The notes under the pieces are model-generated. The model saw only the letters and a program-made list of their open reading frames with translations. It made no database searches and was not told the DNA's origin. Positions 1 to 64,000 of a stretch of 64,000 bases of DNA are shown here, in pieces (within the stretch, counting starts at the first letter, position 1; every line of letters starts with the position of its first letter). The stretch lies in the NCBI GenBank assembly GCA_030867685.1, contig JAQOWU010000003.1, positions 1,302,001 to 1,366,000 of the forward strand, in the 5' to 3' direction. Origin of the DNA: Wickerhamiella versatilis. Its lineage: Eukaryota. Position numbers and translations under genes: made by a program.

Positions 1-1728
1 CGCGTTTTTGACCCCCAGGGAACCGGGGTTATAAACTTCAAAGAGTTTGCAAAAACATATGCAACGCATGCTTCTTGCAAAATCCCGGTTAACTGGAACT
101 CTGAATGGGCCAATCTATATCTTGGCGAATCAAAGAAGCGTCATGCCCTGAGTTACCAGCAGTTTACACAAATGTTATGCGGACTGGCTGGAGAGCGTGG
201 GCGCCAAGCTTTCGAATATTACGACCGGGGAAAAACCGGTTTCATCCATCCGGATGAATTTGAGGAGATGGTTAAGTTGATAGCATCTCATAAATTAAGT
301 GACCACTTACTTGAGACGCTACACACTGTTGTTGAACGGCCTACATCGGTGAGTTCTAAAGTTAGCTATGCTACAGCAAGGGCCTTTTTCAATTTGATTA
401 ATCGAGTGGAGTTTGTGGAATATGTGGCGGAACGCGCTGCTGGACCAGACGGTCTTTTTACGCGCCAGCAGTTCATGAATGAGGCGGCTCGCCATTCAAA
501 GTTCACGACATTGTCGCCTTTGGAACTTGATTTATTCTTTCATTTTGCAAATGCGAATAAAGACGAGAATACAGCTTCGCTAAACAATTTTCAGCGTATG
601 TTCGATCCTCAGTGGCAGGATGAGCTTACGCGCCACAGGGCAAGTATTCAGAGAAAGGCAGCTGCTGCTAGAAACGCTGTATTTGATCCCAAGTCGTTTT
701 TTAGTGAAGTGTTCGTCAACGTTTATAACTTTGCCCTGGGATCGATTGCTGGTGCCTTTGGCGCAGCAGTTGTCATGCCGATTGATATAGTCAAGACTCG
801 GCTTCAAAACCAGCGGAAAGCTGGACCGGGCGCTCCTTTGATGTATAGTAATTCAATAGACTGCTTCCGCAAGATATTGAAAAATGAAGGGTTTCGTGGT
901 CTCTATGCTGGCTTAGGTCCACAGTTGTTAGGGGTCGCCCCTGAAAAAGCTATAAAATTGACAGTGAATGATCTCGTGAGAGGCATATTCACTGACGGAA
1001 ACGGCAATGTACCTGTTCCTGCTGAGATATTCGCAGGAGGTTCAGCAGGTGCGTGCCAAGTAATATTTACAAACCCCCTGGAAATAGTGAAAATTCGTCT
1101 CCAAGTTCAAGGAGAATTGGCTCGCGCCGAAGGGATCAAGCGGCGCTCAGCAATCAGTATAGCTCGCGATCTTGGTCTATTTGGTCTGTATAAAGGTGCT
1201 AGTGCTTGTCTGCTCCGAGATGTCCCGTTTTCGGCTATATACTTTCCAACATATGCACATCTCAAGCGCGATTATTACAAAGAGGGAGAGAGGAAACTAA
1301 AGGCCTCTGAGCTTCTTATTTCTGGTGCCATTGCAGGTATTCCTGCAGCCTACCTCACCACTCCCTGTGATGTTATAAAAACCCGTCTCCAGGTCGAGAC
1401 TAGGAAGGGTGAAACCTCGTATACTGGTCTCAGGCATGCGGCTAAAGTGATTTGGCAGGAGGAAGGTTTCAAAGCATTCTTCAAAGGGGGACCTGCGCGG
1501 ATTTGCCGTTCTTCCCCACAATTTGGATGCACCTTGGCCGCATACGAGGTTCTCAAGCGTCTCCTCCCGTATCCTGGAACGAATAAAACTGAAGCAGGAC
1601 ATGCGGTGGCATCCACAGATTTCCGCAGAGACTCCCCTGTAAAATACCTACGCTCGCGTAACAGTCTCAGGGTTTTGCTAGACATTGATGAAAACTTCGG
1701 TAAACCTATGTCTGTTGCGACACGCTGA
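1..1728 (+). CDS. AGC1: Mitochondrial aspartate/glutamate carrier (Aralar/citrin-like, EF-hand N-terminus); 5'-truncated by window edge
   Basis: Frame is open from base 1 (RVFDPQGTGVINFKEF, EF-hand-like). Three mitochondrial-carrier PxDxxKxRLQ-type motifs; GVAPEKAIKLTVND and RDVPFSAIYF are typical of AGC. Confidence 0.92.
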   Translation, partial: RVFDPQGTGVINFKEFAKTYATHASCKIPVNWNSEWANLYLGESKKRHALSYQQFTQMLCGLAGERGRQAFEYYDRGKTGFIHPDEFEEMVKLIASHKLSDHLLETLHTVVERPTSVSSKVSYATARAFFNLINRVEFVEYVAERAAGPDGLFTRQQFMNEAARHSKFTTLSPLELDLFFHFANANKDENTASLNNFQRMFDPQWQDELTRHRASIQRKAAAARNAVFDPKSFFSEVFVNVYNFALGSIAGAFGAAVVMPIDIVKTRLQNQRKAGPGAPLMYSNSIDCFRKILKNEGFRGLYAGLGPQLLGVAPEKAIKLTVNDLVRGIFTDGNGNVPVPAEIFAGGSAGACQVIFTNPLEIVKIRLQVQGELARAEGIKRRSAISIARDLGLFGLYKGASACLLRDVPFSAIYFPTYAHLKRDYYKEGERKLKASELLISGAIAGIPAAYLTTPCDVIKTRLQVETRKGETSYTGLRHAAKVIWQEEGFKAFFKGGPARICRSSPQFGCTLAAYEVLKRLLPYPGTNKTEAGHAVASTDFRRDSPVKYLRSRNSLRVLLDIDENFGKPMSVATR

Positions 1729-2003
1729 AGCTGCTACATGCTCTAAAGAGTCACTTATGTTTTCAATTGCTATTTCTCTGGTAATTGTTGTATATATATA
1801 TAGAAGTAGGTATATCGTTAATTTTAGCGATTGTATGAGCAGCTCAATAGAAATTCATAGTGTTCTACTTTGTCTCGTGATAATTTTATTGCGCGCCCGT
1901 TCCTGGAATATTTATGACGGGAAAAGTGGCCATACAAATCCACTACAGCAAAGTCACATCATTCACATTGACTGGCACAAACCTGCGTTACGTAATATCC
2001 ACA

Positions 2004-4952
2004 ATGGCCTCAGATGCCAGTCCTGACCCGCCGATTAAGGCGACAGATCTGGACTCGATGCGGGAAAGGTACGTGGAAAAGCATGAAAATACTGAAGTTG
2101 AAGCCAGTGGCAATATTACCTGGGAAATTGATAGCTGGGATGTACTGCCAGAGGTTGTGGAAAGCCCTGTCCAGACCATTGGCGGTCATGCTTGGAAACT
2201 CCTGCTGTATCCCAATGGAAATCCTGATAGTGGTCAATATGGTTATACGTCACTCTATCTTAAATGTGTTGATGAGGGTTTTGGGTGGTCTGCTTGTGCG
2301 TCCTTCGCGTTAATTATGTACAATACGCAGCATCCAGACGTGTTCATAGCTCAGTCCACCAGTTTTAGGTTCCGGCATGATATTGTTGACTGGGGATGGG
2401 GAGGTTTTACGCAGTTAAGACGCGCTTTCGTTGCTCAGCCAGACGAGTCTGCTCCACTGATTCAGGGAAAAGTTACTGTTTGTGCTCTGATTGACCTTCT
2501 TGCTGATCCCACAAATACTTTGTGGCTTGATGATGCCTCAGGTGATTACAATTCCCGTGCCAGTACTGGTTATACTGGGCTCATGAACCAAGGTGCTACG
2601 TGCTATCTTAATTCCATGCTCCAGACTTTGTTTTTCACAAAATCATTCAGATCTGCCGTATATAGGGCAGAGCCTATTGGGTTAGTGCCCAGTCTTCAGA
2701 GACTTTTCTGCTTGCTCTCCATGAGCCCTAACCCGGTGGAGACAGACCCACTAACTAAGGCATTGGGGTGGGATGCTGCTTATCTGCGAGAACAGCAGGA
2801 TGTTGCTGAATCTACTCGTACAATTATGGACAAGTTAGAGAAGTCAATGACTGCGAATGGAGGTAAAAATCCTTTACGAGATATTTTCGTTGGACAGATA
2901 AATTCTGTGATCAAATGCATCAACGTACCTTACGAATCATCTAACAAAGAAGAATTTTGGGATCTTCAGCTCAATGTTAAGGGATCAAAGGATGTCTATG
3001 AGAGTTTCCGTCAGTTCACTGCGTTTGAGATCCTTGATGGGGATAACAAGTATGATGCTCCTGGTTACGGTCTGCAGGCGGTGAAAAAAGGATATGAATT
3101 TGCAAGACTTCCCCCTGTATTGCATCTACAGCTCAAAAGATATGAACTGGTTTATGATGAGGTACTCGACCGAATAGTTACCGAGAAGTTGGATGACCGC
3201 TACGAATTTCCTCTTGAACTCAACTTGGACGAATTCGTAAAGGAACCTGGATCCTGGAAATACAACTTGCATGGGGTACTTGTCCATGATGGACAAGCAA
3301 GCGTTGGCCATTACTATGCACTCATAAAGCCCGAAGCCGATGGAAAATGGTACAAGTTCAACGACGATATTGTAACGGAGGCATCGCTCAAGGAAGTATT
3401 GGATGCTAACTATGGTGGAGAGACTTCGGCTAGTGCCTACATGCTTGTTTACATTCGGCAATCAGAGCTTTCTTTCGTGCTACCCAAAAGTAATCCTGCA
3501 CCTCCACAGCAGCTTGCGGCTGAAATCGAGCAGGAGCAACAGAAAGAGATCGAACGCTTATCCTGGCTGAACGTGCGAATCCTGACCCCAGACAACTTCC
3601 GCGCACACAGTGGACTTGGCATTCATATGTGGTCCACCCGCCTTGGTCCTTACAAGGGAGACCCATCAGAGTTTCCTGATGAAAGACGGGTTCATCGTAA
3701 CTCAACGATTCGTGATTTCAAGCTGGAGCTAGCAGAGTCTTATAAGACTGGTGAGGGGTTAAGCCTCTGGTTGTTTGCACCTAAGTTGGATCAACTCGTT
3801 CCCATCCCGCTTCAGTACGAATTTTATGGGGTCGAGAAATTATCCACATGGTCAGAAGTGTCAAACCCATTAGTCTTTGTCCAAGATGTCGCAGGTTCAA
3901 TCGAAAGTGAGGTCCTGGTATTCGTAAAGCAGCATCCTGGATTCCGTGGGCTGGGCACCCAATGGTTGTCGCGCAATGACACACTTGGGCACGCTTTACT
4001 TAAAGGTCGAAATGGACTTCAAGTCTTTCTTGAGCAGCGTAATGCTTTGACTTTATTGGACATGGATAAAACTATCCGAGAACTTGACCTACAGCAGGCG
4101 GCAAGTTTAGTGGTGGCATCGTCACCTGGCACCGAGGAGGAGTTCAACTGGCTACGACATGACGTCTTGTTATATCTTCATCACCCAGAACAACCCCAGA
4201 CTCCTGATGTGGCCATCGTGAATACGCTAAACCCCACTTATGAAGAAATTGCGCGCGCAACAGCCAAAGCCGCAGGGATTTCTGATCCCAGAAGAGTAAT
4301 GCTTCATCCTCCTCAGATCCGCACATGGCTTAAATCAGATGGAAGTAACCTAGGACGCTTCCTGTCAACACGATATCAAGATCGGCCTTTACGATGCTAT
4401 ATCAAGGAACTTGATCGCCCACTATCTGAATTTGAGCAGCTTCGTGAGTTCGAAATAGAGTGGCCAACCTTGGGCTCTGGGAAGAGGCAGGAGTGGGCAG
4501 GCCCCTCAAGCGTGGTAGCAATGCCTACCGATACATTCCGGCTTGTCCTTGATCAGGTGCCAGATTCTAGATTATGGATTGTGACATCTTCTCGCAAAGC
4601 TGAAGAGATCTCACCAGATTCTAGTGTGGAACAATTTATGAAGATAAATTCTCCTCTTTACGCGCGAAAATTGCTTCCCGAAGAACCTTTGGAAAGTTAT
4701 ATAAGTATCTTTACGTTTGATTCTGGTTCCACGAGCACCCACGGTATTCCATTCACTATGGGATTTTCTAATGGTGAGACAGTGGGAGTCTTGCGAAATC
4801 GGCTATCGGCAGCCCTCGGGAGAAACAAGCTTGGCAGATTGGTTCACTATGTGTCTGAAACTGAACCAGAATTACTTGATGATGCCACTATCCTCAACAC
4901 CGCGCAGGGAGCGGTCTTAGGAGTTGAAATATCTCCTATATATATCGACTAG
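2004..4952 (+). CDS. UBP15: Ubiquitin-specific protease, USP7/Ubp15 type (MATH + UCH domains)
   Basis: MATH domain (WKLLLYPNGN...DWGW), Cys box GLMNQGATCYLNSMLQ, His box HDGQASVGHYYA, KFNDD. ATG 2004 preferred over the upstream in-frame ATG at 1914. Confidence 0.88.
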   Translation: MASDASPDPPIKATDLDSMRERYVEKHENTEVEASGNITWEIDSWDVLPEVVESPVQTIGGHAWKLLLYPNGNPDSGQYGYTSLYLKCVDEGFGWSACASFALIMYNTQHPDVFIAQSTSFRFRHDIVDWGWGGFTQLRRAFVAQPDESAPLIQGKVTVCALIDLLADPTNTLWLDDASGDYNSRASTGYTGLMNQGATCYLNSMLQTLFFTKSFRSAVYRAEPIGLVPSLQRLFCLLSMSPNPVETDPLTKALGWDAAYLREQQDVAESTRTIMDKLEKSMTANGGKNPLRDIFVGQINSVIKCINVPYESSNKEEFWDLQLNVKGSKDVYESFRQFTAFEILDGDNKYDAPGYGLQAVKKGYEFARLPPVLHLQLKRYELVYDEVLDRIVTEKLDDRYEFPLELNLDEFVKEPGSWKYNLHGVLVHDGQASVGHYYALIKPEADGKWYKFNDDIVTEASLKEVLDANYGGETSASAYMLVYIRQSELSFVLPKSNPAPPQQLAAEIEQEQQKEIERLSWLNVRILTPDNFRAHSGLGIHMWSTRLGPYKGDPSEFPDERRVHRNSTIRDFKLELAESYKTGEGLSLWLFAPKLDQLVPIPLQYEFYGVEKLSTWSEVSNPLVFVQDVAGSIESEVLVFVKQHPGFRGLGTQWLSRNDTLGHALLKGRNGLQVFLEQRNALTLLDMDKTIRELDLQQAASLVVASSPGTEEEFNWLRHDVLLYLHHPEQPQTPDVAIVNTLNPTYEEIARATAKAAGISDPRRVMLHPPQIRTWLKSDGSNLGRFLSTRYQDRPLRCYIKELDRPLSEFEQLREFEIEWPTLGSGKRQEWAGPSSVVAMPTDTFRLVLDQVPDSRLWIVTSSRKAEEISPDSSVEQFMKINSPLYARKLLPEEPLESYISIFTFDSGSTSTHGIPFTMGFSNGETVGVLRNRLSAALGRNKLGRLVHYVSETEPELLDDATILNTAQGAVLGVEISPIYID

Positions 4953-5015
4953 ACCTATATTGCATAAATTATGTGGGACTCCTGATGAATAATATTTTTT
5001 ATTTAGAAGTTGTAG

Positions 5016-7616
5016 ATGCCTCATCGGCCAAGGTTACCAAGGCAGCTTCTGGGTGAGATTGGCCAAGACACTCATCATGATCGACATAAGGGCAGACAAT
5101 TCACTAGTAAAGCTCAGGGGAGAAAGGAAGCCCGAAAAGAAAAGAGGCAATCGAAAAAGCATAAACAACTACCTCAGTCGAGCACACATGGCCTCACCTC
5201 GAAAGAGGTAGAGGAGGCCTTAAAGCTAGCAAGAGCCAAAAAAGAGTCACAAGGCAAACGCAGCAAACAAGAGACAGTAAAGCCTCAAAAAAAGCGGAGA
5301 ACGATAGATCCTGAAAACATATTAAGTGATATACGCAAGAACAAGCAAGCGAATGACGAGGATGACGCTAAATATTATGCAAAAAAGCTTGGTCTCAAAT
5401 CATTGAAGCTACCAGATGGAGATGATGGACTTGGCGATTTGTTGGGAGACCTGGACGATGACCATTTTTCCTCAGAGTCTGAACAAGATAATATGAATGC
5501 TGAAGAAGCGCGGAAAGATGACACTAAATCTAATTCAAATCATAAATCTGATCTTCCATGGTCCAGTGATGACTCCCTGAGTGGTTCAGACTTTGACTCA
5601 GATTCCTCTGCGAATGAGGATTCCGAAGAACCGCAGCTAGGGAATAAGGAAATTCCAATTCCCGAAGATGATTCTTTAAGCGATAGCGATTTTGACGACG
5701 ATAGTGATGGTGATATCGAACATGATGCTACAGCCGAGGACACAATGGATGCCCTCCGAAGGATGAAATCATCCAAACAGAAAAAGGAACTGAGCAATTC
5801 CAATTCTATTAGAGAGTCTCAAGATGGTGAATATAGTGGTGATGACTCGGACAATATGCCACTTTCATCCCAGGAAAATTTCTCGGAGGATGAAGCCTCG
5901 GATAAATCTGCAAGTGGCGAAAACATTAGCAATGAAAGTTCTTCTGAGGATGATCAAGACAGTGCGCAAAACCCATATGTGCCGCCTGGAAGCAGATATA
6001 TCCCGCCTTCACAACGAAAGAGACAAGCAATGGAAAACGACACAAAGGAGTCTGAAATTTCAAATAGACTGAGAAGGCAACTTAAAGGTTCACTGAACAA
6101 ACTTGCAGAATCGAACATAGGTGCTATTGTCAATGAGATAGAAGTATTTTTCCAACGCTATCCTCGCGGTGACGTTACTCGCGAACTGACAGAAACCATC
6201 ATCACCAGCATCGGACAGCAAGCAATGGTGCAAGAAACGTTTCTGATAACACATGCTGGAATTGTTGGTGCGCTTTATCGCACAATTGGTATGGAATTTT
6301 GTGCAGAGTTTATCCAGAGTTTGGTAGAAAAAGTTGAGTCCCTCTATGAGCAGGGGAACGATAGCCGGAAAGAAACTATGAACCTCCTATTGTTACTCGT
6401 GGAGTGCTATGCTCTTGGAGTTGTTTCAAGTGTCCTGATTTATGGCCTTGTAAGAAAGTTTGTAAAAGGACTGGGTGACAATCCAGACTTGAATACAGAA
6501 CTTTTGTTGTCAGTGGTGAGACATTGTGGGTCTCAATTAAGAAGTGATGATCCCAGTTCCTTAAAGAGCATCATTCTTTTAGTGCAAGAGTCCTTACGAG
6601 GTAAAGAGCTCAGCGAGCGAACCCAGTTTTTGGTCGAGTGCATTGTAAATCTTAAGAACAATCGTCAGAAACCAGTGAGTGAAACTGTTATGCTTTCACG
6701 CCAGCGAGTACGCAAATTTTTAAGTACAATTGGTCAAGCGGAAGCTCTTCAGGTGTCTCTAGACGATATTCTTTCAGTTCCAGTGAAAGGTAAGTGGTGG
6801 ATAGTGGGGGCAGCATGGCGTGGTCACGGGGTTAATGACGACTATGATCAAAAAGAAATCGATTCGATTATTGATAATGCAGAACCAGACTGGTTAGAGC
6901 TTGCCAAGCAACAACGTCTCAATACAGATGTGCGTCGAGCAATTTTTGTTGCTTTGATGGGTGCTGAGAATTTTCTCGATGCGTGTCAACGTATTGACAA
7001 GCTAGCACTGCGCAGCAAGCAGGAGCGCGAAATTGTGCATGTCCTCTTACATTGTTGTTCAACTGAGGAAACATATAATCCTTTCTATGCGCTTGTAGCT
7101 GCTAAACAATGCACAAAGCACTCAATGCGTAAGACATTCCAATTTCGTCTGTGGGATTTCCTAGGCCAATTGGAAGGCAATCAAAACACGCGCAAAGCTA
7201 TGCACTATGCCCGTTTCTACGCAACACTTGTCGCCGACGGTGCTTTAACTCTCGACTTGCTAAAGAGTATAGATTTTCTAACTGCAACAGGAGATGTGAG
7301 AGTATTTTTAGAGATATTTCTTGTCACGTTGTACCAGAAAATTGGTAAATACGCCGAGGTGGGAGCCCGCAGAAGTAATTCACTTGTACGTGATGGCGCC
7401 CCAGTTGTTGAACGCAATGGCCAGCAGCTAGCTCAACTATTCTCAAATACAAAAGAAAAGTCAGTCTTACGTGGTATACATTATATACAACCATCTGTTC
7501 TGCATTCACCAGCAGTTGACTCAAAAAAGGCACGGCAGCGCGTTGAGTGGTGTTTAGAATTAGCATCTGGGCTTCTTGAACATCTCACTGCTGTGAAAAG
7601 TGACGATGAGCTTTAA
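5016..7616 (+). CDS. SGD1: Nucleolar MIF4G/MA3 protein (NOM1/Sgd1)
   Basis: Basic/acidic N-terminus, YIPPSQR, LKGSLNKLAESNI (MIF4G), KGKWWIVGAAW, QRLNTDVRRAIF (MA3). Confidence 0.9.
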   Translation: MPHRPRLPRQLLGEIGQDTHHDRHKGRQFTSKAQGRKEARKEKRQSKKHKQLPQSSTHGLTSKEVEEALKLARAKKESQGKRSKQETVKPQKKRRTIDPENILSDIRKNKQANDEDDAKYYAKKLGLKSLKLPDGDDGLGDLLGDLDDDHFSSESEQDNMNAEEARKDDTKSNSNHKSDLPWSSDDSLSGSDFDSDSSANEDSEEPQLGNKEIPIPEDDSLSDSDFDDDSDGDIEHDATAEDTMDALRRMKSSKQKKELSNSNSIRESQDGEYSGDDSDNMPLSSQENFSEDEASDKSASGENISNESSSEDDQDSAQNPYVPPGSRYIPPSQRKRQAMENDTKESEISNRLRRQLKGSLNKLAESNIGAIVNEIEVFFQRYPRGDVTRELTETIITSIGQQAMVQETFLITHAGIVGALYRTIGMEFCAEFIQSLVEKVESLYEQGNDSRKETMNLLLLLVECYALGVVSSVLIYGLVRKFVKGLGDNPDLNTELLLSVVRHCGSQLRSDDPSSLKSIILLVQESLRGKELSERTQFLVECIVNLKNNRQKPVSETVMLSRQRVRKFLSTIGQAEALQVSLDDILSVPVKGKWWIVGAAWRGHGVNDDYDQKEIDSIIDNAEPDWLELAKQQRLNTDVRRAIFVALMGAENFLDACQRIDKLALRSKQEREIVHVLLHCCSTEETYNPFYALVAAKQCTKHSMRKTFQFRLWDFLGQLEGNQNTRKAMHYARFYATLVADGALTLDLLKSIDFLTATGDVRVFLEIFLVTLYQKIGKYAEVGARRSNSLVRDGAPVVERNGQQLAQLFSNTKEKSVLRGIHYIQPSVLHSPAVDSKKARQRVEWCLELASGLLEHLTAVKSDDEL

Positions 7617-7658
7617 ATATATATTCATCTCTATTCTGCGCTATATTATGTATCTCGA

Positions 7659-8441
7659 TCACACTTTATTTTTCAAACGAAGTTCTCGTGCACGCAGATC
7701 GGTAGAACTCAGCTTCGATGAGCCACCAACAAGCTGAACCTCTACAATTGCAAGAGCTCTCCAGCCTTTTTCTCCACGAAGTTTATTGATGAGAGCTGCC
7801 CCCTTCTCAGTCTCATGGCTGATGACGAGAGCATCAATATTGGGATCCACAGCTGTTGGCCCGTAGACATCTGTAAGAACTACTGGGTCAAGAACAAGCT
7901 GCGGATATAGCCTCTTAACAAAATCACATGCTGCAGTTTTTCTTGTGTCATAAGACTCTAGCGCCTCAGCGAACTTTTTGTTTACCAATAACTCTGCGCC
8001 GGTTACACCAATGATAAGTTTCTCTCGGGTCACCCAGCCTGCAAGGGTCAAGAGGAGCTTATGACCAGCATGTAAATGATCGAAAGTGCCTGCAGTAGCC
8101 GCAATATTGAATTGGCTCTCCTTCTCTGGTCTATCTGCAGAAGGCACTAGATTTTGAGGATCCTTGCACTCCAACTCTTTGGCACTTAACCCCCAATGAG
8201 ATGCATCTACCCCGCAGCTATATATTTGGTTCCAATGATGTGGCACAAACCGTAAGAATATAGTCACATCATGTGAAGCGGAGAAGTCATAAATTAAGAA
8301 GCATATGTGTTCTGCAGCTGCCAATGACTCTGGCGTACCACAAACTAACACGTCGATCTTCTCCTTATGCTCAAGTACTTCGCGAAAAGCCGTGAAACTA
8401 AATGCTCGGGGATCAACAAGCAGTGCGACTGCTGCTGACAT
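7659..8441 (-). CDS. CAB4: Phosphopantetheine adenylyltransferase
   Basis: AGTFDHLHAGHKLLL (HxGH), DVYGPT, ALVISHET, KLSST. Confidence 0.88.
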   Translation of the reverse strand: MSAAVALLVDPRAFSFTAFREVLEHKEKIDVLVCGTPESLAAAEHICFLIYDFSASHDVTIFLRFVPHHWNQIYSCGVDASHWGLSAKELECKDPQNLVPSADRPEKESQFNIAATAGTFDHLHAGHKLLLTLAGWVTREKLIIGVTGAELLVNKKFAEALESYDTRKTAACDFVKRLYPQLVLDPVVLTDVYGPTAVDPNIDALVISHETEKGAALINKLRGEKGWRALAIVEVQLVGGSSKLSSTDLRARELRLKNKV

Positions 8442-8787
8442 GAGGTTTTGTGGTAGAGCTTAGCTCTGTCTAACAATGGCTCTGTGCATGGCAGATGGCA
8501 TTGGGATACAATTTTCAACAGTAAAAAATTAAACTGAGTAGAGAATATGGCTATCTCTATACTTCTAATAAGCCTAATTCGACCTTACAACACATAGATC
8601 CCAAAAATTCATGGCCTTAACAAGTTGCAGGCGCAAATCAAGGGTTTCAGCTTAAATTCAGTACAAACTTTTTAATTAATGCTGCCAAATGTGCCAATTT
8701 TTTCATCAAAAGCTGGCTTGAGAAATGCTAATAGTGAATCAGAGGCATATAGCCCTGACCCCAGCGGTTAAGTAATCTTCACCAATC

Positions 8788-10251
8788 ATGCTCCGAGCGT
8801 TCAATCGCATTCCACGAAAGACGCTATTGCGAGGATTTGCCACGCAAAAAGACCTTGACTGCGTCGTAATTGGCGCGGGACCTGGTGGCTATGTTGCTGC
8901 TATCAAGGCTGCTCAACTAGGACTCAAGACAGCCTGTATTGACAAGCGTGGTCCTCCCGGAGGAACATGCTTGAATGTTGGATGCATTCCTTCCAAGGCA
9001 CTTCTCAACAATAGCCATATTTACCACACGATTAAAGAAGATACTCAGCGCCGTGGTATCGATGTTGATGGCGCGAGCATTAATTTTGGTCAGTTTATGA
9101 AAGCTAAGGAGGACGCGGTGAACGGCCTTACTGGTGGTGTTCGTATGCTTTTTAAGAAGAATAAGGTTGACTACTACGAAGGTGTCGGTAAGTTCACTGG
9201 TCAGAACACGATAGAGGTGACACCTAATGATGGCTCGGAGGCCGTTACTTTGAACTCGAAAGACATCATTATTGCCACTGGTTCTGAGTCCACGCCTTTC
9301 CCCGGTATCGAAATTGATGAGGAGAGAATTGTCTCAAGCACAGGAGCCTTGAGTCTTCAGGAAATCCCCAAGCACATGGCCATTATTGGTGGTGGTATCA
9401 TTGGCCTTGAGATGGGTAGCGTTTGGTCCCGTCTTGGCACCAAGGTGACTGTCATTGAGTTCGCCAAGTCAATTGGTGGCGCTGGTATGGATGCTGAGGT
9501 GGCCAAGACCACCACCAAGATCTTGAAGAAGCAGGGTCTGGAGATCAAGACTGGCACTAAGGTCAAGACTGCCTCTCGTGATGGCGACATTGTGCACATC
9601 ACTGTTGAGGATGATAAGGGTGTTGAATCTAACCTTGATGCCGATGTGCTTCTTGTTGCTGTTGGCCGTCGTCCTTACACTGAGGGACTTGGCCTGGAGA
9701 CTTTGGATTTGGAGCAGGACGACAAGGGACGAATCATTATAGATCAGGAGTATCGTACCAAACTGCCACACATTCGTGTCATTGGTGATGTTACTTTCGG
9801 ACCTATGCTTGCGCATAAAGCTGAGGATGAAGGTATTGCTGCTGCTGAATATATTAAGAAGGGCTTTGGGCACGTCAACTACAACGTCATTCCCAGCGTC
9901 ATGTACACTCACCCTGAGGTTGCCTGGGTAGGCCAGAATGAGCAGCAGCTGAAAGACGCTGGTGTTAAGTACAATGTCGGTAAATTCAGCTTCGCTGCCA
10001 ACTCTCGTGCGAAGACTAACCTTGACACTGACGGATTTGTCAAGGTCCTTTCCGAGAAGGAGACTGATCGCGTTCTAGGTGTGCATATCGTTGGACCAGC
10101 AGCAGGTGAGCTTATTGCTGAGGCAGGCTTGGCTATTGAGTACGGTGCCTCAGCTGAGGACATTGCCCGTACATGCCACGCGCACCCCACTCTATCAGAG
10201 GCCGTTAAGGAGGCTGCATTGGCAGCATTTGACAAGCCTATTAACTCATAG
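8788..10251 (+). CDS. LPD1: Dihydrolipoamide dehydrogenase (E3), mitochondrial
   Basis: [17 protein letters not shown], redox-active [23 protein letters not shown]; Arg-rich presequence. Confidence 0.97.
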
Positions 10252-10259
10252 ATCTAAAA

Positions 10260-11063
10260 TTAGGACCCTATTACTGGCTCAAGTGCCTTAGGCAAAGTGT
10301 TAGCGGCATCGCCGCTGAAGTACCATCCATCAGGAATCTTCGTTGTTGCATCAGTGTTGAACACGGCAACCTTTCCTCCCATATCGACAACCTCTTGAAT
10401 ATATCCTGCTGCAGGCCACACCGTCGCTGACATTCCGATAACAAGCAAAAGATCCACCTCACCAGTCGATATAAAGTCGTCCGCCCTTGTCAGGGCTTCC
10501 AATGGCAATGGCTCACCAAACCACACGACCCCTGGACGGACGAGAGAGCCGCATTTAGGACACTTGGGAAGATCATCTATTCCTAACTCCCCGGGATCAT
10601 GCGTCCTCCCGAGACCGCTAGTGATAGGATCACTAAAATTCTGTCCTCTCCAATGGCAACTAAAACTAGTGCATAGCAAAGTAAATAAGTCACCATGTAG
10701 ATTAACAAGGCTTTCCTTAGGATATCCAGCCCTGTCACAGAGTCCATCAACATTCTGCGATAGTGTTAGAAATTTATCTGAGCTCCACTTCTTAGCCAGA
10801 CGGCTCAATGCATAATGTCCAGAGTTTGGCATTGAGCCTAATGCCGCATGTCTTCGAGCATTGTAGAATTCCCATACGAGCTGAGGGTTATCTTGAAAAG
10901 CCTCTGGTGTTGCCAATTCTACCGCATCATGATTCCTCCACAAGCCACCAGTGCCTCGGAATGTTGGGAGCCCGCTCGCAACACCAAGCCCGGCACCAAG
11001 GATAGCCAGTACTCGTCTAGATTGACCTAACTGCTTGTGGAATATCCGTATATCACTGCTCAT
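10260..11063 (-). CDS. NAD-dependent protein deacylase, class III sirtuin (SIRT5/CobB-like)
   Basis: GAGLGVASGLPTFRG, FYNAR (YxxR acyl-specificity pair), QNVDGL, LHG, Zn ligands C..C/CPKC, RPGVVWFGE. Confidence 0.9.
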   Translation of the reverse strand: MSSDIRIFHKQLGQSRRVLAILGAGLGVASGLPTFRGTGGLWRNHDAVELATPEAFQDNPQLVWEFYNARRHAALGSMPNSGHYALSRLAKKWSSDKFLTLSQNVDGLCDRAGYPKESLVNLHGDLFTLLCTSFSCHWRGQNFSDPITSGLGRTHDPGELGIDDLPKCPKCGSLVRPGVVWFGEPLPLEALTRADDFISTGEVDLLLVIGMSATVWPAAGYIQEVVDMGGKVAVFNTDATTKIPDGWYFSGDAANTLPKALEPVIGS

Positions 11064-11274
11064 CTAGATACCCCAGTCCACCTGTATGCATTAAATTTGA
11101 TTGGGATTACAAAAATACTATTGGGACAGCAAATATCCCAAATCTCCATAATCTTACTGCTGAGACCTACAGAATGATAAGATAAGTACCCCAACTTCAA
11201 TTTTTTAGAGATTAGGCCTGGGTAGCTCGTGAGGTGAATCCTATATCACACCGTCGCGGGCTACGCAGCTTGGC

Positions 11275-13356
11275 ATGAAGTTAGTAATACGCCGTCCCAG
11301 TGCTGGTGGTGGTAACACAGAGTCCACGATGAAGCCTGAGGAGGTCTCCAAAATAGCAGAGCCTATTTTGAAGGGTGTACGCGAGCTTCGAGACAAGACT
11401 GGGCAGGACGCCAGTTTTGTCTTTACGGTTCCGCCAGACAGGAAAGTGCCAAACTATTACCGGATTATCAAACGCCCTATGGCGTTAAATATAATCCAGG
11501 AGAGATTACGCACGCAGGCGTACCACTCTTTGCACGAGTTTTTTGTTGACATGGTCCAGATCGTTCATAACGCGCTCACATTCAATCCGCCGACCTCGTT
11601 CATTTGTGAGCACGCCAAGATCCTGGATACGTATATACGGTCTAAACTTGATGAGGTTCGCCAGCTTCACCCCGATATAAGTCCAAGGGACCTCTCATAT
11701 CCCGATCTCGGACCACTGCCTGACCTTTCACAGGGAAATTCAGACAGCTTCAGCAGCAGTGAGGATGCAGTGGGAGGTAAGCGACGACGACGTCCTATCC
11801 GCAAAGCAGTGCTTCTCGGCCGTAGAAAGAGAGAAGAGGAGGAAGAGCAGGAGAAGGAAGCCATTGATAGTCGAAAAAAGCGGGGCCGCCCCCCAACTGT
11901 CGACAAGCCACATGAGCATCGTATAAAGGCGATAATGCGGGCTGTCCGGCGTGAAAGAGACACAGCTGGTCGATTGCTATGCACTGAGTTTGAGCGGGTG
12001 CCAGATCCCCGTGATGTTCCAACTTACCGTGATGTTATTCCTAATCCTATTGCACTAGATGTGGTCAAGAAGCGAATCAAGCGGCGTCAATACGATACGG
12101 TGGAACAATTCGTTAGCGATATGAGCCGTATATTTGAAAATGCAAAGAAATTTATGAATGATGATAAAAGCGGGGTACATCTTGATGCGGTGCACCTGCA
12201 ACAGGTCCTTCTACGGGCAACCGAAGAGGAGCTACGCAAACCCGATTCTGCATACGCAGATCCGGAGTCCAATTCGAAAACATCGAGATTACCCCTGGAC
12301 CGTATTGATCACCGTGGAGAGACTTATCATGTGGGTGACTGGGTTCATCTGGTCAATCCTAATGATCCAGCAAAGCCCACTGTCGGCCAGATATTTCGCA
12401 TATGGCAAGAGAATGGACAGAATTGGGTGAACTGCTGCTGGTACTATCGCCCAGAGCAAACTGTTCATCAGCATGATAAGTTGTTTTACGAAAACGAAGT
12501 AGTCAAGTCAGGCCAGTACCGTGATCATCTCGTCGATGATATACTGGAAAAATGCTTTGTTATGTTTATCACGAAGTACCAGCGAGGCCGTCCAAAGGGT
12601 GTTGGGACCCGTTCCGTGTACTGCTGTGAGTCGAGATATAATGAGACGGAGAAGACTTTTAACAAGATCCGCACGTGGAAGGCATGCATACCAGACGAGA
12701 TACGGTCAACGGACTATCCGATGGACCTCTTTGATAGACCTAAGCACGTTCGACGGGTTGTTTCCCCGATCAAGCACCTGCTTGCTCCAGATGCTAAGAA
12801 CACCGACCCTGTGCCTGAACCTACGATGGGGGCTTCCAACGCTCCACCACTAATTGGTGCTGTCTATAAGCGACCATATGACCCTGCTAATCCGCCGGAA
12901 AAGCCCACGCCTATAACTCCTGGTCCAGAGTTGGTGGGTAGTGCGTCGCCTGCCGCAGTCCCGCAAAAGAGATCAGTACCCACATCATATGCCTCTAATG
13001 TCGTACCAATGGCTACCACGTCGCTTCCCACTGACTACGCCCATGCCGCAACTGCTATTGAGTCTGGAACATCGCAATCGCGAATTCCTACTGCTTATGT
13101 CCTACCGGAGCAATACACAGAAAAAATTCCAGAAGATAATTCTGGTAACCTTAAGCGGCTCAAGGATGGGCAATTGGTGTGGTTCCCTTCCTGCCCTGTG
13201 TGGATTCCACAGCGCATCCTATGCGAGCCACTTGACCCGAGTGTTCGCTTCGACGTAGAGGGCGAGAGCAAAACTGGGCCGCGGCATCCGAAAGGAATCG
13301 GGCACTCTTCAAAATATCTTGCCTGGAAACTGGCGAAAACCAACCAGTCATCTTGA
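11275..13356 (+). CDS. RSC1: RSC chromatin-remodelling subunit Rsc1/Rsc2 (two bromodomains, AT-hook, BAH)
   Basis: YYRIIKRPMAL bromodomain, KKRGRPP AT-hook, BAH GDWVHLVNPNDPAKPTVGQIFR...WYYRPEQTVH, C-terminal GHSSKYL. Confidence 0.9.
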   Translation: MKLVIRRPSAGGGNTESTMKPEEVSKIAEPILKGVRELRDKTGQDASFVFTVPPDRKVPNYYRIIKRPMALNIIQERLRTQAYHSLHEFFVDMVQIVHNALTFNPPTSFICEHAKILDTYIRSKLDEVRQLHPDISPRDLSYPDLGPLPDLSQGNSDSFSSSEDAVGGKRRRRPIRKAVLLGRRKREEEEEQEKEAIDSRKKRGRPPTVDKPHEHRIKAIMRAVRRERDTAGRLLCTEFERVPDPRDVPTYRDVIPNPIALDVVKKRIKRRQYDTVEQFVSDMSRIFENAKKFMNDDKSGVHLDAVHLQQVLLRATEEELRKPDSAYADPESNSKTSRLPLDRIDHRGETYHVGDWVHLVNPNDPAKPTVGQIFRIWQENGQNWVNCCWYYRPEQTVHQHDKLFYENEVVKSGQYRDHLVDDILEKCFVMFITKYQRGRPKGVGTRSVYCCESRYNETEKTFNKIRTWKACIPDEIRSTDYPMDLFDRPKHVRRVVSPIKHLLAPDAKNTDPVPEPTMGASNAPPLIGAVYKRPYDPANPPEKPTPITPGPELVGSASPAAVPQKRSVPTSYASNVVPMATTSLPTDYAHAATAIESGTSQSRIPTAYVLPEQYTEKIPEDNSGNLKRLKDGQLVWFPSCPVWIPQRILCEPLDPSVRFDVEGESKTGPRHPKGIGHSSKYLAWKLAKTNQSS

Positions 13357-13523
13357 TTGGCAGTGGTGCCGCAGCCTGTCTGTCTGCCTGCATGCGCGAG
13401 AACGACGACATAGACATAATTTGCGATATATACACCTTGCGATACAAAAACAAAAACTTGCAATGATTTTATAAAAAGGCTTAATGGTATTTAGAAAATC
13501 TAAAGGAAAGTAAGAGGACAAAA

Positions 13524-14654
13524 TTATGAACCATCGCCGTACACACCCCACGATTGCTCGCAGTTCAAGTACCCTGGCTGCTTCCAGTAATCGTTGTATG
13601 CAGTGAAGAGATAAAGATCGTTACCAATGGAGTCCTTGAGGGACTGGATGGCGTCCTTCTGGTTAGAGCTAGAGGCAACAGCCTTGCCATTGGTATCACC
13701 AGAAGATGGCCAGCCAGACTCGACAATGGTAACCTTCTTGTTATTACCGCATGCGGAAGAAACACGCTGGAGCTGCTCAAGGGCCCACTTACCGCTATCT
13801 TGAGCAGAGACACCACCGTCGAAGAACGCATGTGCGTTGACAGCCATGTAGTCAGAGTACTTGCAAAGATCAGGGTTATTGATGGTGGCGATGAAGGTAT
13901 CTACTGAAACAACGGGGCCACTGTAGCCCAGAGATTGAAGCTTAGAGCGGGCCTGCTTAATGTAGTTGCCGACCTCACTTGGGTTCGCCTGGCCACCGTT
14001 AACGAGCTCGTTACCAATTGAGACGGTGTCGACAACACTCCAGTCACCGTTGATGCCATCGTGCATGGTCTTAACCTCGTTTTCGATGTCGCCAGTGTCG
14101 TAGGCACCAAGGAAGAGCTTCTGACCATCACCCAAAGCACTGTAGACATTAGAGACCTGGTTACAGTCAGTGCCATAAAGACGGATAACACTGTATCCGG
14201 AGAGCTTGGAGAGGTCGTCCTTGACCTGGCTGGAGCTCTTGCAGCCACCAGGAGTGTAGGGAGAGTAGGTGATACCCTTGGCGCCAGAGGAGCCCGCGCC
14301 CGAGTCAGAGGACGAGGAAGAAGTCTCAGCAGGTGCAGAAGAGGAAGAGGTAGAGGAGGGGGCCTCGAAGGAAGAGGTCTCCTTGGTGGGGGTCACCGCT
14401 GGAGAAGCTTCAGAGGTGGTCTCTGGCTCAGGGGCAGAGGAACTGGTCTCCACCGGCGCGGCAGCGGAAGACGTCTCAACTGGCGCCACAGAAGTGGTGG
14501 CGGCAGCCCCAGTCTCGACAGGAGAACCATCAGCATTGACATAGGCGGTTGCAAGCTGGGTAACGATCTTGTCGCGCTTGTGATAGTGATGGTGCTGAAC
14601 TGGTTGGGCCAAAGCTTGGCCAGCAAGGAGAGAAAAAGCAAGGAAAGACAACAT
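13524..14654 (-). CDS. SCW4: GH17 cell-wall glucanase/mannoprotein (Scw4/Scw10/Mp65)
   Basis: Signal peptide, HHHYHKR Kex2 site, Ser/Thr-rich linker, GITYSPY, IRLYGTDC, SIGNELVN, ESGWPS. Confidence 0.88.
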   Translation of the reverse strand: MLSFLAFSLLAGQALAQPVQHHHYHKRDKIVTQLATAYVNADGSPVETGAAATTSVAPVETSSAAAPVETSSSAPEPETTSEASPAVTPTKETSSFEAPSSTSSSSAPAETSSSSSDSGAGSSGAKGITYSPYTPGGCKSSSQVKDDLSKLSGYSVIRLYGTDCNQVSNVYSALGDGQKLFLGAYDTGDIENEVKTMHDGINGDWSVVDTVSIGNELVNGGQANPSEVGNYIKQARSKLQSLGYSGPVVSVDTFIATINNPDLCKYSDYMAVNAHAFFDGGVSAQDSGKWALEQLQRVSSACGNNKKVTIVESGWPSSGDTNGKAVASSSNQKDAIQSLKDSIGNDLYLFTAYNDYWKQPGYLNCEQSWGVYGDGS

Positions 14655-15783
14655 ATTCAATGGAAGACTCTGTGTTTAAGGAAAGAATAAGCCTTCGGCT
14701 AATGACAGTTGTGTGTTGTGGTGGGAAAACGCTGACTAGATTATAGATCTCCTGAATTCCCCCCTGAGTAATCGGATTTGCATGAAACCATAAACAAAGG
14801 GCAGGGGCCTGTGCTCCTTGAACCGGGAACGCGTCTGAAGATCTCTTCTTCAGGTGTATTCTCGCGGCCTCGTCATTTTTAGTGTGGTATATTGCTTTAT
14901 TTTAACATCCATCGTCTCTAGTTGCCTATTACGCGATCGCATGAATCGGCACTGTTTTACAAACTTATGCATAACCCTAATATCCAATAGGAATAATAAA
15001 GCCTGACATGTGAATACCCACAACAATAACTCCCAATGATATGCTGACGTTTGGAATACGGCAATGGGAAAAATAATCAACAATACACGGTCATCTCCAG
15101 GAGATGATTGTCGGTACTTTTAAGCACCATAGCTGAAATATGATCTCGCGTTTTGTGCATATCAATTATAAGTGATTAGTGTAAACACATGTTCGGCACT
15201 CAAAAGATTTTAAGTGACCGCTCAAGCGCCTAAATAAAATAATAAACGTTATTTTCTGGAGGCAGAATTAAATATATGACCTTGTCTGGACTTGCATACC
15301 GTGGCATCGCGCCCACAGCTCAGGCCTCAGACCACCCCTGTATGATAAATAAAATTGGCTTTTACGTAAATATCGAGGCGCAGTGAAAAAATATTGTGGA
15401 AGTTGGCCTCAGGAACAAAGCTAAAGTTTTTTTTATGGCACTCGGGCTTTATGACAAGGCTTTTGGGCCCCGGGAATCTCGCAGATCCTGAACATACCAA
15501 CCGAACATACCGACCCCTTCAGATACGAACTACGTAATTTATAAGCCCTATATGCAAAATGTCTAATTAATATAGATCGAAGCCATAAATTTCACAAAGA
15601 AAGACTGGACTGGCCAAGAAAGCCAGAGAAGACTCCAGATTAGATTAGAAGATAATCAGATACGTCGTAAACTGTGCCAATCGCACATGGATTCTTTGAG
15701 TCCTTACCTGAGGTGTCCGTGTGTGTGTATATGCATTGTACTGTGCTGGGCTGTGCTGTACAGCCCCTTTTACGGTCTTAGCT

Positions 15784-16455
15784 TCATTTGAACCAACGGA
15801 CAATGAGCCAGAATAGAACTAGCAGTACGGTAATTCCTCCATAGAAAAACCATTTGTCCTCCTTGGCCCGCCTTTCAACCTTCCGGACTGATTCGCGTGA
15901 AATGCCCAATGTCGATGCAACCTTCACCATGGCCTGCTGAGTTTTCCTTAGCATGTCATTTTGGCTAGTTATATCACCAAGAGCCGCTCGACCACTCTCG
16001 ATGAATTCGTCGAGCTGCTGTGAGGCATGCGACAAGATGTCGCCCTCGTGGGCCAGCCCTTCTGAGCGACTTATGGATCCCGGTGCCGCATAGGGATTCT
16101 CGCTGGCAGCAGGTTCCTGAGGGTATTGGGTTCTTCGCGCAAACAGTTCCTGTCTGTTTTGGGCGAGCATTGATTCTTCACGTCTGGCTCGCAAAGTCTT
16201 GAGCTCGTCACGCGCCGAGGCAAGCTCGTCTCGAAACTTCGCTACCCGCTCCAATGCCTGCGTCTTTTTTTCCGGCACAAGTTCATTTTGAGCCGATGTC
16301 GCGTAGGTGTCAATGGCCCGATTAAAACTGGTTAGACGGGCAGACAACTGGCCGGGAACATTTGCTGGTGCATCCTCAGGAGCGGCAGAGAAGGCTTCGA
16401 GGTCACGTTTGACTAGTTGGGACTGCTTAACTGCCGCGTTAAACAACGAAGCCAT
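15784..16455 (-). CDS. BOS1: ER-Golgi Qb-SNARE (membrin/Bos1)
   Basis: Helical N-terminus, ENPY, SNARE coil LDEFIESGR...LGIS, RRAKEDKWFFYGG followed by C-terminal TM. Confidence 0.82.
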   Translation of the reverse strand: MASLFNAAVKQSQLVKRDLEAFSAAPEDAPANVPGQLSARLTSFNRAIDTYATSAQNELVPEKKTQALERVAKFRDELASARDELKTLRARREESMLAQNRQELFARRTQYPQEPAASENPYAAPGSISRSEGLAHEGDILSHASQQLDEFIESGRAALGDITSQNDMLRKTQQAMVKVASTLGISRESVRKVERRAKEDKWFFYGGITVLLVLFWLIVRWFK

Positions 16456-16692
16456 ATATCAAGAAGGCTTACAAATGCGATGTGTGGATAGATAGATAGA
16501 GATAGACTACACTTCTTCTCCCTATGTGCCATGAATTGTGCTTTTTGCTATATCAGTTAATTATTATCAGTCTATATTAATGACTGTTTATTTTGCTTTT
16601 TAAAAAATTAAAGGTGAGGCGAGCTCTCATAAAGCCACGATTTGCTGCCACCTCTCCTCGTCTATACCATCAGTCTATGTACATGGATGCCA

Positions 16693-17874
16693 TCAGGCGC
16701 AGGTGTATATCGCACTCACCCCATCGCCAGCAACGTATTTATTGCCATATATGCCACGAAGATTAGTATCTCTCAAAGGCACAGGCTTCAGAATCTTAGC
16801 AAGCTTGCCCGTGCCAAGCTGACCACATTCACTACTACCCCAGATATACCAATCACCGTTGCTTAAACGGCCAAAAGTATGAGTGGCACCGGCACTCAAT
16901 GCTGCTAATTTTATGGGCACTATTTTCCCGATCGATTCATCGAACTCGCGCAGGCCACTGAAAGCTGGGATCCGTAATGGGGTAGTTTGGCAATGGGCCA
17001 AGGATCCTGTCCCAAATTGGCCATGCATACCATTGCCAGCAGCAAACACCTCCCCATCATCGCGGCGAAAATACGAAGTCTCGCCCCCTGCCGCTACATA
17101 GTCGATGTTGGTGAGAGGAGGGCGTCCAAGCCGGGTAGGCACGCTGACCTGAAGATTGCGGTAACTGAACGGGAGTACTAGCTGGCCATTCTTGTTACTA
17201 CCACAGCCCCACACCTCGCCATCTCGCATTAAGAAAATAGTGTGGCTTGATCCACAGGCAACTTGTGCCACAGGCTTGTCCAGCAGTCCCACCTGGAACA
17301 GTTTCCTGGCTGGTGGGGGCACATCAAAGGCCGAAAAAGACGCTAGGCCTATTTCTCCATCATGCTTGGTGACCGGTGTTAGCAGCGATGTGAATACGTT
17401 TCCCTTGTTGCTCAGGGCCGCAAAATGGTGCTCACCCACGCTGAAATCAGTAATTTTTTCAAACCACCCTAAAGAAGAAGAAGACTGTATTCTCTCTGGA
17501 CGCTCATTCGTGGACCAGGCCCAGAGTTGTCCGTTTTTCTTCAAAGCGACCGATGTATTTCCTGTCACAGCCACGCTCTTCACCCCCTTCAGGACCACCT
17601 TGGGTCCATTGTGCGCGGTATATTCCACTAGGTCCCCATTTTTCATTACAGCTAGAACTACTTCCGACGAAAGGGCAACATCCCGTAAAATCTTTCCGTC
17701 AAACCAGGGTATGCGTTGTGGTGTACGAACTGTGGCTGCTGCTTCCGGGGAAAAGAGTTTCTGCCGATTGTCACCCCATATCCATAGACCAGTTTGCTGC
17801 TCTTGTGCAAATACCTTTGTGAAAAGTGTGGCGCCTACCAAAGCAACCGACGGGGCCCCGAGCCTCCTCCACAT
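16693..17874 (-). CDS. FMP25: Mitochondrial RCC1-repeat protein (Fmp25/Bca1-like)
   Basis: RCC1 repeats (VACGSSHT, GSNKNGQL, GNGMHGQFGTG, WGSSECGQLGTG); presequence-like N-terminus. Confidence 0.7.
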   Translation of the reverse strand: MWRRLGAPSVALVGATLFTKVFAQEQQTGLWIWGDNRQKLFSPEAAATVRTPQRIPWFDGKILRDVALSSEVVLAVMKNGDLVEYTAHNGPKVVLKGVKSVAVTGNTSVALKKNGQLWAWSTNERPERIQSSSSLGWFEKITDFSVGEHHFAALSNKGNVFTSLLTPVTKHDGEIGLASFSAFDVPPPARKLFQVGLLDKPVAQVACGSSHTIFLMRDGEVWGCGSNKNGQLVLPFSYRNLQVSVPTRLGRPPLTNIDYVAAGGETSYFRRDDGEVFAAGNGMHGQFGTGSLAHCQTTPLRIPAFSGLREFDESIGKIVPIKLAALSAGATHTFGRLSNGDWYIWGSSECGQLGTGKLAKILKPVPLRDTNLRGIYGNKYVAGDGVSAIYTCA

Positions 17875-17904
17875 TTCGAAGCTGCTTTGTCTAGTTTTTG
17901 ACTA

Positions 17905-18528
17905 ATGTGGTGGCCGAAGCTGGCCTCAGGGCAAATGTTAGTGGGTGGCAGCAAACGGCTTTTTTCGAGCAGTCCACGGCTATTCCAGAACCACCATTTC
18001 GATACACGTAAGTTTGCGGTTCAGCTGGAACGCGAGGGCTTCACGCCAGCCCAGGCCGAGGCTGTACTGAAATCCTTGAGCACAGTGCTCAACGACACAA
18101 TTTCAGCTGTACGGCAAAATAACATATCCAAGTCTGATTTTAGCAAGCGTGTTTACCAGCAGAAAGTCGACTTCAGCAAACTGAAGTCAGAGTTACAAAC
18201 TCTTGACCGGGGAGATTTTGACCGCATTACGGACGATCATGAGCGATTGATCACCGACGTGGAGAAAACAAGGCAGCAATTTAAAGAGGTGGTGGCCAAG
18301 GCCAGAGCGAATGTGAGACTGGATCTTAACCTCGAGAAGGGTCGCATGCGTGAACAAAGTGCGGCCCATGATCTCAAGATCCAAGAACTAAATGCGCGAA
18401 TCGACCAGGAACTGTCAAATTTCAAGGCTCAGATTGAGGGCACAAAGGTCCAGGTAGCACAATGGCTTATTGGTGTATGTACTGGTACTTTTGCCTTGGT
18501 CTTGGCATACATTCGTCTGTTGTCATAG
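17905..18528 (+). CDS. Mitochondrial CCDC90/MCUR1-family coiled-coil protein (Fmp32/Put6-Put7-like, DUF1640)
   Basis: HHFDTRKFAVQLEREGFTPAQAE, VRLDLNLEKGR, C-terminal TM ending LAYIRL. Confidence 0.85.
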   Translation: MWWPKLASGQMLVGGSKRLFSSSPRLFQNHHFDTRKFAVQLEREGFTPAQAEAVLKSLSTVLNDTISAVRQNNISKSDFSKRVYQQKVDFSKLKSELQTLDRGDFDRITDDHERLITDVEKTRQQFKEVVAKARANVRLDLNLEKGRMREQSAAHDLKIQELNARIDQELSNFKAQIEGTKVQVAQWLIGVCTGTFALVLAYIRLLS

Positions 18529-18838
18529 TAATACCATTGACAACTCTGCCTATGACCGCTGCTGCAGAAGTTTACTATTTATTAAATAAAGTATACTTGT
18601 TTAAAGCCATTATGTTTCCAGTATTGTATTGTTTTATTTAAATTAGCCACTCTAACTCAACCTTCCCTATAGACACCAATTCTTGGAAGGATGAAGTACC
18701 CATACAATGTTAAATTACCACACACAACATTAACATGGCAAAACACCAAACTAATGAATAATAGAGAATTTAAAGGTCCAAACTAATTTAAAGTAATGAT
18801 AACTATGAGAAGGGGAGATTTTTTTTTGAATCTAAAGC

Positions 18839-19594
18839 TTAAAGCTTGAAAATGTCTTTGAGTATGGCGACGGTGTCACTTGGGGTTGAAACCGAGTGAC
18901 CGGTGGTAAGTGGGTCTGAGTAAATCTCATAGTCATTACCACCCTTGAAGGTCTTGTCACCGAAAAAGTGCACAGTCTTAAATCCCTCCTTCTCAACATG
19001 CCTCAGGCAGTAGGTCTTATCCCAGCCTGTGGGGAACACGTCAAAAGAGATCTGACCACCAATTGAATAGGTCAAATCGACCTCAGGGAACTCTTTTTTA
19101 AGAGCCTCAACCATCTTGGCCCGGACATTAGTCTCCTTGTCGAATTTTTCAAACTCATCCCGCTCATCCTGGGACGCGTTACGGCCAACCGGGCTGATAT
19201 TAACAAGTCCCTTACGGAATTCAACGAAAGTTCCACGGCGTCGGGGAATATCGATGTCAGCCAGGTAGCGGAGAACAAATTTCACAAACTTATTGTACCT
19301 TTCCTCGCCAAACCAGGTGATGAAGTTTTCAGTCTCGATCTCCTTACCGAGTTTGTAGGCAGTAAGGCCATTCTCGCTGAAGCAGTAGTCAAAGTCTTCC
19401 AATACACTGTTGCCCAGCTGCTCAACCTGTTTGACCAGGTCACTGCCCCCGACGAAACCAATTACGGCCTTCTTACGTAGGGCCTTCAAGGTATCACGTA
19501 CCTCAGGAGTTATGGTCCTCCTAGCAGGTGTCAAAGTCCCATCAACGTCAAATAAAACGAGGGTGTCAGGAAACTCACGGTCAGAGAATGACAT
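18839..19594 (-). CDS. SEC53: Phosphomannomutase
   Basis: [44 protein letters not shown]. Confidence 0.97.
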
Positions 19595-19871
19595 TTTTGG
19601 AAATCAATACGTGGAGACGCGCTTTAGTAAGAAACACCCTTTATAGCGAACAGACTGCTTACAGATGTGTGCTAATTTAGGACTGCCCCTTCTAAATTCA
19701 ATTTGAGAAATGTGGTCTGGGCAATTAACTCTCTAAGTATTGAATAAAATAAAATTCGAAGTACTTTTTTTACCTAACGAACGCCGCCAATACAATACTT
19801 CAAGCTACGATTGACCCATGGGAGCATGGCCAAAAGCTATATTATAGGCGACATAGAACATAGTCTAAATT

Positions 19872-21032
19872 TTAACGGTCTTTTCGGGCCTTCAAAGCGC
19901 GGTCAACCTCGTATACACCACGATCAACAAGTGCACTTGTCGTAATAACTGCGCCAATAATTGCGAAGATGTTCATGAGGAGCTGACCAAATGTCTGGCC
20001 ACGTTTTTCGGAATTTACAACCTTCATCGGGGAGATGTCATATGCAATCCACATTCCAGGGATACCACCTACCGAGTGATGGGTGTGGGGGTGGTCTTCA
20101 TCGCGGCCACCTTGAAGACTACGTTCATGGTGGGTTACCGCGTATTGATTCGTTTTGAGCACCTTCCCATCACGATATACAAATTCAGTACCAACGACCT
20201 TGGTAAAGTAGCGGAAAACAAACTGTTTTTGCTCAGTTGTTGCCTCATATCCCTGCAATGGGTCCTCGAGCTGCGACGATCCTCCCATTCCGAACGAGAA
20301 TCTGTTTATTGTATGAGAGAAGGTATAGGGCATTTCTGGGAGGTTGTAGGCAGAGAGGTCATGTGAATGCTGACCCTGGGCGCTGAAATATGACTCCCCT
20401 GGTGCGAAATGCAACTTGCCCAGAACCTTCGAGACACCTACGTGGCCGGACACTCGACAACCATTATCCTTATTTTGAGCCAAATGCTCTGGATAGTGCT
20501 CCTGAACGCATTGCTCGAATCCGTGACCGTCGTGAAACTGCCAATTCTGGGCTGCATAGGCTCGACGCACATCGTCACAGGTGCGGCAGACCGCATTTTG
20601 TCCTCCTGCACCATAGCATGGTCCCGCATAATCCTCACCCCTAGCAGCGATCGCAGCCTGCTTTTCAGCTTGTTGCTGTTCACGCACCGAAGGATCGAGA
20701 GGCCGCCCGTCAGCACCCAAATCTTGTTTGGTGAGGTGAATGTCAAGGTGGTCCTGGACGTCGCCCGCGTCGTCCATCTGGTCTAAAGATATCAGCTCAC
20801 ATGGAAGATCCCAGAACGATATATCTATTACCACATCCATTAGCTCGCCTCGAGAAGAGTCAATGATTAGCTTCGAATCCCAGCCAACCGATAAGTATTG
20901 CTTGACCTCGAGGATAAGCAGCCAAACTATAATCACGGCAGCAGCAATGCTCAACAAGCCACCGCTGGCTGTTCGCACACGGTCTCCGTCAGCCGTCTTT
21001 TTAGCGAACGCATCCAACGGTTGAAGCCTCAT
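19872..21032 (-). CDS. ERV46: ER-Golgi vesicle protein Erv46
   Basis: LDAFAK...RTASGG, GPCYGA...CRTCDDVRRAYA, HFAPG, TNQYAVT, YDISPMKV; two TMs. Confidence 0.9.
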   Translation of the reverse strand: MRLQPLDAFAKKTADGDRVRTASGGLLSIAAAVIIVWLLILEVKQYLSVGWDSKLIIDSSRGELMDVVIDISFWDLPCELISLDQMDDAGDVQDHLDIHLTKQDLGADGRPLDPSVREQQQAEKQAAIAARGEDYAGPCYGAGGQNAVCRTCDDVRRAYAAQNWQFHDGHGFEQCVQEHYPEHLAQNKDNGCRVSGHVGVSKVLGKLHFAPGESYFSAQGQHSHDLSAYNLPEMPYTFSHTINRFSFGMGGSSQLEDPLQGYEATTEQKQFVFRYFTKVVGTEFVYRDGKVLKTNQYAVTHHERSLQGGRDEDHPHTHHSVGGIPGMWIAYDISPMKVVNSEKRGQTFGQLLMNIFAIIGAVITTSALVDRGVYEVDRALKARKDR

Positions 21033-21386
21033 GCCGCGTGGTCCCTTAGTAACTCAGCTCAGCGGCTGGACCCCTGATAAAACCAACTGGGTCAAAGCTT
21101 ATTTGGGATGCGCAAGAAACTGCATGTAGCCATAGCCATAAATCTGTTTAGACGAAATACACAGAAAAAATTACATGTGCTGGTCCAATCTTGAATCTGC
21201 CGGCCAAACCTCGAAAATCGCAATTACTTCGCTAATTTCACAGCAGACGTCACAATCTGGGGGCTGGAAGCATTTCGCAGTTGCCAACATTCATATACGT
21301 GAGCAACAGGCCTTCGCCTTCATAGTGTGTGCTTGACCATCACTACTGTAACTAGTCCTAGTACCATCTACTTTTTATTTTATCCC

Positions 21387-22262
21387 CTATTTAGTCTCAT
21401 CCTGAGGCTTCTCTGGGGAAGCTGAGTCGTTGGCAGACTCGCTGGTGGGTTCCAAGGGAACGCGGCTGGTCGCAGGCCGAACCTCGATCTTAGAACCATT
21501 CAGCTCTTTGCCCGACAGCTCATCAATGGCCTTTTGCGTGGATTCTTTTCCAACCCAGACAAAAGCAAAGACTTTTGGCGGTATAACAACCTTTTCTCCC
21601 GCGCGACGGGTGACCCGCCTCGGACGGACAACCACTCTCGCCTTATGGTTAGCGAATCCAGCATTCGAGAACAACTCGTCGACTTGGGCAGCCTTCGTTT
21701 TTGGAACCAGGTCTACATAGACGTAGCCATCAGCAGGCACGAGCTTGGACTCAGAGGGACGAAGGCGGCGCTTTGCAGGGCGCGGCTTCTGAGCGGGCTT
21801 CCCCTCCTTTGCTGCGTCGGCACCCTTGGACGGCTCTGCCGGCTCCTCTGCGGTGGGCTTTTCGGCAGCAGCCTTTTCTTGCTCCTGACCTTTTCCTTGT
21901 TCCTGTTCTTGCTTCTTTCCCTGCTCCTGTTCCTTCTTCTGCTTCTGCTTCTGCCTCTGCCTCTGTCTTCTCTCCTTTGGCGTCTGCTTCGGCTTCGGTG
22001 TACGCTTCTGCGTGGGCTGCGGCTCCGCCCGGGAAATCACGAGCTTATCATCACCCTTGTGTGACTCCTCCAGCTGCTCTATAGCCTTCTTCATCTCGTC
22101 CTCGTTGCTGAACGACACGAACGCGTAACGGGCACTGCGCCGACGCCAACGCGACGGGATATGAACATCTATTTGGATTTCCTCCGCAATCGCACTGCGC
22201 AGCGTATCCTTAGTAGTCTCAGAGGGCAGGTTTCCTATGAACAGGCGATACTCCTCTGACAT
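21387..22262 (-). CDS. RNA-binding protein with two RRM-like domains and a K/Q/E-rich linker
   Basis: RLFIGNLP (RNP2) and RYAFVSF (RNP1); second degenerate RRM (FAFVWV...ELNGSKIEVRPA). First ATG at 22262. Confidence 0.7.
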   Translation of the reverse strand: MSEEYRLFIGNLPSETTKDTLRSAIAEEIQIDVHIPSRWRRRSARYAFVSFSNEDEMKKAIEQLEESHKGDDKLVISRAEPQPTQKRTPKPKQTPKERRQRQRQKQKQKKEQEQGKKQEQEQGKGQEQEKAAAEKPTAEEPAEPSKGADAAKEGKPAQKPRPAKRRLRPSESKLVPADGYVYVDLVPKTKAAQVDELFSNAGFANHKARVVVRPRRVTRRAGEKVVIPPKVFAFVWVGKESTQKAIDELSGKELNGSKIEVRPATSRVPLEPTSESANDSASPEKPQDETK

Positions 22263-22400
22263 GTTGTCAACGGATATGTAACGCACCGTGGCCAATTAGT
22301 ATTGCATAAGCGACTAGGTACTGAAAGCTTTCAAAAAGGTGTATATGCAGATTGAAAAGCGATTAGCTACTTAACTAGCATTCGTTTTGTGTAAGCTCTT

Positions 22401-22595
22401 TTATTGAGATGGCTCTTCGGCACGCTTCTTGGCAAGAGCCTTGGCGGTACCGAGCAGGGCCCACCTGTGGTTACGGCGGAACTTAGCATCAACACCTTTC
22501 ATAGACGGATAGCGATGGGTCTGGGGACGCTTGATTCCGTTTCTGTGGTTCTTCTTGCCCTGGTTGTGGTTGGTGTGATTCTTGGACTTCGCCAT
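22401..22595 (-). CDS. RPL29: 60S ribosomal protein L29 (eL29)
   Basis: [12 protein letters not shown]...HRNGIK...GVDAKFRRN. Confidence 0.97.
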
Positions 22596-22887
22596 TTCGT
22601 CGTCAACTCAAGATCGCAACGCGGATGAGCCGCTGAGTCTCCTAGGCTGGAGCGGTTTCAGAAGCCCTAATATTACCTAATACACATGATTAGTTATCCC
22701 ACGTTTCTCGGCCAACCCACGGTTGGCATGGCAGTACAGTATGGACTAGAATCTGAATTGCTCTAAGTAAAAGTTTAGTCGCCACAAATTTAGATCCACT
22801 AAGAGAAGGATAAAACAGACAGTCTTACACTTTAGGGGAAAGGCATTGGATTAGCCGATCCTCTATTACTTTTTAATTGCTCTATTT

Positions 22888-23331
22888 TTATTTGAGCTTA
22901 TCGAACAGTACTGGTGCAATGTTGACATCTAGGCAGTGCTGAAGGTGGAAGAACTCCTCGGCGCAGCTTTCCTTGTACTCCCAGTCATCGTAGTCGGGCT
23001 CCTCCTGCTGCTTTGTTACGCGTTCAACACATTCGTCAAAGTGGTGCTTGAAGGGATGGCAGGTGCCCTCAGTGTACTTTGTCCTGAGGGTATCGAGAGG
23101 ATCAACGAGTTCCTCATCGTCGTCGTCCTCATCGTCATCGTCATCCTCGTCTTCATCTTCATCCTCGTCGTCGTCGCCCCCCTCTTGATCCTCGGCATCA
23201 TCGCCGGATGGAGTTTCTTCCTCAGCATGCTCATCTTCAGCATGCTCTTCTTCATCATCCTCCTCTGCCGCAGCAGAATATGGGAGCAGCGACTCCTTTA
23301 TATCCGACCAAAGACTTGCGAGGCCGCTCAT
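22888..23331 (-). CDS. QCR6: Cytochrome bc1 hinge subunit
   Basis: Acidic N-terminus, LVDPLDTLR...C...HFDECVERV...C.EEFFHLQHC...LFDKLK. Confidence 0.93.
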   Translation of the reverse strand: MSGLASLWSDIKESLLPYSAAAEEDDEEEHAEDEHAEEETPSGDDAEDQEGGDDDEDEDEDEDDDDDEDDDDEELVDPLDTLRTKYTEGTCHPFKHHFDECVERVTKQQEEPDYDDWEYKESCAEEFFHLQHCLDVNIAPVLFDKLK

Positions 23332-23681
23332 AGGTAGAGTGATGAGATAAGAAGCCGTACGATTGGCTAGGAATCGCTGACTCACCCACGAACCGGTGTA
23401 AAAATGCTAGAAACTTGGCATTGGTTAATTTCCGTCTGGATATGAACCGGACTTATTTTTTGGGTTAACGCATTTCTAGAACGTTATCAATCTAGGCTAA
23501 TTCGAGGGTTATTGATGTCCATTATTACTGTGCTATTCCGTATCCGCAAATTCAATAGCGGATTAATATAAATAGCCTTCAGAGAAAATGGAGACAACAG
23601 AGAAAAAACTGAGAAAAAGAATTTTTGGCAGTACCTGTTCTTTACATCATTTAGAATATTAAGCTAACGCAATTTTCGCAT

Positions 23682-24458
23682 CTAAGCGTTGTTATCGCTC
23701 AAAGTCTTCGCGCGCTTGGCAAGCTTGGCCTCAGACTTGGCACCAACATGGCCACCACCCCAGTGACGACGAGACTCCTCGTACTTGGGTGCCCAGCTAG
23801 CATGGATGGCGGAAACAAGGTTGGAGAGAGCGGCGTTGTCCTCCGAACGCACGTCAGTCAGAGCAACGACCGATGCGGTCTTCTTATGAACGACAGTACC
23901 GAGACGCGCCTTGCCCTTGACAATGGCGAACGGTACACCCATCTTACGGCAGAGAGCCGGAAGGAAAATGACAAGCTCGACGGGGTCGACATCGTCAGCG
24001 ATGAGAACAAGCTTAGGCTTCTTGTTCTCGATGAGTGCGGTGACGTGGTTAAGACCGTACTTGACGACGTAGGGCTTCTCGGAGACGTCCTCCTTGGTCT
24101 TACCCTCGGCAATAGCAGCGGCCTCCTTGGTCAGACGCTCCTTCTTCTCGGCAGGGGTCTCAGGGCGGTACTTGTTCAACAGCTTGAAAGCCTGGCCGGC
24201 AGTGTTCTTGTCGAGAACAGTCTTAAGCTGAGCAATCGCCGGTGGGATCTTCAAACGAAGACCAAGGACCTTACGTTGGCGCTGAATGCGGACGTACTTG
24301 GGCCACTTGACATAACGGCTCACGTTCGTCGCAGGACGCAGGGCGCCGCCGACAACAAATGACTTGGGGCGGGCCTCAATCAAAGGGTTAGCCTCCTTGG
24401 CAGCCTTGGTAGTCTTACGCACACCCAGCGGCGCGGGCGCGACCTTCTTGCTAGACAT
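23682..24458 (-). CDS. RPL8: 60S ribosomal protein L8 (eL8/L7a)
   Basis: [48 protein letters not shown]. Confidence 0.97.
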
Positions 24459-24510
24459 GGTGGTGAGGTAGCGGTATAGAACGAGTCTAGTGAGTTGATT
24501 CAGAATGGAT

Positions 24511-24528
24511 TAAGGGCTAGAGCCCTAT
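24511..24528. promoter_or_regulatory. Palindromic Tbf1-like ribosomal-protein promoter element
   Basis: TAAGGGCTAGAGCCCTAT lies ~55 bp upstream of the RPL8 ATG and resembles the TTAGGGCTA palindromic Tbf1 element of Candida albicans RP genes. Half-site AGCCCTAA at 22663-22670 upstream of RPL29. Confidence 0.55.
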
Positions 24529-24829
24529 GATGACATAAGACAAGATTGTTTTCATATTCATTCTCCCACCGCTCATGCGCCTATGCTTATGTATACATCC
24601 TTGATTTGGCGGATTAGGGGCTAAAATCGTGCCAGTGCGATCCCTGCCGGAATTTATTATTTCGTTGTTAAATCTTCTTGTAATAATATAGATAGGTCAC
24701 TTTTTGAAATATATAAACAAAGTAATTTACCCAGACTGATCTCCTTCTTTATCTTTGCTTAATCACGATCAGATTCCGATCTGAGGTAAAAAAAAACCAG
24801 GATCAGTAGAAAAAAAGTAAGATTTGCTC

Positions 24830-25642
24830 ATGAGTCATTACATCAGCAGTCTGGCTACCGGAGTGATGCTAGAGACCGCAGTCCCAGAATGGCACCAAGT
24901 GGTTGCCGATATGTGTGGATCCTTAAGTCTAGCATGCTGGGTTATTATACTATTGCCCCAGCTTCTTGAACAGTGGCGACTGAAGAGCGCGGACGGAATA
25001 TCTATTGGATTCATCACCGCGTGGTTTATCGGTGATATTTTGAACCTTATTGGTTCAATTTGGGGTAATCTCCGTCCCAATGTTGTACTACTAGCCCTCT
25101 GGTTCTGCTTCAGCGACACATTGCTTATTATCTCCTATCATTATTATAAGAAAGCACCTGGTGGGCACAGCGATCCTGAATCGCGGAACAATGTGACCAC
25201 TCCGCTTCTCGATGATCATGTTGAATACGTGGGTGGAGTTTCTGACAAGAACAACTGGCTGCTCTCCACAGGCCTACCTTTTATATTTGTGATAATGATT
25301 GCTTGCTTAAGCTACGCTGTGTCGGCAAGTGCTCCATCGGAGCCAGACACTGATATTGGCTTCGGCCCCCAAGTTCTTGGCTACCTTAGCGCCATCCTGT
25401 ATTTGACCGCGAGAATCCCGCAAATAATCCAGAACCACAACCGGAGATCGGTCGATGGCTTGTCAATGGGCTTCTTTGCATTGAGTGTCACAGGAAATCT
25501 CACTTACGGAGCCCAAATTTTATTTTATCGTTCGGACTGGCAGTGGGTAAAGCCTTATATTCCGTGGCTTCTAGGCTCCCTCGGTACTATTGTGCAGGAT
25601 GGCATTATCCTGCTTCAATTCCATATATATAAACATTTCTGA
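24830..25642 (+). CDS. PQ-loop vacuolar cationic amino-acid transporter (Ypq1/Rtc2-like)
   Basis: Two PQ loops (LLPQLLEQWRLKSADGIS; RIPQIIQNHNRRSVDGLS), WLLGSLGT, multiple TMs. Confidence 0.88.
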   Translation: MSHYISSLATGVMLETAVPEWHQVVADMCGSLSLACWVIILLPQLLEQWRLKSADGISIGFITAWFIGDILNLIGSIWGNLRPNVVLLALWFCFSDTLLIISYHYYKKAPGGHSDPESRNNVTTPLLDDHVEYVGGVSDKNNWLLSTGLPFIFVIMIACLSYAVSASAPSEPDTDIGFGPQVLGYLSAILYLTARIPQIIQNHNRRSVDGLSMGFFALSVTGNLTYGAQILFYRSDWQWVKPYIPWLLGSLGTIVQDGIILLQFHIYKHF

Positions 25643-25783
25643 ATGCCATGTCGTAATTATTGGGCAGGCTATGAACCAAAAGTAATTCGAACAAAAATAA
25701 ATAATTAATAACCTCTGCCTGCACAGATCAAGTCACAGGGTCTCCCGCCACCAACCCGTGCCCTACACTTGACAACACGTACC

Positions 25784-26371
25784 ATGCTGCTACTTCAGCT
25801 TGTAGTGAATGCATACCTTGTGGCATTGTGTGCCGCAGCTACTGTGACTGATAAGGTGTATTTCGACATCAGTCAGGGCGGAGAGCCTTTAGGAAGGGTG
25901 GTGTTTGGTCTTTATGGAGATGATGTGCCCAAGACGGCAGAGAATTTCCGAGCGCTGGCTACCGGTGAAAAGGGCTTTGGATATGAAGGCTCATCATTCC
26001 ACCGTGTTATCAAGCAATTCATGATACAGGGCGGTGACTTTACCCGGGGAGATGGCACCGGGGGCAAGTCTATTTACGGGAACAAATTCGCGGATGAGAG
26101 CTTCAAGATCAAGCATACCCGTCCTGGTCTGCTTTCCATGGCAAATGCTGGTCCCGATACCAATGGATCGCAGTTCTTTATCACAACTGTCGAGACGCCA
26201 TGGCTCGATGGCCGCCATGTTGTTTTCGGTGAAGTCCTTGAGGGCTACGACGTTGTTTCTAAGATCGAAAATACTAAGACTGGTCGTATGGATCGACCAA
26301 CAATTCCTATAGTTATCTCGAAGTCTGGCAGCCTCGATGATACCGACTCACCTGCGAATAGAGAGCCATAG
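25784..26371 (+). CDS. Secretory-pathway cyclophilin (cyclophilin B, Cpr2/Cpr5-like)
   Basis: Signal peptide; [52 protein letters not shown]. No HDEL. Confidence 0.92.
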
Positions 26372-26402
26372 AATGTTGTGCTAGTTATTAAGATGCTACT
26401 TT

Positions 26403-27653
26403 CTATTTTCTACGCGCGTGGTTACGGCTTAGCGCAAGGTAAATTTCCTCGATGAAGGCCTTTGAGAAGCCTGGAAGCTCTTTGTCGGTATCGGCCAATT
26501 GTGCCCTAATGTCCCGAATTCGGTCCACTGCGTGCGGCCATCGAGCTCGAGCTTCTACCTGGGCTAATGGTGCATCAAGATACATGGTGAACATGGTTTG
26601 CGCCGGCTGAATAGGCCTTAGGGGCTTACGGTTGGAGTGCGGGGGTGGGTAATCTGATTCGGTATCTGGTGTCGGGCTTTGCCGGAGTGGTTGCGTTATT
26701 GCATCTTGGAAATCCCAAGAATCACACTGTTGCTCATTTTCAGCAGAATTGACTGCGATAACTTGACCCGCTTGAGCCTTTGCCGAGACCCTCGCAAGGC
26801 GCGATCGTAGCATCATTGTGAACGAAGGCGGCATCATTGATGGCGACCAACGCTGAAATATACGTTGCTTGAGTAATTGGCTAGTAGTTGGACGTTCTGA
26901 CTGCTTTTTTGCCAAGCACGTGTTTATCATTCGACAGAAGGTTGAACTCAGAGGCTCGCCTCCGCGGCCCGTGTGACGCATAAGCCGTGGTGGTTCTCCA
27001 TCGGCAATTTGAAACATGGCCTCTGTTGGCGGGACCCTGCGCAGAGGAGGTTCACCCGTCACTAGCTCGATGGCGGTTATCCCGAACGACCAAATGTCAA
27101 CTGCAGCATTATAGCTTGATTGTTGAATTACCTCGGGCGCCATCCAGTAAGGCGTGCCCATGAAACTCTGACGACCAGGTAGTGTGTTGGAAAGCTGTGC
27201 GCTCACCCCAAAGTCGGCAAGTTTGATCCTACCCGTACTTGTGACCAATACGTTGGCAGACTTGAGATCGCGGTGAATTTTACGCTCGGAATGGAGATAA
27301 TCCAATCCTTTGAGAACTTCTCCAAGTACATACAAAGCAGCGTCTTCTCGGAATGGGCCACATTTGCGAAGAAAACCCAAGCATGCCCCTGCAGCGCAGT
27401 ACTCCATGGTGAGCCACAATTGTGTATCGCGAAGAAATGCGCTATAAAGCTGAGTGACTTGCGCGCATTTTAGCTCACTTAGAATTCTAAGTTCTTGAAG
27501 TATTTCCTCAAGGTCACAGGAAGTATCCAGTTCCACAATTTTTACCGCTACTTCACGGTTTTCTGGGTCAATTGCACGAAAAACTTTACCAAAAGAACCT
27601 GCCCCTAGCTCCTCATAGAAAATGAATTGACGTGCTGAAGAGCCGACAGACAT
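26403..27653 (-). CDS. STE20/GCK-family Ser/Thr kinase (Sps1/Sid1-like)
   Basis: GAGSFGKV, VAVK, HRDLKSAN, DFGVSAQL, GTPYWMAPEVI; N-terminal kinase domain with short tail. Confidence 0.88.
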   Translation of the reverse strand: MSVGSSARQFIFYEELGAGSFGKVFRAIDPENREVAVKIVELDTSCDLEEILQELRILSELKCAQVTQLYSAFLRDTQLWLTMEYCAAGACLGFLRKCGPFREDAALYVLGEVLKGLDYLHSERKIHRDLKSANVLVTSTGRIKLADFGVSAQLSNTLPGRQSFMGTPYWMAPEVIQQSSYNAAVDIWSFGITAIELVTGEPPLRRVPPTEAMFQIADGEPPRLMRHTGRGGEPLSSTFCRMINTCLAKKQSERPTTSQLLKQRIFQRWSPSMMPPSFTMMLRSRLARVSAKAQAGQVIAVNSAENEQQCDSWDFQDAITQPLRQSPTPDTESDYPPPHSNRKPLRPIQPAQTMFTMYLDAPLAQVEARARWPHAVDRIRDIRAQLADTDKELPGFSKAFIEEIYLALSRNHARRK

Positions 27654-28106
27654 GTCAAAACGTTAAGAGAGGTTCTTTCCGAAATAGTAGGGTAAGGAGC
27701 GGATAAGGCAATTTTGCGCGTAAATAGAAATTATCAACGCTTCGATCCCAATTAGAGTGATTTCGGTTATTTAAGGCTAGTACAAAGGATAGTAGCGCAT
27801 GACAATCCTATGAAACCATGAAACCTAAATTCACTGCTAATTCCGTTGATGTCTATCACTCTAGGTGAAGGAAATTTAACACATTCATAGAGTTAATAAT
27901 TTAATTCTTCATCACATTCGATTCATCGTAAAATATATCTAGCAGCCATTTTTTTAGGCTGCTAGAAACCGGAGATGTGTCAAACGTAAGGCGTTAGAGG
28001 GGACAATCCAAAAGTTCATCCCACCAAATTAGGATTTGAAAATATTGTGGGCTTATGGGTGGGCACCCACTTAGATGGCTTTTGCGGAGAGAGCTTTTAC
28101 GTAGAG

Positions 28107-29071
28107 ATAGTTCCTCGCGCCTGAACATTTCTTCCTTCAAACAGCAGGTATGTGCATGATGGCCATATTCGAGCTTTAAGCAATTTTTTGTGTAGATTGT
28201 TTGATTGCAGAACCTACAGGTAGCAAAATCGAGTGTTTGTGGTACATACCTCGGAGAAAATGAATCACAGACTAACTCAAGAGAAAAACGATATGGGCAG
28301 GTCTAATACCGACATTTCTGCTCTCTTATTCCCCAATGGATACTAGAAAGGGATAGTATAAGTACCAATATGCAGTTAGTGAAGAGAGAGTAGTACTTTG
28401 GTTTATATCATTTTCCCCAGGCCTGCTGCAACCTAACCCCGAATCCAGATGATAGCGGTCAGACCAGCACACAGTGTTATAGTGGGTTGAATATAAGAGA
28501 TATCAAAAATATATTGGAGGTAAGAATCAAATTACTCTTTGTATGTGGCAGTTTGGCCATATATCCCTCGTGGGGGAGTGGGCCCTCTTGAAGTTAGAAG
28601 TGGATCAGGGGAGTAGGGTTCGCATGCTATGAGACGTCATATCGTAAAGTAGTGCAGTAGCTGGCCAAAAGAAACCTACAATGAGCTCAATTCTTCTCAG
28701 AGTATCTCACACTTCAACATTTAATACTTCACTCAAGATGATTAGGCGTGCTGAGATGCCAAGCACAATTCAAAGCAACGTTAGTCTGTTACTTTCATCT
28801 CACATCAAGTGAGTAAAAGTACGTGAAAAGGGGGGAATGATACGGGAAAAGAGCTAATATATACTGAATACACCTCTTCAAGCCATAGATGGAATGACTG
28901 GGCCCCTTAACTTTAATTTAATCAGTACCGGACGTGCTACCCGAATGTCGTATCTCAGCTGGGGGAGGGCCATTTTCAAGCCTTTTGTTGCAGACCACTA
29001 TGAGATTGTCTAGTATTATCAAATAGCATGAGATAGTAGGAATAGACTATATTAACTAAGTTAATATAATA
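28107..29071 (+). ncRNA. Large structured non-coding RNA, candidate telomerase RNA
   Basis: No ORF of 60 aa or more. Colinear nested + strand helices form three arms (see findings); template-like AACCTAACC at 28430-28438 immediately 3' of arm 1. Boundaries approximate. Confidence 0.4.
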
Positions 29072-29283
29072 ATAAGTACAGTCTGGAGCTGTCTTAAAGT
29101 TGTTACTAATAGTACTTGTGCGAGCCAATTAATGTATTTTTTATACACTCATGAGGCTGATAGCTAAAAAAAATACTTGGTGCTGTGATTTTCCCCAGAT
29201 AACCTCTCTGGAGTGATAATGATATCGCGAGTAGGATAGACCGGGTGACTAAGAGCCTACCACCTGGCACCCTTGACACAAAA

Positions 29284-31197
29284 ATGCTCGGACTCATACC
29301 AGAGTCAGTTGAGCAGGAGGATGGAGAGTGCCTGCGAGCACGCACTTCGAGTCTTCCTAATTTTAGGAGTCTTGGGCCACCAGATCTAATAAAAGTTACC
29401 AAGGCGACAAAGTCAAAAACAGCAAGCTGTTATCATTTCGTTACTGGTGTAGATACCAGCTCCTCCGCATCCGTAGCAGCTCACTTGAATGTCTTGAATT
29501 TCGTGTTAGGAGAATCTCAGGTCTGGTTTGGACGTGCACCTCAGTGGCATTTGACACAGGGTATATATTGTTCTTGGAATGCGTTTTCTGGGGTTGATGT
29601 CCGCGTATCTGCTTCTTTTCCAGGTGGGGTAGAAGCTAGTGTTGTTGATGTTCACAATTATGATATGGGAACTGAGGCAGTGGCGGACGAAAATCTTTGG
29701 CTTGAAACTTACATGAGTGCTGCCCTTCGCGCGGTTCTTTTGAAGGATAGCGACGCGTATTTCATAGAAATGTGCCGTCATGAAGATCCTTTGGCTACCC
29801 CAGAGGATGTGGATCGGTTTTATCGCGCTTTCGAGCAATTGTACTTACGAGGTCCACTGCTTGGTAGTGACTCGTCAGTCCAAGTGGCTACGCAGGATGC
29901 CAATCTTATGATAAATGGGTTTTTGGAGGTAGTCAGAACTACAGGACGAACAAAACCCGCTATCGAGCTACTCGAGAGGTTATCAAAAAATCACAAGAGT
30001 GCACTATCACTGCTGGCACGGGTTTTACTTCTAGCTGACCGAGAAATAGAAGCAGTGGAGCTCATGGCTTCCACAATAAAGGAAGATCCATGCAATGCTC
30101 AGATGCTGGCGGTAGAAACAGAATTTGTGCTCAGTAAAAAGAGGCCGGATTTGGCGCTGGATCTTGCTTTGAGACTGACAGCAGCTGCACCCTCAGACTA
30201 CTATTCATGGGGTCTTTTGACTCAGGTTTATATATCTCGCGGCCAATATGATCAAGCTCTGTTAGCATTAAATTCCTGCCCCCTTATTCCAAGCCCGCAT
30301 GTTGACCAGCATATTCGTATGCCAACTCCAAAAAGAGTTCATAGCCCAATGCCTCATGATGGTATCATTGATGAGGTATGGGAGGCAACGGCTGGAACTA
30401 AAGAAGACCAAGCTGATGCTTCTCTGCTTGGATTACCAGCCTCTAAGCTGCGGGGGTCGACGGCCAGAGCCTATAAGCTCCTTGCTGATATTTTCGGAAA
30501 GATTGGTTGGACAGAGTTGATGAAAGTACGTGGTGAAATTTTCCTCATGGAGACGGAGGCTTCAGAAGCTAAGGCTGAGGCCGATGAAGATTCATCTACG
30601 AGGTCAGTAGCTAGCTCAGGGAAGCGTCCACCAAATCGACGTTCTATCAGGTCAAAGAGGTTATGCGAGCGCCGCATAGATAACCTTTTTATGGTTCTTT
30701 ATGAAGATGTACGAGTTTACAGCTCTTGGCAACGTGAAGCAGTTCATTTTGAGTCTCAAAAGTTGGAATTCAAAAAGACTGCTCTCGAATGGGAACTTTT
30801 TGGGGCAGTGGCACAGCGACTACACCATGACGAAGCTGCTAAGCAAGCATTTGACAAGTCATCTTTTATTCGTTTTTCTCATCGCGTGCTCAGTCGTCAA
30901 CTTGACTACGAGGCGCCAGAGCCTGCTGATGTTCGCGATATTCAAGTCTTGGGCCCTGTAGAGAATCCAATGGCGACCCTTGTGATCGTTTTGAAACTCA
31001 TGGCATGGAATCACCGTTGGTACAGTGAGTTTTCGCCGCGACTAATACGAGTGCTACGTCGGGTAGTAGCTCAGGAGGGTTTAACAAAAGTACACAATCA
31101 GCTTGAAGCTGCATTTGGTAGAACAGGAGCTATGGTTTTGGTCGATGCGCATATAAAAAGTCTTCAGCTTCTGGAAGCTCCAGGCTTTGATTCATAG
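29284..31197 (+). CDS. Exomer ChAPs-family subunit (Bch1/Bud7/Chs6-like)
   Basis: LGPPDLIKVTK, YHFVTGVDTSSSASVAA, WLETYMSA, ALLALNSCP, KRLCERRIDNLFMVLYEDVR, EWELFG, WNHRWYSEF. Confidence 0.92.
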   Translation: MLGLIPESVEQEDGECLRARTSSLPNFRSLGPPDLIKVTKATKSKTASCYHFVTGVDTSSSASVAAHLNVLNFVLGESQVWFGRAPQWHLTQGIYCSWNAFSGVDVRVSASFPGGVEASVVDVHNYDMGTEAVADENLWLETYMSAALRAVLLKDSDAYFIEMCRHEDPLATPEDVDRFYRAFEQLYLRGPLLGSDSSVQVATQDANLMINGFLEVVRTTGRTKPAIELLERLSKNHKSALSLLARVLLLADREIEAVELMASTIKEDPCNAQMLAVETEFVLSKKRPDLALDLALRLTAAAPSDYYSWGLLTQVYISRGQYDQALLALNSCPLIPSPHVDQHIRMPTPKRVHSPMPHDGIIDEVWEATAGTKEDQADASLLGLPASKLRGSTARAYKLLADIFGKIGWTELMKVRGEIFLMETEASEAKAEADEDSSTRSVASSGKRPPNRRSIRSKRLCERRIDNLFMVLYEDVRVYSSWQREAVHFESQKLEFKKTALEWELFGAVAQRLHHDEAAKQAFDKSSFIRFSHRVLSRQLDYEAPEPADVRDIQVLGPVENPMATLVIVLKLMAWNHRWYSEFSPRLIRVLRRVVAQEGLTKVHNQLEAAFGRTGAMVLVDAHIKSLQLLEAPGFDS

Positions 31198-31818
31198 ATA
31201 CATGCAGATAGAAGAGTGTATAAAAGAGATTCCTCTGCTTTTAAGGATTAATTCTTTTTGTATCTAAAGGTATTAAACAGAAGCCCTAAATATGTATTAT
31301 CGGTTATGATAACCTTATTTTGGAGGCCTCAAGGGCCTTATGTGAAAAGGGTTGTCGTATCTGGAGCCAAGATAGTAGCTGGAAAAAGTCGGAGCCAGGC
31401 GCAGGCACTGATAACATGCTCCTAAAGAGGTCAAACGAGCTTATCTCGAATAGTTTGCTCGAAAGTGGTTCTCCTGTATGCACCCTAGGTTTCAATGTGG
31501 TCCAGAAGTCATCGAAACTTGTGGTTGGACAATGCAAGATAGCCCAGCTAGAAAGAACTATATTAAGGAGCATACTGATGTGTAGAACACTTCACCTTAG
31601 ATAGCAAAGACTTTGCACTATGAAGTAGTGCTGAAGATATAATATCCTTTCAGTACATGTGGTCCTAATGCTTTCAATTGTGGAATTCTTCTATAAACCT
31701 TAATCCATTAAAGCTTTAAGAAATGATAAGTACCACAATTGGCTTCAAAATAATACCAAAATTACCCCTATTGGACGAATATTCCTGATGTGTACAAGAT
31801 TTACCCTTCTGGGACCAA

Positions 31819-31923
31819 ACCCGAACCCTGCCCTCAACCCGGCGCGAACATTGGAAAAAAGGCATAAATAACCGCAATTCCTCCCAATTCTTCCATCTTT
31901 ACGCCCACCCCCGAACTGGAACT
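31819..31923 (+). promoter_or_regulatory. Core promoter/5' leader of the orphan gene, duplicated at 58791-58899
   Basis: ACCC(T)GAACCCTG ... AAAGGCATAAATA ... CTCCCAATTCT(T)CCAT ... TAC(G/A)CCCACCC is shared, in order, with 58791-58899. TATA-like CATAAATA at 31863-31870. Confidence 0.65.
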
Positions 31924-31926
31924 AAA

Positions 31927-33468
31927 ATGATTCCCTTCGGTCTCTTTATGCTCGCAGTCATTCTCCAACACGAATGTGCATACTGGCTAATCATGCAACC
32001 AGTATTCAGATGGTCTATGCTCAATTCTGGACCATTGGCTATCGGCGCGTTTCTCTGGGTATTTGCAACACACAAAGTGGACTACTTCTTGAAATATGGC
32101 GCCCCGATAATGGATAAACGTATTGCGAAAACCAAGCGTCGCATCGGCAAGAATGCCACGCGCTGGGCATTGCATCGCAAGCAAAGGTTTATCGGTAATA
32201 CAACATGGGTCTATCAGTCGTTTCTAGTTATGGGATTCCTCGCTTTCCTGTTTATCCGCTTTGTAGTCAAAACCACAATTGGTTTTGTCTTATCGTCCTC
32301 TCTGTCATTGATGGGAAAGCTGAAATGCGCTTTCCTCTTGGCCCGTTGTAAGTTCATTATCATGTTTGGTGTAGTCAAATCAGTGAGTCAAGTATTGCTC
32401 GAAGAATTACATTGCTTTGCATCTATGGCAATGATCGCGATACGTGACATACCTATCACACAGGGCTACTTCGATCTTGCAATTGGTGCCTTCTGGTTAA
32501 TATACGCCGTAGCATATTTCCTTGGCTTCATTCTGCCCCCTATGCTTTATCGCGGCTTGAATACTCTTTATGAGTCACTTTGTATAGCTGTTAGCCGGAC
32601 AATTCGAATAACCGGCACTACTATCAGCTCAATCAAGTGCACCATTGTTACTGTCTGTTTATTTATGATCCAGTGTCTGTTAGCTATTCCATCAGTTATT
32701 GCATTTAGACTGATGAGGCTCACAAGAAATCTTATATTGCTACTTATAGTGCTGCCCTATATTGCTTTGAAGACAACGGCAACCGCTCTCTACACGTCGG
32801 TCAACTCGTTGGCTCGCAACATCAGCACCTGGATCAACCAATTAATCTACGATGGACGTAACAATCTTGCACAAATGCTAAGCACCACCAACAACAACGT
32901 CTACTATTCACCTTCACCATATCTACGTGAATTGGAGCAGAAAAAGCAAGAACTCAATAACAGAATTGCTGTCCTCTGCGATGAACGTGAATTTGGTGCT
33001 GCCGAAAACGTTATGCGATCGCTGGCGAATATTACAGAGGAGATACGTGCCTTGAAGAATACCGAGATTCCACGTACCGAGAATCCAGGCACCGATGAGT
33101 CTAATAAAAAGCCAAAATGGAGCTTCTCAATGAAAGACCTCATCATCATTCTCCTTTCTTCCCTAATTATCCTTCAAGCGATCAGCAACTTCAACAACAC
33201 AACTAGTCCAGTTCCTCGTGCAGAAATATACGAGAAGACAACGCTACCAGCACCGTTGTTTCAGTTCAATGCACAGGAACAATCTTGTACGCTCGACCAA
33301 ATCAAGTGGAACGTTACGCAACCAGCCGACAATGTCACCTTTAAAAGTGGCCCACCAAAGCTCGGCAGTTTCACGCGGTCTGCCATCGAATATACTCGAG
33401 ATGGCCAGCAAGTAATCGTACCTTGGAATGTTTCCAACCACTATTTCTTTGCCAGCGCATTGACCTGA
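31927..33468 (+). CDS. Orphan multi-transmembrane protein, 513 aa; no family recognised
   Basis: Intact ORF with AAAATG context ~55 bp after the TATA-like box. Several hydrophobic helices (aa ~1-290), coiled coil (LRELEQKKQELNNRI), a further TM (LIIILLSSLIILQAI) and a C-terminal segment with NxS/T sequons (NTT, NVT, NVT, NVS). Confidence 0.8.
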   Translation: MIPFGLFMLAVILQHECAYWLIMQPVFRWSMLNSGPLAIGAFLWVFATHKVDYFLKYGAPIMDKRIAKTKRRIGKNATRWALHRKQRFIGNTTWVYQSFLVMGFLAFLFIRFVVKTTIGFVLSSSLSLMGKLKCAFLLARCKFIIMFGVVKSVSQVLLEELHCFASMAMIAIRDIPITQGYFDLAIGAFWLIYAVAYFLGFILPPMLYRGLNTLYESLCIAVSRTIRITGTTISSIKCTIVTVCLFMIQCLLAIPSVIAFRLMRLTRNLILLLIVLPYIALKTTATALYTSVNSLARNISTWINQLIYDGRNNLAQMLSTTNNNVYYSPSPYLRELEQKKQELNNRIAVLCDEREFGAAENVMRSLANITEEIRALKNTEIPRTENPGTDESNKKPKWSFSMKDLIIILLSSLIILQAISNFNNTTSPVPRAEIYEKTTLPAPLFQFNAQEQSCTLDQIKWNVTQPADNVTFKSGPPKLGSFTRSAIEYTRDGQQVIVPWNVSNHYFFASALT

Positions 33469-34142
33469 GTGGTGTAACACCATATTCTAACAATTGACAA
33501 TTCAAGCACCCATTAAAAAGCCGAGAAATTTTATATTTTTCCCGCAAAAAAAAGAAAAAAAAAGAAAGCTTGACTATTTGACAACTATTGTACATGCCAC
33601 CTGACCTCTACGGGTGTGCCGGCGAAAAAAAAATTGTATATAGGAGCTCCAATTGAGTCATTTTGGATTTCCACGTTGCACCCTGCAGCATGACTCTTCC
33701 CCCCGCGGGTAACTTCTCTACCACCTAATGTACACTCTTCCAGCTTCTCTCCTCATTTTGATTCCTCAAAGCCACTTATCACAACTTTGCAAGCAGCCGT
33801 ATAGCGGTATTCAATAGATGACTCTTTGATGCTTGTTGAGTTGCTCAAAGGCAGCGAGGGAAACGAGGCAGAAGCATAAGGAAGTGATGGACTGTGGAGG
33901 TTAAGAAGGTGACTGCACTAATAATGGGAAGAGAAAGCTGCGCTAATTAGCAACAATATGGAATGAAGAGTGACACAGGAGGAGCTCACCTTAAGCCTTC
34001 ATCGCCGGCATACCTCCTCCCAGGTGGTGCAATAGCCAAATAGTGGGCAAAAAAAAAGAAAGCGGGAAAGCGGCTTAGGGTGAGTCAATTGTTAATGGTA
34101 TCACTCAGATAATGGCATGTGGGATTTCAAGGTGTACGGTTA
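33413..34142 (+). other. ~730-nt bulged rod-like RNA hairpin spanning the orphan CDS end and 3' flank
   Basis: At least 14 colinear nested helices, e.g. 33488-33498/34084-34094 (11 bp perfect), 33613-33625/34002-34014, 33465-33474/34099-34108. Non-canonical pairs are G-U on the + strand. Confidence 0.8.
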
Positions 34143-34218
34143 GAGACCAACTCTAACTGGTGAGCTACATGAAATGGACAATAATAGTTGCATATTGCAT
34201 AACGTCATAGCATTATTG

Positions 34219-34239
34219 AGTTAGTTAGTTAGTTAGTTA
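34219..34239. repeat. (AGTT)n microsatellite, ~5 copies
   Basis: agttagttagttagttagtta. Confidence 0.7.
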
Positions 34240-34547
34240 TTATTTTTTTACAATTGCATTTTATTTGACTATGTGATGCTTAAGATACGTGGAAACAGCT
34301 CTGATAGACCAATTCGTATTTGATAAGAACATACTAGTGAAAGTACATCTGCTAATCCCCTCATCCTCTGATCCTATTTCAGTGTAGCCTTCATGAGTTC
34401 TACGCCTAGTAAATTGCAAAGCATGCCAGATGTATGATAAATACGGCTCATGCTATGGTAAAAAAAGTCATCTAGCATAGATTGTATCTTTCTTAAAGAT
34501 TCTGGTTGGAACATAATAGCGTTAATTATAGTATATTCAGGATAGAA

Positions 34548-36008
34548 CTAAAGTTTATTCTTGAATGCAGGTTTGCTCAGACGCTCATAAACACCCTCAT
34601 AAGCAAAATCTGCTGGATTCGAATCGTGAATGCTTAGATTCCTTGTATCAACAAACGAAGGATTAAGATCACTGACCTTCTGAGCCCCTATGAGTCTCAT
34701 GTTCATCTCAATTTCGTCCTTCAACAGATTGATAGCTTTAACGACACCTTCTTCGCCATACGTGCTGAGAGCATATAGGAATGGTCTTCCAATTCCCACA
34801 CCCTTTGCTCCAAGGCACAATGCTTTAACAATATCTGTTCCTCGCCGAATTCCGCCGTCAACATAAACTTCAATGTGGAGCCCGCGTTTTTTCAGCTCCG
34901 GCATCACTTCTGCCAAAACTTCAATACCTGATCGGGCAAAATCTAATTGACGACCACCGTGGTTCGACAGAACTACACCATCAAGTCCCAGCTCCGCAGC
35001 CTTCACTGCATCCTCCCATCGTTGAACGCCCTTCAAGACAAGTGGTTTTTTTGTGAGACTCCGGAGGAATGGTACATCCTTCCAGCTGAGGCCCGGATCG
35101 ATGAAACTCGAGATTGCCCTCGCTGCTCCTTGACTACGGTCTGCCTCACCCCCTTCGCCCTGGACATCAGCTAAGTCTTCATCATATTTTGATCGCATGT
35201 CCTTTTCTCGCCGACCAAGTTGGGGGGCATCTACAGTCACAAAAAATCCTCGGACACCTAAACCCTCTGCGTGTCGAATAAAGTTCGCTGTCACCTTACG
35301 ATCCGCGTTAACATAAACTTGCATCCAGATAGGCTGATTAGGTTGAGCTACAGCAGCAACCTCATCTATAGAGCAGGAGGATAAAGTTGAAAGCATTTGC
35401 GTAATGCCAGCTTTATGGGCCGCTTTTGTTAGAGCTGTTTCACCTTCAGGATGGCCGAGCTTTGCCAATGCAGTAGCAGTAATATAGAACGGGGCTTTAT
35501 TGTCTGTACCGAAGAATTTAGTGGAAAAATCAACGTTAGCAACATCGATGAGAATGCGAGGCCTGAACCAGATCCGCTGATATGCGCGGTGATTTTCCCG
35601 CAATGTCATTTCATCGTCGGCACCTGAAGAATAGTAGTACCATCCAGTGCGATTTAGAGTATGTCTCGCAACCTCTTCGAAATCGTACAAGTTGTATATC
35701 TCACCAAGGGACGGCTTAGCATTGCTATTAGCCACAAGCTGCTTGTCCTCAGGCGAAAGTTCTTCCTCCTGAGCAGTAGGCCCATCCAGAGGTCCTAGCT
35801 TTTCAGAGTCATCCAACAGACGAGTCACGCTAGTTGGATGGAATTTTAGAAAATGTTTGGTAGCATCAGTTCCTGCCACCTTCAAAATCACACTAGGACC
35901 CCCAGGGTGACGTTCAAGGAAATCGGTAACATTGTACACCTGGCCTTCCACAGCTATCCAACAGTCTTCCTTTTTATTATGCTTTCCGAGCTCATCGAGG
36001 CTAATCAT
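34548..36008 (-). CDS. CYB2: Flavocytochrome b2-like L-2-hydroxyacid dehydrogenase (cyt b5 + FMN domains)
   Basis: HPGG heme motif, YYSSGADDE, VTVDAPQLGRREKD, SNHGGRQLD, DGGIRRGTD, GRPFLY. No presequence; ends NKL. Confidence 0.88.
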   Translation of the reverse strand: MISLDELGKHNKKEDCWIAVEGQVYNVTDFLERHPGGPSVILKVAGTDATKHFLKFHPTSVTRLLDDSEKLGPLDGPTAQEEELSPEDKQLVANSNAKPSLGEIYNLYDFEEVARHTLNRTGWYYYSSGADDEMTLRENHRAYQRIWFRPRILIDVANVDFSTKFFGTDNKAPFYITATALAKLGHPEGETALTKAAHKAGITQMLSTLSSCSIDEVAAVAQPNQPIWMQVYVNADRKVTANFIRHAEGLGVRGFFVTVDAPQLGRREKDMRSKYDEDLADVQGEGGEADRSQGAARAISSFIDPGLSWKDVPFLRSLTKKPLVLKGVQRWEDAVKAAELGLDGVVLSNHGGRQLDFARSGIEVLAEVMPELKKRGLHIEVYVDGGIRRGTDIVKALCLGAKGVGIGRPFLYALSTYGEEGVVKAINLLKDEIEMNMRLIGAQKVSDLNPSFVDTRNLSIHDSNPADFAYEGVYERLSKPAFKNKL

Positions 36009-36203
36009 GGACGTCGACCAATGGTGGAGATCCTATAAAATTACAAATAATACAGCAGCCCAAACAGCCTATAATCAATCCACCCTAACCCCGCCCCGCT
36101 TTTCGCACGACGGGGGGTCGGTGTATTTGAAGCACGTTTGAAGCTCTTTCTTAAAGTGGAGCCGTCTCATTATACAAAAATCTATTTTAACCTCATTTGA
36201 TTT

Positions 36204-37052
36204 TCATGCATCTCGAGTCATTAGACTCAGACTAAATTTTCCATGTTCCAATTCGGTCACGAAGGTATCTAAAATTCGAAAGCCGAACTTACGATAAAGC
36301 AATTCCCCACTAGGGGTTGCAATAATAGAAAGCTTCGGCGGTAGAGTACGGTCCCCGAGCCGCACAGGCTTTGTGTATGGATGAATTTTCTCTAAAGCGG
36401 CTTCAAAAAGTTTAGAGCCATAGCCCTTTCCGCCTGGAGCAGCACCAAACATAAGGAGATCCCACGCTGTTTCGCAAGTATAACCTGAGGCTTGGAGGTC
36501 TTCTGGTGAAGAATTCTTCAATCTATCAATGTTTGTGGCATCATGAGCGAACTTTAATTCTTCCACGACCTTGCCAAAGAGCTCAGAACCTCCCGCCATT
36601 TGCTCGTAGGTTGCAGTGAGTCCATGTACCCAATAATACCACAGTTGATGTATGCGAACTCTAATATGGAGCAGCCAAAGACGTGCGCGGGTCATAAAGG
36701 AAACTGGGGCAACAAGTGCTCGAGGGCACTGCCACGCGGCAGCGGCAACTACACCCAAATCTGGCACACGCCAAAAATAAGTATGAACGCCCGGCTGGGA
36801 TATCATTTCATAGAAGACCCAGGCAAGACCATAATTCTGAACCTGGTAAGCTTTCGCTTTTGACACTATCGCATTTAGTCGTTGTCGAGGATCGGTTATA
36901 GATCGCAACTCGGTCAACGCATTAAATCGGAATTTAGGTGGTTGTATATTAACGAAAGCTGGATCGTTTCTAAATGACTCCGAGTATACAGAGGAAAAAG
37001 TGAGCGCATCATCAAATGTGGCATTAAGTGGCTCGACGGTCACGAGTGACAT
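36204..37052 (-). CDS. GNAT-family N-acetyltransferase-like protein
   Basis: Motif A-like LLMFGAAPGGKGYGSKLFEAAL and motif B-like ATPSGELLYRKFGF; VVAAAAW strand. Confidence 0.65.
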   Translation of the reverse strand: MSLVTVEPLNATFDDALTFSSVYSESFRNDPAFVNIQPPKFRFNALTELRSITDPRQRLNAIVSKAKAYQVQNYGLAWVFYEMISQPGVHTYFWRVPDLGVVAAAAWQCPRALVAPVSFMTRARLWLLHIRVRIHQLWYYWVHGLTATYEQMAGGSELFGKVVEELKFAHDATNIDRLKNSSPEDLQASGYTCETAWDLLMFGAAPGGKGYGSKLFEAALEKIHPYTKPVRLGDRTLPPKLSIIATPSGELLYRKFGFRILDTFVTELEHGKFSLSLMTRDA

Positions 37053-37206
37053 CACAGACAGTACTATCTATCGTTACTGATATATTATATAATCACAGAC
37101 GGAATAATCCCATTATTAGATAATAATAGGGTACTGGGCTGATAACGTAAACACGGACATCAACTCAGGTTGCCACAGGTGCTGAGCTCCTAACAGAGTA
37201 ACAGAA

Positions 37207-37866
37207 ATGGCTCGTCGTCCTGCTCGTTGCTACCGTTACCAGAAGAACAAGCCGTTCCCAAAGAGCCGTTACAACCGTGCTGTTCCGGACTCTAAGATCC
37301 GTTCTTTCGACCTTGGTCGCAAGCGTGCATCGGTGGACGAGTTCCCTCTCTGTGTTCACCTCGTGTCTAACGAGTTGGAACAGATCACCTCTGAGGCTCT
37401 CGAAGCCGCACGTATCTGTGCTAACAAGTACTTCACCAAGGCTGCCGGTCGTGAGGCTTTCCACCTCCGTATCCGTGCCCACCCATACCACGTTTTGCGT
37501 ATCAACAAGATGCTTTCGTGCGCCGGTGCAGACCGGCTTCAACAGGGTATGCGTAACGCCTGGGGTAAGCCAGCGGGTCTTGCTGCTCGTGTTGACATTG
37601 GCCAAGTCCTTATGTCCGTCCGTACCAAGGACTCTAACCAAGCCGCAGCTATTGAGTGTCTCCGTCGCTCGCGTTACAAGTTCCCTGGTCAGCAGAAGAT
37701 TATCATCTCTAAGAAGTGGGGCTTCACCCCTCTCGACCGTGAGGAGTACGTCAAGCGTCGTGAGACCGGACAGGTCAAGGATGATGGTGCCTACGTCAAG
37801 TTCTTGACTCCTAAGGGTTCTCTCGAGCAGAACATCGAGGAGTTCCCTGAGGCTTTTGCTGCCTAA
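37207..37866 (+). CDS. RPL10: 60S ribosomal protein L10 (uL16)
   Basis: [47 protein letters not shown]. Confidence 0.98.
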
Positions 37867-38058
37867 GTTTGCAGGATTTTATGGTGTAAAAACATAGTAC
37901 CTATATATATTTAGTAGTCCGGCAAAACGAATAAAAATGGATAGTACGTGTCTTAATCACTATTATAGATTATATCTATAAGTAGCTGGTGAGATCGTGG
38001 CTTAGGGTTCGTTACAAGCTCATACACGCGTCACTCCTACTGTTCAAATTACTTGAGC

Positions 38059-40038
38059 ATGCGTGCTGCACAATTGTTTGCGGCATTTGCCAGTATAGCA
38101 GCTGTATTTGCGGCTCCCACAGAACCCGAGCAAGGTGGAACTACGGATCTTAACCCAGACGACTTCACTAACGGGGGGCCAAAGGGCACATGGTTCGTGA
38201 AGCTCTTTTCCCCCTACTGCCCACACTGCTCCATATTAGCACCAAAATGGGAAGCCGCTTTCGAGCAGGTTCAAAGTGGCGAGGCGCTCAAGTGGGGTAA
38301 CATCAACTGTGTCGATTATGGCGACTTTTGTTCAAGTGAGAACATCAGGGCCTACCCTACTCTGCGGATATATCGAGATGGTAAGCAGGTGTACCAACTT
38401 GATTCTAAGGGATATGAAAAAGACGATTTGGTACAGTTTGCTCAGAAATACCTCGAGCTCGGTGATGGTGCTTGGGCTGAGCCAACTTCGGTTCTTCAAG
38501 CAAATCAGGTCACTACTACGGCACTTAACACTCAGCGAACGACTGCCGAGCCTGCATTTATGACAGCAATCTACAAGGCTCAAAAAGAAGAACAACCTGA
38601 GGATGAAGAGATTCCCGGCATCATATTCGGAGAGGGAGGAGCAGCGAACCATCCAAATTTCCGGAAATCAGGGGACTCTCCTGCCACTCCTCCTGCAGAA
38701 GGAGGTGGGGAATATGGGGACGGTAAAGTGTTTACACTCACTGGTGATTACTTCAATGATTTGGTGCTTGATTCCTCAGAGCCTTGGTTTGTCAAGTTCT
38801 ACTCGCCGAAGTGCCCGCATTGTACGAGCATGGCGCCAGCATTCGAAGAAGCAGCACAGAAACTTAACGGTGTGATCAATGTGGGAGAAGTCAATTGCGA
38901 AAAAGATCTTGATTTGTGCCGAGAGCAAGATGTCACCCACTTCCCTTACTTGAAAGTTTACTTCGGTAGATCGCAACTCCCAGAGTATCTTGGTGCTCGC
39001 TCAGTGAAGAACCTTGTTAATTATGGTTATAGTGCCTCGAAGGCCCAGATTAAGCCTTGCGACAGCGTAGACGAGGTCAAGCAAGCTGTGGCCCTCTCTG
39101 GCGGTAGTGCTTTCATATACCTTTATGACTATACTGCGATGCCTGAGGACTGGCCGCCTTTGCTCGAAGCTACTGAGATTCTGGCTCGTGAGGCCAATGG
39201 TACCGTAATGTTACGCTCAGCTGATGATACCGTGCGGGATGAGGCGGGAATGCACCACCGTGGTCCTGTGCTTGCTTTCGTATATATTTTAGGTGCGGAA
39301 CTAAAATATATTCCCTATCCAGGGAGTGCAATTCCTAGTGACATTCGTAACGTTGCAAAAATTCGGGAGTGGGCCATGAATGTCCGATTCATCGTCCCTA
39401 GGGAGCTAGACCCTGCTGCTATGATACAGTACGCCCCATATGTTTGTATGGCTCTGCTTGGTGGGCGCAGTGATCCTGGGGTAAAAAACTATATCTCCCA
39501 TTTGGCCGATAATTTTCTCGGTATTTGGCGCGGACGGCAGGAAATCGAGCAGGAACGCATGCGTACAGAGCGTTTTAAACTTCATGATACAGCAATGGCA
39601 GCTGGTGACTTTAAGAGTGCCAAACAAATAATGAAAACTCCTATCGAGACGCCTTGGAGACCAGATGCCGCCTTCTCTTATACTGAGAACTTCGAAGATC
39701 TCGATCCAGGTGAAATAGTATGTGCAGACTTCCACAATTCTCACTGGGTGAAAGTGAATAAGGAGAATGGGTATAGACCAGAGCCTCATGAGATAGAAGA
39801 TGCCATCAATGCGCTTAGTCGTGGAGAGGGTCTACCGCTCAGTAAAAAAGTGTCTATACCGAGCTATTCTCCACCACAGACCATCTTTGTTCCTCCAATG
39901 AGCGATAGTGAGCGGGCCGCTGCACGTCGTCATACTCTCCTTAGGATATTTGCGGTAATTGTGTGCATTTACGGTTTCTATCGTCTGTTCATCCGGCGGA
40001 AATTTCGTTCCATCAACAGTCCTACCAAAAGTGATTGA
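38059..40038 (+). CDS. EPS1: ER membrane PDI-family protein with two thioredoxin domains (Eps1-like)
   Basis: Signal peptide, WFVKLFSPYCPHC and WFVKFYSPKCPHC, C-terminal TM followed by a basic tail. Confidence 0.7.
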   Translation: MRAAQLFAAFASIAAVFAAPTEPEQGGTTDLNPDDFTNGGPKGTWFVKLFSPYCPHCSILAPKWEAAFEQVQSGEALKWGNINCVDYGDFCSSENIRAYPTLRIYRDGKQVYQLDSKGYEKDDLVQFAQKYLELGDGAWAEPTSVLQANQVTTTALNTQRTTAEPAFMTAIYKAQKEEQPEDEEIPGIIFGEGGAANHPNFRKSGDSPATPPAEGGGEYGDGKVFTLTGDYFNDLVLDSSEPWFVKFYSPKCPHCTSMAPAFEEAAQKLNGVINVGEVNCEKDLDLCREQDVTHFPYLKVYFGRSQLPEYLGARSVKNLVNYGYSASKAQIKPCDSVDEVKQAVALSGGSAFIYLYDYTAMPEDWPPLLEATEILAREANGTVMLRSADDTVRDEAGMHHRGPVLAFVYILGAELKYIPYPGSAIPSDIRNVAKIREWAMNVRFIVPRELDPAAMIQYAPYVCMALLGGRSDPGVKNYISHLADNFLGIWRGRQEIEQERMRTERFKLHDTAMAAGDFKSAKQIMKTPIETPWRPDAAFSYTENFEDLDPGEIVCADFHNSHWVKVNKENGYRPEPHEIEDAINALSRGEGLPLSKKVSIPSYSPPQTIFVPPMSDSERAAARRHTLLRIFAVIVCIYGFYRLFIRRKFRSINSPTKSD

Positions 40039-40188
40039 TTAATACTGTTCAGAGGCTTTCTATATTTAGTGAAATGTTGGATTGGTTGGACTAATATTAT
40101 AGTTCCAGTCTTTTTTTGAAGCATTATCCTTAAGAGAGAAAAAAATATTACCTATGTGTTGGTTTTTTTTGTAGGAATAAATATTTAA

Positions 40189-42852
40189 CTAGCCTTCTAC
40201 TCCCATATGCGTGATGGATGATTTTAGAAGCCAGCCCAGATGTCTTATTTTGTATGAGATCCAGCTTCCGCCATCTCGAGGGTCTGGTAAGCTCCCTTCT
40301 AGTGATTCAACTTTACCTCCAGGGAACATTTGCGGACAGCTCCAGTCAATTCCCTCATCTGCATCAGGATCAATTTTTAATCCAAGATGTCGTAGTCTGT
40401 GAAGCTCTTCGGCAGAGTTTCGGGATTCGGCACGAACGATTGCTAGAGCACCGTTTCCAAGGGCCAAATCAGCTTCTTGCTCCTCAAAAACATGGATTAG
40501 AGCTTTGCGTAGACCAGGGATACGCATGTCAGAGGGCACTTGTGCTAGCACACGTGCAGGGCTAACATGAACGCAGCCCAACAGTTCCAATACCAATTCA
40601 GGCCTACTGGAGGCGGCATCGAGAAGCAATTGCCACAAATCAGGTTCCTTGTACTGTTCTGCAAATGCCACTGCATCATGCGCGTTACCAGCGCCCCCTA
40701 AGATAAGGGTCAAAGCTCTTGTTGTTTGCCCAACCCTTCCCAATAAATATACTAGATCAGAATCATAACATCGATTTTCGCACTCAGCAATAGCGAGCTG
40801 TATGTCATACGCTTCTGACCGCCGCAAGAATTGTGAAAGCCGCTCATGATCGAATTCTGAATAAAGTTTCACTCGTAAATCAGCAAATTCTCGGCCCCCT
40901 AGCTTCTCTAGATATTCAAAGAGCAGTGGCCTATCACTATCAGCCTTAAGACTGTTGACAACGGTTTGAGGTGAAATTTCAAGGCGCGCATCTACCAGCA
41001 TGCTAGACGCTTCGCCACCACACCTAAGCACCTCTGTGAGTTGCACCTTATTCCATAGGTGGTAGTGTGCAACTATTTGAGGTGCCCGCGGACTATGAAC
41101 AGAAATAAGAGCATTAGCAGCAGGAAGTGGCTCCTCAAGTTCCAGCCAGATCTCGCTTACCTGCTCCGCTAGGCTTTGGACTGGTGGGGCAAGAGGCAGT
41201 ACTTCTCTTGGATCGTATAGGTCATGCGGCCATAGCCGAAGCCAAGACTCCATTTTTTCTGTATCGTGGGCTGCAGCCCACTTTAAAGCCTCTCCATGGA
41301 GACCAGCCAAGTCTGATATAGGTAACGAGTCACCAAGTTCCTTAAAACCCACAAATTTTTCTGCCCAGGAATGCCAGGCCTCGACATCTGAGGGGCTCAA
41401 ATACTTCGCCAATATTTCAGCAGCCCCATGTTCTGCATTCATTTTAAGTAGATCCCCAGCAGCCTCCAGGGCCAAATCTCCCGGCTCGATACCATTATTA
41501 TGAGCTACTTCTAGGGCTTCAAGAGGTCTTGAATGGGCTCTAAGCCAATAAATATGGTCCTGCAGACCCCTCTCGCGAGCCCATACGCCATCTGTAGCAG
41601 CAATAACATAAAAATTTGGGGCAGCCCCAGTAAGATGGCAATCGTTGACGCCAAGAGAAGACTTCCCACGGAACACTAACTCATCCTCCCATTCACTGTC
41701 CAGCAGCTTGAGAATGATATTGGAGGAACCTTCCTGGATCAATACAAGAATGTCATCGTGGAGGGCCGAAACGCCTGCAATTAACCCTCCTGGGCGCACA
41801 TATGTAGAGGATCCCTCGCTCAAATCAATGCGCCACAAACTGTCACCCCATCCTACGGCAATCATCGAGCGGTTGATCCAGTGGATATGGGGCCGATAAA
41901 GGTCAGGGGGCGGGGAATTGGGCAGTCTTGGCACATGTTGAATCACACTACTCGTTGCTAGATCATAAACCGAGATGCCATCATCGTTAGTCCACAAAAG
42001 CTGATTTCCCCTCCAGGCTAGCGAAGTCACAGTGCCAAAGCCCTGGGCTAACACCTTGTCGGATCGAGATCGAAGCCAGCCAGGCTCACTTAGCAACACC
42101 TGTCCTGCAGTCCCACCGGTGATAAAGCTCTTATTTGATAAGAACTCAGGGTGCAATGCTACTGCATATACCGGACGGCGAAAGCTGGCAGTAATGATGT
42201 CACGGGGATCCTCAACTGAAGCAATGACCACAGTACCATCAATTGAGGCTGTAGCCACGTAGCTCCCATCACTGTCAATGTCAAGAACACTCGCTCGATG
42301 TATTCTTACCGTTCTTAGGGGCTTGCCTTTCTTTTGCAGGTGCACTGCACCACTATGTGTTGCAAGAACGAGTAGATCCCCCGATGCATAGGCCGTGGAA
42401 ACGAGGTCACGGTCAAAGAAAGCTGGTGGAACATTAGCCAGCCGCTTATAGTCAAATACAGCGTCGTCAACCTCCTCATCTTCCGAATCACTCGAAGTAC
42501 CGCTGGAGTTCGTGGATGATGGCGCCAATCCTTCTTCACTCGGCTCTACAGAAGTATCCACAGTCTCGATTTCTTCCTGTTTCGGTCCATTCGCCTCCTC
42601 TATAGAATTAGTATGACCATTGGCCATGTTCTTGTTGCTTGTGGGGGTACTCACCGGTTCTGAACTTGTCGTGGGCGGATTTTCTGACCCCTGCGCATCT
42701 GAAGCCGAAACATCTGGATTCGGGTATTCCTCAGCAGGATTGTCAATCCCTTCAGGCTTATTTTGAAGTCCAGCGCCAGCGCTTTCGCTTTCTACTATTG
42801 ACATTGAGTCCGAAGAACTACGCGACCGCATCCACTGCTGACTCACAGGCAT
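40189..42852 (-). CDS. VPS41: HOPS subunit Vps41
   Basis: HRASVLDI, ATASIDGTVVI, FRRPVYAVALHP, clathrin-repeat region (YSEFDHERL...LVYLLGRVG), IPGLRKAL. Confidence 0.88.
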   Translation of the reverse strand: MPVSQQWMRSRSSSDSMSIVESESAGAGLQNKPEGIDNPAEEYPNPDVSASDAQGSENPPTTSSEPVSTPTSNKNMANGHTNSIEEANGPKQEEIETVDTSVEPSEEGLAPSSTNSSGTSSDSEDEEVDDAVFDYKRLANVPPAFFDRDLVSTAYASGDLLVLATHSGAVHLQKKGKPLRTVRIHRASVLDIDSDGSYVATASIDGTVVIASVEDPRDIITASFRRPVYAVALHPEFLSNKSFITGGTAGQVLLSEPGWLRSRSDKVLAQGFGTVTSLAWRGNQLLWTNDDGISVYDLATSSVIQHVPRLPNSPPPDLYRPHIHWINRSMIAVGWGDSLWRIDLSEGSSTYVRPGGLIAGVSALHDDILVLIQEGSSNIILKLLDSEWEDELVFRGKSSLGVNDCHLTGAAPNFYVIAATDGVWARERGLQDHIYWLRAHSRPLEALEVAHNNGIEPGDLALEAAGDLLKMNAEHGAAEILAKYLSPSDVEAWHSWAEKFVGFKELGDSLPISDLAGLHGEALKWAAAHDTEKMESWLRLWPHDLYDPREVLPLAPPVQSLAEQVSEIWLELEEPLPAANALISVHSPRAPQIVAHYHLWNKVQLTEVLRCGGEASSMLVDARLEISPQTVVNSLKADSDRPLLFEYLEKLGGREFADLRVKLYSEFDHERLSQFLRRSEAYDIQLAIAECENRCYDSDLVYLLGRVGQTTRALTLILGGAGNAHDAVAFAEQYKEPDLWQLLLDAASSRPELVLELLGCVHVSPARVLAQVPSDMRIPGLRKALIHVFEEQEADLALGNGALAIVRAESRNSAEELHRLRHLGLKIDPDADEGIDWSCPQMFPGGKVESLEGSLPDPRDGGSWISYKIRHLGWLLKSSITHMGVEG

Positions 42853-43031
42853 TAAGCATTAAATCACCACCAGACAAGACAAGAACACAGCAAGCCCAGC
42901 AGCATTTATGACTCCAAAATGGAGGGAAATCTCAAGCCAAGTGACCAAGAAATATTATGGATGGATAAAGAGATAAAGAGATTATATGCTAATTTAGAAA
43001 ATCAAGTCGGAATTATGAAAGTTGACAAATT

Positions 43032-43550
43032 CTATGGAACAGACATCACTCCATTTGCAGCCCATTCTGGCAATTTGCTCAATTCCAGCAGAAGCTCAGG
43101 TTCAAAATGCTCTATGAAAGCGAAGTCTGCATCCGCCTTTCCCCGAGCAAAGCGGATATACTCGTCATAAACAGCGGTGAGGGCCCACTGCTGAATTACC
43201 CTGCGAATAACTCCGACGAGAACACCAACTCTATGCTTCCCCTTATCCGAATGCAGAAGGATTGGGTAATTTCTCTTGTCGAGGACGATTTCAAGACACT
43301 TCTGCACCACTTCTGGGTCGTTGAGGATGAAAGGCTCTTTTACATTGGGCACCATGAAGTGAAACACCTTTATGCCACGCGCTCTTGCCCACTCATCGTA
43401 TTCATGCAAATCCTCATTGCCATGGCTGCCTATGTCGATTATTGTTTTCAAGTGGAGGCTTTCTAAAAACGGGAAGTTTAGCCCTATCGGATGACCACTA
43501 CGGTACAGTCCTGACACGACCAGTGAAAAGTTGATCGGTGGGATCAGCAT
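43032..43550 (-). CDS. OCA2: Siw14/OCA-family pseudophosphatase (Oca2-like)
   Basis: PPINFSLV, YRSGHP, NYPILLHSDKGKHRVG (catalytic Cys replaced by Ser, as in Oca2). Confidence 0.75.
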   Translation of the reverse strand: MLIPPINFSLVVSGLYRSGHPIGLNFPFLESLHLKTIIDIGSHGNEDLHEYDEWARARGIKVFHFMVPNVKEPFILNDPEVVQKCLEIVLDKRNYPILLHSDKGKHRVGVLVGVIRRVIQQWALTAVYDEYIRFARGKADADFAFIEHFEPELLLELSKLPEWAANGVMSVP

Positions 43551-44021
43551 CCCTTTCGGGCCAATTTTTTTTAGGCAGTTCCTTCACGGCCTCACAGAAA
43601 AATAGGTGGACAGGTAGGATGACTCAGTGATTCAGACCACGTGAATAGCTCAGATAGGGGGGATCCGCGGTGCATGGTACATTGGACACGAATCATCGCG
43701 CTGGCGAACTTCTATGGTGGTATAAATCAAATTAGTTTGGTCACAGTCGTCTTAAAATTTTACTTTTAGGACTTAAAAGGTAATTAAATTAGGCACATTT
43801 CGGTTTTGCACCGCATTTCCCTGAACTGAGCACAACAAGCTCACTTAATGGTCAGGTGGTACTGAATTCAAAACGTAGGTCGAAGTATTTAGATTGCTTT
43901 TGGTTAAACTTCTAGGCGTAACTTCAACTAGAAGCATCTTCCTGCTTACACAATGTTCCACATGATCTTGGCACCCTTTCGCCACCCCACTCCAACCTAG
44001 CTTACTACACTTCTTTCGTTG

Positions 44022-45311
44022 ATGGCGGAACCTATTCGGAAGACCCCTATAAGTGCGCCTACACCACAGAATACACCGGCGAGTGTATCCTCTATGCAAA
44101 GGCCACCCACCAAGCCTGGTGCCTCGATGGCCAGCATATCCGAGCAGGGTGGTTTGGAAGGCCTGAGCACAAACCCGGCGCTAATGTCGTTAATTCAGGG
44201 CCGTTTGGGCACCCTCGTGGGGAGGAGCAGTGGATATATTGAGAGTCTTCCTCAGGAAACACGTGACCGGTTGGCGGCGCTCAAGGCCCTTCGCATAGAC
44301 CAGCAAGTTTTTGAGGGCGAGTTCCAGCGAGATCTGCTTGAACTTGAGAAGAAGTATGCCACTAAGTATGCCCCATTATATCAGCGTCGGACTAAGATCG
44401 TGACCGGCGATGCAGAGCCAAAGCCTGATGAGGTCGAGAAGGGTGAGCAGGCGTTCCAGGAAGAGAAGGAAATGTTTGACGACGAGAATGAAGAGAACGG
44501 CGAGGATAGTGGCGAGGGAGAGGATAGTGCAGGTGCAGCGCCCGATAGCTCGAAGGCTTCTGGCGATAAAGGAATCGCCGAGGAGGACGAAGAGACTCCA
44601 TTGGGTGTGCCAAATTTCTGGCTGACCGCCATGAAGAACCTGCCTCCCCTTGCTGGCCTTATCTCCGAGCGTGACGATGAGATTCTGCAGTACCTCTCAG
44701 ACATCCGGTTGAAGTACCTCGAGAAGCCTGGCTTTGCTCTAGAGTTTGAATTCACGCCAAACCCTGCATTCAGCAACAATGTCTTGGTAAAGTCTTATTT
44801 TTATCGCGAGGAAATTGGCATGCTCGGTGATTTGCTATATGATCACGCGGAAGGAACAAATATAAATTGGACATCCCCTGAGGCAAATGTCACACAGCGC
44901 ATCGAAAAGAGGAAGCAGCGCAATAAGCACACAAAGGCTACGCGTACAATCGAAAAGACTTTGCCTGAAGAGTCTTTCTTCAACTTTTTCTCCCCACCAA
45001 AGCCACCCGCAGATTCCGATGAGGAGGAGATAGATGAATACGATGAGGAGTTGCACGACCAGCTGGAGGAAGATTTCGAGCTGGGAGATCTTTTCAAGGA
45101 AAAGCTGATCCCTCGCGCTATTGATTGGTTCACGGGTCGAGCATTGGACTATGAGCAGCTTGCATCAGGCCAACCTCTTGAGGATGAGGATGAGGACTCA
45201 GCCTTTGATGACGAGGAGGAAGGCGATGATGAAGAAGGCGACGAGGACGATGAGGGCAGCGTCGCTGAGGGCACCAAAAAGGAGGTTCCACCAGAGTGTA
45301 AGCAGCAATAG
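44022..45311 (+). CDS. NAP1: Nucleosome assembly protein
   Basis: LVGRSSGYIESLP, GVPNFWLTAMKN, SFFNFFSPP, IPRAIDWFTG, C-terminal ECKQQ. Confidence 0.96.
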   Translation: MAEPIRKTPISAPTPQNTPASVSSMQRPPTKPGASMASISEQGGLEGLSTNPALMSLIQGRLGTLVGRSSGYIESLPQETRDRLAALKALRIDQQVFEGEFQRDLLELEKKYATKYAPLYQRRTKIVTGDAEPKPDEVEKGEQAFQEEKEMFDDENEENGEDSGEGEDSAGAAPDSSKASGDKGIAEEDEETPLGVPNFWLTAMKNLPPLAGLISERDDEILQYLSDIRLKYLEKPGFALEFEFTPNPAFSNNVLVKSYFYREEIGMLGDLLYDHAEGTNINWTSPEANVTQRIEKRKQRNKHTKATRTIEKTLPEESFFNFFSPPKPPADSDEEEIDEYDEELHDQLEEDFELGDLFKEKLIPRAIDWFTGRALDYEQLASGQPLEDEDEDSAFDDEEEGDDEEGDEDDEGSVAEGTKKEVPPECKQQ

Positions 45312-45454
45312 TCGTTGCACTCAAATTTATGTCAACTATTACGGGCAATTGATTTTGTCAATTTAGCACTTAGCTCGAGAATCTAATTATTCCTAGATGC
45401 TGACCACCATAGCCGACTTGAAAATTTGGACCACATCCGCTGACTCACCCACAA

Positions 45455-48454
45455 ATGGAGGTGCTTCATCAACTGCTGGCCGGCACCTTTACAGCTGATG
45501 TACATACGCGTCACCATGCTGAACAGGCTCTGCAAGAGGCAGAGTCCCAGCCGCAGTTTATTCAAACAATGTTACAACTTGTCATGTCTCCAGAGGTGCA
45601 AATACCGATTCGCACCAGTGCAGCTGTGTACCTGAAAAATAAGATCGTACGCGGATGGGACATCCTAAGTGATTCAGATAAGGAGCAGTTTCGGCCGCAA
45701 TTAATGGTGGCACTAGCCAGTGCGCCCCAAGCCCACCGTGCGTTACTTCGAGAAATGCTAACCAAAGTGATAGGTGCCGATTTCCCCCAGAAGTGGCCCC
45801 AATTACTCGAACAGATCAAGGAAATGCTGGCAAGCAGCCATGGAGAGCAAGTTTGGGCAGGTTTGACCACTTTTATGGTTCTTACGCGCTATTTTCGCTA
45901 CCAAACTTCCCAGGGACTACGCGGCTTGGAGCCCATCCTGGCCGAGTTCTGGCCAGCTATCCTTCACATTTCCGAGACCTTGGTATCTCAAGGGAACTTG
46001 TCACCGGAGTCTGCACTAATGCTTTATGATTTCGCGAAGATCTATAAGTTTTCAACTGCACGTAGCATGCCCAAGATCTTACAACTGCCTGAGTACGCGG
46101 GACGTACGGTCGCAGTTCTCCTTTCGATACTTATGGCCAATCTACCGGCGGAGGAATGGCGAGCCAAGAAGTGGGCTGCTTACGACCTCATGCGAACTCA
46201 CATGGCATACATTGGCAGTCGCTCGCGTCTTACGGAAGCCTCGCAAGAACTATCTGATTTCAGAAAAAATTATCTTGCATGCTATACGCCAGAAATTATC
46301 AACGTCACACTCCAACTTTTGGGGGGCTCAGCTAGCTTGCCAGATGTGGTAGTGCACCATCTGGTTAGCTTCCTTGATGCATGTGTTGATCTCAAAGTGA
46401 CCTGGCAAATCCTCGAACCACATCTCCCTGGTCTCATTGGCCAAATAGCTTTTCGACTCCTATGCCCCACTGAGAATGACATCGACCTGTTCGATGACGA
46501 CCCTACTGAATATGTCCATCGATGTATTGACTTTACCAATGACTTTTCAAGTCCCGCGAATGCAGCAGCTGGTTTTCTTGGTACACTGGTTCTTAAAAAG
46601 AAGCAAGCATTTGAGCCTGCCATTCAGTTTATGCAGAGTAATCTAATGGAGTTGGAAAGTGGACCCTCTGATTTACCGAATGCTATCAAACTTGCTGGTG
46701 CCCTCAGATTTATGCAAACTCTAGCACCCGCTCTAACGAGAAAGTCGAGCCCAGTTAGGGATGAAATTGAAAGCCTACTGGCTCGCTGGGTGATCCCTCA
46801 GTTGAGTAGTGTCCACGGGTTCTTAAGATCGAGGGCATGTCAGGTGGTGAACTCACTGGCAGAGGCTCCTATATCAGATAGAAGCATTCTTCAGAGAATT
46901 TGGGAGGGAGTCGCGCAGTGCTTTTTTGATCGTGAAAACTTACCAGTACAAGTTGATGCTGCGCTGACACTTCAAGCTTTGCTTTTGGCACACGAGGATG
47001 TTCGGGCAGCCATGGAAAGTCACGTCACTGATTTTGTACGCGTCTTACTTGACCTCACCAAACGTATAGATCTGGAGAGTTTACTTGGCGTTCTGGACGA
47101 GCTTGTTAATGCATATCCTGAACAAATAAAGCCATTCGCCGTTGAGCTTGCAGCGAACCTTCGTGATAAGTATCTGACTCTTTCAGCAGAGATCTCAGAC
47201 CAGCAGGACTTTGACGCAATAGACGATAAGATTAGCGCTGGTCTTGGTATATTAAAGTCTCTCAGCGGTTTGAACCTCAGTCTGGAGAATCAGCATGACT
47301 TACTTGTGGCACTAAGTGAGACCGTCTCCCCTATATTCGCATCGACTTATCATAGCATGCATCTTGACTTCCTTCCTGAAACACTGGAATTACACGACAA
47401 TACGATCTATTCTTGCAAGACAGTGACACCCCAATACTGGGAGATTTTTCCCTCGTTGATAGCTGTGCTTCAGGAAAGCAATTTTGATTTCATTGATGAT
47501 GCCCTTCCAGTATTGGAAGGATATACTACATATGGCATATCAGGGTTCGACGATAAGAATTTGAACTTGGTGCTTCGGGGAGTAGTCATGGCGATTTTGG
47601 GCACGCAGAATGCTACAATTGATGACAAGATATGTGCACTTCAGCTCGGAACTCGCCTTTTCGAAACAGCCGCAATCAACAGCGACTCTTTTGCTATACC
47701 TGTTCTCGAAGTTGCCCTTCAACGCCTCAAGTGGGATGCTGAAAATCTCCCACAAATGAACAAGCGGTACGTAGTGCATCTCATCTCGCTGGTACTTGCC
47801 ATACTTGTTAAAATGCCAGAAACAGTCACTTTTCTAGACTCGCATGGGGCGATCCCGTTCCTACTTTCAACATGGTTTTCTAATTTACAGCATTTCACCC
47901 GTGTACCTGACCTTAAACTCGTTGAACTGGCTTGCTTGTCCATGTTGACAATTGACCAATTGAAGCCACAAGCCCCACAATTACTTTCTGCACTTTGCAC
48001 GGTTTTGGAAGCATTACCGGAGGCTCTGAAACGTCGCGACGAGCTCCAAAAGGAAATGGAAGACCCGCATTTCGACGATTTCGATTTCGAAGACGATTGG
48101 TCTGAGGATGAAGATGATGGTGTCGATGAAGAAGAAGTTGCGCGTGAAAATGATGGCTTTGTTGTGCAAGGTCAGCCACAGATGCAACAGCCCTCAGACC
48201 CCTCTGGAACTCAAACTGATGATTCTACGGAAGAAACTGTCAAGCCATCAGTACTTTCATTCTTCGATAACGACTTCCTGCGTGAAGATGTTTATTCGGG
48301 ATCTCCTCTGGATTCCCTCGACCCTTGGCTCGCGTTGAAACAAGCTTTTACCTCAATCCAGGATTCCCAGCCACAATATTACGGTCAGCTAATTTCTGTA
48401 TTGTCTGATCATAATCGCCAAGTTCTGGAGTCTGCAATTGAAAGAATAAAATAG
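45455..48454 (+). CDS. Importin-beta family karyopherin (importin-7/8; Nmd5/Sxm1-like)
   Basis: IBN_N (AAVYLKNKI..GW), DFPQKWP, WRAKKWA, FDDDPTEYV, FLRSRAC, LPVQVDAAL; acidic tail. Confidence 0.88.
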   Translation: MEVLHQLLAGTFTADVHTRHHAEQALQEAESQPQFIQTMLQLVMSPEVQIPIRTSAAVYLKNKIVRGWDILSDSDKEQFRPQLMVALASAPQAHRALLREMLTKVIGADFPQKWPQLLEQIKEMLASSHGEQVWAGLTTFMVLTRYFRYQTSQGLRGLEPILAEFWPAILHISETLVSQGNLSPESALMLYDFAKIYKFSTARSMPKILQLPEYAGRTVAVLLSILMANLPAEEWRAKKWAAYDLMRTHMAYIGSRSRLTEASQELSDFRKNYLACYTPEIINVTLQLLGGSASLPDVVVHHLVSFLDACVDLKVTWQILEPHLPGLIGQIAFRLLCPTENDIDLFDDDPTEYVHRCIDFTNDFSSPANAAAGFLGTLVLKKKQAFEPAIQFMQSNLMELESGPSDLPNAIKLAGALRFMQTLAPALTRKSSPVRDEIESLLARWVIPQLSSVHGFLRSRACQVVNSLAEAPISDRSILQRIWEGVAQCFFDRENLPVQVDAALTLQALLLAHEDVRAAMESHVTDFVRVLLDLTKRIDLESLLGVLDELVNAYPEQIKPFAVELAANLRDKYLTLSAEISDQQDFDAIDDKISAGLGILKSLSGLNLSLENQHDLLVALSETVSPIFASTYHSMHLDFLPETLELHDNTIYSCKTVTPQYWEIFPSLIAVLQESNFDFIDDALPVLEGYTTYGISGFDDKNLNLVLRGVVMAILGTQNATIDDKICALQLGTRLFETAAINSDSFAIPVLEVALQRLKWDAENLPQMNKRYVVHLISLVLAILVKMPETVTFLDSHGAIPFLLSTWFSNLQHFTRVPDLKLVELACLSMLTIDQLKPQAPQLLSALCTVLEALPEALKRRDELQKEMEDPHFDDFDFEDDWSEDEDDGVDEEEVARENDGFVVQGQPQMQQPSDPSGTQTDDSTEETVKPSVLSFFDNDFLREDVYSGSPLDSLDPWLALKQAFTSIQDSQPQYYGQLISVLSDHNRQVLESAIERIK

Positions 48455-48733
48455 AAACTTATAATGACCTAGGTGTGCTGCGCAACTTAGGATTAAATAT
48501 CCATGCCGTGCTTAGAGGCATGGTGTATATACAAATACATAAAAAAGAAAGTAATCTAGGATGATATTATGTTGGTGTCAGGAATACATGACGAGTGGGG
48601 TAAACCCATAAATCCACTCACGTTAGGTAGTTCAAAAGAAAGAAAAATAATTTCTGTAAGGAGGCTTACATTTGGTTAAAACTGTCTCCTATTTCGTGCA
48701 CGACTCATTCGTAGACTCGATGTTACCGCTTAC

Positions 48734-51121
48734 ATGAACTTCGCGCATCTATGGAGATGCCCGTCACCAGTCACTGCAGTTGCTGCCCATAATGAGCAGA
48801 TATTTGCTGGCACAATACATGGTGAAATCTATGAATACAATCTTGTAACTTGTCAACTTGCTCAGTATTGGAAAGCGCATTCTGCCTCCATTTTGGTATT
48901 ACACATTTCAGCTGATGGTTATCTTTTTAGCGGAAGTGGTGATTCGCTCGTAAAGGTGTGGAACCTCCCTTCAGTAATGTTGAAGTTCACATTATATTGT
49001 TGCACGGACGTTGGTGATGTTTTTTCGTTGGCCTACATCCCTGAAAATCGCACAGTGTATTTTGGGACTCAAAACGCTTCCATCCATTGGATGACTCTAC
49101 CTGCATTAGAAGAGGAGGTCATAATTCCCCCAGAGCGTCCGTCGAGTAGTAAGAGTCATCCAGCAGTGCGCCCATCACGATTCTTTGACAGCGCTGGACC
49201 AGGTGGGGTGCTGGCACCACAGCAACAGGAAAAAACCATATTACAGGAATACCTGGATGCAGATTCGACCCTTGTTGAAATACCGCCAGAGAACTCTATT
49301 TCTTTCGCGCATTTTTCAGCTGTCTCGACGATGGCGGCAATAGGTAAACATTTGCTCGCAACTGGATGTGAAGACGGCGTTCTTAAGTTATGGCAAATTG
49401 ATAGGGATTCTCCGCCGACTGAGCTGTATCGCATGCAGATGGATCAGCCTATTCTATCCATGAGCTTTGCTAGTACATGGCAGCCGGGTTGTGGGCTAGA
49501 AGATGGTACACTTGTACTATTTGATGTTGAAACATTTCAAGCATTGAGTCATAAGGTAGCTAAGACACCAATTTTGTCTCTCAGTTTCATTCATGGCATG
49601 TGGTTCACCGCTAGCGGTTCCATCACTCGTGCGCTAGACCAAAATTTTGGTTACCTTGCTGAATGGGATACTGAATCTTTAATCACATCTACTTCCTATG
49701 TGAAATCTTATTTGATAACAGGCTCTCAGAATGGTCATATAGCCATTTGGCATATGCCTGATCATGCAGTCAGCGTCGAAAGTAGCCCAAATAGTCCACA
49801 GGCATATCTTTCTGATACTAATATGATGGAGACATTAAGGCGTCTAGTAGGATATCGCACAGTGAGCTCTCGTGAGAACACATGGTTTTCTGAGTGTCGC
49901 CAATGTGCCATAGATATTCGAGATCTGTTGCGAAGATTTGGAAGCCAGGCTGATTTTCTTCCCATCGATGGAGGTAACCCTATTATAGTGGCGAAATTCT
50001 CCCCAAAAAATCCACAAGCGCATATTGTATTTTATGGCCATTATGATGTCATTGACGCAAATGATAGTGATGAGTGGGCATTACCTCCATTTAAGATGAC
50101 GAGCGTAGATGGTTATGTCCATGGACGCGGCGTTTCTGATAACAAGGGACCTCTAGTTGCAGCTATTTTCGCAGTGGCGGAACTTTATGCTTCAAAAGAG
50201 CTCGATGTCAGCGTTACGTTTCTTATAGAAGGTGAGGAGGAGACTGGATCGTACGGCTTTGCTGAGGCTGTATCAAAAGCTGGGATCGAAAAGCCTGACT
50301 GGGTGCTTTTCAGTAACTCCTACTGGATCGATGATGTTCATCCGTGTCTAAATTATGGACTGCGTGGTGTCGTTCATGCGGAGGTTGAAGTAGTAAGTGA
50401 TACCGTTGACAGACATTCTGGCATGGAAGGAGGTTCTTCTCGAGAGCCGACAATAGACATGATTAATCTTTTGTCCACACTCACGGTACCAAATTCTGGC
50501 AAAATTGCAATTCCAAACTTTGATTCGCCAGTGCTTCCAGTAAGTGACAAAGAACGAGTATTGTACGAGGAAATTTTAAAACATAATGATGCTGGATCAT
50601 CAGTTTATGAACTAATGCAAAAATGGAGATTTCCCTCGTTGACTGTTCATCGCGTAGAGGTCAGTGGACCTGGAAACGTGACTGTGATTCCTGCAAAAGT
50701 GAATGCGGCCATCTCACTACGTCTGGTACCAAACCAAACCTCAAACATGGTGAAAGGGCTTCTTTCTAGCTTTTTGCATAGCGAATTTGCGAAACTTAAG
50801 ACTTCGAATCATCTTAAGATCCACTGGCGCGGTAGCGCGGACCCTTGGTTGGGCGATCCAAGCAATGCAGCATTTGGTCTGCTTCATGATGCCACGACTG
50901 AAGTTTGGGGTGTACCACCACTTTATATCCGTGAAGGTGGTAGTATTCCTGTTGCCCGAACATTAGAACGAATATTTGATGCCCCAGCGGCCCAACTTCC
51001 CTGCGGTCAAAGCTCAGACGGAGCTCACCTTGATAATGAACGTCTGCGTATCACAAATTTTCTTAATGCACGTGCTGTGTTTAAGCTGGTATTTCAGCGC
51101 ATTGGTTCTAGGAAAACTTAA
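48734..51121 (+). CDS. DUG2: WD40 + M20 peptidase glutathione-degradation subunit
   Basis: WD repeats, FFDSAGPGG, FYGHYDV, GRGVSDNKGP, EGEEETGS, IREGGSIP, AHLDNERL. Confidence 0.93.
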   Translation: MNFAHLWRCPSPVTAVAAHNEQIFAGTIHGEIYEYNLVTCQLAQYWKAHSASILVLHISADGYLFSGSGDSLVKVWNLPSVMLKFTLYCCTDVGDVFSLAYIPENRTVYFGTQNASIHWMTLPALEEEVIIPPERPSSSKSHPAVRPSRFFDSAGPGGVLAPQQQEKTILQEYLDADSTLVEIPPENSISFAHFSAVSTMAAIGKHLLATGCEDGVLKLWQIDRDSPPTELYRMQMDQPILSMSFASTWQPGCGLEDGTLVLFDVETFQALSHKVAKTPILSLSFIHGMWFTASGSITRALDQNFGYLAEWDTESLITSTSYVKSYLITGSQNGHIAIWHMPDHAVSVESSPNSPQAYLSDTNMMETLRRLVGYRTVSSRENTWFSECRQCAIDIRDLLRRFGSQADFLPIDGGNPIIVAKFSPKNPQAHIVFYGHYDVIDANDSDEWALPPFKMTSVDGYVHGRGVSDNKGPLVAAIFAVAELYASKELDVSVTFLIEGEEETGSYGFAEAVSKAGIEKPDWVLFSNSYWIDDVHPCLNYGLRGVVHAEVEVVSDTVDRHSGMEGGSSREPTIDMINLLSTLTVPNSGKIAIPNFDSPVLPVSDKERVLYEEILKHNDAGSSVYELMQKWRFPSLTVHRVEVSGPGNVTVIPAKVNAAISLRLVPNQTSNMVKGLLSSFLHSEFAKLKTSNHLKIHWRGSADPWLGDPSNAAFGLLHDATTEVWGVPPLYIREGGSIPVARTLERIFDAPAAQLPCGQSSDGAHLDNERLRITNFLNARAVFKLVFQRIGSRKT

Positions 51122-51315
51122 TACCGTGATTGGGCCCAAAATATAGCATTTCAATAGATTAATTTTACCAATGTCTCAAAAGCTTTTGCAACATACTTAC
51201 TTCAGTATTATCAGTAAATACTACAATATTAATTTATTTTTTCGTTGGAAAAATCTCGATCCATATCGTGTAATAGCCTTATCACCAAAGTAGGTAGTCG
51301 GTCTCCAGCTTACAC

Positions 51316-53799
51316 ATGATATTTACTGGTCGAGCTCGTCGAGGCCGCCCAATAAACTTGAGTGGCAAACAGCAACTGAGCAGGGATGATGTTCTGCGAA
51401 GAGCTGAAGCTCAGCGTAAGGAAAGGGAGACAGTACGTCGTGAGCAACATGCTTGCAGGGTAATTCAAATTAGGTGGCGCTCCTTGCAAGCAGTCCGGAG
51501 TGCCAGGCGTGAAATTCTAACTGTATTTCTTCAAGACCCCACAGCTGTACCTCCGGAATATTTTGTTCCTGTGCTACCCTGGGCACCAGAATCCCTGGCA
51601 ATTCAGTCGTTGAAACTCATACATGGTGGTTCTTCCAGATTGTGTTCTCGACTTGTCAACTTATGCTTAGCTTGTGATGGACATCTGCGCACTGTGTGTT
51701 TGGAGGTAATCGCTCAATGTGATACTCATCCAAGTGTAGCACTATTGGTTGGTCTACCAGACTCAGAACCTTTACATGTAGCGCTCAGGAAGTGCGCCAC
51801 CGTTTATCCTAGAGAATTTATACAAGGGCTCTTGCATTCATCCAAAGAAGTGCCCTTTAGTGTTCTGGAGCCTCTTAAGGATGCACCACTTTTCAATATT
51901 GATGGATTGGACGTAATACCACTTGCAGCCCGATTAGCCCCTTATCCTCAATTCTCTCGCGTTGTTGCTTCATTAATTGCATCTCTAAGTTTCATTCGAG
52001 AGGTGAGTGCTAATGAGAGGCAGGCCCTCTCACCATGTGTATCAAAAGAAAGCATATACCAAGTCTGTGGTCATGAATTAGATATGCAAATTATCGCCAG
52101 TTATTTCCTTAACCTCTTCCAGATTCTGCCAGAGCATAAACCAGAGATTCTTTTGCACTTATCTTTTGCCGTTCGTTCCCCACCTATGGCTGTTAGAGCA
52201 TGGCATAGTTATATTTCCCATGGTGGAGAGTCCCTCAGTCTAGCTGTCGAGCTTTGGTCTTGGTGGTTACCAGTAACCCCAGATTCAGAGATTTTTAAGA
52301 GTGAGCGCTTAGGTTTCACCCCTCAGATGTTCGAGAACGTAGCTGAGGAGCTTCGAGACATGTGTTTTGAATATCTTTGGTCGGGTACCACTACACATAC
52401 CCGCGCTCCTTTTAATTCTACATTTCTCAATTTTCTAAGACAAATTTATATTCGGGATGCTCGTCGGAAACTATTCTCTGATGGATTTTGGCTTATGGAG
52501 CATCATATGGCAACCAATTGGGATAAAGTTGCTGAAGAACAATGGTGGATACCATCATACGATGAGGAATATGAGCATTCTACGTCGGCACCGGTTCGAA
52601 TTCTACAAAAGGCGCCGTTTTTCGTGCAATTCAGCAACCGTGTCGGACTCCTCTATCGACTAATTGATCGCGACAGACAACAAACAAGTTTGTCTTCATT
52701 ATGGGGACCTCGTGTTCATCATGATATAAATAGAGAGACACTGGTGGATGATGCAGAAACTGTATTCGCAGAACTAGGGCCACGTATCAAAGATGATCTT
52801 GCTGTAAGACTAGTATCAAATGGGGTGCCCGAGGCTGGCATTGATGGCGGAGGTTTGACGAAGGAAGTTTTGACAGCGATAGCTGCTGAAGCTTTCACTC
52901 CTCAGTCGCCATACTGGTGCGAGACGCCCAGTCATACTCTGATCCCAAACCCAATATGGAGCGAGCGGCCCTGGCCTAACGGGATTGAAGCTGCACGAGC
53001 AAAATACCGATTTCTCGGTCAAGTTGTTGGGAAATGCTTGTATGAAAATCTCTTAATAGATGTTGAATTCTCTTATGTGTTCCTGATGAAATGGGCTGGT
53101 GCGTCAGCCACGCGAGCTTCTTTTGACGACCTTTATCTACTGGACTTGGACCTATATAACTCACTTGTCAGTTTATTACATCTCAGTCCAAGTGATATTG
53201 AAGCATTGGACTTGGATTTCACTATTCAAGGCCCAGGTTCTACTGTGGTGGAGCTCAAACCTCATGGGGCACAAGTACAATTGACGGATTCCAATAAACT
53301 CGAGTATGCCAGATGTGTTGCAAACTATAAATTGAACAATGAAATGGGCCCGCAGACTAATTGGTTTTTGCAGGGCTTCGGAGAAATCATTAACTTAGCA
53401 TGGCTGCAGATGTTCAACGGATCAGAAATTCAAATGCTTATCAGTGGGGGTCATCAAGACATTGATATTGAAGACTTGAGAGCACATGCTGAGTTTAGTG
53501 GATGGGCATTTGATTCCCCAACGTTAGAGAATTTGTGGCATGTGCTTCATGAGTTTAATTCTGACCAAAGAAAGGCATTTCTCAAGTTTGTTACCTCAGT
53601 GCCAAGAGGTCCTCTTTTGGGGTTTAAGCATCTTACTCCACGTTTTGGAATTCGCTGTGCAGGTCGTAGCGATGAACGACTTCCAACATCCTCAACTTGT
53701 GTGAATTTACTAAAGATACCCGAATATAGTTCGAAGGAGATACTTCGTAATAAGCTTCTGTACTCCATTGAATCAGGAGCTGGATTCGACCTCAGTTGA
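51316..53799 (+). CDS. HUL5: HECT E3 ubiquitin ligase (UBE3C/Hul5-like)
   Basis: N-terminal FTG..R..INL and IQ motif, EAGIDGGGLTKE, LKFVTS.PR.PLLGF, RLPTSSTCVNLLK, GAGFDLS. Confidence 0.92.
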   Translation: MIFTGRARRGRPINLSGKQQLSRDDVLRRAEAQRKERETVRREQHACRVIQIRWRSLQAVRSARREILTVFLQDPTAVPPEYFVPVLPWAPESLAIQSLKLIHGGSSRLCSRLVNLCLACDGHLRTVCLEVIAQCDTHPSVALLVGLPDSEPLHVALRKCATVYPREFIQGLLHSSKEVPFSVLEPLKDAPLFNIDGLDVIPLAARLAPYPQFSRVVASLIASLSFIREVSANERQALSPCVSKESIYQVCGHELDMQIIASYFLNLFQILPEHKPEILLHLSFAVRSPPMAVRAWHSYISHGGESLSLAVELWSWWLPVTPDSEIFKSERLGFTPQMFENVAEELRDMCFEYLWSGTTTHTRAPFNSTFLNFLRQIYIRDARRKLFSDGFWLMEHHMATNWDKVAEEQWWIPSYDEEYEHSTSAPVRILQKAPFFVQFSNRVGLLYRLIDRDRQQTSLSSLWGPRVHHDINRETLVDDAETVFAELGPRIKDDLAVRLVSNGVPEAGIDGGGLTKEVLTAIAAEAFTPQSPYWCETPSHTLIPNPIWSERPWPNGIEAARAKYRFLGQVVGKCLYENLLIDVEFSYVFLMKWAGASATRASFDDLYLLDLDLYNSLVSLLHLSPSDIEALDLDFTIQGPGSTVVELKPHGAQVQLTDSNKLEYARCVANYKLNNEMGPQTNWFLQGFGEIINLAWLQMFNGSEIQMLISGGHQDIDIEDLRAHAEFSGWAFDSPTLENLWHVLHEFNSDQRKAFLKFVTSVPRGPLLGFKHLTPRFGIRCAGRSDERLPTSSTCVNLLKIPEYSSKEILRNKLLYSIESGAGFDLS

Positions 53800-53948
53800 A
53801 TTCTAAAGCATAAATGCCTAAATTTAAAGTCTAAATTTTGCTCTATGTTGCCAGAGTTTGATATATATTCACCCTAAACCTCCTAGTGAGGACTAAGCCA
53901 GCAGCGCCTGAAAAACCATTTATCTTAGGTTATTCAATCTTTGATCTG

Positions 53949-55088
53949 ATGGCTATGAGTTTAGCTCGAAGAATAGTGTCTTCAGCTCAATCAATAGAAC
54001 CTCAAAATAATGAGACACAAAATCATTCAACTTCTCACGGTAAGCATAGGCAGTCACCTCTCCAATCCACACTGCCTCCAGTGGTCCAACCCCAAACGGA
54101 CCTAATTAAACAGGTAAATGACGGCTATGGTGTGGATATAGGTCCCTTTATTCTGCATGAAGAGCCAAAACTGATCTGCTGTAGTAAATGTGATAGTCGG
54201 TCAAATCCTCTTCGAATATCAGATCTTAAGCAACACGTCAAACAATTCCATTCTGTGAATGGCACTCCCAAAAAAGAATTTGAAGATGCGCGAATCCAAC
54301 TTGTGATGAAGATAGGCAATAGCGAAGAATATCAAACAATTCCCACAATACAGGGTCCGATTCGGGCACTAAGAGGTTTGAGAATCAATGCAGAAGGAGT
54401 AAAATGTGGTGGATGTTCCTGGGCCCGCTCCCGTTCTAGTTTGGTTCGTGTACAGCAGCACGCCCGGTCAGCTCATGATCGTCCTTATGAGGTAGTTGAG
54501 AATGTCAAGGTGCAGGTCGGAAAGAGAGGCGAGCACGGGTCATTTCTTGTTTATGAAACGTATCCAGAACTACAAAAGTTGCTAGAAAAAAGGCCTGCTA
54601 TGCCAATGGCTGAGTCTCATCGTGATGCACGTCAGCCAGATCCCGAATCTACTTTGGTCAGTAGTGAGGAGGAGTATGGAGCATCAGTAAGTCCACACAG
54701 CTCCCTTTCTTCTCCAAAATCTAAAAAACGCCGAAAGGGGCTGAACTATAAGCCAATCAGTGAATTAGCTAGATCTGTCCTATCCAGCGGGAGTGTGCCA
54801 GAGACGCAAATGACACTTGAAAAGCAGAAATTACTGCGAGTTTATGCAGATACATTAAGCGAGACCGCCAAGTTACTCGATATTCCGGCAACAGAACACC
54901 ATCGGTGCTTTGTTCGCTCAATGTGTGCATTGGTAGTTCAAGAGGCAGCCTGGCAGCTTCAAGATACCAGAATGGCCCCCTTCATGGCTTCTGCTGCCCG
55001 AAGTATCACTGCTGACCCAGGTTTGTTCGAAACACTAGTATTAGGTGTTGTTGATGTCCTACAGAATCCAAATGAATTTGGTCCCTAG
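53949..55088 (+). CDS. Zinc-finger protein with DUF3505-like domain
   Basis: LICCSKC...HVKQFH ... GPIRALRGLRI..EGVKCGGCSW...QQHARSAH...VKVQ resembles the DUF3505 layout; NLS-like KKRRK. Confidence 0.5.
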   Translation: MAMSLARRIVSSAQSIEPQNNETQNHSTSHGKHRQSPLQSTLPPVVQPQTDLIKQVNDGYGVDIGPFILHEEPKLICCSKCDSRSNPLRISDLKQHVKQFHSVNGTPKKEFEDARIQLVMKIGNSEEYQTIPTIQGPIRALRGLRINAEGVKCGGCSWARSRSSLVRVQQHARSAHDRPYEVVENVKVQVGKRGEHGSFLVYETYPELQKLLEKRPAMPMAESHRDARQPDPESTLVSSEEEYGASVSPHSSLSSPKSKKRRKGLNYKPISELARSVLSSGSVPETQMTLEKQKLLRVYADTLSETAKLLDIPATEHHRCFVRSMCALVVQEAAWQLQDTRMAPFMASAARSITADPGLFETLVLGVVDVLQNPNEFGP

Positions 55089-55225
55089 TTCGTTTGCATA
55101 TATTTGCCTCTTAATGTGAGAAATATACATCTAATTCAGAATGATAATTACAGGTTTTTTAATGATGGAAAGCAGGACTCAAGGTCGCAAAACTGTGTCG
55201 TCGTATCCCCACGCTTTTTTTTGCT

Positions 55226-55984
55226 ATGGAAAATAGCGAAGAACTGTTTGAGAAAAGAAATACTGATCTGGAATTGAGAAATGCACAAAGCTTAGCTGAT
55301 CGACTCCGAACACGACTAGCTGATGCTTATCGTGAGCTAGACATGCAGGGCCCCAAATTGCGGCAGTTGGCGCGGACTGTGGAGCAAGCACAGGCTTCAA
55401 ATCTTAAGAAAGATGCACAAATACGTAGTCTCCAAGGTGATGTCCGCGAGTGCAGTGCCCGTGTTTCGCGTATGGAAATGCGCGCAAAAAAGATGGAGAC
55501 TGCACTATCTACAGCCCGCTCAAAATATGGCAGCGAGCTGCGCAAACGTGATGTCCAAGAGGAGAAACTTCTACGTGAATTGCGCCGAGTTCAGGCGTCC
55601 CCGTCGGTACCAGCACCCAAAATTCCCACCATGATGTTCCAATCACATGAAGAACGAGCCCTGGTGGTCTTTGATAACGAGCAAAAGAGGCTTGCACAAG
55701 AATTAGAGCGCCGTTTGGAGTCTCTATGCCATAGATTCAATGCAGCAGAATTCTCAGGTCCACCTATAGATCGGTTGGAGAAGGCTATCGTTGCGATGGA
55801 GCAGCGTCACGCAGTTCAACTTCAGCAAGAAATTGAGCGCAGCGAGGGGCTCCAGAAAAAATTGTGGCAGATGAAAGAGGAGCTGGATGAGAAGACCGCA
55901 CTTTGCAAGCGGGACGTTGAGACTTTGGAAAAATGGAGTCAATATGTACGTGATAAAGATCTTCTTCAAGTCGCGGGGATTTGA
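55226..55984 (+). CDS. Coiled-coil protein, possibly ADIP/Msd1 (SSX2IP)-like
   Basis: Heptad-rich throughout; YGSELRKRDVQEEKL resembles the ADIP domain end. Confidence 0.5.
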   Translation: MENSEELFEKRNTDLELRNAQSLADRLRTRLADAYRELDMQGPKLRQLARTVEQAQASNLKKDAQIRSLQGDVRECSARVSRMEMRAKKMETALSTARSKYGSELRKRDVQEEKLLRELRRVQASPSVPAPKIPTMMFQSHEERALVVFDNEQKRLAQELERRLESLCHRFNAAEFSGPPIDRLEKAIVAMEQRHAVQLQQEIERSEGLQKKLWQMKEELDEKTALCKRDVETLEKWSQYVRDKDLLQVAGI

Positions 55985-56125
55985 ACGCGATGAATTATAT
56001 ATACAAAATGTTTATTTATTCAATATCCTCCATTTTGAGGAGGTTAGCTATTTGTTTCATCACCTTAGATAGCAATATCTATATAAACCACCATCACGTA
56101 ATACCTCTTTCATCGTATTGACAAC

Positions 56126-56995
56126 ATGCCAGTACCTACGTTCAAGCTCAATACCGGAGTTAGTATTCCTGCTATTGGATTTGGTACCTATAAGTGTAAG
56201 GAAGGGGATGGTCAGAAGGCTATATTGGAAGCTGTTAAAGCCGGATATAGATCATTTGATACCGCTACGATATACGGAAATGAGGAAGAGGTGGGATCTG
56301 CCTTGAAGCAGAGCGGCCTGCCAAGATCAGAATTCTTTATTACGACAAAAGTGTGGATGACTCGCAGTCACGACCCCGAAGCCTCGCTGGATGAGAGCTT
56401 GAAACGACTGGGAACTGACTACGTTGACCTATTCTTGATCCATTGGCCTATAACGCAGTTTCCTGATGGGAAACTTGATCCCAACATAAATTACATTGAT
56501 TTCTGGAAGGCCATGGAGGCAATCCCCAAAACTAAGGCGCGGGCCATAGGTGTTTCCAACTTCACGGTTAACAAGCTTAAGAAGCTTCTAGAGACCGCGA
56601 AAGTTGTACCTGCGGTGGATCAATGTGAGCTTCACCCTCGATTGCAGCAACAAAAGCTCGTGGATTTCTGTCATGAGCATGGGATCCTTCCTGAAGCCTT
56701 CGCCCCCTTGGGTCACGGTAAACTAGCTCAAACTGGCGTTGACGAGGTTGCAAAGAAACATGGTGCTGACATGGGCCAGATAGCGATTTCTTGGAATGTG
56801 CAGCGTGGGGTTGGAGTGATTCCCAAGACTTCCACGCCCTCCAGAATGAAGACCAATCAAGAGCTTGTCCATCTCGACAGCGATGACTTGGAAAAGATTA
56901 AGGAGCTTGGTAAGAATCCAATGCGAACATGCCCGCCCAATCCAAGTTGGGAAGGTGGTGAAGATGTATTTGAAAATGATGTAGATGTAAAATAG
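56126..56995 (+). CDS. Aldo-keto reductase (Gcy1/Ypr1-like)
   Basis: IPAIGFGT, GYRSFDTATIYGNE, ITTKVW, DYVDLFLIHWP, IGVSNF, VIPKTS. Confidence 0.93.
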   Translation: MPVPTFKLNTGVSIPAIGFGTYKCKEGDGQKAILEAVKAGYRSFDTATIYGNEEEVGSALKQSGLPRSEFFITTKVWMTRSHDPEASLDESLKRLGTDYVDLFLIHWPITQFPDGKLDPNINYIDFWKAMEAIPKTKARAIGVSNFTVNKLKKLLETAKVVPAVDQCELHPRLQQQKLVDFCHEHGILPEAFAPLGHGKLAQTGVDEVAKKHGADMGQIAISWNVQRGVGVIPKTSTPSRMKTNQELVHLDSDDLEKIKELGKNPMRTCPPNPSWEGGEDVFENDVDVK

Positions 56996-57060
56996 GTCTA
57001 TGTAGCCTTTGAGCCTGTGATTTTCCACTAAAACTCGGACCCTTAGTAATATCTTCAAAA

Positions 57061-57336
57061 ATGTCATTCCTTGGTTTGGGCGGAAAACAGGCCGTGAACG
57101 CCGACAAGTTGAAGCTTGAGGCTGCAGAAACTGAACTTGACACAGTTGCTGACCTCTTCAATAGGCTTATAGACTCGTGCCACCGCAAGTGCATCAGCGG
57201 ATACAGCGATGGCGAACTTACCGCGAAAGAGGGTCTGTGTAACGATCGTTGTGTTTCGAAGTATTTCGAGGTAAATGCTAAAATTGGTGAGCAGATGCAA
57301 CAGCAAGGGCAACAGTTTATGGCCCAAAGACGTTAA
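57061..57336 (+). CDS. TIM10: Mitochondrial small TIM chaperone
   Basis: AAETELD...FNRL..SCHRKC...GEL...E..CNDRCVSKYFE (twin CX3C). Confidence 0.93.
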   Translation: MSFLGLGGKQAVNADKLKLEAAETELDTVADLFNRLIDSCHRKCISGYSDGELTAKEGLCNDRCVSKYFEVNAKIGEQMQQQGQQFMAQRR

Positions 57337-57961
57337 GCAAGCGCATCTTGACCCCTTCCCATGAATTTAGTTTTGGGCGGGCATCTAAATAGAAACTAGG
57401 TCTTTCCGGATGTCTTTGATCTGGAGTGCCGGTATAAAAGTCTATGATATAATCCACACGCGTTCCGCAGCGGTCGATCACCCAGTCGTGGCGGTCAAAT
57501 GGTCGGGTGTCACCGAGTAGCATGTTCCAGCGGGCTTTGGGGCTCAGCTTCGAGGAATCCCCGCTGAAACTCACAAGTTTGGGCCCTCCACATGCGATCC
57601 CTTTACCCTTCTCCCATTTTAAAATCTCTGACCAGGCCTTCTCGTTAACAGCATTATGAATCGGAATGATTGTGGCCATGTCACGCGCTTCCGGACTATA
57701 GTTTTTTCGTAGCATAGCACTGTAAAACTGTTGTTGGGATGGATATATCCAATTACCATCTTTTCCAGCTCTTGGTATTGAGGAGACCTCCCGTTGACTA
57801 GAAAGTTGCTGAGGTATATTATTTAGTGGTGGTAGGCCCTCTCCACCATTTCCATGATCTAACCACTTCTTAACTGCCTCGGGATCATTATGGTCCACAG
57901 GGCACTCTAAAGCGTTCTCTTTAGAATCAACTTGAGAATGGTCAACCGGGCACCCGGCCAT
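57317..57961 (-). CDS. CYT2: Cytochrome c1 heme lyase (holocytochrome synthase)
   Basis: CPVDH heme-regulatory motifs, WIYPSQQQFYSAMLRK, IHNAVNEKAW, CGGPKL.SF.GDS.KL, PFDRHDW; closer to Cyt2 than Cyc3. Confidence 0.82.
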   Translation of the reverse strand: MAGCPVDHSQVDSKENALECPVDHNDPEAVKKWLDHGNGGEGLPPLNNIPQQLSSQREVSSIPRAGKDGNWIYPSQQQFYSAMLRKNYSPEARDMATIIPIHNAVNEKAWSEILKWEKGKGIACGGPKLVSFSGDSSKLSPKARWNMLLGDTRPFDRHDWVIDRCGTRVDYIIDFYTGTPDQRHPERPSFYLDARPKLNSWEGVKMRLLNVFGP

Positions 57962-58790
57962 GTGGATTCGATTAGTCACCTTCTGGAATGACCCACAGTA
58001 CTGTAAAAGCAGAACACCTCTCGCTTTTTGCGGTTAAAAGTAGTTAGCATTGATTTTTGGTGTGTGTTTTTTCCCAATCTATTTAACCGAGGTTGTGCAC
58101 TAATTCTCCCTTAATTGTGGCAGTATGACTTACAGGGATCTTGTAATCCCGACCAGGATCAAAAAAGATAGAGTCTACAATGATCATAATTTCACTTCAG
58201 TTCTGACACCATGGTATATATTGCATCATTTATACAACGACCTTTTAAAATCCTTTTTTTTCTGGTTAAAATGCCCTTTTTCGAGGAGCTACACGCTGGG
58301 ACTCAACCCTATCCCATGTAGAGTAAATCATTGGGTCCACATACATATTTATTGTTGAGATATTTGCGGAGCATGTTCCTAAATTAACCTTATCAGCCCC
58401 TTTACCCTACTGTCTGAAACAGCTTAACTGGCCAAGGAGCTAGCTCAGTTCTTCAAGATCGATACCCTCCACTTCATAAAACACCATACCACTATAGGGT
58501 CCACATTCAAGATTGGTCGGATTTTGGTGAAATATGACACTTGCGCTTCTTTAAAAACATCCCTACTTATGCTTTTTTCTCTCATCTTTAAAACGGTTTT
58601 AATAGCGAGTCTGAAAACCCACTTTACTACTATATTGTATTGATTTTATTTCCATCGTCGCTGAATTGCTTTTCATCTATCCTTACCTTCTTACTGAAAA
58701 GGATTAGCTTTTTACTATATTCGGTAATCTCCAAGCAACTTTTGCGCGCGCATTCGTGGACCATCAGGTAATTTCCACATTAAGTAAAGT

Positions 58791-58899
58791 ACCCTGAACC
58801 CTGGCCACTTGCAGTACTCGTCCCACAGAAAGGCATAAATAGCGTCCAATCGCTCCCAATTCTCCATTCTTCTTACACCCACCCAGCACCAGGATCACT
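58791..58899 (+). promoter_or_regulatory. Second copy of the orphan-family core promoter
   Basis: Ordered blocks shared with 31819-31923; CATAAATA at 58834-58841. Confidence 0.6.
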
Positions 58900-60814
58900 T
58901 CGCGCTTCCACACAATCGAGATGCCTTATCATCTTGCGCTACCCAGGTATGACCTGCCGAGGGCCAGGACCACATGATCCCACTCTCAAGTGATAGTATC
59001 ATATTTATAGCGGACTGCTTCCCGTTCTCACTCCTGCTTCGAAATTAAGGCTCTTCATTTGTTGAATGCTGGCTCATACAGTACTAACTTAATGTTGTTT
59101 GAGCGAGCAATTCTAATAGACACCTCTCCGCAGCTCCCAACAACGGATGGGACAAAATTCACCGTCTACCATTATTGAAGAGATGAAGCGAGAAGCCAAA
59201 GCCAGGAGCAAAAAGCTGGGTGTCATGGGCCCACAAAACGAAACACCCAAACTGGATTCGCTTAAATCCGCGCGCGTATCTCTCTTCCATTGGCTATACT
59301 CCACTATTCTACCGTCTACCCCTGTATTACTGATACTTATACTTCAGTATTGATACAAATCAAAAATTAACGCAAACAATCCTTTGAATACTTCTGACTA
59401 CTGCCTGATTCGTATCATATGTTCTTCACAAGATGAGGCGTAAGTCTTCGCTCAATGCGTATTCCTGCTTCGTGTTGCGTTCCACAAACACCAATGAATC
59501 AAAATTCATAGCAAAATGATCCGAACAAATATCGAAAAATGCAAACGATACGGAATAAATCAAAACAAAAAGGAAAATCTCAGTATCACCTGAGTATCTG
59601 ACTTCTTGACGACAACATCCGACACAGACATACCATTCTTACTGAGGACTACTGTCTATACCAAACAAAAATTGCTCGATATCATCTCAAGGTCCTCCCT
59701 GAGGCTCTTGAGTTTGGTCAGCGGGTATTTTGTTTTGGTATTCACGGAGCTTTCCTCTCTCGTGTGCCTAATTTGGGTATAGTGCAAACTCAGATACCTC
59801 TCAAATGATGCAAGAGAACAATCAGACAGAAACATGTCCAATATCGGTCAGATACATCCGAAATCTGTTGTATCTCCTCACTCCGACAACGGTGGAAAGC
59901 CATCCACAAAGAAATCCTAAATCGCCAGTATCCGGAAACAATATATGTGATCCTTTTACTGGTTTCAGGGGTTCTTTGACCGGATGGCAGGATACTTTTT
60001 GTCAACTGCTTTAGCAGAGTAGAGGTTTCACTCAGATCTTGGATACACACAAGCGAATCAAAACTTCAAAAATATCAATTGGATATCTTCGGTTCATTGC
60101 CGACTCAAGTCCATTCTGAACATTGTGCAGAGAAGACACATTGATATTAAGAGATTCTGACAATATGAAGAAAACATTGCTCAAAGCACTCTCAAAGTTT
60201 CCTGTAAACTCTTGAATTGGGCTAAAGGGTCAATTTTTTTTTCTATTAGCAGATTTTCCGTTTATCTTTTGCCTTCTTTGGCTGTAGCAACGAACCAAGC
60301 ATATCCCAAATGGAATTCTCCTCAAAAAACAAGAAAGAGATACGTCTATTGTTTGCCAAGTATATCTGAATCTGCTGCATCTCCTCACTCCGACAAATGG
60401 TGGAAAGCCATCCACAAAGAAATCCTATCGCCAGTATCCGGAAACAATACATGTGATCCTTTTGCTGGTTCAGGTTTTCTTTGACCGGGCGGCAAGATAC
60501 CTTTTGTCGACTGCTTCAGCAGAGTAGAGGTCTCGCTCAGATTTTGGATACACACAGGAATTTGGCTGTCTCACACTGGTATTCAAAAAATGTCAATTGA
60601 ATATGTCTGGTTGCCGAAACGTCAGACCCACTCGACGGAGGTATATGCATGTATACTGAGAGTTACTGGCCATATGGAGACAAAATCACTCGATATCTTC
60701 TCAAAGCTTTCCATAAAGCGTCTGAGTTTGATAAAAAGATTGAATTTTGTATCTCCATTTACAGGAATCTCTTTTATCCTTTGCCTTCTTTGGTTGTGAC
60801 GGCAAAGACATCAC

Positions 60815-61365
60815 CTTGCATCAAAAGAATATCAACTAAAACAATCAAAAAAAGTCAACCAAGAACAAGCAAAATAATTTCAATCAAAATCATTTCAATC
60901 AAATACAAAAAAAAATCAACCAAGAACAATCATTTCAATCAAAAACAACAAAAAGATATCAATCAAGAACAATCAAAATCATTTCAATCAAAAACAAAAA
61001 AAACATCAATCAAGAACAATCCAAAAAATATCAACCAAGAACAATCAAAATCATCTCAATCAAAAACAAAAAAAAGTCAATCAATCAAAAACAATAAAAA
61101 GATCTCAATCAAGAACAATCAAAAAAAATATCAATCAAATACAAAAAAAGATCAACCAAGAACAATTATTTCAATCAAAAACAAAAAAAAAGTCAATCAA
61201 GAGGAACCAAAAAAATATCAACCAAGAACAATCAAAATCATCTCAATCAAAAACAAAAAAAATGTCAACCAAGAACAATTAATTAAAAAAAAATCAAAAT
61301 CATTTCCATCAAAAAAAATCACAATCAAAAGCAATCAAAAAAATGTCAAACAAAACAATCCAACC
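60815..61365. repeat. A/C-rich degenerate minisatellite (CAAGAACAATCAAAA / ATCATTTCAATCAAAAAC units)
   Basis: Seen directly; very little G on the + strand. Confidence 0.9.
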
Positions 61366-62279
61366 AGTCTCCTCACTTCGACAACGGTAGAAAGCCATCC
61401 ACAAAGAGATGCTATGTCGCCAGCATCTGGAAGCAATGCATGTGATCCTTTTGCTCAGGGATTCTTTGACCGGGCGGCTAGATACCTTTTGTCAACTGCT
61501 TTAGCAGATTAGAGGTTTCACTCATATTGGATACACACAAGGGAATCCATCAATCAAAAATATCAATTGGATATCTTTGGTTCATTGCTGACTCCAGTTC
61601 ATTCGGAACATTGTGCAGAGAAGGCACATTGATATTAAGGGATTCTGACAATATGAAGAAAAATCACTCGATATCTTCTCAAAGTTTTCCATCAAACTTT
61701 TGATCAAAAGGTTGAGTTTTATGTCTATATTCACAGGAATCTCTTTTATCATTTGCCTTCTTTGGTCGAAGCAACAAGCCAAGCATATCTCAAATGGTAT
61801 TCGCCCATCTATTGTATGACAAGCATATCTGAATCTGCTGTGTCCCCTTACTCCGACAAATGGTGGAAAGCCATCCACAAAGAAATCCTATCGCCAGTAT
61901 CTGGAAACAACATATATGATCCTTTTGCTGGTTTCAGGGTTTCTTTGACCGGGCGGCAGGATACCTTTTGTCAACTGCTTCAGCAGAGTAGAGGTTTCGC
62001 TCAGATTTTGGATACAGATATTTGGCTATCTCACACTGGTATTCAAAAAATGTCAATTGAATATGTCTGGTTGCCGAAAAGTCAGACCCACTCGACGGAG
62101 GTATACGCATGTATACTGAGAGTACTGGCCATATGGAGACAAAATCACTCGATATCTTCTCAAAGCTTTCCATAAAGCGTCTGAGTTTGATCAAAAGATT
62201 GAATTTTGTTTCTCCACAGGAATCTCTCTATCCTTTACCTTTTTTGGTTGTGGCGGCAAAGACACAGAAAAGCCATCAC

Positions 62280-62608
62280 CTTGCATCAAAAAATAAACAG
62301 AAACCAATCAAAATAATTTCCATCAAAACCCAAAAAAATGTCAATTAAAATCATTTCAATCAAAAAAAATCGACCAAGAACAATCATTTCAATCAAAAAC
62401 AAAAAAAGATATCAATCAAAAACAAAAAAAATATCAATCAAGAACAATCAAAAAAAATGTCAACCAAGAACAATCAAAAGAAAATGTCAACCAAGAACAA
62501 TCAATCAAAAAAAATCATAATCAAGAACGATCAAAATCATTTCAATCAAAAACAAAAAAACTGTCAATCAAGAACAATCAAAAAATGTCAAACAAAACAA
62601 TCCAATCA
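62280..62608. repeat. Second A/C-rich minisatellite tract
   Basis: Same units as 60815-61365, shorter. Confidence 0.9.
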
Positions 62609-63849
62609 GTCTCCTCATTCGACAACGGTGGAAGCCATTCACAAAGAAATGCTGTGTCGCCAGCATCTGGAAGCAATAAAATATGATATCCTCTTGCTGG
62701 TTTCAGATTCCTTTGACTGGGCGGCTAGATACCTTTTGTCAACTGCTTTAGCAGATTAGAGGTTTCACTCAGATCTTGGATACACACAAGGAAATCCATC
62801 AATCAAAAGTGTCAATTGGATATCTTTGGTTCATTGCTGACTCCAGTTCATTCTGAACATTGTGCAGGGAAGACACATTGATATTAAGAGATTCTGACAA
62901 TATGAAGAAAACATTGCTCAAAGCACTCTCGAAGTTTCCTGTGAAGTCTTGAATTCGGCTGAAAGGTTACTTTTTTTTCTATTAGCAGATTTTCCATTTA
63001 TCTTTTGCCTTCTTTGGTCGTAGCAACGAACCAAATATATCTCAAATGGTATTCTCCTCAAAAAAACAAGAAAGAGATACGTCTATTGTATGCCAAGTAT
63101 ATCTGAATCTGCTGTATCTCCTCACTCCGACAAATGGTGGAAAGCCATCCACAAAGAAATCCTATCGCCAGTATCCGGAAACAACATATGTGATCCTTTT
63201 GCTGGTTTCAGGGTTTCTTTGACCGGGCGGTAGGATACCTTTTGTCAACTGCTTCAGCAGAGTAGAGGTTTGGCCCAGATTTTGAATACACACAGGAATT
63301 TGGCTATCTCACACTAAATGTGGTATTCAAAAGAATCATCGAAATAATCATTATTTCAAAAAATGTCAATTGAATATGTCTGGTTGTCGAAAAGTCAGAC
63401 CCACTCGACGGAGGTATATGCATGTATACTGAGAGTTACTGGCCATATGGAGACAAAATCACTCGATATCTTCTCAAAGCTTTCCATAAAGCGTCTGAGT
63501 TTGATAAAAAGATTGAATTTTGTATCTCCATTTACAGGAATCTCTTATCCTTTACCTTCTTTGGTTGTGGCGGCAAATCAGACATATGTTTCAAATGGCG
63601 TTATATTCAAGAGAACCATTAAGGACAAGAGTCCTATCAGAACTCTGTCGTATATCCGAAACATTTGATGAAATTCATCCACTGTATCTCTTCGCATATT
63701 CACAAGGAAACCCTACGCTACTCGTATTCAGAAGAAACTGATATAATCGTACTGATATCAGGAATTCTTTTTGATGAGATTGCGATATGTTCTCTGTTGA
63801 CTGCTCCGAGATAGCAGACCATTTCTCAAAGATACGGAGAAGCCACCAC

Positions 63850-64000
63850 CTTGCAACAAAAAATTAACAAAAACCAATCAAAAGAATATCAACTAAAACA
63901 ATGAACAAAAATTCAACCAAGAACAATCAAAAAAATATCAATCAAAAGCAATCAAAAATGTTAATCAAGAACAATCATGTCAATCAAGAACAATCAAAAT
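63850..64000. repeat. Third A/C-rich minisatellite tract (truncated by window end)
   Basis: Same units, preceded by the same CACCTTGCA entry sequence as the other two tracts. Confidence 0.88.

Follow-up and report, generated by a model that had tools for sequence, protein, structure and literature searches.

In the window, the whole 64-kb stretch of DNA that was analysed, two convergent genes are separated by an intergenic gap of 1.08 kb, which is far longer than the neighbouring gaps. The upstream gene, P0001 (31927..33468, + strand), encodes a multi-pass membrane-like protein of 513 amino acids and is an orphan: no Pfam family is found, the only match among 5.8 billion clustered proteins and 1.84 billion representatives is to itself, none of the 52 pattern matches in a metagenome scan was confirmed and the Protein Atlas gives no usable match. 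It is expressed in both RNA runs that we used (X21 and X24, from two independent studies and from strains other than that of the window). The 28 strain SNPs listed for this ORF comprise 14 synonymous and 14 non-synonymous changes. The facing gene, P0002 (34548..36008, − strand), encodes a homologue of flavocytochrome b2, the FMN-dependent L-lactate dehydrogenase (Pfam FMN_dh, 4.9e-118, plus Cyt-b5; PDB entries 1FCB and 1LTD at E ~1e-151). Its protein relatives P0004 and P0005 are 98% and 87% identical, and the closest named homologues only ~60%. Among 41 loci found for this protein in a metagenome scan the best is 69% identical, so no close relative is present there.

An imperfect inverted repeat starts within the orphan ORF and extends into the gap. 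From the fold and the alignment of the arms, the 5′ arm spans 33413..33795 (383 nt), the apex 33796..33829 and the 3′ arm 33830..34142 (313 nt), all on the + strand. The outer 5′ arm holds the end of the ORF, with its last 56 nt (the last 18 codons) and the TGA stop. The 5′ arm and the reverse complement of the 3′ arm are ~82% identical over the aligned columns, with 162 gap columns. In the minimum free energy (MFE) fold of 33400–34160 (+ strand) the region adopts one long interrupted hairpin of 205 long-range pairs, which run from 33419/34134 inward to 33795/33830 and leave 33796–33829 as the apex loop. The helices are at most 14 bp long, mostly 2–8 bp, with many bulges between them, and the stop codon (33466–33468) lies inside a 9 bp helix (33465–33473/34100–34108). 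A large internal loop in the 5′ arm holds an A-rich tract (33546..33569), of which the last 15 nt (33555–33569) are repeated identically in direct orientation in the 3′ arm at 34049–34063 (15/15 by blastn). The MFE structure also contains a local stem of 9 bp with a 5-nt loop (34137..34159, + strand), which sits at the outer end of the 3′ arm and is part of the noncoding transcript described below.

The initial annotation had described 14 colinear, nested helices over 33413–34142, and all of these are present. Thirteen occur in the MFE fold exactly or within 1 nt, while helix 33413–33421/34134–34142 shows the outermost one in another register that is also valid. The position of the stop codon within a helix of the fold was correctly recognized, as was the concentration of bulges on the 5′ arm, which is due to this arm being ~70 nt longer than its partner. 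Built from a succession of short helices, the repeat becomes visible only by folding or global alignment, and a blastn comparison of the window with its own minus strand did not recover the arms at E ≤ 10. No second copy of the element was found by blastn in the 64-kb window, and the sequence has no direct repeat (target-site duplication) flanking 33413 and 34142. The DNA contig depth over the hairpin is ~2–2.5 times that over the b2 gene, depths not being copy numbers.

A rod of ~720 nt is thus able to form. Its + strand folds with −255 kcal/mol and z = −8.8 against 20 dinucleotide shuffles, and the segment 33413–34142 with −246.4 kcal/mol and z = −6.8 against 60; the − strand reaches z = −3.9 and −4.9 in two such runs. 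These values have to be read with the caution that any DNA palindrome yields a very negative folding z-score. When 2528 centres throughout the window were scanned for a palindrome score, the region 33775–33825 reached z ~5.4, equalled only by a low-complexity tandem-repeat zone at 59.6–64 kb, where the peaks at 60.2 and 63.5 kb are tandem direct repeats with A/T runs instead of hairpins.

The deviations within the helices had been taken as G-U pairs on the + strand, and hence as a mark of selection on RNA structure rather than of a decaying DNA duplication. A weak bias in this direction exists (19 G-U pairs on the + strand versus 16 on the − strand; 11 wobble-type arm mismatches versus 8), yet it does not amount to a distinctive signature. 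The energy gap between the strands (+ minus −) is −12.3 kcal/mol, compared with −6.2 ± 16 kcal/mol in a simulation of neutral decay, of which 37% of 70 runs were as extreme or more so. The G-U counts, the mismatch counts and the simulation together rule out strand asymmetry as proof of RNA selection, and the palindrome carries no signature of strand-specific structural selection. For the form 33573–34200 the z-scores are −5.2 (+) and −2.7 (−), and the inner hairpin is no better on the + strand than on the − strand (−93.8 versus −96.6).

The poly(A) site of the orphan mRNA lies at 33511..33519 (+ strand), with cleavage at ~33519, 51 nt past the stop codon. In X21, eight reads carry A-only non-templated ends from 33519 (median 86 nt, agreement 1), and in X24 − oriented reads are enriched at 33310–33491, the read-orientation signature of a 3′ end. 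The RNA depth collapses to ~5% in the bin 33492–33582, where the DNA contig depth falls only to ~1/3. Consequently, the bulk mRNA ends ~580 nt before the partner of the stop codon at 34100–34108 and includes no more of the 5′ arm than its outermost ~100 nt; of the two partners of the stop-codon helix (33465–33473 and 34100–34108) it contains the first and lacks the second. The sequestration of the stop codon in cis that was central to the initial annotation is at odds with these 3′ ends, and the stop codon is probably not hidden by the repeat. As the bin 33492–33582 is partly masked and diverged between strains, rare read-through RNAs with both arms could be present, and 27 X21 reads that extend upstream of 33586 into the A-tract suggest that a long isoform may exist.

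Downstream of this site a second RNA, transcript B (33673..34210, + strand, ~0.5 kb), is seen in the poly(A)+ library. Its 5′ ends, which are presumably capped, are marked in X24 by template-switch adaptor letters in + orientation; 25 reads place one at 33673 and 7 reads the other at 33720. The 3′ terminus is close to 34179–34219. X21 covers the transcript at a depth of ~100 and X24 at up to 123; the depth stays at ~100 across 33674–34128 and is 0–6 at 34220–34492, so carry-over of genomic DNA is low. The abundance equals that of the neighbouring mRNAs in two studies and exceeds that of many cryptic transcripts. Transcription of the + strand crosses the apex and the entire 3′ arm. Because the 5′ ends lie inside the 5′ arm, the main form (33673–~34210) holds only the inner 120–140 nt of that arm; a minor form starts further upstream and reaches to at least ~33545, the junction bin being partly masked. 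Transcript B consists of the inner hairpin 33675–33954 and an ~250-nt tail from the outer 3′ arm, and its main form folds with −168.5 kcal/mol (z = −2.45; one of 100 shuffles was equally good). In the bulk, the reads fit two RNAs rather than the single transcript over both arms that had been assumed. The initial annotation had named as fatal to its model an mRNA that ends before 34000 with no other + strand transcript over both arms; the early end was found, and so was such a transcript, covering both arms in part.

No splice joints were found over either transcript in the RNA reads, and the longest + strand ORF in transcript B is 29 amino acids. The covariance models of Rfam 15 (covering SRP, RNase P/MRP, snRNA, snoRNA, telomerase RNA and ribozymes) gave no match at the gathering score in the window and none at E ≤ 1 in 33300–34400, so that the family search proposed initially matched nothing; ARAGORN found no tRNA. 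An A9 run followed by the TATA-like motif TATATAG (33637–33643) occupies 33625..33643 on the + strand, 30–36 nt upstream of 33673. It is found in the 5′ arm only and, judged from the sequence, is a putative promoter of transcript B. We also considered a duplex in trans between the 3′ end of the mRNA and the noncoding RNA and rejected it, the gain of −11.3 kcal/mol being close to that with shuffled partners (−10.1 ± 4.1 kcal/mol). Any function of transcript B is putative at most, and we infer that it has none.

Variation between strains leans suggestively towards keeping the fold. Introducing the 12 natural SNPs that a single other haplotype carries shifts the MFE by −6.6 kcal/mol, compared with +10.7 ± 5.7 kcal/mol for 150 matched random SNP sets, none of which is as low. 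The direction of mutation is not fixed in this test, and an even split between the lineages leaves the result only ~1.2 s.d. from neutral, so it is suggestive and not significant. Of six SNPs at paired sites, polarized by hand from the partner bases, four lead to G-U pairs on the + strand and two break helix-end pairs only, while 7/13 SNPs fall in unpaired positions, which make up 37% of all positions. Seven SNPs cluster at 33860–33936 within the hairpin, and the strain SNP 34156 A>T would break one pair of the local stem 34137–34159. The orphan and b2 metagenome scans provided no relatives for a covariation test of the hairpin.

On balance, we consider it probable that the locus goes back to an old inverted duplication that has since eroded and become an independent noncoding transcription unit of ~0.5 kb, the palindrome decaying and the mRNA of the gene ending before the hairpin can close. 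The duplication itself is inferred, and would have taken in the last 56 coding bases of the orphan, its stop codon and the region downstream. Today the orphan mRNA is cleaved and polyadenylated at ~33519. The other RNA, polyadenylated and noncoding, has its start at 33673 or 33720, past the A-run and the TATA-like motif, and ends at ~34180–34219; the nucleosome-free A-tracts of the decaying duplication would drive it. This RNA can form only the inner, heavily bulged hairpin 33675–33954 with helices of 2–8 bp, while the full 720-nt rod and the pairing of the stop codon would be restricted to rare read-through molecules. The palindrome is most likely not maintained by selection on RNA structure, and the locus would be at most a weak or former hairpin-RNA gene.

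Several other readings of the same data have to be weighed. In the initial model, the mRNA continues through 34142 and an ~730-nt rod in cis hides the 3′ UTR together with the stop codon and so modulates termination, decay or localization. The strong + strand fold of the full stretch (z −6.8 to −8.8), the 9 bp helix around the stop codon and the X21 reads that enter the A-tract are in its favour, but the poly(A) tails at 33519, the loss of RNA depth beyond that of the DNA contig in 33492–33582, the separate starts of transcript B at 33673 and 33720 and the absence of a strand-specific selection signature make it very improbable. Selection could instead act on transcript B as a structured lncRNA, for example a protein scaffold, that is unrelated to the orphan and appears palindromic only through the way in which its fold was built. 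This agrees with the defined ends and robust expression of the RNA in both studies, with the stronger + strand fold of 33573–34200 and with SNPs that tend to spare the structure. It is nevertheless quite unlikely given the z-score of only −2.45 for the major isoform, the lack of an Rfam match or of relatives for covariation in the orphan and b2 metagenome scans, and the seven SNPs clustered inside the hairpin. There is a similarly small chance that the element acts at the level of DNA, as a foldback or MITE relic or as a cruciform-prone palindrome with a role in replication or in termination between convergent genes, which would make the RNA incidental. Both strands fold significantly, as those of any DNA inverted repeat would, and the convergent gap is unusually long. 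Against this stand the single copy in the 64-kb window, the missing target-site duplication and the overlap with the last 18 codons of the ORF; moreover, arms that are ~82% identical, differ by many indels and are separated by a 34-nt spacer would be unlikely to extrude a cruciform.

Hairpin-RNA (hpRNA) loci are expected to be born from palindromes that take in a part of the gene they presumably target. The locus could be an active one, in which dsRNA from read-through or long-isoform molecules is cut by a budding-yeast Dicer and siRNAs from the outer 3′ arm, antisense to the stop codon and 3′ UTR of the orphan, silence it via Argonaute. The palindrome does contain part of the presumed target, the + strand is transcribed, the natural SNPs tend to spare pairing and the adjoining orphan evolves fast. 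A precedent is provided by Naumovozyma castellii, where palindromic loci giving hairpin transcripts are the most prolific sources of siRNA (PMC7528652); PMC10405411 contributes nothing on natural hairpins. We regard an active locus as unlikely, however, as bulge-rich helices of at most 14 bp and mostly 2–8 bp make poor dsRNA, the outer 5′ arm is missing from the main transcript, the RNA builds up to mRNA-like depth instead of being consumed and RNAi genes are patchily distributed in Saccharomycotina (PMC5499181; PMC12663654). A more specific form, to which we assign little probability, is a young to middle-aged hairpin-RNA gene that arose by inverted duplication of the 3′ end of the fast-evolving, strain-hypervariable orphan membrane-protein gene and now restrains it, either through dsRNA or through small RNAs that derive from the outer part of the 3′ arm.

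The closest known kind would be the palindromic hairpin loci of RNAi-competent budding yeasts. The initial annotation knew of no standard yeast RNA class of this form that overlaps a CDS end, but in N. castellii genomic inverted repeats are transcribed into stem-loop RNA (PMC7528652). The present locus resembles these siRNA loci in being a transcribed genomic inverted repeat of a budding yeast that gives a noncoding, polyadenylated stem-loop RNA (PMC7528652), and the hairpin expected of a palindromic siRNA locus is found (205 long-range pairs, z −6.8 to −8.8), with a longest helix of only 14 bp. It differs in the strong erosion of its arms and in a main transcript that takes in only part of the 5′ arm. 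Drosophila hpRNAs and young plant MIR genes are hairpin-RNA genes that arose by inverted duplication of a target, with proven Dicer products and target repression. Like them, the locus has an inverted copy of a stretch of a fast-evolving neighbour gene as one of its arms, a geometry from which antisense small RNAs against this gene are only predicted. Yeast SUT, CUT and XUT RNAs are intergenic noncoding transcripts that start at nucleosome-free poly(dA:dT). Transcript B is likewise short, unspliced, polyadenylated and noncoding, and starts shortly past A-tracts in a 3′ intergenic region, but differs in being set within a 720-nt palindrome and as abundant as the neighbouring mRNAs. The duplex in a 3′ UTR in cis that was envisaged initially corresponds to the IRAlu-type inverted-repeat hairpins of mammalian mRNAs (PMC4378195). 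Unlike these, the orphan mRNA stops at 33519, ahead of the second arm. The ADAR and paraspeckle machinery is not known in yeasts.

As a decaying duplication and nothing more, the locus would be a neat but ordinary case of how an inverted duplication adjoining a gene turns into a new noncoding transcription unit. Should the hairpin-RNA-gene reading be true, it would be a yeast counterpart of the fly hpRNA suppressors of selfish genes, and the tendency of the SNPs to spare the structure would mean that the + strand fold is still under selection. The discovery of small RNAs or of read-through molecules would make the locus an example of a hairpin regulator emerging from the gene that it targets, beside an orphan with strong strain-to-strain variation and in a yeast lineage that has received little study.

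The orphan reading frame (31927–33468, + strand; P0001, 513 aa) ends in a TGA stop codon at 33466–33468, and the gap that separates it from the convergent flavocytochrome b2 gene is 1.08 kb, well above most gaps of this compact window. RNAfold folds 33400–34160 of the + strand into a single interrupted hairpin whose 205 long-range pairs are distributed over 36 helices of 1–14 bp, the outermost pair being 33419/34134 and the innermost 33795/33830. All 14 helices listed in the initial annotation are present, 13 of them at the stated positions or one base away and the first in an alternative register. Greater stability than that of shuffled sequences is found on both strands: −255 kcal/mol (z = −8.8, 20 shuffles) for this + strand segment, −246.4 kcal/mol (z = −6.8, 60 shuffles) for 33413–34142 on the + strand, and z = −3.9 and −4.9 in two shuffle runs for the − strand fold. 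When the 5′ arm (33413–33795) is globally aligned to the reverse-complemented 3′ arm (33830–34142), 234 columns match, 50 mismatch and 162 contain a gap, corresponding to 82% identity over aligned columns. When 2528 centres across the window were scanned with the same arm-alignment score, the locus stood at z ≈ 5.4, and an equal score was reached only in the tandem-repeat, A/T-run zone at 59.6–64 kb. The palindrome is confirmed as real and beyond chance. No further copy of the element was found within the 64 kb, and no target-site duplication was seen in its flanks.

The 59.6–64 kb zone was rejected as a second palindrome because its repeats are direct and not inverted. It is a tandem array (59600–64000) of three to four units of ∼1.25–1.5 kb, up to 95–100% identical in parts, each with a very A-rich CAA/AAT-type internal repeat at a spacing of ∼25 nt and GC down to 22% (45.7% in the window); the AT skew reaches +0.6, and the ORF 60649–61512 within the array belongs to no Pfam family. 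Within the arms of the palindrome, an identical 15 nt A-rich stretch occupies mirrored positions (33555–33569 and 34049–34063) in direct, not inverted, orientation and generates an A-rich/A-rich internal loop; it may have arisen through inversion of a small internal segment or through A-tracts growing in parallel.

Transcription was followed by mapping one RNA run from each of two studies, the random-primed, paired run X21 and the single-read poly(A) run X24, together with the DNA contig sets X5 and X12, to 32400–35100. Neither RNA run derives from the strain of the window, and both behave as unstranded. Summed depth over the orphan mRNA is ∼130–160 (X21) and ∼75–100 (X24) up to 33400. Eight X21 reads continue as pure A after 33519 (median 86 nt), and X24 has a surplus of inward-pointing (−) reads at 33310–33491, as expected at an oligo-dT-primed end. 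In 33492–33582, a bin that is partly masked (33536–33572) and contains indel differences between strains, RNA depth drops to ∼5 (X21) and ∼3 (X24); DNA contig depth also drops there, but only to about one third. A second transcribed block extends from ∼33586 to ∼34219, with summed depth rising from ∼45 to ∼108 (X21) and from ∼23 to ∼123 (X24). At 34220–34492 the depth is merely 0–12 overall (0–6 in X21), so that carry-over of genomic DNA is small, and the b2 transcript stops short of the palindrome. No splice joints were found among the RNA reads in 32400–35100. The bulk picture is one of two + strand RNAs, an orphan mRNA that ends 51 nt past the stop codon and a separate noncoding RNA of ∼0.5 kb. 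The palindrome is real and transcribed, but the ∼730 nt rod proposed to sequester the stop codon is not the main RNA species.

In X24, extra letters stand directly before 33673 (25 reads) and 33720 (7 reads). Their consensus, in sense on the + strand, ends in ...ACATGGG, which we take to be the end of the SMART template-switching oligonucleotide. In this orientation the adaptor marks both positions as 5′ ends of + strand RNAs, and since the preceding bases are not GGG, adaptor strand invasion is unlikely. Both ends are probably start sites of capped RNAs and not products of processing. An A9 run (33625–33633) and TATATAG (33637–33643), 30–36 nt upstream of 33673, form a putative promoter, and the arm alignment yields no counterpart of this segment in the 3′ arm. 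In X21, 27 reads that reach 33586 extend beyond it on the upstream side by a median of 41 nt, with sequence particular to that strain, and a minor longer form therefore starts at or before ∼33545. At the right-hand end, X24 shows a surplus of inward (−) reads at 34038–34219, as at the 3′ end of the orphan mRNA, and X21 molecules terminate at 34179. A (GTTA)n-like microsatellite followed by a T-run lies at 34210–34251, where the depth of the noncoding RNA falls to zero and the DNA contigs of both strains break.

The noncoding RNA holds the apex, the entire 3′ arm and only the inner 120–140 nt of the 5′ arm. Folded alone, it reaches −168.5 kcal/mol (z = −2.45, one of 100 shuffles being as good), with a hairpin part at 33675–33954 consisting of helices of 2–8 bp. 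Just outside the palindrome, its 3′ part contains a clean 9 bp stem with a 5 nt loop (34137–34159), one pair of which would be disrupted by the strain SNP 34156 A>T. The longest ORFs in 33500–34260 encode 29 (+) and 32 (−) amino acids. An Rfam match for the hairpin was sought in vain, with no family reaching the gathering score anywhere in the window or E ≤ 1 within 33300–34400; a tRNA search also found none.

Deviations of G–U type on the + strand had been taken as a sign of selection on RNA structure, a reading that four tests do not bear out. Arm mismatches of wobble type number 11 on the + strand and eight on the − strand, the folds contain 19 (+) and 16 (−) G–U pairs, and the inner hairpin gains no stability on the + strand (−93.8, against −96.6 on the − strand). 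In 70 runs of a simulation that lets a perfect inverted copy of the 5′ arm decay neutrally, the + minus − energy difference is −6.2 ± 16.0 kcal/mol, compared with −12.3 observed; 37% of runs are at least as negative, and 53% show a + strand G–U excess of at least three.

Strain differences amount to 11 letters and four gap letters for X12 (33573–34209) and seven letters and one gap letter for X5 (33613–34209). Unpaired positions account for 37% of 33413–34142 and for seven of the 13 SNPs within it. The six at paired positions were polarised by hand from the partner bases: four (33436, 33612, 33860 and 33914) swap a Watson–Crick and a + strand G–U pair, while two (33863 and 34044) disrupt only a helix-end pair. 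Together, the 12 SNPs carried by the X12 haplotype stabilise the fold by 6.6 kcal/mol, whereas 150 matched random sets destabilise it by 10.7 ± 5.7 kcal/mol, none being as low. As derived alleles may sit on either haplotype, the value expected under neutrality is close to zero instead of +10.7, and the observed one lies only ∼1.2 sd from it. The SNPs are thus a weak counter-signal, suggestive only, for preservation of structure. The listed indels are all confined to loops or homopolymer runs, which both models predict. Neither the strand tests nor the SNPs demonstrate that the fold is under selection.

The orphan protein has no Pfam family, matches only itself among 5.8 billion clustered proteins and in a HMMER scan of 1.84 billion representatives, and has no usable match in the Protein Atlas. 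It is expressed, and its 28 best-supported strain differences comprise 14 synonymous and 14 non-synonymous changes. With non-synonymous sites about three times as numerous as synonymous ones, this fits a real, fast-evolving gene. Two contig versions of it, each present in X5 as well as in X12, differ at 22 of 287–294 bases (33112–33405), a pattern that could reflect heterozygosity, introgression or a paralogue. The b2 side (34252–35100) has 0–1 differences per 849 bases, in contrast to the hypervariable orphan (32400–33470). The closest named relatives of the b2 homologue (34548–36008, − strand) share only ∼60% identity with it and belong to early-branching yeasts and filamentous ascomycetes. 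Its ORF starts with the heme domain, and the alignment to the mature S. cerevisiae chain begins at residue 6–11; as called, the ORF therefore has no mitochondrial presequence. The C-terminal NKL resembles a peroxisomal PTS1 tripeptide. Other nearby genes are of the ordinary housekeeping type (ChAPs, ribosomal L10e, a thioredoxin-domain protein, a kinase and a cyclophilin).

Hairpin-RNA genes of flies and plants are born by inverted duplication, and a palindrome containing part of its neighbour gene may resemble such a birth. We consider it somewhat probable that the locus represents an inverted duplication of the 3′ end of the orphan that is decaying and now forms an independent noncoding transcription unit. 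The last ∼100 nt of the orphan mRNA are complementary to the outer 3′ arm in the noncoding RNA. Cofolding the two gives a net gain of only −11.3 kcal/mol, close to that of shuffled mRNA ends (−10.1 ± 4.1), and a special trans duplex thus has no thermodynamic support. Palindromic loci with hairpin transcripts in the budding yeast N. castellii are described as among the most prolific siRNA sources (PMC7528652), and the present locus has their geometry and is transcribed as they are. Such loci are defined by small RNAs, by RNAi genes in the genome and by a single transcript covering both arms in full. Two further papers describe a patchy distribution of Dicer and Argonaute in Saccharomycotina (PMC5499181) and the absence of detectable Dicer from many yeast proteomes (PMC12663654). 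The eroded helices and mRNA-like abundance of the noncoding RNA argue against efficient dicing. That the locus actively regulates the orphan through hairpin RNA is rather improbable; if true, it would be the interesting outcome.
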